DNA from: Candidatus Velamenicoccus archaeovorus
Lineage (GTDB): Bacteria > Omnitrophota > Gorgyraeia > Velamenicoccales > Velamenicoccaceae
Assembly: GCF_004102945.1 (NCBI RefSeq)
Contig: NZ_CP019384.1
Coordinates: forward strand, 1,170,001 to 1,202,000
Length of the DNA: 32,000 nt
Direction: 5' to 3'
A program made the position numbers and the translations under genes. Positions 1-32,000 of the stretch are shown here, one piece after another. Each line of letters opens with the position of its first letter. Within the stretch, counting starts at the first letter, position 1. The notes under the pieces were generated by a model that was given only the letters and a program-made list of their open reading frames with translations, was not told where the DNA came from and did no database searches.

Positions 1-308
1 AGGGCCAGCTGCCGGGCCACGCTTGCCGTCATCTCCCGGGCATCCCGGAGCCCCTTGCGGCCCGTCATGCAGTTGGCATTTCCGCTGTTGGCGATCAGGG
101 CGCGCGTCTTGGATGCCGCCAGGTGCTGAGCGCTCACCACAAGCGGTGCCGCCTTAAAGGCATTGGCCGTCATCATCGCAGACGCCACGCAAGGAGATTC
201 CGAGAAGAACAGGGCGAGGTCGGGCTTACCGCTCCGTTTGATGCCCGCCGACAAACCGGAAGCCTTGAATCCAAGGGGAAGCACGCTAGAAACCGTCTTC
301 AATGTCAT
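1..308 (-). CDS. argJ: Glutamate N-acetyltransferase / ornithine acetyltransferase ArgJ, N-terminal part (gene runs off the window start)
   Basis: Absent from the ORF track because it is truncated. My translation from ATG at 308-306 gives MTLKTVSSVLPLGFKASGLSAGIKRSGKPDLALFFSESPCVASAMMTANAFKAAPLVVSAQHL..., a typical ArgJ N-terminus. ATGA start/stop overlap with argC. Confidence 0.8.
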   Translation of the reverse strand, partial: MTLKTVSSVLPLGFKASGLSAGIKRSGKPDLALFFSESPCVASAMMTANAFKAAPLVVSAQHLAASKTRALIANSGNANCMTGRKGLRDAREMTASVARQLA

Positions 309-1327
309 GCTAACGCCGTTCTCTCATCAAAACCATACATGATATTCATATTCTGGACGGCCTGGCCCGAAGCCCCCTTGAGAAGATTGTCGATCGCGCT
401 GGAAACGATCAAAAGCTTCTTTTTCTCATCGACGACAAGACCGATATCGCAAAAATTCGTATACGTGACGTCCGTCAATTGCGGCAGGACGCCCAGGCCG
501 CGCATGCGCACGAAGGGTTCAGTTTTGTAAAACTTCTTGTAGACCGCCTCCACCTGTTGCGCAGGGACGGATTTCTTGAGCCGGATATAGATCGTTTCCA
601 GGATCCCCCGGTTGACGGGCAGAAGATGCGGGCAAAAAACCACGTCCACCCGCGCAAGCGTCGCCCGCGAAAGCTCCTGATTGATCTCCGGAGAATGCTG
701 ATGCATATTAAACTTATATCCGCGAAAATTCTCGTTCACATGGACAGAGAGATATTCCGGCGACACCTTTTTCCCGGCACCCGTCACGCCGGACTTGGCG
801 TCGATGATCACGCCGTCTTTGTCGCCGAAACCGGCGACCAGGGCCGGCACGATCCCGAGGATCGCCGCCGTCGGATAACAGCCGGGATTGGCCACGCACC
901 CCGTCTTCTTGATGCGTTCCCGGTAAAGCTCGGGCAGGCCGTACACAAACGCCTTGAGGTGCTTGATATCCTTGTGCGCCTTGTGATACCACTGCCGGTA
1001 GACAGCCGGATTTTTGAGGCGGTAATCCGCGCTTAAATCGACGACCTTTTTGCCCCGCTTCAACAGCTTCGGGACATAATCCATGGAAACCGTATGCGGC
1101 AGCGCCAGAAACAAAAGATCGCACTTCTCCGCTGCCTTATCGACATTGAACGGTTCGCATTTCAGGCCGACGACGTCCCGCAGGGCCGGAAAAATCTCAC
1201 CGATCTCCTCAGGTTTCGTCAGCGTCGCCGACAAATACGTCAGACGCACCCCCGGATGCCGCATCAGGATCTTGATCAACTCTTCGCCCGTAAACCCCCG
1301 GGCACCGACAATGCCGACTCTAAGCAT
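305..1327 (-). CDS. argC: N-acetyl-gamma-glutamyl-phosphate reductase
   Basis: 340-aa ORF. N-terminal MLRVGIVGARGFTGEELIKIL Rossmann motif and overall ArgC-like sequence. SD GAGGG upstream. Followed by argJ. Confidence 0.93.
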   Translation of the reverse strand: MLRVGIVGARGFTGEELIKILMRHPGVRLTYLSATLTKPEEIGEIFPALRDVVGLKCEPFNVDKAAEKCDLLFLALPHTVSMDYVPKLLKRGKKVVDLSADYRLKNPAVYRQWYHKAHKDIKHLKAFVYGLPELYRERIKKTGCVANPGCYPTAAILGIVPALVAGFGDKDGVIIDAKSGVTGAGKKVSPEYLSVHVNENFRGYKFNMHQHSPEINQELSRATLARVDVVFCPHLLPVNRGILETIYIRLKKSVPAQQVEAVYKKFYKTEPFVRMRGLGVLPQLTDVTYTNFCDIGLVVDEKKKLLIVSSAIDNLLKGASGQAVQNMNIMYGFDERTALA

Positions 1328-1426
1328 ATACCCTCTTTTTTTGATGCTTGCGCGATGCCTGTTTCATGCACAAACAGGCCATCTTCATCTATTTTCTCGC
1401 CGGGCAAAATAAAAAATATCTATAAT

Positions 1427-1455
1427 ATGTTAGACGAAAAATACGCCCGCGTCAA
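1427..1455 (-). promoter_or_regulatory. Candidate sigma70-type promoter for argC (TTGACG-N17-TAACAT)
   Basis: Minus strand reads TTGACGcgggcgtatttttcgtcTAACAT, about 100 nt upstream of the argC ATG. Confidence 0.4.
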
Positions 1456-1510
1456 GACAAATCCGCCGGGATACCGACGATAAAAAAACACTTTTGGCCC
1501 CTAGGGGCAA

Positions 1511-1690
1511 CACCCCGCGCTTATCGGCACCTGGCCCTTGTAAGGAATCGGGCCAGTGTTCGCCTTTCTGGCGAAGAATGGCGCGGGTAGCGCACGAAGC
1601 GCACGCTTGCTCTTCCTTTTGAGCAAGGCGTGTCGTGCTTTCTGCAAACACCCGGCCCAAGCGGAGGGGCCGGTGTGCCGCCTTCTGCAC
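1511..1690. ncRNA. Unclassified structured element, copy 1 (74-nt three-way-junction core at 1514-1587 plus a roughly 93-nt variable extension); strand unresolved
   Basis: Core differs at 8 of 74 positions from 31520-31593. P1 is CCCGCGC/GCGCGGG. P2 is CTGGCCC/GGGCCAG. P3 is TTCGCC/GGCGAA. Substitutions between the copies are compensatory or wobble. Confidence 0.55.
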
Positions 1691-1720
1691 AAAAAAAATC
1701 CGCCGGTTTTCTCCGGCGGA
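1691..1720 (-). terminator. Rho-independent terminator after rpsI
   Basis: 8-bp GC-rich stem TCCGCCGG/CCGGCGGA (1699-1706 / 1713-1720), followed on the minus strand by an 8-nt T-tract (1691-1698). Lies 27 nt after the rpsI stop. Confidence 0.75.
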
Positions 1721-1746
1721 TCCTTGAAGCCTCTGTCAAAAAGCGC

Positions 1747-2145
<399 letters not shown>

Positions 2146-2165
2146 ATTAGACCTTTCATGAACGC

Positions 2166-2198
2166 ACAACTTATGGAACGATAGTGAACATAAGTTGT
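2166..2198. promoter_or_regulatory. Palindrome ACAACTTATG-N13-CATAAGTTGT in the rpsI 5' region
   Basis: 10-bp perfect inverted repeat (2166-2175 / 2189-2198), 20-50 nt upstream of the rpsI ATG. Belongs to the AACTTAYG palindrome family also seen at 17158, 31845 and 31952. Confidence 0.5.
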
Positions 2199-2223
2199 TT
2201 TGCGTGAATGAAACCCAGCACTA

Positions 2224-2251
2224 ATTTTACATAAAATTAGTGCTGGGTCAA
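2224..2251 (-). promoter_or_regulatory. Candidate internal promoter for rpsI (TTGACC-N16-TAAAAT), embedded in a 16-bp perfect hairpin (2213-2248)
   Basis: Minus strand reads TTGACCcagcactaattttatgTAAAAT. The same DNA forms ACCCAGCACTAATTTT/AAAATTAGTGCTGGGT. Confidence 0.4.
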
Positions 2252-2344
2252 ATTCGGCCCGACGGCTTAGCTTCACTTTGTTCGCTAACCCAGAAAGGAT
2301 AGGTCTTCCTTATACCATATAAAGGAAGGACCTAAGCCGTGGCC

Positions 2345-2785
2345 TCATTCGACCTCTAATTTCACGAAATTCGTCTTCGTATAAGGATGATCGGAACCCG
2401 GATAAACCCTGAGCTTCTTAAGCATGTCGCGGCTCAAAGGGCCTGCCGGCAGCATCTTCCTGACGGCGCTCCGGATGACCTCTGTCGGCTTGGTCGCCAG
2501 CATGACTTCTAAAGTAGCCCTTTTAAGGCCGGCCGGATATCCTGAAAAGCTCAGATATTGCTTCTCTTTAAGCTTGTTGCCTGTTACCTTGACCGCCTTG
2601 GCATTGATAACAACGACATGGTCGCCGGTGTCAAAATTAGGAGTATACCTCGGCGTATGCTTGCCGCGGATCACCGAAGCCACTTTTGCCGAAAGCCGCC
2701 CCAGGACCTTGCCTTTGGCGTCGACCAAAAACCACTGCTTCTTGGATGCGTCCATGTTGGACTTGTTCGCCATGTAAGTTTTCAT
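2345..2785 (-). CDS. rplM: 50S ribosomal protein L13
   Basis: MKTYMANKSNMDASKKQWFLVDAKGKVLGRLSAKVASVIRGKHTPRYTPNFDTGDHVVVINA... aligns with the L13 N-terminus. The track ORF (177 aa) was trimmed to ATG at 2785. Confidence 0.92.
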   Translation of the reverse strand: MKTYMANKSNMDASKKQWFLVDAKGKVLGRLSAKVASVIRGKHTPRYTPNFDTGDHVVVINAKAVKVTGNKLKEKQYLSFSGYPAGLKRATLEVMLATKPTEVIRSAVRKMLPAGPLSRDMLKKLRVYPGSDHPYTKTNFVKLEVE

Positions 2786-2794
2786 AAGGGTGAA

Positions 2795-2823
2795 AATATA
2801 ACACAACCTCCTGACGATGTCAA
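2795..2823 (-). promoter_or_regulatory. Sigma70-type promoter for rplM (TTGACA-N17-TATATT); transcript near-leaderless
   Basis: Minus strand reads TTGACAtcgtcaggaggttgtgtTATATTttcaccctt-ATG. Only 9 nt separate the -10 box from the rplM ATG. The -35 box overlaps the stop of the upstream membrane-protein gene. Confidence 0.6.
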
Positions 2824-4394
2824 CATTTTTTTCTTCCAAGGAACCCCACCTTGTCCTCCGGTACCAAAAGCCCCGCAAAAGCCAAAACCAAGAACACCAG
2901 ACACGCCCAAAAGGGCACGGTGGCCGGGATCACCCGTTCCTGACACACAGCGGACGGATTGACCAAAAGATAGGCTATCTGTGTTTCCCCGGCGACCTGG
3001 AGGCCGTAGCGGGCGGCCGCCAGCGACAGATACCGAAGCCCTTCGCCGTCCACGTCCTTGAACCAAAGCACGGCGTGGGCATAGGCGACGGGATCGAAAT
3101 CGCGGAAAGGCCGGACCTCGGCAAGCATAGCCGTGGATGTCGCGCGATGGCTCAAAACCGCCACCATCCCTCCCGCATAGTCATAATTCGAAAAGATGAT
3201 CTGCCTCTCCGAAGACAGCTCCTTGACCATCCAAACACACTGACCGATCCACTTGGGATAGTAGATTGTCGTCGCCTTGACGCCGGGATCATTGGCATCA
3301 AGACCCATCCATATCATGGCCGGCGTTTCGCAGATCTTCCAGCTCCGCTCCTCCGGCTTCGGGCTCCAGTTATATTGAAAGCCGAACACCTGAAAAACCA
3401 ACACCATCACGGCCATGGCCGTCGCCTGATAGACCCTCGGCGCCTTCGCCAGGAAACGCGTGACGATCTCATTGACCGCCAGGGCCGCATAGAAACACCA
3501 CAGGAACAAACCCTGCCCCGAGATCAGACGGCTGCGATGCGTCCAGAAAAGAGAAAACATGACGCTGGCCAGGATCATAAAAAACTGACAGTCTTTTTTT
3601 CTGCGCCAGGCAAACACGACCCCCGCGACCACGAATAACGTCAATACCGTCGGGATTGCCAAGTAATAAAAATCGGGCGGCTTGACAAGGCGGACATACG
3701 CCAGGTAACGGGCCTGATGATAGAGGATCGGAAAGCTCGGGATCAAAGTCGCGGCAGCGATCCGCCAGATCATCTGGCGTTTCTGACGCTCCGGGATGGT
3801 GTATAAAAGAAGCGCTGCCAGAAACAGCCAAGGCACCAAGCTGTGCGCATAAAAAGCTAAGGTCAACAGCACGCAGGCACGCAGAGGCCTATTCTGCATC
3901 ACGGCGCCATAGCACAATAATCCCAGGCCGAAGGCCAGGCTGAAAGGGATATTGTTGATGACGGCCGTACAGAGCGAGGTGGCGCTGAGCGCGAAAAACA
4001 AAAACCAGAAAGCAGCCAAAGAACCGAGGGCACGGCGGATCACCGACCAGCCGCAATAAAGAAACCAGGGGTAAATCAGGACGTCAGAAAGCCTGGCGAC
4101 GCTGATCAAGTCAAGGCCGGCGCGGTAAAGCACAAGCTGCAGGATATGCAAAAGCGGCGGATACACATGCGGCCGGCCGAACGGGGCGTATTCCCAAAAA
4201 GCATGCCCCACCCACCCTCCTGCATCCCGAAACCCCTGCACAACGGAAAGATGATAATAGCCGTCCAGAAAAAGCGGGAAACGAAACCAACTGAACGCCT
4301 GGAACATGACGACGGCCAGAAAAATGACACCCGAATAAAAATCCCAGCGCGGGACATTCCAGGATCCAGACAAAGAAAATTTTCCTCTATGCAT
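2820..4394 (-). CDS. Large polytopic membrane protein with a C-terminal soluble domain (possibly GT-C/ArnT-PMT-like glycosyltransferase; function uncertain)
   Basis: 541-aa track ORF with many hydrophobic segments in the first ~380 aa and a hydrophilic tail. Start moved to MHRGKF (ATG at 4394), giving an 8-nt overlap with truA instead of 59 nt. Confidence 0.7.
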   Translation of the reverse strand: MHRGKFSLSGSWNVPRWDFYSGVIFLAVVMFQAFSWFRFPLFLDGYYHLSVVQGFRDAGGWVGHAFWEYAPFGRPHVYPPLLHILQLVLYRAGLDLISVARLSDVLIYPWFLYCGWSVIRRALGSLAAFWFLFFALSATSLCTAVINNIPFSLAFGLGLLCYGAVMQNRPLRACVLLTLAFYAHSLVPWLFLAALLLYTIPERQKRQMIWRIAAATLIPSFPILYHQARYLAYVRLVKPPDFYYLAIPTVLTLFVVAGVVFAWRRKKDCQFFMILASVMFSLFWTHRSRLISGQGLFLWCFYAALAVNEIVTRFLAKAPRVYQATAMAVMVLVFQVFGFQYNWSPKPEERSWKICETPAMIWMGLDANDPGVKATTIYYPKWIGQCVWMVKELSSERQIIFSNYDYAGGMVAVLSHRATSTAMLAEVRPFRDFDPVAYAHAVLWFKDVDGEGLRYLSLAAARYGLQVAGETQIAYLLVNPSAVCQERVIPATVPFWACLVFLVLAFAGLLVPEDKVGFLGRKKC

Positions 4395-5190
4395 AGCGCA
4401 CACTCCTGAGGTATAGCCCGCGGGCCGGGGCACAGAAACCGGCATGCCGCCGGTCGCGGCGCCTCAAGATGTCCCTCATCGCCTCCGGCGCCAGCCGGCC
4501 GCGGCCGATATCGATCAATGTCCCGACGATATTGCGGACCATACCCCGAAGAAATCCGGACGCATCGATATCGACGACAATCAACTCCGTCTGCTTCAAA
4601 AACGGCAGGGAATCCTCCCCTTTCCTGCGGTACACCCCGATCTTTTCGATCCGCGTCACGGATTTCCGCCGGACCCTGTCCGACGCCTGGAAAGAAGAAA
4701 AATCATGGCGGCCCACAAGACAGCGGGCGGCGCGGCGCATCCAAGCGACAGACAAGGAATATTTGACCACAAAGGCAAACCGGTCCAAGAACACCGATTT
4801 CTCACAAGCGGGCACAATGACATAGCGATAAGATTTGGACTTCGCGGAGAACCGCGCATGAAAACACGGATCGGCCTCCTCGGCTCCTGCCGCGCCGATA
4901 TCCCGCGGAAGATGGTGATCCAAAGCCCGCCGGAGCCGGTCTGCCGGGATCGCCGACGCCGTTGCAAAATGCGCGGTCTGCGCGACAGCATGAACGCCCG
5001 CATCTGTCCGGCCGGAACCAGTCAAGCGGACGCGGTGGCCGACAACCTTCTCGAGCGCCTTTTCAACCTCTTCCTGAACCGTCACCAGTTTCTTCTGCCG
5101 GCCGGAAGAAGGAAGCTGACGGCTGGTCTGCCGCTGCCAGCCGGCGTATTGCGTGCCGTCGTATTGAAGAACTATCTTGATCGTACGCAT
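4387..5190 (-). CDS. truA: tRNA pseudouridine(38-40) synthase TruA
   Basis: MRTIKIVLQYDGTQYAGWQRQ...GRTDAGVHA... The catalytic Asp motif context and length (267 aa) fit TruA. Confidence 0.92.
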   Translation of the reverse strand: MRTIKIVLQYDGTQYAGWQRQTSRQLPSSGRQKKLVTVQEEVEKALEKVVGHRVRLTGSGRTDAGVHAVAQTAHFATASAIPADRLRRALDHHLPRDIGAAGAEEADPCFHARFSAKSKSYRYVIVPACEKSVFLDRFAFVVKYSLSVAWMRRAARCLVGRHDFSSFQASDRVRRKSVTRIEKIGVYRRKGEDSLPFLKQTELIVVDIDASGFLRGMVRNIVGTLIDIGRGRLAPEAMRDILRRRDRRHAGFCAPARGLYLRSVRYA

Positions 5191-5229
5191 GGAAACTCCG
5201 CGGGCTGCCCGTGAAAAGATATCCGTCGG

Positions 5230-5301
5230 AAAAAAGAACCGGTCAGCCTATTTGCCGGTTAACCGGTTGTTGCGTTAACTGGCTGACTGGCTGACCGGCT
5301 C
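5230..5301 (-). terminator. Probable terminator after asd (10-bp stem with a large structured loop, then a T-tract)
   Basis: CCGGTCAGCC (5239-5248) pairs with GGCTGACCGG (5289-5298). The loop contains the CCGGTTAACCGG palindrome. The minus strand continues TTTTTT (5230-5235). Confidence 0.5.
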
Positions 5302-5321
5302 TCACGGGATAACCAACGACA

Positions 5322-6332
5322 TTATCTCTTAATCAACAACTCCGCAATCTGCACGGCATTGGTCGCAGCACCCTTACGAAGGTTGTCGGCCACCACCCAC
5401 ATCCACATTCCCTTCTCGTTATAAGGATCCTTGCGGAGACGCCCAACAAATACCTCGTCTTTGCCTTCCGCGTTAACAGGCAAAGGATATACGCAGCTCT
5501 TGGTGTCATCCAGCACGACGATGCCCGGAGACGACGCCAGCGTCTTCTTGACTTCTTCGATATCAACAGGTTTTTTCGTTTCGATGTAGATCGATTCGCT
5601 GTGACCCGTCCTTACGGGGACACGGACCGTCGTCGCCGAAACCAAGATCCTGTCGGTATGCATGATCTTATGGGTTTCCTTGATCATCTTCCACTCTTCG
5701 GAGGTGTAATCGCATTCCGCAAAACCGCCGATGTGAGGAAAGATATTGAAAGCGATCCTCTGCGGCATGGCTTCCGGCTTCGACTCCACGCCCGAAAGGA
5801 TGGCTTTCGTCTGCTCAAAGAGCTCCGCAACCGCTTTGCTGCCGGCGCCAGACGCGGCCTGATAAGTAGACACGATCACGCGCCTGATCTTATAAAGCTT
5901 GTGAATAGGCGCCAGCGCCACCACCATCTGGATCGTCGAGCAATTTGGGTTAGCGATAATCCCGCGTCCTTTTTTGGCTTTTTTGACATCTTTGGGATTC
6001 ACTTCGGGAACGACGAGAGGCACGTCTTCTTCCATACGGAAATCCGCCCCGTTATCGATGACGACAGCGCCCCGCTTGACCGCCTCGGGAGCAAACGTCA
6101 CGGCAGCACCCTTCTCCCCTTCGGTACCGGCAAATAAAGCAATGTCAACCCCCTCAAAAGCCTCGGGAGAAATCTGCTTCACATGATAAGTCTGACCGTC
6201 GACCGTGATGTCCCTTTCGCTGCGGGCCAGAACCTTCAAGGCCCCGACAGGAAAATTCCTCGATTTCAAAACTTTCAGCATCTCGATGCCGACAGCGCCT
6301 ACACCCACAACCGCAATATTATATGTTTTCAT
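5322..6332 (-). CDS. asd: Aspartate-semialdehyde dehydrogenase
   Basis: 336 aa. MKTYNIAVVGVGAVGIEMLKVL..., NPNCSTIQMVVAL (active-site Cys context) and SGAG motifs. Confidence 0.92.
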   Translation of the reverse strand: MKTYNIAVVGVGAVGIEMLKVLKSRNFPVGALKVLARSERDITVDGQTYHVKQISPEAFEGVDIALFAGTEGEKGAAVTFAPEAVKRGAVVIDNGADFRMEEDVPLVVPEVNPKDVKKAKKGRGIIANPNCSTIQMVVALAPIHKLYKIRRVIVSTYQAASGAGSKAVAELFEQTKAILSGVESKPEAMPQRIAFNIFPHIGGFAECDYTSEEWKMIKETHKIMHTDRILVSATTVRVPVRTGHSESIYIETKKPVDIEEVKKTLASSPGIVVLDDTKSCVYPLPVNAEGKDEVFVGRLRKDPYNEKGMWMWVVADNLRKGAATNAVQIAELLIKR

Positions 6333-6819
6333 AAGAAAGCCTTTGGGATTTTGACATATTTATAGAATGATATATCCTTTCAGTTATGCCTATCAGCCCC
6401 TGCGGGACAGCTTCTTGCGAGCCGTCATTATGGAGATAAAATCTTATGCGCTTGATACCTTTGTCGCTCACGATAGTAAGTTCGATATTAGTCCCCTGCC
6501 TGGAATAGGGAGGAAAACGATATTCTTCCTTAAAAGCATAAAAATCTGCGCTCTCAATGTATCTTATCAGCTCGCTCATCCGCGCAGGATCAATCCGTCC
6601 CGCTTTCCTTTCGCCCTCTTCTCTGCCGGCCCTCACGGTATAAGCGATATAACGACCATCGCCCTTGATTTCAAGATAGGACCCCAGAGCCTCCCAGTTT
6701 GAGCTTTTCAGCTCGATAGATTCTATCTTCAGATCCTCCGCCTTCACATAACCCGGAGACAAGAACACGAACAAAAACAATATGGCTGAATTCAACAACA
6801 GGCCTGCTCTTTTAGTCAT
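6319..6819 (-). CDS. Secreted hypothetical protein
   Basis: Start trimmed to MTKRAGLLLNSAILFLFVFLSPGYVKA-ED (signal-peptide-like). SD AGAGGGA upstream. 14-nt overlap with the asd start. No family recognised. Confidence 0.6.
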   Translation of the reverse strand: MTKRAGLLLNSAILFLFVFLSPGYVKAEDLKIESIELKSSNWEALGSYLEIKGDGRYIAYTVRAGREEGERKAGRIDPARMSELIRYIESADFYAFKEEYRFPPYSRQGTNIELTIVSDKGIKRIRFYLHNDGSQEAVPQGLIGITERIYHSINMSKSQRLSYENI

Positions 6820-6952
6820 TGTCCCTCTATGTAAAGACAAGACCGAGCAGCTAGTCGAACAGGGCATACATAAATAGCGTGAATAAAAATCCGGGCAGAT
6901 GTCAGGGACCCCATTACAACAATGAACTTCCAGATAGATGCCAAGGATCTTT

Positions 6953-8002
6953 CTACAAGTTAGCAACCACAAGATCCCCAACCTCGGTGGTCGAATACCC
7001 CATCTTGCCCGCCGCCAGGGATTTCAGTTTCGTCTGTACGATCTTGATGACGGCGTCCTCGATCGCCTTGGCCGCTTGGGCCTCACCCAGGGAATCCATC
7101 ATCATACCGGCTGCGCAGATCGCCGCCAGCGGGTTGATCACATTCTTGCCCGTGTATTTGGGGGCGGAACCTCCGATGGGCTCAAACATCGAGACCCCCG
7201 CAGGATTGATGTTACCGCCGGCCGCAATCCCCATGCCGCCCTGGATCATAGCGCCTAGGTCCGTGATGATGTCGCCGAACATATTGTCGGTGACGATGAC
7301 GTCGAACCATTCGGGATTCTTGACAAACCACATCGTCGTGGCATCCACATGGGCATAATCGATCTTGACGTCCGGATACTCTTTGGCCACCTCGTTGAAC
7401 GTCCTCTGCCACAAATCCCAGGCATACGTCAAGACATTGGTCTTGCCGCAAAGGGTCAGTTGCTTGCGCCTGTTCCTTTTGCGCGTTAATTCGAACGCAT
7501 AACGCACGCAACGCTCCACGCCGGCCCGCGTGTTATAGGAAATCTGGATGGCGACTTCGTCCTTTGCGCCCTTCTTCTGGAATTCCCCCATGCCCTTATA
7601 GAGGCCTTCACTGTTCTCGCGGACAACGACAAAATCGATGTCTTCCGGTTTCTTGTCTTTTAAAGGACAAAAGGCGGAGCTGTAAAGCTTCACCGGCCGC
7701 AGATTGATATACTGGTCGAGGGCAAATCTGAGCTTCAAGAGGACGCCCGTCTCGATGATGCCGGGCTTGACGTCCGGGTCGCCCACAGCGCCCAGATAGA
7801 TGGCGTGGTATTTCTTGAGCTCGGCGACATCGGCATCATCGACGAGCTTGCCCGTCTTCAAATATCTCTTGCCGCTGAAATCGAATTCTTTTGTCTCAAA
7901 TTTGAAATTGAATTTTTTTGCGGCGGCGTCCAGGACCTTCAAACCTTCGCGCACAACCTCCGGCCCTGTCCCGTCACCGGGTATGACAGCTATTTTATAC
8001 AT
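6953..8002 (-). CDS. leuB: 3-isopropylmalate dehydrogenase (isocitrate/isopropylmalate dehydrogenase family)
   Basis: MYKIAVIPGDGTGPEVVREG..., NMFGDIITDLGA and GSAPKYTGKN motifs. Follows leuC and leuD. Confidence 0.88.
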   Translation of the reverse strand: MYKIAVIPGDGTGPEVVREGLKVLDAAAKKFNFKFETKEFDFSGKRYLKTGKLVDDADVAELKKYHAIYLGAVGDPDVKPGIIETGVLLKLRFALDQYINLRPVKLYSSAFCPLKDKKPEDIDFVVVRENSEGLYKGMGEFQKKGAKDEVAIQISYNTRAGVERCVRYAFELTRKRNRRKQLTLCGKTNVLTYAWDLWQRTFNEVAKEYPDVKIDYAHVDATTMWFVKNPEWFDVIVTDNMFGDIITDLGAMIQGGMGIAAGGNINPAGVSMFEPIGGSAPKYTGKNVINPLAAICAAGMMMDSLGEAQAAKAIEDAVIKIVQTKLKSLAAGKMGYSTTEVGDLVVANL

Positions 8003-8192
8003 TAATTTCGTCCTTTTTTAGGTTTTTTCTATCGAAATTAACTCCGAAGCGTGCTTAATGAAATTTAAGACAAGGTTTATGGCCTAGAACCCCGCGGGTA
8101 TGCCCGCGGGGTGACGTCCCTTCCGCCATTTATCTTGGGCATAGCCTCGCCCGCCGCAGGTGGGCAGGGAATTCTGGCTATGGGATTAAATT

Positions 8193-8705
8193 TCACAAGC
8201 GTTTACGCAAGGGGTCTTCCTTGCTCTTCACCCAATTCACCAATCCGCCCTTTTCGACGATCTGGCATACAAAATCCGCAAAAGGGGCGGCATGATACGT
8301 CTTGCCCTGCGTGAGGTTCCTGACCGCGCCTTTTTCAAGCTCGACCTCCAGCTCATCGCCCGGCTGTATCTGGTCGGCCTCCCTGACTTCAATGATGGGC
8401 AAGCCGATATTGATGGCGTTACGATAAAAAATCCTGGCAAAGCTCTTGGCAATGACCAAAGACACACCGCAACCCTTGATGGCGATCGGGGCATGCTCCC
8501 GTGACGATCCACAGCCGAAATTATTTCCCGCAACCACGATATCCCCCGTCTTCACCTTCCTGGGAAAATCATGATCCAGGATCTCCATGCAATGGCCGGC
8601 CAGTTCTTTGGGATCGATCGTGTTCAAATACCGAGCCGAAATGATATCGTCGGTATTGACGTCATTGCCGAATTTATGGACCTTCCCTTTAATCACCATA
8701 ATCAC
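8193..8705 (-). CDS. leuD: 3-isopropylmalate dehydratase small subunit (short LeuD type)
   Basis: 170 aa. [17 protein letters not shown]...[14 protein letters not shown], the aconitase swivel-domain signature. Confidence 0.88.
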
Positions 8706-8726
8706 TAAAATTGGCTTTACTGACTA

Positions 8727-10022
8727 CTATCTACTGACTACTTCGTTTGGATGCGTGATATATCCCGTGATCGCACTCGCCGCCGCAACGGCAGGATTCG
8801 CCAGATAGACATAGCTGCCTTTGGCGCCCATGCGGCCCATGAAATTCCTGTTGGTCGTGGCCAGGCACGCCTCGCCCTCGGCAAGGATCCCCATATGCCC
8901 TCCCAGGCACGGCCCGCACGTAGGCGTCGACACAACGCCGCCGGCCTTGACGAATATCTCCAGGAGCCCTTCCTTCATGGCCTGCAGGTAAATCTCCTGT
9001 GTCGCCGGGATGACAACAAGGCGCACGCCGGAAGCGACCTTCCTGCCTTTCAAGATCTTTGCCGAAATCCTCAAATCCGAGATGCGGCCGTTTGTGCAGG
9101 AACCGATGACCACCTGGTCCACCTTGACACGGCCCACCTTGCCGACAGGCTTGATGTTGCTCGGCAAATGAGGGCACGCCACTACGGGCTCCCACGACGA
9201 GACGTCGTATGTCCGCACGGCGGCGTAAGACGCGTCGGGATCGCTTTGCAGCGCCCTCCACGCCTTGATCTGCGCCGCAGAATACTTCCGGCCGGATGCC
9301 GCCTGCTGCACATAATCCAGCGTCGTCTCGTCGGGTGCGATGATGCCGTTTTTGCCACCGGCCTCAATCGCCATATTGCACATGGCAAAACGGTCATCCA
9401 TAGACAGCTTTCCGATAGCGGGACCGTAGAATTCCATGGCTCGGTAAGCCGCTCCCTCTACGCCGATATCGCCGATCACATTTAGAATAAAATCTTTCCC
9501 GCTCACCCACTTAGGGAGCTTGCCGTTAAAAACGAACTTCATGGATTCCGGCACCCTGAGCCATGCATGCCCCGTCATCCAGGACACAGCCAGGTCTGTG
9601 GAGCCGACGCCGCTTGAAAAAGCGCCGAGGGCCCCGTAGGTGCACGTATGGGAATCCGCTCCGATCACCAGATCCCCCGTTTTGACAAGCCCCATTTGCG
9701 GCAAAAGGGCGTGCTCAATGCCCATTCTGCCGACTTCATAGTAATGCGTGATCTTATGCCTGGAGGCGAAATCCTTGAGGCGTTTGACCTGCTGGGCGCT
9801 CTTGATGTCCTTGGCAGGCGTGAAGTGGTCCGGGATCAATGCGATACGGTGGCGGTCGAATACTTTTGTAAAACCGGATTTCTCAAACTCGTCGATGGCA
9901 ATGGGCGCCGTGATATCGTTGCCCAGCGTGAAATCCACCTTGGCCCAGATAAACTCACCCGGCACAACTTCTTTCTTGCCGCAATGCCTTGCCAGTATTT
10001 TTTGTGTTATCGTCTGACCCAT
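8727..10022 (-). CDS. leuC: 3-isopropylmalate dehydratase large subunit (short, ~430 aa type)
   Basis: [13 protein letters not shown]...[15 protein letters not shown]...GSCTNGR...CGPCLG, the aconitase-family cluster ligands. No SD is visible upstream. Confidence 0.9.
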
Positions 10023-10028
10023 GGTCTT

Positions 10029-10106
10029 GTTATAGCGTTATAGAGTTATAGCGTTATGGAGTCATAGCGTTTACACAATAACTCTATAACCCTATAACGC
10101 AATAAC
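10029..10106. repeat. Array of 8-nt GTTATAGN units and their complements, forming a ~29-bp imperfect hairpin between fabF and leuC
   Basis: Reads gttatagc gttataga gttatagc gttatgga gtcatagc gtttacac | aataactc tataaccc tataacgc aataac. Positions 10029-10057 pair with 10078-10106 with 3 mismatches by hand. Confidence 0.7.
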
Positions 10107-10111
10107 GAATT

Positions 10112-11353
10112 CTAACCCTTGAATTCTTTTGCGACGACAGTCGCATTATGGCCGCCGAAACCCAAGGCGTTCGACATGGTCGTCTTGATCTTGAGCCCCC
10201 TGGCCTTGTTGGGCGTATAATCCAGGTCGCAATCCGGATCCTTATTCTCCAGGTTGATCGTCGGAGGCACAACGCTATGCTTCATCGTCAGGCAGCAGAC
10301 GATAAACTCCACGCCGCCGGCGGCCCCCAAGAGGTGGCCGGTCATCGATTTGGTCGAGCTGATGGCAACCTTGTGGACATGATCCCCGAACGCCTTTTTC
10401 ATGGCCAGGGTCTCGATCTTATCATTCAACAGCGTGGATGTGCCGTGGGCATTGATATAATCGATGTTCTCCGGTTTCAACCCCGCATCTTTCAAAGACG
10501 CACGCATGGCTCGGACACAGCCGTCGCCCGAAGGATCCGGCGCCGTAATATGATAGGCATCTCCTGACATGCCGTAACCCGCCACCTCACAGTAAATCCT
10601 GGCATTGCGTTTCAGGGCGTGTTCCATCTCCTCTAGAATAACAAGGCCTGACCCCTCCCCCATGACAAACCCATCGCGTTCTTTGTCAAAAGGCCGGGAG
10701 GCCCTCTGGGGTTCGTCATTGCGGCACGAGAGACTCTTCAAAGCGCAAAAACCGCCGATCCCCATAGGCGTGACCGCGCCTTCAGTCCCACCGGCGATCA
10801 TGACGTCCGCATCGCCGTACTGAATGATCCGCATCGCATCGCCGATGGCATGGTTGCCTGTCGCACACGCAGTGGCGACACAGCTATTGGGTCCCTTGAA
10901 ACCAAACTTCATAGAAACATGCCCCGACGCTTCATTGACAATCAGCATGGGGATCAAAAACGGCGTCAACCGGGAAGGTCCGCGTTCAAGCAGAATCTTA
11001 TGCTGTTCCTCGATGATCCTCAGGGATCCGATACCGGAACCGATCAAAACACCGCAACGTTCCAGGTCCAGCTTCGCAAGATCGAACCCCGCGTCGGCAA
11101 CCGCCTCGACGGCGGCGGCCATGGCATAATGCACGAACTTTTCGGTATGCTTGACCTCTTTCTTACCCATGAAAATCTCAGGATCAAAATTCTTCACCTG
11201 ACCGGCGATCCTGGCATCATAATCGGTAGGGTCAAAATACGTAATCGTATCGACCCCGCTGACACCGGTCTTCAACCCCTCCCAGAATTCCGCGACGTTG
11301 TTTCCCAGGGGCGTTACAGCTCCCAAACCTGTCACAACGACTCTACGTCTCAT
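10112..11353 (-). CDS. fabF: 3-oxoacyl-ACP synthase II
   Basis: 413 aa. MRRRVVVTGLGAVTPLGN..., ATACATG (active Cys), HGTST and GFGGHNA motifs. Confidence 0.93.
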   Translation of the reverse strand: MRRRVVVTGLGAVTPLGNNVAEFWEGLKTGVSGVDTITYFDPTDYDARIAGQVKNFDPEIFMGKKEVKHTEKFVHYAMAAAVEAVADAGFDLAKLDLERCGVLIGSGIGSLRIIEEQHKILLERGPSRLTPFLIPMLIVNEASGHVSMKFGFKGPNSCVATACATGNHAIGDAMRIIQYGDADVMIAGGTEGAVTPMGIGGFCALKSLSCRNDEPQRASRPFDKERDGFVMGEGSGLVILEEMEHALKRNARIYCEVAGYGMSGDAYHITAPDPSGDGCVRAMRASLKDAGLKPENIDYINAHGTSTLLNDKIETLAMKKAFGDHVHKVAISSTKSMTGHLLGAAGGVEFIVCCLTMKHSVVPPTINLENKDPDCDLDYTPNKARGLKIKTTMSNALGFGGHNATVVAKEFKG

Positions 11354-11520
11354 TAATTTGCCCTCAGTGTCTGTGCATTAGCAAATCACCCAGACGCTCA
11401 CTGCGTCCAGGCAAGGGGCCGCACCCCTCTGATGCGTCGTTACTTTCTGGTTTATGATATACACCCATTCGCCGGGCCCTATCCTCTTTGGGCACTCTGC
11501 CCCGACGGCCTCCTAACAAA

Positions 11521-11551
11521 TACCCCGACCTTGAAGTGTCCAGTCGGGGTA
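11521..11551 (-). terminator. Hairpin after acpP (weak terminator)
   Basis: TACCCCGAC/GTCGGGGTA 9-bp stem, followed on the minus strand by ATTTGTT. Lies 36 nt after the acpP stop. Confidence 0.45.
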
Positions 11552-11586
11552 TATATTTCTTAATGAAGCCACCAAAAACCGCCCAG

Positions 11587-11829
11587 TTACTTTTTTGCGA
11601 TTTTTTCTTCGATATATTTTACCGCATCCCCCACAGTTGTCATCTTCTCGGCGTCCTCGTCCGGGATCTCGATCCCGAATTCCTCTTCCAAGGCCATAAC
11701 GAGTTCTACCGTATCAAGGGAATCTGCGCCGAGATCTTCGACAAAAGAAGCTTCCGGCGTCACCTCTTCAGGCTTAACGCCCAGCTGTTCTGCGATGATT
11801 GACTTTACCTTATTGACCGCATCTGTCAT
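11587..11829 (-). CDS. acpP: Acyl carrier protein
   Basis: [18 protein letters not shown]...[30 protein letters not shown] (DSLD phosphopantetheine site). Strong SD AGGAGGAG. Track ORF trimmed from 100 aa. Confidence 0.93.
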
Positions 11830-11889
11830 TCTTCTCCTCCTGTTTACCTGCAAAAATCTTTTCGTGTCGGCACTTCTGTCCCACTCCAC

Positions 11890-12630
11890 CTACATGCTCA
11901 TTCCCCCGTCCACCACAATCGTTTGGCCCGTGATATAGTCCGCATCCGAAGACGCTAGAAAAAGACAGGCACACGCGACATCGCGGGGAACACCCAATCT
12001 ATTTAAAGGGATAGTGGCCAGCATCGCCTTGCGCTGTTCTTCGCTGAGTTTATCCGTCATGGCCGTCTGGATAAATCCTGGCGCAACGGCGTTCGCATTG
12101 ATGTTCCGGGATGCCAGTTCTCTGGCCACTGATTTAGTAAAGCTGATGATGCCGCCTTTAGAGGCTGCGTAATTGGCCTGACCGGCATTCCCCATGATGC
12201 CAATGATCGAAGCGATGCTGATGATCTTGCCGCTCCTCTGTTTGATCATCACCTTGGAGACGGCCTTCGTGCAGTTAAAAACGCCCTTCAAGTTGACCGC
12301 CAGCACCTTATCCCAATCCTCTTCGCTCATCCGAAGCAGTAAATTGTCCTTCGTGATGCCGGCATTGTTAACTAATATATCAAGATGCTTAAAATTGTCA
12401 AGCACTAAATTCACCATGCCTTCAACTTCTTTAAAGGCAGTGACATCCGTCGAAAAACTCATGCTTCTGACGCCCTTCGCCTCGATCTCCTTCTGGGTCG
12501 CCTGGGCTGACTCCAGGTTGACGTCACAGATAACCACGTCCGCCCCTTCCTGGGCGAAAAGCATGGCAATCTCGCGGCCGATCCCTCTGGCCCCGCCCGT
12601 CACCAACGCCACTTTGCCTTGCAGCTTCAT
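11890..12630 (-). CDS. fabG: 3-oxoacyl-ACP reductase
   Basis: MKLQGKVALVTGGARGIGREIA...NNAGI...YAASKGG. SDR signature. SD GGAGGAG. Start trimmed to ATG at 12630. Confidence 0.92.
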   Translation of the reverse strand: MKLQGKVALVTGGARGIGREIAMLFAQEGADVVICDVNLESAQATQKEIEAKGVRSMSFSTDVTAFKEVEGMVNLVLDNFKHLDILVNNAGITKDNLLLRMSEEDWDKVLAVNLKGVFNCTKAVSKVMIKQRSGKIISIASIIGIMGNAGQANYAASKGGIISFTKSVARELASRNINANAVAPGFIQTAMTDKLSEEQRKAMLATIPLNRLGVPRDVACACLFLASSDADYITGQTIVVDGGMSM

Positions 12631-12691
12631 CTTGCTCCTCCATCCGCTTGGACCATGCCCCAGCAAAATGATCCCTGGCGAAGGCCCATCG

Positions 12692-13624
12692 CTAAGCAGT
12701 CTCTCCTGATTCCGAAACCAAGGCCTTCATATCTTCCCAGGTCCCAGCGCTGACGACCTTGGCGCCTGAATCTATCTTTCTCATGAGTCCTTTTAAAACC
12801 GACCCGGGCCCCACCTCGTAGAACTCTGAAACGCCCCTTTCCAGAAGGTAACGCATGGAGGCTTCCCAGTAAGTCGTAGAATTCACCTGATTCACCAGGT
12901 TCACCTTTATGATCACCGGATCCCTCTGTTCCTTGGCATCGACATTGCTCACCAGGGGAACATCCGCAGGCTTGAAAGAAATCTTCTCGATCTCTGGCGT
13001 CAAGCCGTCGCGCGCCCCATTCATCAATGAACAATGAAAAGCGCCGCTGACATCCAGAGGGATCACGCGCTTGGCGCCCTGCACCATGACCGCATCCGTC
13101 AATAATTGTGCGCGCTGTTTTGCAACAGAGACGATCACCTGGCCCGGGCTGTTGAGGTTGGCGACCTCCCCGCCGGCAGACCTGCTGATCTGAGCGACAA
13201 CGTCCTTCTCTAGACCAAGAACACAAAGCATGACGCCGGGGTTCTTTCCGGAGGCCTCTTCCATCAACTCTCCGCGGCGTCTCACCAGCCGGAGCGCTTC
13301 GGCGAAAACGATGACGTGCGCCGCGACCAACGCAGAGTATTCGCCGAGACTCAGGCCGGCCACATAATCCGGTTTGAGATCCGGACGGAACGTCTGCATG
13401 ACGGCAAGAGCGGCGACGCTGGCCGTCAAAATGGCCGGCTGGCAATTCTCCGTCTTCGTCAATTCCTCAAACGGTCCTTCGAAACAAAGCTGCGACAAAG
13501 GAAAACCCAAAACCTGATCCGCTTCATCAAAGACGGCGCGGCCGACGTTGGAATTCTGATAAAGGTCGAGCCCCATGCCTACCAACTGGGCCCCCTGACC
13601 TGGAAAAAGAAATGCTTTTTTCAT
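12692..13624 (-). CDS. fabD: Malonyl-CoA:ACP transacylase
   Basis: MKKAFLFPGQGAQLVGMG...GLSLGEYSALV (active Ser), 310 aa. Confidence 0.92.
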   Translation of the reverse strand: MKKAFLFPGQGAQLVGMGLDLYQNSNVGRAVFDEADQVLGFPLSQLCFEGPFEELTKTENCQPAILTASVAALAVMQTFRPDLKPDYVAGLSLGEYSALVAAHVIVFAEALRLVRRRGELMEEASGKNPGVMLCVLGLEKDVVAQISRSAGGEVANLNSPGQVIVSVAKQRAQLLTDAVMVQGAKRVIPLDVSGAFHCSLMNGARDGLTPEIEKISFKPADVPLVSNVDAKEQRDPVIIKVNLVNQVNSTTYWEASMRYLLERGVSEFYEVGPGSVLKGLMRKIDSGAKVVSAGTWEDMKALVSESGETA

Positions 13625-13657
13625 TTTCGATCAGCTAAAATCGCGGAACCTTACGGA

Positions 13658-14653
13658 CTATTTCTGCCACTGGATGACGACCGCCCCCCAAACAAGACCG
13701 GCACCGAATGCATCCAGGACAACGATATTGCCTCCTTTGATACGGCCAGACTGATACGCCTCGCACAATGCCACGGCCGTCGAAGCGCTCGACATGTTGC
13801 CGTATTTGGCCACGTTGAAATAAATCTTTTCCAAAGGCAGCTTCATCTTACGCGCCACAGCATCCAAGATACGCAGATTCGCCTGATGGGGAATAAAACA
13901 ATCAATGTCGTCAACACCCAGCTTGCATTTCTTGAGCGCGCGGCAGGCGGCATCCGACATGATCTTGACGGCAAGCTTAAAAACCTCATTGCCGCGCATC
14001 TTGATAAAATGCATCCTCTTGTCCACCGTCTCGCGGGACGCCGGCATCCTGCTGCCGCCGGCGGGCTGCATCAATAATTCCGTCATCGAGCCGTCACACC
14101 CCATATAACTGGCCAGGATTCCGCCATTGTCAACGGGCGCCAGCACCGCCGCACCTGCGCCGTCGCCAAAAAGAACGCATGTGTTGCGGTCCTGCCAATC
14201 GGTAACACTGGACAATTTTTCGGCGCCGATCACCAGGGCATTTTTATAGACCCCGCTTCTCAAGAATTGCTGGGCGATCACAAGGCCATAGACAAATCCA
14301 GCGCAGGCCGCGCTCACATCAAAGCAAGCGGCGTTCTTGGCTCCCAGCATCTCCTGGAGAAAACAGGCTGTCGCCGGAAATGGCATATCCGGCGTAATCG
14401 TCGCCACAATGATCAGCTCAAGGTCCAGCGGTTCCAGATTGGCGTTTTTAAGCGCTTCTCTTGCGGCATTAAAGGCGAGCGTACTCGTCGATTCCGTCGA
14501 AGATGAAATCCTGCGTTCCTTGATCCCGGTGCGGGTGGTGATCCATTCGTCGCTCGTCTCCACCATCCCCTCCAGGTCCTTGTTGGTCAAAACCTTTTTA
14601 GGCACATAGAAACCGAGGCCGATAATACCGATGTTTTTTTTGGATTTTTTCAT
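13658..14653 (-). CDS. fabH: 3-oxoacyl-ACP synthase III
   Basis: 331 aa. DVSAACAGF (active Cys), HQANLRI and GNMSSAS motifs. Confidence 0.92.
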   Translation of the reverse strand: MKKSKKNIGIIGLGFYVPKKVLTNKDLEGMVETSDEWITTRTGIKERRISSSTESTSTLAFNAAREALKNANLEPLDLELIIVATITPDMPFPATACFLQEMLGAKNAACFDVSAACAGFVYGLVIAQQFLRSGVYKNALVIGAEKLSSVTDWQDRNTCVLFGDGAGAAVLAPVDNGGILASYMGCDGSMTELLMQPAGGSRMPASRETVDKRMHFIKMRGNEVFKLAVKIMSDAACRALKKCKLGVDDIDCFIPHQANLRILDAVARKMKLPLEKIYFNVAKYGNMSSASTAVALCEAYQSGRIKGGNIVVLDAFGAGLVWGAVVIQWQK

Positions 14654-14657
14654 AAGA

Positions 14658-15665
14658 TCAGGCTTTCACCAGAAGTTTTTTGGCCTGTTCGGTGATGCTC
14701 TCGTTGATGTGGCGCTCCACTTCCTCTTTGGCGAAGCGGATGGCGTTCATGACGGCCTTGGCGTTCGATCGGCCATGACCGATGATCACGACGCCGTCCA
14801 CGCCGAGAAGGGGCGCCCCGCCGTATTCCGAATAATCGATCTGCTTCTTAAAGCGCTTAAAACAAGGACGGGCCAAAAGATACCCCAGCTTACCCCAGAT
14901 GCTCGACAAAAGCTCTTTCCTCAAAAAATATGCAATCGTCTCCGAGATGCTCTCGGAGACTTTCAATGTCACGTTGCCGACAAATCCATCACAGACGATC
15001 ACATCGCAATTGCCGGAAAAAATATCCTTGCCTTCGACGTTCCCGATGAAATTGACCGAACTCTGTTCCAGAAGCTGGTAGGCCTCCTTCATGAATTCCG
15101 TGCCTTTTGATTCCTCTTCGCCGACATTGAGGAGTCCGACACTTGGTTTGGCCTTGCCAAGGATCTGCTCATAATAGGCGCTGCCCATCAGGCCGTACTG
15201 AAGCAGATGCATCGGCTTGGGATCGATATTGGCGCCCGCGTCGATAATCAGGGACACGCCGACCAAATTCGGCAAGACGATGGCGATGCCGGGACGCTCG
15301 ATCCCTTCGAGCAGCCCCAGCTTCAGCGTCGCGCCGCACACGGCAGCGCCGGTATTGCCTGCGCTAAAGAAAGCGTCGGCCTTGCCCTCTTTGCAAAGGC
15401 TGATACCGATATTGATCGAGGAATTCCTTTTTTTGCGGATCGCCGCTGCCGGCGGCTCGCACATCTCCACGATCTCGTCGGCGTGAACGATCTCAACCCT
15501 GGAATGATCGAATTTCTTGCGCTTGGCGAGCTCGGCCTTCAAAAGATCGGACGGGCCGACAAGATAAACAAAAACATCAAACCTGCGGATCGCTTCGATC
15601 ACACCTTCGATAACAACCTTGGGGGCGTAATCGCCGCCCATGGCGTCTACGGCAACCTTGACCAT
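14658..15665 (-). CDS. plsX: Phosphate acyltransferase PlsX
   Basis: MVKVAVDAMGGDYAPKVVIEG... and GFVGNV motif. Sits in the conserved rpmF-plsX-fab context. Confidence 0.92.
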   Translation of the reverse strand: MVKVAVDAMGGDYAPKVVIEGVIEAIRRFDVFVYLVGPSDLLKAELAKRKKFDHSRVEIVHADEIVEMCEPPAAAIRKKRNSSINIGISLCKEGKADAFFSAGNTGAAVCGATLKLGLLEGIERPGIAIVLPNLVGVSLIIDAGANIDPKPMHLLQYGLMGSAYYEQILGKAKPSVGLLNVGEEESKGTEFMKEAYQLLEQSSVNFIGNVEGKDIFSGNCDVIVCDGFVGNVTLKVSESISETIAYFLRKELLSSIWGKLGYLLARPCFKRFKKQIDYSEYGGAPLLGVDGVVIIGHGRSNAKAVMNAIRFAKEEVERHINESITEQAKKLLVKA

Positions 15666-15668
15666 TGC

Positions 15669-15890
15669 TTACCTTTCCGTCGGTTTCTTTTTGGCTTCTT
15701 TTTTGGCCCGTTTGGCCTCGAAATCAATCACCAGCCGGCCGTCGTAATAACCGCAAACAGGACAGATGCGGTGCGGCAGCTTCGGAGACTTGCACTGGCT
15801 GCACTTCATCAATTCAACCGCCTCCAATTTCCAATGCGTCCTTCTCCTGCGTCCTCTGGCCTTTGAGTGTCTTCGTCTTGGATTTGGCAT
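15669..15890 (-). CDS. rpmF: 50S ribosomal protein L32
   Basis: MPNPRRRHSKARGRRRRTHWKL...CSQCKSPKLPHRICPVCGYY (zinc ribbon). SD AAGGAG. Confidence 0.9.
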   Translation of the reverse strand: MPNPRRRHSKARGRRRRTHWKLEAVELMKCSQCKSPKLPHRICPVCGYYDGRLVIDFEAKRAKKEAKKKPTER

Positions 15891-15957
15891 GTGTTCACTC
15901 CTTAACTTTGCAATTTTTGGGTTATTTCCCTACAAAGTTAACTCCGACGTGTGCGCC

Positions 15958-15994
15958 GTAAATTTCTGCCCAATACTTGCTGGCAGAAATTTAC
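15958..15994. other. 13-bp perfect hairpin between yceD and rpmF
   Basis: GTAAATTTCTGCC (15958-15970) pairs with GGCAGAAATTTAC (15982-15994). 11-nt loop. No T-tract on either side. Confidence 0.6.
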
Positions 15995-16022
15995 AAGCGC
16001 TTACACGAGGAGCAACATTCCC

Positions 16023-16436
16023 TCATTGACACTTACATCTTTCTTTATTTAAATCCACCCCGCACCTGGGACATATGCCCCGGCAATCCTCGCGGCACAA
16101 CACCTTCTGGGGATAGGTCAGGATCAATTCCTGGCGGATATCGTCGTCCAGCTCAACGACAGGCTCTGAGATATCCAGCGCATACGCCAGCTTGAAAGAC
16201 CTCTCGATTTTGACGGCGAAATCACACAGGCAGCGCGCGCATGTCATCGTTGCCTTGGACCTGACGTCCACCTGCGCCACGGCCAGGCCGCTGTCGCGTT
16301 TTGCCGATACCGCAATCTTGACCGGCTCCTCAAAGCGAATGCCTGGAGCATCCAGCTCCCGGCCTTTAGCATCCCAGGAGACGGAAAGCAGCATGGGCCG
16401 CTCTTCCGAAAGCCTGGCGAGATCGATCCTCATCAT
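16023..16436 (-). CDS. yceD: YceD/DUF177 family protein (ribosome-associated, usually upstream of rpmF)
   Basis: 137 aa with CARCL...CREDCRGICPRCGVDLN cysteine pattern. Conserved position upstream of rpmF-plsX. Confidence 0.85.
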   Translation of the reverse strand: MMRIDLARLSEERPMLLSVSWDAKGRELDAPGIRFEEPVKIAVSAKRDSGLAVAQVDVRSKATMTCARCLCDFAVKIERSFKLAYALDISEPVVELDDDIRQELILTYPQKVLCREDCRGICPRCGVDLNKERCKCQ

Positions 16437-16462
16437 AAGAACGAGCCAAAAAGGCCGCGGTG

Positions 16463-16948
16463 TTACTGGGCCTTAAATTTTTTCTTCAACGCCTTTTCCA
16501 CGCACGACGGCACAAATACCCCGAGGTCTGCTCCGAGGCTGCCGGCCTCTTTCAAAAGCTTGGACGAAACATAGCTGTAAGATTCGGACGGCATCAGAAA
16601 AATGGTCTCAATACTATCATCCAGTTTCCTGTTCGTCAAGGCCATTTGAAATTCATACTCGAAGTCTGAAAGCATACGCAGACCCCGAATAACGATAGCG
16701 GCCTTCTGGCGGCGGGCGAACGTCACAAACAAGCCGCTGAAGGCCACAACTTCCACTCCGGCAACATCCTTCAGCGCCTCCCTGAGCAGCGATACCCTCT
16801 CCTTGATGGAAAAAAGAGTATTCTTGGAAGGGTTCTGCGCCACCGCCACAACAACTTGCCCAAAAAGCCGGACCGCCCTTTTGATCACGTCAATATGGCC
16901 GTATGTGACGGGGTCGAAGGTCCCCGGATAGATGGCTTTTTGGCACAT
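16463..16948 (-). CDS. coaD: Phosphopantetheine adenylyltransferase
   Basis: MCQKAIYPGTFDPVTYGHIDVIKRA... (T/HxGH nucleotidyltransferase motif), 161 aa. Confidence 0.92.
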   Translation of the reverse strand: MCQKAIYPGTFDPVTYGHIDVIKRAVRLFGQVVVAVAQNPSKNTLFSIKERVSLLREALKDVAGVEVVAFSGLFVTFARRQKAAIVIRGLRMLSDFEYEFQMALTNRKLDDSIETIFLMPSESYSYVSSKLLKEAGSLGADLGVFVPSCVEKALKKKFKAQ

Positions 16949-16977
16949 GATTTGCCCTCGCTTCCATCCTGCAAATC

Positions 16978-17039
16978 ACCCCCACTGTTTCGTTTTGGTT
17001 CGTTCTACTTCACCAAAAGCGAAACAAAACGGTGGGGGT
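16978..17039. other. Long imperfect hairpin in the 245-bp rsmD-coaD spacer
   Basis: CACCCCCACTGTTTCGTTTTGG pairs with CCAAAAGCGAAACAAAACGGTGGGGGT, with bulges. Lies in the coaD 5' region. Confidence 0.55.
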
Positions 17040-17157
17040 TAAATTCCGGTCTGCCTATCGGTAAACAGGGATAGGCGCCCGGACAGCTTGCGTTGACGTA
17101 AGTTACTGCCTCATGATCCACCCGCCGCTAGAGCGTCGGCAGATCAAATTCGGACTT

Positions 17158-17198
17158 ATAACTTACGGCTTACAACACTATGCCTATCCGTAAGTTAT
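17158..17198. promoter_or_regulatory. Palindrome ATAACTTACGG-N19-CCGTAAGTTAT overlapping the rsmD stop codon
   Basis: 11-bp perfect inverted repeat (17158-17168 / 17188-17198). A symmetric variant of the AACTTATG family, with T>C in one arm and A>G in the other. Confidence 0.5.
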
Positions 17199-17755
17199 GT
17201 CCTCATTTGAAAAAAGGAGACTTTGATGTCTCCGTAATCGGCTTCTTTGAACCGGGTTATATTCTCCGGGACATCCCCCAAGTCATCCGTCCCGGCATGC
17301 TCGACTATCACAAAACTACGAGGTGCTAATATACCACTTGACGCAATCGTTTTCAAGGCTTTTTTTGCCAAACCCTTATGATACGGAGGGTCCAGAAAAA
17401 CGAGATCAAACCGTTCCCCCTTCTTCTCAAGGACCTTCAGGGCCCGAAAAGCATCGTTTGTGTAGACTCTGACACCCTCTCGCCCCTCCTCGCTGAGCCC
17501 AAGGGCCTCCAGGTTCCGCATGATGGCATTCGTGGAGCGCCTATCGGAATCAATGAGGCATGCCGAAGCGGCGCCGCGGGAAAGGCTTTCAAGCCCCATG
17601 GCGCCGCTTCCCGCAAAAAGCTCCAAAACCCGTGCCTTGGCCACGGCCCCGGCCAAGACGTCAAAGATCGCCTGACGCACCTTGTCCTGCGTAGGCCTGA
17701 TGTGGGCCGGAAACGATATCCGCCTTCCCCTGTATTTCCCTGCTATTATTCGCAC
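17195..17755 (-). CDS. rsmD: 16S rRNA (guanine966-N2)-methyltransferase RsmD
   Basis: MRIIAGKYRGRRI...VLELFAGSGAMGLESLSRGA...VFLDPPY. Sits upstream of coaD, as is typical. Confidence 0.88.
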   Translation of the reverse strand: MRIIAGKYRGRRISFPAHIRPTQDKVRQAIFDVLAGAVAKARVLELFAGSGAMGLESLSRGAASACLIDSDRRSTNAIMRNLEALGLSEEGREGVRVYTNDAFRALKVLEKKGERFDLVFLDPPYHKGLAKKALKTIASSGILAPRSFVIVEHAGTDDLGDVPENITRFKEADYGDIKVSFFQMRT

Positions 17756-17767
17756 AGGATTATGATA

Positions 17768-18901
17768 TTATTCTGCAATATCTTGACCAGTGTTAAAGAT
17801 CTTAAAGCGCTCGGAAGACTCCTTTATATCCGACTGGGCCATAATGATGCCGCCGTAAGTATTCTGCTCGTTATATTCGCTCTGTCCACCGCCGACGCTC
17901 CTAGTCGAAAGCGGCGGAACATATTTGTGAACTAACAGGTTGCCACCGGCCCCCTTCTTTAACAAGCCTTTTGAGATATCCTCAAATTCGAAGATGTAAA
18001 TTCCGCCATACTCCAAATGAGGCAGCAACCATCTCTGCCTTATGGGAGAAACCAGAAGGAACAGCCTGCCGTTCTGTTCAGCCAAGCTCGAAGATGTAAA
18101 GGAATCGAAACCCAACTTCTTGGCGTCCGCTATGGACGTAAGGACACCAATATATTTCCAGGTCTCACCGTGGTCTGCGGAAGACAACAAAATCGTCTTC
18201 TGGCCCTGGTGCTTTATTATGGCGCTCAAGGTCAGATAAATAACGCCGTCATGAACCAGCGACCCTGGTTCTTCGTAAAAAACCACATTTTTGAGGTCCG
18301 CAGAAAAATCATTCAGGTCATGCTTTGCGCTGCAGACCGGCAATTTGCAATATTTTGAACCGAATAAAGGAATTTCTTGCGCCGAAGAAAGAGCCTCGGG
18401 AGTAGCGGCATATCTATAAGCGATGTAGACTTGCGGCCAAGAAGTAGCTCTCCTCAACTCGCCAAATTTCTTGGGTTTTTTGGAAAATCCCACCGCAGTG
18501 AATAATTTCCATCTCCTGGCGGCAACTGGGTCGGTAGGATCAAAAAGTAAAGTCGGGGTTTCCTCCCTGCAGAAACCCTCAACGGCTTTTCCGTTTATAA
18601 CAAGAATTTTATCGTAAGCATGATTGGCCTCGCTGATTTTTGTCCACGTCCTCCCATGGTCAAGACTTTTCGCCAAATGCGTTTCAATATAAAAGGGTAT
18701 GTTCAACTTGACATTAATTGCGGAGTACGCCAACCAACCTATGCCGCTATCATCATATTCAACAGAAGGATCATATGCCCCCAACAAAGAATCTTCTCCG
18801 ACGATATTGATTTTTTCAGAACCTCGATCGTTGCCGACGGCCGAGACATGATCTGCGGCCAGAATACAACCTGCCAAAAGCAATGAAATGAATAAATCCA
18901 T
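17768..18901 (-). CDS. BNR/Asp-box repeat (sialidase-like beta-propeller) lipoprotein
   Basis: Two Asp-boxes, SLDHGRTW and SADHGETW. The start at MDLFISLLLAGC gives a lipobox (LAGC). An alternative upstream ATG at 18976 would add 25 aa. Confidence 0.7.
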   Translation of the reverse strand: MDLFISLLLAGCILAADHVSAVGNDRGSEKINIVGEDSLLGAYDPSVEYDDSGIGWLAYSAINVKLNIPFYIETHLAKSLDHGRTWTKISEANHAYDKILVINGKAVEGFCREETPTLLFDPTDPVAARRWKLFTAVGFSKKPKKFGELRRATSWPQVYIAYRYAATPEALSSAQEIPLFGSKYCKLPVCSAKHDLNDFSADLKNVVFYEEPGSLVHDGVIYLTLSAIIKHQGQKTILLSSADHGETWKYIGVLTSIADAKKLGFDSFTSSSLAEQNGRLFLLVSPIRQRWLLPHLEYGGIYIFEFEDISKGLLKKGAGGNLLVHKYVPPLSTRSVGGGQSEYNEQNTYGGIIMAQSDIKESSERFKIFNTGQDIAE

Positions 18902-19019
18902 TTTTCTCTTCGTACAAAAAGAAATATCGCGCTCTCTTTTGTCCCTGTCGCTCAAAACGAAACGCCTCATTTCCACAGCCCTTCTGCGGTCGGCCTTGCC
19001 GGATATAATCGCCTATCTT

Positions 19020-19235
19020 TCAGTCGACAGCCAAAACCGCCCTTGGATCCCAAAACATCGAACCGAAAGAAGCCTTTTTTATGGCTTCTTCGTACTGCCG
19101 CTGCGTGATCTCGCCGATAATCATCCTGGCTTGAAGTCTCACCCTGGTCACGGCGACCGCCTTCTGCACGCGGCCGCTGTACACAAACAACAGAAGCCCC
19201 GCAATCACAATGACGCTAAAGACAACTCGTTTCAT
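19020..19235 (-). CDS. Small membrane-anchored hypothetical protein (71 aa)
   Basis: N-terminal TM segment VVFSVIVIAGLLLFVY. Strong SD AGGAGG 5 nt upstream. ATGA overlap with the preceding small ORF. Confidence 0.5.
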   Translation of the reverse strand: MKRVVFSVIVIAGLLLFVYSGRVQKAVAVTRVRLQARMIIGEITQRQYEEAIKKASFGSMFWDPRAVLAVD

Positions 19236-19405
19236 GTCTGCCTCCTGGCGATATATCCCATAATTTCAGCGGATAAAATAATCGAAAAAGCATGCTGGCC
19301 GCCGGCGTCCAGCCAAGTCATAACATACCCACATCTATAAACAGCCTTTTCTTTCTCACAGCTCTGCGTCACAGCCCTCTGCCGTCGCCCCGACGCCCCC
19401 CCCAC
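19232..19405 (-). CDS. Small hypothetical ORF, start uncertain (GTG 19405 or ATG 19321)
   Basis: The only support is the ATGA stop/start coupling with the downstream 71-aa gene. The upstream part of the 84-aa track ORF overlaps the methyltransferase. Confidence 0.25.
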   Translation of the reverse strand: MGGASGRRQRAVTQSCEKEKAVYRCGYVMTWLDAGGQHAFSIILSAEIMGYIARRQT

Positions 19406-19436
19406 ATCGTACCCGGGCCTCTTTCCATCGAACAAA

Positions 19437-20114
19437 CTATTTTTGGCCGCCGAAAACAGCAAAGTGATAATATTTCCATACGACATCGATATGCCGGAAA
19501 CCGGCCCCCTTCAACCACGCCATCTCGTCGGAAATCTTAAAAGGATGATCCTCCCTTTCATATCGCCGCCGGCGCTCGTTCATATCCTTTTCGGACATGT
19601 GCCGGGACAAAAACCTCTTCCACATCTCAAGGTTTAGGCGCTGCAAACAATCCGTCTCACCAAGCACCAGATCCGCCAGATACAAAACGCCTCCCTTCCT
19701 GAGGCCGCGGCGGATCTTTGCGTAAAGTTTCAGTTTTTCCCCTCCGCGGCGCAGATGATGCAGAGTCAAAGAAGACACGACCGCGTCAAAACCGGAATAA
19801 TCAAATGTGCGCACGTCGGAAACGACATAACGGATATCGCGAAAATCCCGGAGTTTGTTTTTGGCGATCTCCAGCATGTTCTCCGAAAAATCAACGCAGG
19901 TGATCCGGGCCTTCGGGAAATGCTCCTTGATCTTTTTGGAGATCGACCCTGTCCCACATCCTAGATCCAGGATCCTTTTGGCATCATTTTTCTTAAAAGG
20001 CAGCGCCGACACCAAGGCCTCCAGCATATCCGCATAGAACGGCACCGACTTGACGACCCTCGCATCGAAGGTGCCCGCTTCGTCCTGAAAATGTTTCTTC
20101 ACGCGATCGATCAT
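19437..20114 (-). CDS. Class I SAM-dependent methyltransferase
   Basis: ILDLGCGTGSISKKI (motif I), VDFSENML and LKKGGVLYLAD. 225 aa. SD GGGGAGA. Confidence 0.85.
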   Translation of the reverse strand: MIDRVKKHFQDEAGTFDARVVKSVPFYADMLEALVSALPFKKNDAKRILDLGCGTGSISKKIKEHFPKARITCVDFSENMLEIAKNKLRDFRDIRYVVSDVRTFDYSGFDAVVSSLTLHHLRRGGEKLKLYAKIRRGLRKGGVLYLADLVLGETDCLQRLNLEMWKRFLSRHMSEKDMNERRRRYEREDHPFKISDEMAWLKGAGFRHIDVVWKYYHFAVFGGQK

Positions 20115-20126
20115 TCCATCTCCCCT

Positions 20127-20543
20127 TTAAAGTTTGATATATTCCTTGGGCTCCAGGTTTGTCTCCATGGTCCAGATGGTAGCCACCCCGCCCTTGATCC
20201 GCCAGACAGTCAAAAAATCCAGGCCGCGCTCTTCGATCCACGGCTTCAAAAACGGCCTGTTCTTCACGATCTCCTTTTTGAGTGCCTCATCCCTCACCGC
20301 CTCAACCTTACCGGCGATCCTGACCTGCTTATTCTCCGTCTGGCTAAAGCAGCACAGCTCTACCTCGGGATTGCGCTCAAGCTGCTTCTGAAGATCTTTT
20401 GTCCTGCCCGTATGAAAAATAATGCCATTTTCATCCACGAGATACAACATCATTCCCCGTACGTGCGGCCTCTTGCCTTCAACCGTCGCCAGATAGACAA
20501 TCGGATTCCGTTTGATGAAATCAATGATCTCTTGTTTATCCAT
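20127..20543 (-). CDS. Pyridoxamine 5'-phosphate oxidase-like (split-barrel FMN-binding) family protein
   Basis: 138 aa. MDKQEIIDFIKRNPIVYLATVEGKRPHVRGMM...PEVELCCF pattern, typical of general-stress/PNPOx-like proteins. SD GGAGGA. Confidence 0.75.
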   Translation of the reverse strand: MDKQEIIDFIKRNPIVYLATVEGKRPHVRGMMLYLVDENGIIFHTGRTKDLQKQLERNPEVELCCFSQTENKQVRIAGKVEAVRDEALKKEIVKNRPFLKPWIEERGLDFLTVWRIKGGVATIWTMETNLEPKEYIKL

Positions 20544-20563
20544 GCAATCCTCCGTATCTCACG

Positions 20564-20674
20564 CTAATACGCGTAATGGCTCCCCCGGCGCTTCTTGTCC
20601 ATCAGATAGCCGACATAGAGGACTACCCCAAACCCCGCCAAAAATATCCAAAAAATATACACGTCAGGTTTCAT
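20564..20674 (-). CDS. 36-aa single-TM peptide
   Basis: MKPDVYIFWIFLAGFGVVLYVGYLMDKKRRGSHYAY. SD GGAGAG 4 nt upstream. Lies 20 nt upstream of the PNPOx-like gene. Confidence 0.4.
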   Translation of the reverse strand: MKPDVYIFWIFLAGFGVVLYVGYLMDKKRRGSHYAY

Positions 20675-20832
20675 CGTCTCTCCATTCAAAAACACTCCAT
20701 CCTTAAATCGAGAACTTACCCCCCCAGACACTAGACTTACAACACAACAGCCAAACGCCAATCATAAATCTCGCTTGTCATCTATAGCCACTATCCATTC
20801 TGCTCGCGGCGTTGGAACCTACTTCAAATACC

Positions 20833-21319
20833 TCATGCGCTCTTTTCAGGGCCCTCTCTGCTTTTACTCTTTCCCTCTTCACTTCTTGAACTTGTGTCCA
20901 TGAGATAGTTGCCGCAATTATCGCAACCATAATTGTAAGTGTTTGAAAAAAACATATCTTCTACGCGAAAAAATCTTGTGTACTTTATCTTCTGGAAAAT
21001 CGTATCCTTTAACATTGTATAAGACAGGCAAAAATGCCTGACATGTTTTAAAAGCACTGAAATCACTTGCACCGAGAACAGCTCCGGGTAAATTTGACCA
21101 TTTACAAGAACCTTGTAACAAAAACGGGGATTCTCGAATCGACTGATGCTTTCCTTCTTTTGGTTCAAAATATATACAATATCTACATTGAGAAAAACCT
21201 AAAAAATAAAATATTGATCTCAGTAATTTACTCGCCAAAGACTTCTCCCAATACCATTCTTTATAAAAACTGTGCATACGCTTAATGCTGACTCTAATCT
21301 GTTTTTCTTCAGATTTCAT
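20833..21319 (-). pseudogene. AT-rich ORF pair in two overlapping frames (133 aa and 111 aa); possibly one frameshifted gene with two CxxC pairs
   Basis: Frame A (21319-20918) contains CRYC. Frame B (21168-20833) contains CDNC. The frames overlap over 20918-21168. Composition is visibly AT-rich relative to the flanks. No family recognised. Confidence 0.3.
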
Positions 21320-21912
21320 AGTTACCCTTCTTCCTGACCTATCTTCTTGTCTAACAAATTATTGTATCAAAAAACCTTCCATGCTTCTCTTGCTGTCGCG
21401 AACGAATGTGAGCGACAGTTCAGGTTTGAGCGAGACGAAGGCGAGCGATTTGATTTCGCCTCCGGCGAAATCATCCCGCAGCCAGCGAAGTAAAACTCAT
21501 GTGCACCTCTGGTGCTTGCGCATGAGATTTACGAGCATCTTTGGCAAGGGGTCATTTCTTCTTCCTTCCTCGCTGCAGGAAAAGACCGACGTTACAAGAG
21601 CCAGGGCCGGCCTTTTTGAAGCAAGTTGGAACGACATATCCTATTGTATCACAACTATCTTTGAGGCAAATGTTCTGCTTCTTCTCCCCGCCCCACCCAA
21701 AAGAAGCGGATAGCCCACCGGCTATATTCAAGAAAAGCGCAAGGCCCTGCGAAGCAGACAATCAGAAATTTTTTGGCAAAGGTTGGCAAGGATTTACGAC
21801 AAGGGTATAGCGACAATCCTCTATGGAGCGTCATACCCTTGGCGTAAACCGCAGCCAACGGCAAAAAATTTCGTCTGCGAACAGGGCCTTGCGCAAACCG
21901 CCAATAAAGCTG

Positions 21913-24015
21913 CTATCCCACTTCGACAAACCTCTCAAACTCCGGAAACCGCCTGTAAAGCTGGCGCTTGAGCTCCGCATTCTTCGGGTCAGCGAGCTTG
22001 GGATCGCGCTCGATAAGTTTGTGCGCGTCTTCGCGCGCGGCCTTAAGAAGATGCATCTGCGCCAGGGGATCGGCGATCTTTAAATCCGCCAGGCCGTGCT
22101 GGCGCTCGCCAAAGAACTCTCCCGGCCCCCTGATCTTTAAATCCTCTTCGGCTATTTTAAACCCATCTGTCGTCGCCACAAAGGCTTTGATGCGCGCCTG
22201 CGCGTCTTCGGACTTCGGGTCGGCGACAAGAAGACAATGGGATTCATGTACGCCGCGACCGATGCGGCCGCGCATCTGATGAAGCTGGGACAAGCCGAAG
22301 CGCTCGGCATGCTCGATGACCATGACCGTGGCATTGGCCACGTCGATACCCACCTCGAGGACGGTCGTCGCGACCAGGACATCGACCTTGCCGTCACGGA
22401 ACTTTTTCATGGTCTTTTCCTGCTCATCCCTCTTCATCTTGCCGTAAACCAGGCCGACCTTCAGGTCTTTAAAGATTTCATCTTTGAACTCTTTATACAT
22501 CGACTTGGCCGCGCGCAATTCAAGCTTTTCGCTCTCCTCGACAAGAGGATAGATCAGATAGGCCTGACGCCCCTTTTTGACTTCTTCTCTCACGAAATCA
22601 TAGGCCTTCTGCCGCTCCTCGATGGCAAGCGCCTGCGTCATTATTTTTCCACGGCCCGCCGGCATCTGGGTGATCGTCGACAGATCCAGGTCCCCGTAAA
22701 GGGTCAAGGACAGCGTCCGGGGGATAGGCGTCGCCGTCATGATAAGGCAATCGGGATTGACACCCTTGCGGGGCAACAATGCCCGCTGGGAAACACCAAA
22801 TTTATGCTGCTCATCGATCACGATCAACCCCAGTTTATGGAACACAACGCCCTCTTCGAGGAGCGCGTGCGTACCGATGACGATATCGACACTGCCGTTC
22901 TTGATCCCTGCGAGCGTCGCTTTCTTTTCTTCGTCATCCAGGCTGCTCGTCAACACCCCGATCTTAGGCTTTTTCTGTTCTCTGTGCTCTGCAATCTGTA
23001 ATCCTGTCAACAGCTGGCATATTTTTTCGACATGCTGTTGGGCGAGAATCTCCGTCGGCACCATGAACGCCGCCTGCCAGCCGCACGTCACGGCCCCAAG
23101 CGCGGCCAGAAGCGCGACGACCGTCTTGCCGCACCCCACGTCCCCTTGCAGGAGCCGCTGCATGGGGCGCGGCGAGCGCATGTCCGAGACGATCTCCTGA
23201 AGACATTTCTTTTGCGAATCGGTCAATGCAAAAGGAAGTTTGCCGAAGAAACTCTCAAGAGCGCTCTCCTTGACGTCGAAAACGATCCCCGCCTTGTCTC
23301 TGCGTTTGAGCTTGCGCAGGATAAGCGGGATTTGGTAGAGAAAAAATTCCTCGAAAGCAAGCCGCTGGTAGGCGCGAAGCCGCATTTTCTCGTTTTGAGG
23401 AAAATGGATGTTCAAAAGGCTTTGCGCGATATTGAGCAGGCTATGCCGGGCACGGACGTCGTAGGGCAGGAGCTCCTGCAGGCGGGTTATCTGGCTCTCA
23501 AGAACAGACTTGATCAGCTTACGCAGGACCCTTTGAGAAAACCCCTGAGGGAGGCGGTAAATCGGGACGATACGGCCGACATCCAGGCCCGCCTCCTTGT
23601 CTTCGATGATCTCAAAATCCGGCGAAGACATCTGGATCTTATCGCGGTAGAGATCCGCCTTGCCATAAAGGATCACCTGGTCGCCGACATTGAAGTATTT
23701 ATGGAGAAACGGCTGATTGAACCAGACCGCAAAGATGCGCCCCGTCCCGTCAGCGACAGAGATCTCGAAGATGTCGATGCCGCGGCGCAGGTAAGCGGGC
23801 CGACCCTTCTTGGAAATAACTTCCCCTTTAACGGTCACGGTCGAACCGATATCGACAGAGCCGATGGGCTTAAACTGCGACCTGTCTTCATAACGCCTGG
23901 GAAAATAATAAAGGAGGTCTTCGAGGAGGTTGATGCCGGTGCGGCCCAAATCCTGGGCCCGCTTCGGCCCAATGCCTTTGAGATACTGAACCGGCGAACT
24001 TAAAATAGGGATCAT
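21913..24015 (-). CDS. recG: ATP-dependent DNA helicase RecG
   Basis: MIPILSSPVQYLKGIGPKRAQDL...FPRRYEDRS (wedge-domain N-terminus), GDVGCGKT (Walker A), DEQHKFG (DEQH box) and QLHQMRGRIGRG. Start trimmed from 24105 to avoid a 77-nt overlap with the pilin gene. Confidence 0.92.
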   Translation of the reverse strand: MIPILSSPVQYLKGIGPKRAQDLGRTGINLLEDLLYYFPRRYEDRSQFKPIGSVDIGSTVTVKGEVISKKGRPAYLRRGIDIFEISVADGTGRIFAVWFNQPFLHKYFNVGDQVILYGKADLYRDKIQMSSPDFEIIEDKEAGLDVGRIVPIYRLPQGFSQRVLRKLIKSVLESQITRLQELLPYDVRARHSLLNIAQSLLNIHFPQNEKMRLRAYQRLAFEEFFLYQIPLILRKLKRRDKAGIVFDVKESALESFFGKLPFALTDSQKKCLQEIVSDMRSPRPMQRLLQGDVGCGKTVVALLAALGAVTCGWQAAFMVPTEILAQQHVEKICQLLTGLQIAEHREQKKPKIGVLTSSLDDEEKKATLAGIKNGSVDIVIGTHALLEEGVVFHKLGLIVIDEQHKFGVSQRALLPRKGVNPDCLIMTATPIPRTLSLTLYGDLDLSTITQMPAGRGKIMTQALAIEERQKAYDFVREEVKKGRQAYLIYPLVEESEKLELRAAKSMYKEFKDEIFKDLKVGLVYGKMKRDEQEKTMKKFRDGKVDVLVATTVLEVGIDVANATVMVIEHAERFGLSQLHQMRGRIGRGVHESHCLLVADPKSEDAQARIKAFVATTDGFKIAEEDLKIRGPGEFFGERQHGLADLKIADPLAQMHLLKAAREDAHKLIERDPKLADPKNAELKRQLYRRFPEFERFVEVG

Positions 24016-24028
24016 CGCAGGCGGCCGA

Positions 24029-24412
24029 TCACGGGATGCAATCGGTCCCCGCGCAAGCCGTCCGCACCCCTTGAGCGTTGAATGTGTATGTCGCGGCACC
24101 CCCATCCACGCGTATGGTGAATGTGCCGCCGGACGCCGTCACGCGGTAATTATCGAAATAGGTGTCCCGGATATGCAGGCCGAGGCGCGTATTGGTATTG
24201 GCCGTATCCGTCGTCGACCAAAACGCCCTGGTATTCAAATAATAGAGCCGTTCGGCAGCCGCGATCACCTGCACTTGGGCCGTCGCGCCCCTGAGTTCGT
24301 TTTTGCGGCGCTGGAAATTATAATTGATATATGTGATGGAACTGACAATGCCCAGAATAACAACGGTCACGATCAATTCCACCAGAGTAAATCCTGATAT
24401 TTTTTTCTTCAT
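24029..24412 (-). CDS. Type IV pilin-like protein (prepilin N-terminal cleavage/methylation domain)
   Basis: MKKKISG|FTLVELIVTVVILGIV. Canonical G/FTLxE prepilin signal. C-terminal Cys pair (CAGTDC). SD GAGGGGG. Confidence 0.8.
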   Translation of the reverse strand: MKKKISGFTLVELIVTVVILGIVSSITYINYNFQRRKNELRGATAQVQVIAAAERLYYLNTRAFWSTTDTANTNTRLGLHIRDTYFDNYRVTASGGTFTIRVDGGAATYTFNAQGVRTACAGTDCIP

Positions 24413-24422
24413 GGCTGCCCCC

Positions 24423-24821
24423 TCAATAGGGAGATGTATTGGTGACAGCGCCTGTCAACAAATTGATGGAAATCTGGTTTGCCGCGATCCCCTGGCGCGT
24501 TGCTGTAACCGTCGTCGGGTTAGCGCTGCTACCGGGAGAAAACGTATAATTAAAAAACCTGCCGCTCAAACTGTTAGGATTGCCCATCCCCAGCCTGCTC
24601 CATTTGTTGTTATCGGCTGCGGGAAGGGTCGAGGTATTGTCGTCAACATACCTCTGATAACCGGCATATGCCTTATAAAGTATTTCCCTGGCTTCCGCCC
24701 CCCTGGAACGCTCGACAATAGCTAACATACGCGGGACAGAAATACCTGCCAGAATGCCGATCACAATGACAACCAGCATAATTTCCATCAATGAGTAACC
24801 CCATCTATGGAATATCTTCAT
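24423..24821 (-). CDS. Type IV pilin-like protein (prepilin N-terminal cleavage/methylation domain)
   Basis: MKIFHRWG|YSLMEIMLVVIVIGILAGI. Gly at -1, Glu at +5 and a hydrophobic helix. Confidence 0.8.
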   Translation of the reverse strand: MKIFHRWGYSLMEIMLVVIVIGILAGISVPRMLAIVERSRGAEAREILYKAYAGYQRYVDDNTSTLPAADNNKWSRLGMGNPNSLSGRFFNYTFSPGSSANPTTVTATRQGIAANQISINLLTGAVTNTSPY

Positions 24822-24828
24822 ACAAGGG

Positions 24829-24857
24829 ATTTTAATATAAAAATGGTCTTATTGCAA
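24829..24857 (-). promoter_or_regulatory. Sigma70-type promoter for the pilin genes (TTGCAA-N17-TAAAAT); leaderless geometry
   Basis: Minus strand reads TTGCAAtaagaccatttttatatTAAAATcccttgt-ATG. The ATG begins 7 nt after the -10 box and there is no SD. Confidence 0.55.
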
Positions 24858-24916
24858 CATATTCGGACATCTTTATTTCCAAAAGAACTTGCGGACAAAA
24901 GGTGCGGGGCTCTCCC

Positions 24917-24950
24917 AAAAAAGAAACCCCCGTGGCATCACCAGCGGGGG
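24917..24950 (-). terminator. Rho-independent terminator of the rrn operon
   Basis: Stem CCCCCGTGG/CCA(G)CGGGGG (24927-24935 / 24941-24950), followed on the minus strand by TTTCTTTTTT. Lies 12 nt after 5S. Confidence 0.75.
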
Positions 24951-24961
24951 CTTGAAATTAA

Positions 24962-25075
24962 GAGGCGCCTATCTACTCTCCCGGATCCTTGCGAACCAAG
25001 TACCATCGACCTTGAGGAGCTTAACTACCGTATTCGGAATGGGAACGGGTGTTTCCTCCTCAGTATGGACGCCTC
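24962..25075 (-). rRNA. rrf: 5S ribosomal RNA
   Basis: Minus strand reads GAGGCGUCCAUACUGAGGAGGAAACACCCGUUCCCAUUCCGAAUACGGUAGUUAAGCUCCUCAAGGUCGAUGGUACUUGG...GGGAGAGUAGAUAGGCGCCUC. Conserved CCGAAC-like loop and a closing helix I. Ends are +/-3 nt. Confidence 0.9.
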
Positions 25076-25550
25076 AAAATTTGCGGAGCAAATTTTGATT
25101 CTGAGGCAACCTTGATTTTTTATCAAGGCCGAAGAATCTTTCTTGAGATGATCCTTCGTTCCTCAGGATCATTGTGTTTTTTCTCTGAAAAAACACAATG
25201 ACAATTCTTATCAGCTTTTCTCGAAAAGCGTCGATTCTTCTCCATCAAAAAGACAAAAAAGCGGTCAAGCCGATCGACAATTAGTATCCTTTAAGCTTAA
25301 ATCCTTGACGGATCTTACACTTAGGACCTATTGACCCGGTAGTCTTCCGGGTGTCTATGTCCGTGTTGCCACGAACGGGAAGTCTATTCTTTGGGCGAGC
25401 TTGGCGCTTATATGCCTTCAGCGCTTATCTCTTCCGAACATGACTACCCAGCCCTTGCCCTTGGCAGGACAGCTGGAACACCAGAGGTTCGTTTGTCCTG
25501 GTCCTCTCGTACTAAGGACAACTCCCATCAAACTTCCTTGCGCCCACACT

Positions 25551-25588
<38 letters not shown>

Positions 25589-26239
25589 ACTCACGTACCC
25601 TTTTAACCGGCGAACAGCCGGACCCTTGGGACCTTCTCCAGCCCCAGGATAGGATGAGCCGACATCGAGGTGCCAAACCGCGCTGTCGATATGAACTCTC
25701 GAGCGCGATAAGCCTGTTATCCCCAGAGTACCTTTTATTTGTTGAGCGATACCAATCCCACTATCTAGTACCGGATCACTAAGCCCTGCTTTCGCATCTG
25801 TTCTCCCTATCGGGATCACAGTCAACCTACCATATGCCTTTACACTCAACAGACGATTGCCGACCGTCTTGAGGTAAGCTTTGGGCTCCGCCGTTATATT
25901 TTAGGAGGAAACCGCCCCAGTCAAACTCCCCGTCTGGCAATGTTCCTTCGCCGGATTCACGGCAGAAGGTTAGAATCTTAATACAATAAGGGTGGTATTT
26001 CACCGACGACTCCATCCGGGCTAACGCCCGGACTTCAAAGTCTCCCACCTATCCTACACAGATCGGATCAAAATTCAATACCAGAGTAGAGTAAAGGTTC
26101 CGGGGTCTTTTCGTCCAAGTGCGGGTAGACAGCGTCTTCACTGTCACCACAATTTCGCCGAGTCCCTCGTTGAGACAGCGCTCAAGTTGTTACACCATTC
26201 GTGCGCGTGGGAACTTACCCCACAAGGAATTTCGCTACC

Positions 26240-26794
26240 TTAGGACCGTTCGTTTGTGTTAACTTCCGATTTCTCGGAAGACCGGACTATATCATCGGAC
26301 GATAACTTCTGATCGTCTGTCTGGCGTATAGTCTCTGAGGATTCCTGATATTTCACCAGTATTTCAGCTTCGCTATACTTGCGCTTGCCACCGTCGTTCA
26401 TTTCTCTTCTGATCTCAAGAATCTTTCGAATACCGCTACTCTTAAGATGTTCCCCCTTCTTTATCATTTCTGCCAGTTCGCAGAATTTCGCAAAATCCCG
26501 TTTTTTCTTTGCAGAAAGAAAACGGAATCGCTTAAAGAAAGGAATCACATCCTCACAGATTGCCCTAAAGTTATTCACTTCAAAATACCAAACACCATCG
26601 GGGCGGCTTCGTAACGTTCCGCAACCTAAATGATGCTTGAACAATGCAAGGATAACTTTGTCTTTCTGGGAGATGTTGAAACAAAGAGAAACTTTCCACG
26701 GTGACTTGTAGTCTTGCCGTTGTCTGAAGGATATATTAAAACTTCCTTCTCCGTCGGCAAAACCCGCCAAGTAGTAGCCGATTTCTGGTTTCAT
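26240..26794 (-). CDS. LAGLIDADG homing endonuclease (single-motif, I-CreI/I-CeuI-like), intron-encoded
   Basis: MKPEIGYYLAGFADGEGSFNISF... SD GAAGGAGG. The ORF runs to the 3' splice site and ends at a TAA formed by exon sequence (last 11 nt, 26250-26240, are exon). Confidence 0.88.
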   Translation of the reverse strand: MKPEIGYYLAGFADGEGSFNISFRQRQDYKSPWKVSLCFNISQKDKVILALFKHHLGCGTLRSRPDGVWYFEVNNFRAICEDVIPFFKRFRFLSAKKKRDFAKFCELAEMIKKGEHLKSSGIRKILEIRREMNDGGKRKYSEAEILVKYQESSETIRQTDDQKLSSDDIVRSSEKSEVNTNERS

Positions 26795-26958
26795 AAAGAC
26801 CTCCTTCTTCAGGTCTTTCCTGCTGATTGTCCCTATTCAACAGATTGTCACATTTCACCTTGAAGATGAAAGTACTGTTGACTTAACGGGATTTTCCAGC
26901 ATATAGCCAGATTTTACAACTACTGTGTGTCCCGGAACTTCACGGGATGGTCCAAACA
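26251..26958 (-). mobile_element. Group I intron inserted after the nucleotide homologous to E. coli 23S U1917 (helix 69 loop)
   Basis: - Exon junction is GGCCGUAACUAU|AACGGUCCUAAGG.
- The 5' exon ends in U, and the intron GUAGUU can pair with AACUAU, giving a U-G pair at the splice site.
- The intron ends in G.
- P6-like: GUCAACAG...CUGUUGA.
- P7-P8-P7'-like: AGAGACUAUAC...GAUAUAGUCCGG, close to the Tetrahymena ACAGACUAAAU...AGAUAUAGUCGGAC.
- P9-like: CUUCCGA-GAAA-UCGGAAG. Confidence 0.85.
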
Positions 26959-29119
26959 ATAGTTACGGCCGCCGTTCACTGGGGCTTCGGTTCGAAGCTT
27001 CTCCCCTTGCGGGGATAACCTCTCTCCTTAACCTTCCAGCACCGGGCAGGTGTCACACCCTATACGTCCTCTTTCGAGTTTGCAGAGTGCTTGGTTTTTG
27101 CTAAACAGTCACCCGAGCCACTTCATTGAAACCCTGCCATGCTTCATCCGTAAAGGACTACACATCGCAAGGCACCCCTTATTGCTAACTTACGGGGCTA
27201 GATTGCCGAGTTCCTTAACGAGGGTTCTCTCGAGGGCCTTACCATATTTTGGAGGTCTACCTGTGTCGGATTGCGGTACGATTGGCCAAGAACTCCCTTG
27301 ATGAATTTTCTCGGCAGCGTGGTTTAAGATCACTTCGGCCTTTCCGTAGATCGGCCTCGCATTCGCCTCTCATCCTGCCCTTGCGGACAGGACTACGAGC
27401 TTAGACGGACACATCCAACAGTCCGCTGACCCCAACCTCCTGCGTCAACATCAAGGTGATAACGCCCTTGACCAGTTCCGGAATATTAACCGGATTTCCA
27501 TCGCCTACGCGTTCAACAGCCTCGGCTTAGGATCGACTCACCCTGGGCGGATTAACCTTCCCCAGGAAACCTTAGACTTTCGGCCTCACGGTTTCTCGCC
27601 GTGATTTTCGCTACTCATACCGACATAATCACTACTGCTTCGTCCAGTGGTCCTCTCGATCCACCTTCAACCTACAACAGTACGCTCCTCTACCAAACGT
27701 TCCGGCACGCAGGCCGAAACATTTCCGCAGTTTCGGTAATAGGCTTGAGCCCCGATTATCTTGGGCGCAGGGCAACTCGACCAGTGAGCTGTTACGCACT
27801 CTTTAAATGATGGCTGCCTCTGAGCCAACATCCTGGTTGTCCGTGTTGTCCCACATCCTTTACCACTTAGCCTATCCTTTGGGACCTTAACTGGCGGTCT
27901 GGGCTGTCTCCCTTTTGACAATGCAGCTTAGCCCGCACTGTCTGTCTCCTGAGATAAGAAACGATGATATTCGGAGTTTGGTTGGGTTTGGCAACCTGGT
28001 GGGGTCCCTAGCCCATTCAGCACTCTACCCTCATCGCTCATTGACTCAAGGCCGTCCCTAAAGACGTTTCGAGGAGAACCAGCTATTACTGAGTTTGATT
28101 AGCCTTTCACTCCGACCCACAGCTCATCCCGGACTTTTTCAACAGTCATGGGTTCGTACCTCCATCTGCCTTTCGGCAGACTTCGCACTGGCCATGGGTA
28201 GATCACTCAGCTTCGGGTCTATACCAGCAAACTTGTCGCCCTATTCGGACTCGGTTTCCCTGCGCCTCCTCCCCTTAGAAAGGATTAAGCTTGCTTACTA
28301 GTATAACTCGCCGGTTCATTATGCAAAAGGCACGCCGTAACCCGTTCTCTCGCTTGCGCAAGAGCATAGGGCTCCGACCGCTTGTAAGCCTATGAATTCA
28401 GGTTCTATTTCACTCCCCTCCCGGGGTTCTTTTCAACTTTCCCTCACGGTACTTGTCCACTATCGGTCCAGTTCTAGTATTTAGCCTTACCCTGTGGTCA
28501 GGGCGGATTCCTACGGGATTCCACGTGCCCCGTAGTACTTGGGATACCATCCCAGAGAGATCCTTGCTTTTCGCATACGGGGCTTTCACCCTCTTTGGCA
28601 GACCATTCCAGGTCTTTCTGCTAAACAAGAATTTTGTAACTCTCCGACGGACCTGCATGTCCGTCCGGATAGTCCCACAACTTCCCGATGACAACGCATG
28701 CAGACTATTGCGTCACCGGGATTTAGGCTTTTCCCGCTTCGCTCGCCGCTACTAAGGGAATACCATGCGGTTTCTTTTCCTCGGGGTACTGAGATGTTTC
28801 ACTTCCCCCGGTTTGGCTCATCCTCCGCTATTTGATTTACGGAGATGTTTCCTGACATGACTCAGGAAGGGTTGCCCCATTCGGAAACCCTGGGATCAAA
28901 GCCTGTTTGCGACTCCCCCAGGAGTATCGCCGCTTACCACGTCCTTCTTCGCCTGAACTGACCAAGTCATTCCTCATAGGCTCTTTGTAGCTTGACCACA
29001 TTAATGGTCTTCGCCGGGCCTTAACGGCCCGGCAGTATGAGAGAATTTCTCGACGTTGCGTCCCGAACGGCGCCAGAGGCGCTCTTCGGGATGCACTTTT
29101 CGAAAAAAACCGATAAGAA

Positions 29120-29131
29120 TTGTCAAAGAAC
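29120..29131 (-). promoter_or_regulatory. boxA-like antitermination element in the tRNA-23S spacer
   Basis: Minus strand reads GTTCTTTGACAA, preceded by the hairpin ATCGCCGC-atatgttc-GCGGCGAT. Resembles the widespread rrn boxA GUUCUUUGAAAA. Confidence 0.6.
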
Positions 29132-29286
29132 AGAATCGCCGCGAACATATGCGGCGATAAAAATTAAATGATGGTCCTTGCGCTAGCCTTCTTAGTTTAA
29201 CGATTCGGTGGCTGCTAAGTTTCCATCAAAAAATCAAATTATCAAAAAGAACACTGCCGACCCATCTTTACTCTGTCACAAAAAAA

Positions 29287-29362
29287 TGGTGGAGCAGAGG
29301 AGAATCGAACTCCCGACCTCATGCTTGCAAAGCACGCGCTCTCCCAACTGAGCTACTGCCCC
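29287..29362 (-). tRNA. tRNA-Ala (anticodon UGC), CCA encoded
   Basis: GGGGCAGUAGCUCAGUUGGGAGAGCGCGUGCUUUGCAAGCAUGAGGUCGGGAGUUCGAUUCUCCUCUGCUCCACCA. G3:U70 identity pair present. Cloverleaf folds by hand. Confidence 0.97.
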
Positions 29363-29387
29363 GAAACTCTTGCGGAGCAAATTTCAG

Positions 29388-29460
29388 TGGGCCCAAGAGG
29401 ACTTGAACCTCTCACCCCCGCGTTATCAGCACGGTGCTCTACCAGCTGAGCTATGGGCCC
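29388..29460 (-). tRNA. tRNA-Ile (anticodon GAU)
   Basis: GGGCCCAUAGCUCAGCUGGUAGAGCACCGUGCUGAUAACGCGGGGGUGAGAGGUUCAAGUCCUCUUGGGCCCA. Cloverleaf folds by hand. CCA not encoded. Confidence 0.97.
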
Positions 29461-29771
29461 AAAAACATCACAAGTCACAGACGTTATGTCCAAGACCCAT
29501 AGGATCCGTTTCCCTCTCATCCACACAGATGTTTACGTCGCGAGATGAGGGTAGCGAGGAATGAAGCTTTCACTTCCCTTCTCTCTACCTGCACGCCTTT
29601 CTTAGCGCATCAATTCGCCGGGCGGCATCTCGCTACGTATATCGTCTGTGTCTCAAATTTATAAATAGCCAAGTTCGGAGCGTTAAGTCGGTTGACTAGC
29701 TCGTGACTTAACCTTTGTGATGCTCTCCGACATGACGTCGGAGGTTCTCTCTATTTTGTCGTGAGAAAAAA

Positions 29772-31365
<1,594 letters not shown>

Positions 31366-31410
31366 AAAAAACGGTTGTTGACTTTTTACGGTCAACGACT
31401 TCTTGGCTAT

Positions 31411-31422
31411 TTATCAAAGAAC
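31411..31422 (-). promoter_or_regulatory. boxA-like antitermination element in the 16S leader, preceded by a boxB-like hairpin
   Basis: Minus strand reads UAUCGC-GCAA-GCGAUA (hairpin), then auucGUUCUUUGAUAA, about 45 nt upstream of mature 16S. Confidence 0.6.
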
Positions 31423-31500
31423 GAATATCGCTTGCGCGATAAGATATCTATTTTTCTCTATCAAACATCCGCCATCAAATCTTCGGCGGATTATTGTCTT

Positions 31501-31610
31501 CGCGCCTTCTGCGTCATACCCTGCGCTTATTGGCACCTGGTCCTTATAAGGAATTGGACCAGTGTTCGCCTTTCTGGCGAAGTATTGCGCGGGTGTTGCG
31601 CCTTCTGCGC
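31501..31610. ncRNA. Unclassified structured element, copy 2 (core 31520-31593), flanked by 12-nt direct repeats GCGCCTTCTGCG; strand unresolved
   Basis: See copy 1. P1 is CCTGCGC/GCGCGGG (U-G wobble only if read on the plus strand). P2 is CTGGTCC/GGACCAG. P3 is TTCGCC/GGCGAA. Direct repeats lie at 31502-31513 and 31598-31609. Confidence 0.55.
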
Positions 31611-31642
31611 AAATAAAAAAGGCATCGAGATGATGCCTTTTT
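31611..31642. terminator. Bidirectional intrinsic terminator between the upstream promoters and the 16S leader
   Basis: Reads AAATAAAAAA-GGCATC-gagat-GATGCC-TTTTT. A/T tracts on both sides extend the stem and give a U-tract in either orientation. Confidence 0.7.
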
Positions 31643-31787
31643 CGAAAAATCCAGCATCTCGACAAACAGAACTTTTGGTTATGTTCCCCTGCGCGGGGCC
31701 CTTCTGTCGGTCTTCAAATCTCTTGTCACCTTGGCGGCTTGCGCCAATCTGTAAAAGAATATTTCGCACCCTAAGGTGTAGCTGTAA

Positions 31788-31816
31788 GTTATATCAGAAC
31801 ACCCATAAAGTGTCAA
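31788..31816 (-). promoter_or_regulatory. Strong sigma70-type promoter with AT-rich UP-like element (TTGACA-N17-TATAAC), about 420 nt upstream of 16S
   Basis: Minus strand reads catttaaaatttttaaaataatccTTGACActttatgggtgttctgaTATAACttacagc. Confidence 0.6.
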
Positions 31817-31841
31817 GGATTATTTTAAAAATTTTAAATGA

Positions 31842-31886
31842 GCACATAACTTATGTAATTCAAAGAATTACATAAGTTATGGGTGC
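31842..31886. promoter_or_regulatory. Large palindrome CATAACTTATGTAATTC-AAA-GAATTACATAAGTTATG between the two candidate promoters
   Basis: 17-bp perfect inverted repeat (31845-31861 / 31865-31881) with a 3-nt spacer. Extended by GCA/TGC across a 2-nt bulge. Confidence 0.6.
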
Positions 31887-31906
31887 GAATTTATCCTTGA
31901 GACTTT

Positions 31907-31935
31907 CTCATAAATCACAACAAGGTAGGTGTCAA
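31907..31935 (-). promoter_or_regulatory. Weaker second promoter candidate (TTGACA-N17-TATGAG), about 119 bp upstream of the first
   Basis: Shares the 11-nt block ATCCTTGACAC with the downstream promoter (plus-strand GTGTCAAGGAT at 31810-31820 and 31929-31939). The -10 box is poor. Confidence 0.3.
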
Positions 31936-31951
31936 GGATCTAATTCACGCC

Positions 31952-31983
31952 GTGACTTATGTTCATTGCATTCCATAAGTCAC
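31952..31983. promoter_or_regulatory. Palindrome GTGACTTATG-N12-CATAAGTCAC upstream of the distal promoter candidate
   Basis: 10-bp perfect inverted repeat (31952-31961 / 31974-31983). Member of the ACTTATG family. Confidence 0.5.
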
Positions 31984-32000
31984 ACGTTCATTAAAGAACG

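Follow-up and report, generated by a model that had tools for sequence, protein, structure and literature searches.

A duplicated 77-nt element of Candidatus Velamenicoccus is probably a composite within a clade-restricted, REP/BIME-like family of mosaic hairpin repeats

RESULTS

A 77-nt element lies upstream of both argC and the rRNA operon

Candidatus Velamenicoccus is a predatory ultramicrobacterium of the phylum Omnitrophota. In a 32-kb stretch of its chromosome (32,000 nt; here called the window), a repeat search aligned positions 1512 to 1588 with positions 31518 to 31594 over 77 nt, without gaps and at 90% identity (BLAST E value of about 1e-20). The initial annotation had reported a 74-nt duplication with 8 differences. 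There are indeed 8 differences, all within positions 1514 to 1587, and the search lengthened the ungapped match to 77 nt. The remaining direct-repeat families of the window were 27 to 31 nt long and 66 to 78% identical, which bears out the view that this is its sole long non-rRNA repeat. The genes near both copies are all on the minus strand. Copy 1 is placed between the intrinsic terminator of rpsI and the promoter of argC; homologues of the window's ArgC protein were all from Omnitrophota. The features of this spacer are as follows.

305-1327, minus strand: argC
1427-1455, minus strand: argC promoter, TTGACG-17-TAACAT, kept in relatives without the array
1497-1509: degenerate palindrome GGCCCCTAGGGGC beside module A, toward the promoter; variable among relatives
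1512-1588: copy 1 of the element (module A), closed by stem P1 (1514-1520/1581-1587)
1531-1556: P2 of copy 1, stem 1531-1537/1550-1556 with a 12-nt loop, collared by ACAC..GGTG on the minus strand
1559-1575: P3 of copy 1, stem 1559-1564/1570-1575, loop TTTCT on the plus strand and AGAAA on the minus strand
1589-1607: small hairpin h1 (AGCGTGCG-ctt-CGTGCGCT on the minus strand), between module A and unit B
1602-1633: unit B, an inverted collared hairpin with the minus-strand loop AAAAGGAA
1635-1646: linker GTGCTTTCTGCA (minus strand, TGCAGAAAGCAC)
1648-1676: unit C, collared hairpin ACAC-CCGGCCC-loop-GGGCCGG-TGT
1675-1690: terminator-proximal linker GTGCCGCCTTCTGCAC, where relatives have gained or lost whole modules
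1694-1725, minus strand: rplM-rpsI intrinsic terminator (stem, AGAAAA loop, T-run)
1747-2145, minus strand: rpsI, with rplM likewise on the minus strand

Copy 2 is placed between a terminator-like hairpin and the boxB/boxA leader of 16S rRNA, so that both genomic contexts had been described correctly.

29775-31367, minus strand: 16S rRNA gene of an operon with 5S, 23S, tRNA-Ala, tRNA-Ile and 16S genes
31410-31441, minus strand: boxB-like GNRA hairpin (31426-31441) and boxA-like CGTTCTTTGATAAA of the 16S leader
31502-31513: linker L2
31518-31594: copy 2 of the element, P1 31520-31526/31587-31593, P2 31537-31562, P3 31565-31581
31596-31612: linker hairpin L1, TTGCGC-CTTCT-GCGCAA
31615-31643, minus strand: terminator-like hairpin flanked on either side by T-runs, lying upstream of copy 2 when read in the rRNA direction
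31788-31816, minus strand: strong promoter TTGACA-17-TATAAC with an A/T-rich tract before it, kept in the relative UBA6210

The motif CCTTCTGC reported beside the element is present, as is the extra 93-nt segment of copy 1 with its additional hairpins. By eye, positions 31400 to 31415 of the leader pair with CTTGGCTATTTAT in the 16S-tRNA spacer as a 16S processing stem; RNAduplex, run on the leader against that spacer, returned a meaningless global duplex.

The element shows no sign of being a dedicated gene. It was said initially to match no riboswitch or housekeeping RNA, and a cmscan of the whole window against Rfam 15 at the gathering score gave no match to either copy; at E values up to 10, the two loci gave only terminator-driven matches (~25 bits, against cutoffs of 97 to 229). 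Apart from argC's own promoter, we found no sigma-70-like promoter beside copy 1, and promoter prediction on the plus strand gave nothing at the two loci. Read along the plus strand, copy 2 is followed by a hairpin with a T-run; the hairpin that follows copy 1 has no T-tract on this strand, leaving that copy with no terminator of its own. A tRNA-derived origin was considered, given the same length and a 7-bp closing stem, and was rejected: the element has two internal arms only, and ARAGORN called no tRNA, tmRNA or tRNA-like gene there.

Both copies fold into a three-way junction that changes at close to the neutral rate

Both copies fold as had been proposed, with P1 enclosing two hairpins, P2 (7 bp, 12-nt loop) and P3 (6 bp, 5-nt loop), and they do so on both strands (z = -3.9 to -5.0 relative to shuffled sequences). 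The double C-G to T-A substitution noted earlier in P2 is present, and so is the U-G wobble in P1 that is legal on the plus strand only. The covariation suggested for positions 3 and 12 of the P2 loop (G..C to A..T) did not survive comparison with homologues: among the relative loci that we retrieved (labeled L001 to L079; L014 is that of UBA6210), L013 and L069 have A..C. Across 9 distinct copies of module A, just two pairs are compensatory, a G-C to A-U change in P1 of UBA6210 and a C-G to U-A change in P2 of copy 2 of the window. Two C-to-U changes in P1 leave plus-strand wobbles but minus-strand mismatches.

Substitution rates of the modules were close to neutral. Between the window and L069, the array of hairpins differs by about 7% (BLAST identity of 92.6% over 189 nt) and the fourfold-degenerate sites of argC by 6.5%; the latter value is 9.0% for the window and L013. 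At the rRNA locus, the element differs from that of UBA6210 at 8 of 77 positions (10%), and the whole aligned upstream region differs by about 11%, such that the 77-nt core is not measurably slower than its flanks. The hairpins are nevertheless maintained, for which palindrome-templated repair can suffice without selection on an RNA. With two compensatory pairs in nine copies and a core that evolves no more slowly than its surroundings, the framing as a dedicated RNA lost its footing.

A coding origin fared worse. The initial annotation had raised a minus-strand peptide frame (FARKANTGPIPYK[G/D]QVPISAG) as a confounder, and 5 of the 6 transitions between the window copies are in fact synonymous in it, as would be expected of a small protein or a coding-gene remnant. 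However, there is no start codon inside the block or at a conserved distance from it, stop positions vary, L069 has a frameshift caused by 2 inserted nucleotides, and other homologues carry the nonsynonymous changes T>A, K>T, A>M and P>S. The open reading frames extend through the terminator hairpins, and a search of 5.8 billion protein clusters returned none with three 5-residue words in common with the 63-aa reading frame. Start, stop and frame thus lack conservation, protein homologues were not found, and we consider that this reading can practically be discounted.

The 12-nt direct repeats GCGCCTTCTGCG reported around copy 2 are present (31502 to 31513 and 31599 to 31610), and a target-site duplication was considered there. 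The repeats belong to the linker hairpins L1 and L2 (L2 is GCGCCTTCTGCG itself and forms the second repeat). In UBA6210, the corresponding linkers are GCCCCAGAAGGGGGC and GCCGCAGAAGGCGG; since these differ from each other, the repeats are not a duplication, and this candidate was rejected. L1 of UBA6210 has the stem GCCCC/GGGGC and an unchanged loop, and one outer pair of its L2 is a wobble, legal on the minus strand only.

The element belongs to a family of collared hairpins arranged in modular arrays

Alignment of the hairpins around argC, together with those of relatives, revealed a common bipartite architecture in P3 plus P2, in the modules of the argD-argF spacers of L072 and L001, and in units C and E with their linkers. 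A unit spans ~46 to 52 nt in total. Read on the gene-sense (minus) strand, a mini-hairpin whose loop is (C)AGAAR comes first and is directly adjoined by a collared hairpin, (A)CAC-stem-loop-stem-G(G)TG. The stem of the mini-hairpin varies freely and its (C)AGAAR loop is conserved; the collar, (A)CAC ... G(G)TG(T), is found in all units, whose stems are 6 to 8 bp and whose loops are 5 to 13 nt long. A search with the hairpin pattern ACACC..GGTGT gave no match because the collar has a one-base asymmetry. The linkers (stem-(C)AGAAR-stem, 9 to 12 nt) read YTTCTGC on the plus strand, and the window contains 6 of them, compared to 0.76 expected. We built a covariance model (R1) from 5 bipartite modules; it found about 30 strong instances (>30 bits) in 163 kb of loci of the Velamenicoccus clade. 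All of its matches at E values up to 1 lie in or beside intergenic spacers, with the exception of L014 4969-5005 (14.2 bits, E = 0.59).

The asymmetry of the loops allows an orientation to be assigned to each unit, and orientation alternates. The reverse complement of unit B aligns to unit E and to P2. Unit E aligned better with P2 in the same orientation (score of 37 versus 24 when inverted), whereas E and B (19 versus 37) and C and D (19 versus 36) aligned better when inverted. Along the array of L076, R1 matches run + - + - +. The arrays of the rpsI-argC spacer are given below in gene-sense order (T, terminator; L, linker; h, h1; A, the 77-nt form; B to E, collared hairpins).

Window: T-L-C-L-B-h-A
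L013 and L076: T-L-E-D-L-C-L-B-h-A
L069: T-L-C'-L-E-D-L-C-L-B-h-A, with one more C
L072: T-L'-C-L-B-h-E-C-L-B-h-A

The lineages differ by whole modules only, and the breakpoints are all at linkers, in genomes whose ArgC proteins are 92 to 100% identical. Module A is the promoter-proximal unit of every argC array, ~60 bp upstream of the argC -35 hexamer. The loop motifs AGAAR and CTTCCTT/AAGGAAG are better conserved than the stems that carry them; such conservation would equally fit recognition by an RNA-binding protein.

The three-way junction is best read as one unit nested in the loop of another

Within the 77-nt form, P3 is a hairpin of the linker type (TTCGCC-AGAAA-GGCGAA on the minus strand) and is directly followed by P2, which is collared (ACAC-TGGCCC...GGGCCA-GGTG). 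The P1 stem and its collar are shared with unit E (ACACCCGCGC-AACTTCCTTGTAA-GCGCGGGGTGT). In the superunit of L072, which is duplicated in tandem, E, with its 13-nt loop, and A, with a 63-nt insert, occupy the same place after an identical left flank, gcgcttcgtgcgctacccgcgc. Conceptual removal of P3 and P2 from module A would leave a loop (CATTC|CCAATAA) resembling that of E (ACTTCC|TTGTAA). On these sequence comparisons, the junction is best read as a bipartite P3-P2 module inside the loop of an E-type hairpin (P1), a nesting that by itself makes a three-way junction appear. As an alternative to insertion, unit E could be a deletion product of the 77-nt form. Taken with the rates given above, the nested build gives no support to the headline claim that the 74-nt three-way junction is a dedicated RNA marked by compensatory substitutions.

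The 77-nt form is restricted to two sites of one clade, and single modules occur in further spacers

We scanned 185,579 species genomes (one per bacterial or archaeal species) with a P3-anchored pattern. Two of the 7 loci found were real: L013, the rpsI-argC spacer of a relative with 96% ArgC identity, and L014, upstream of the 16S gene of UBA6210. Among 241 million metagenome records, scanned with a pattern tolerant of P2 variation, 2 of 57 loci were real (L017 and L069), both being rpsI-argC spacers of close relatives; in viral contigs, the 77-nt form gave 0 loci. Both patterns demanded an exact P3, and demanding TGTTCGCC missed the variant CGTTCGCC of L072. In these two scans, there was one match per metagenome-assembled genome, solely at the rpsI-argC and rRNA-upstream sites of the clade; by these exact-P3 patterns, then, the 77-nt form is low in copy number (1 to 2 sites per genome), and its range is a narrow clade. 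Retrieval guided by protein sequence yielded a further set of rpsI-argC spacers, those of L072, L074, and L076 to L079 (ArgC identity of 92 to 93%). The more distant L001 (82%) has no array in this spacer.

Single modules were found elsewhere. An argD-argF module is present in L072, L074, and L001 (detected with R1 and BLAST). The ArgC protein of L075 is identical to that of L072, yet the ~46-nt argD-argF module is replaced by "CT" in L075, and L076 has no spacer whatever at this position. Comparison of filled and empty argD-argF sites revealed no target-site duplication. Between leuD and leuB, L072 has a module in the opposite orientation (3884 to 3932), L076 has a 43-nt spacer without a module, and the window has other GC-rich hairpins (e.g., 8089 to 8112). 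With the window and its relatives pooled, ~40 kb of chromosome was sampled, and modules were present in no fewer than four kinds of spacer (rpsI-argC, rRNA upstream, argD-argF, and leuD-leuB).

Readings in which the modules serve a host function

The position of module A raises the idea of a DNA-level regulatory or insulator site, i.e., an element that binds a protein or forms a cruciform and that separates a terminator from the promoter after it, at the arg operon and at the rRNA genes. The constant placement of module A upstream of the argC -35 hexamer would suit such a role, as would the second copy upstream of the 16S boxB/boxA leader. However, L001, L004, and L007 conserve the same argC promoter and an ARG-box-like region and lack the element, no shared promoter spacing can be defined at the rRNA locus, and single modules occur within operons, too. 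We regard an insulator as very improbable.

On the minus strand, the strong promoter upstream of copy 2 is followed by boxB/boxA-like elements (31816 to 31750), and the rRNA copy may be transcribed from this promoter (31816 to 31788), which could drive read-through of the terminator-like hairpin. The argD-argF module lies within an operon and must therefore be transcribed. The modules could be cis-acting structured RNAs of the minus strand, in the pre-rRNA leader and in a read-through 3' extension of rplM-rpsI, whose hairpins act as exonuclease blocks, as processing sites, or, via the AGAAR loops, as protein-binding sites. These loops are on the sense strand at the rpsI-argC, rRNA, and argD-argF sites, and they are conserved while stems vary (e.g., GCGC versus GCCCC in L1). 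Against this, both 77-nt copies are downstream of strong intrinsic terminators, the leuD-leuB module of L072 has the opposite orientation, unit orientation alternates within arrays, whole modules are dispensable between near-identical genomes, and both P1 wobbles are mismatches on the minus strand. On balance, a cis-acting minus-strand RNA seems doubtful to us.

The two P1 wobbles, legal on the plus strand only, would instead suit small RNA paralogues transcribed from that strand and antisense to their neighbors, for example, a sponge of the CsrB/RsmZ type with GGA loops and a strain-variable number of modules. On this strand, GGA is present in the loops of P2 (UUAUAAGGAAUC), E (UUACAAGGAAGUU), and C (AAGCGGAG), and the E loop resembles the CsrA SELEX consensus, RUACARGGAUGU. 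Two paralogues per genome are typical of such small RNAs, and the T-run hairpin after copy 2 could end a plus-strand transcript. However, a terminator of this kind is present at copy 2 only, neither locus has a predicted plus-strand promoter, the short rRNA copy has a single loop GGA, and two wobbles of two on one strand have a chance expectation of 1 in 4. GGA loops number 3 or 4 on the plus strand; the minus strand, which carries those of units B and D, has 2. GGA thus follows unit orientation rather than one transcript. We find this reading distinctly improbable.

It is also conceivable that function was acquired secondarily. The stems that bear the conserved AGAAR and CUUCCUU/AAGGAAG loops vary freely, and the modules could be a platform for a putative loop-specific nucleic-acid-binding protein. 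Module A, retained beside the arg and rRNA promoters, would then be a functional structured RNA exapted from the repeat family, serving ribosome-related transcripts as their leader or 3'-end element, or else acting as a pair of sponge small RNAs. We would call such an exaptation rather improbable. Functional-RNA readings combined are unlikely but keep an appreciable weight, because loops are better conserved than the stems, the arrays are constantly anchored by module A, and the rRNA copy may be transcribed.

DISCUSSION

Modular anatomy, nesting, alternating orientation, gain and loss of whole modules, and presence or absence at four spacers are all directly visible in the genomes compared here. 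From these features, we consider it probable that the 77-nt element is a composite within a new mosaic hairpin repeat family, REP/BIME-like and restricted to the Candidatus Velamenicoccus clade of Omnitrophota. Four options had been offered initially, and the one that came closest was a small MITE-like repeat; the intergenic hairpin family to which the element belongs is modular, dispersed, and prone to indels, and the target-site-duplication reading did not hold up. We found no description of the family in Rfam 15, in a full-text literature search for such repeats in Omnitrophota, or in the titles and abstracts of papers on Velamenicoccus.

Such a family would spread and contract at the DNA level. 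The short linkers could recombine unequally or allow slippage; another candidate route is hairpin-templated repair, which would also create "compensatory" changes. New spacers would occasionally be seeded by a putative hairpin-specific activity. Units accumulate directly downstream of an intrinsic terminator, in alternating orientation and joined by YTTCTGC linkers, and the arrays would grow locally there. Effects on the host would be incidental, with stable stem-loops in read-through or intercistronic RNA acting as 3' stabilizers or insulators.

Some observations are counterpoints to the repeat reading. Module A is fixed at the promoter-proximal end of the argC arrays, and the window and UBA6210 have both retained the rRNA copy. 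Copies of the 77-nt form are few, and a Pfam scan of the 20 open reading frames of the 32-kb window identified no transposase or RAYT. Stem changes keep pairing, with two compensatory pairs and two wobbles that are legal on the plus strand.

Interspersed palindromic repeats have been well studied in Proteobacteria and Firmicutes. The closest parallel to the Velamenicoccus modules is with the REP/BIME/REPIN elements of Enterobacteria and Pseudomonas, which are associated with RAYT. Both are built of palindromic units of 25 to 35 nt that are extragenic only, lying after terminators or between cistrons; both form clusters of alternating orientation with short conserved linkers, as in the BIMEs and REP doublets of E. 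coli; and in both, the number of units is strain variable (inverted doublets here are D-C and B-A). Strictly, the modules do not belong to the REP family. The head next to the REP palindrome is GT[AG]G, which is absent here; the collar is instead ACAC/GGTG. The Velamenicoccus unit is bipartite, with an obligatory mini-hairpin bearing an AGAAR loop, one unit is nested in the loop of another, and the phylum is Omnitrophota. REP/BIME elements number in the tens to hundreds per genome; the modules were seen in four spacers in the ~40 kb sampled. The REP cognate, RAYT, is a Y1 transposase flanked by REP sequences, and it has no counterpart among the window's open reading frames.

BOX elements of Streptococcus pneumoniae (boxA-boxB(n)-boxC) are likewise noncoding intergenic mosaics of stable structure with variable internal modules, but there is no sequence relationship, orientation alternates here, and fixed A...C ends are missing (module A is the sole constant end). 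MITEs and Correia-type elements share with the modules a small size, a noncoding nature, and presence or absence at orthologous intergenic sites, as found here for L072 versus L075, L072 versus L076, and L001 versus the window; the P1 arms can be read as terminal inverted repeats. Unlike those elements, the modules have no conserved target-site duplication and grow module by module. CsrB/RsmZ sponge RNAs also consist of hairpin arrays with GGA loops, vary in module number, and come as two paralogues; the GGA loops of Velamenicoccus are split over the strands, the arrays have no promoter of their own that we could find, and copy 1 lacks a plus-strand terminator. AttC sites, CRISPR, retron RNA, and IS200/IS605 or IS110 guide RNAs were considered and rejected, there being no adjacent gene for an integrase, Cas protein, reverse transcriptase, TnpB, or recombinase.

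The analysis also carries a caution for genome scans, in which nested repeat hairpins can pass as "multistem structured RNAs." If an enzyme that moves the bipartite unit exists, it would represent a new hairpin-targeting mobility system. More immediately, the rpsI-argC array is a variable-module locus that is usable as a strain marker for Candidatus Velamenicoccus, and the family accounts for assembly breaks at this spacer in the clade: the metagenome contigs L017, L074, and L079 end inside arrays, and L073 has an N-gap at this position.

A unit running from a strong promoter to a terminator-like hairpin, upstream of the 16S rRNA gene

Upstream of the 16S rRNA gene, the window carries a unit with a counterpart in the corresponding UBA6210 locus (L014, 6296-6500). 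Its annotated features are as follows.

31612-31816, minus strand: whole unit, from promoter to terminator-like hairpin
31767-31778, minus strand: boxB-like hairpin, downstream of the strong promoter
31750-31760, minus strand: boxA-like ATTCTTTTACA, downstream of the strong promoter

The unit opens with the strong promoter TTGACA-17-TATAAC, which is preceded by an A/T-rich tract, and its 3' end is an intrinsic-terminator-like hairpin. The window and UBA6210 share ~96% identity over the ~120 nt past the boxA-like site (31619-31740). A hairpin beside this conserved region (31731-31747) has a compensatory stem difference in UBA6210. The unit had a fold z of -3.2 and no match in Rfam. Two readings are offered: an unknown sRNA of ~170 nt, or the initial portion of the rRNA leader.

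Two long palindromes with a common core, ACTTATG/CATAAGT, and stems of 17 bp and 11 bp lie a short way upstream of the strong promoter (31845-31881 and 31951-31984). These could be operator-like sites or additional repeat elements.

Other repeats and insertions

In a relative with 78% ArgC identity (locus L004), the position upstream of argC that is held elsewhere by the array of hairpin modules and linkers is taken up by tandem ~60-nt units (ttaatgtacgattcagcgatatcccgcgaagtgaaacgaagcggggtgagcgac; L004 1-330), and the contig ends within them. The hot spot is thus shared by a second, distinct family of repeats.

The window itself contains an insertion.

2146-2344: insertion of ~198 nt between rplM and rpsI

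The insertion is flanked by AGGTC on each side, contains a 17-bp perfect hairpin (2212-2249), and provides a new rplM stop codon. At the same site, L001 carries an insertion whose ends are homologous to those in the window; the rplM-rpsI distance is just 1 nt in L069, L072, and L076. The insertion looks like a separate MITE-like element.

An inverted repeat composed of GTTATAG(C/A)G iterations (10029-10098) occupies the 89-nt spacer upstream of a beta-ketoacyl-ACP synthase gene (10112-11353) and could serve as the operator of a regulator of fatty-acid synthesis. The hairpin GCGGCCGC-gtgcagaag-GCGGTCGC (19153-19177), in a 460-nt gap separating two genes, includes the linker motif GTGCAGAAGGCGG; this could be a linker remnant standing alone or part of an unannotated small ORF.

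The 23S rRNA gene

25261-28997: 23S rRNA gene, 3737 nt versus a 2925-position model

An ORF within this gene (26240-26794, minus strand) encodes a LAGLIDADG homing-endonuclease domain (E = 1.7e-19). Ca. Velamenicoccus archaeovorus has a published group I intron in its 23S gene (PMC13153191), and the long gene and its LAGLIDADG ORF fit the intron described there.
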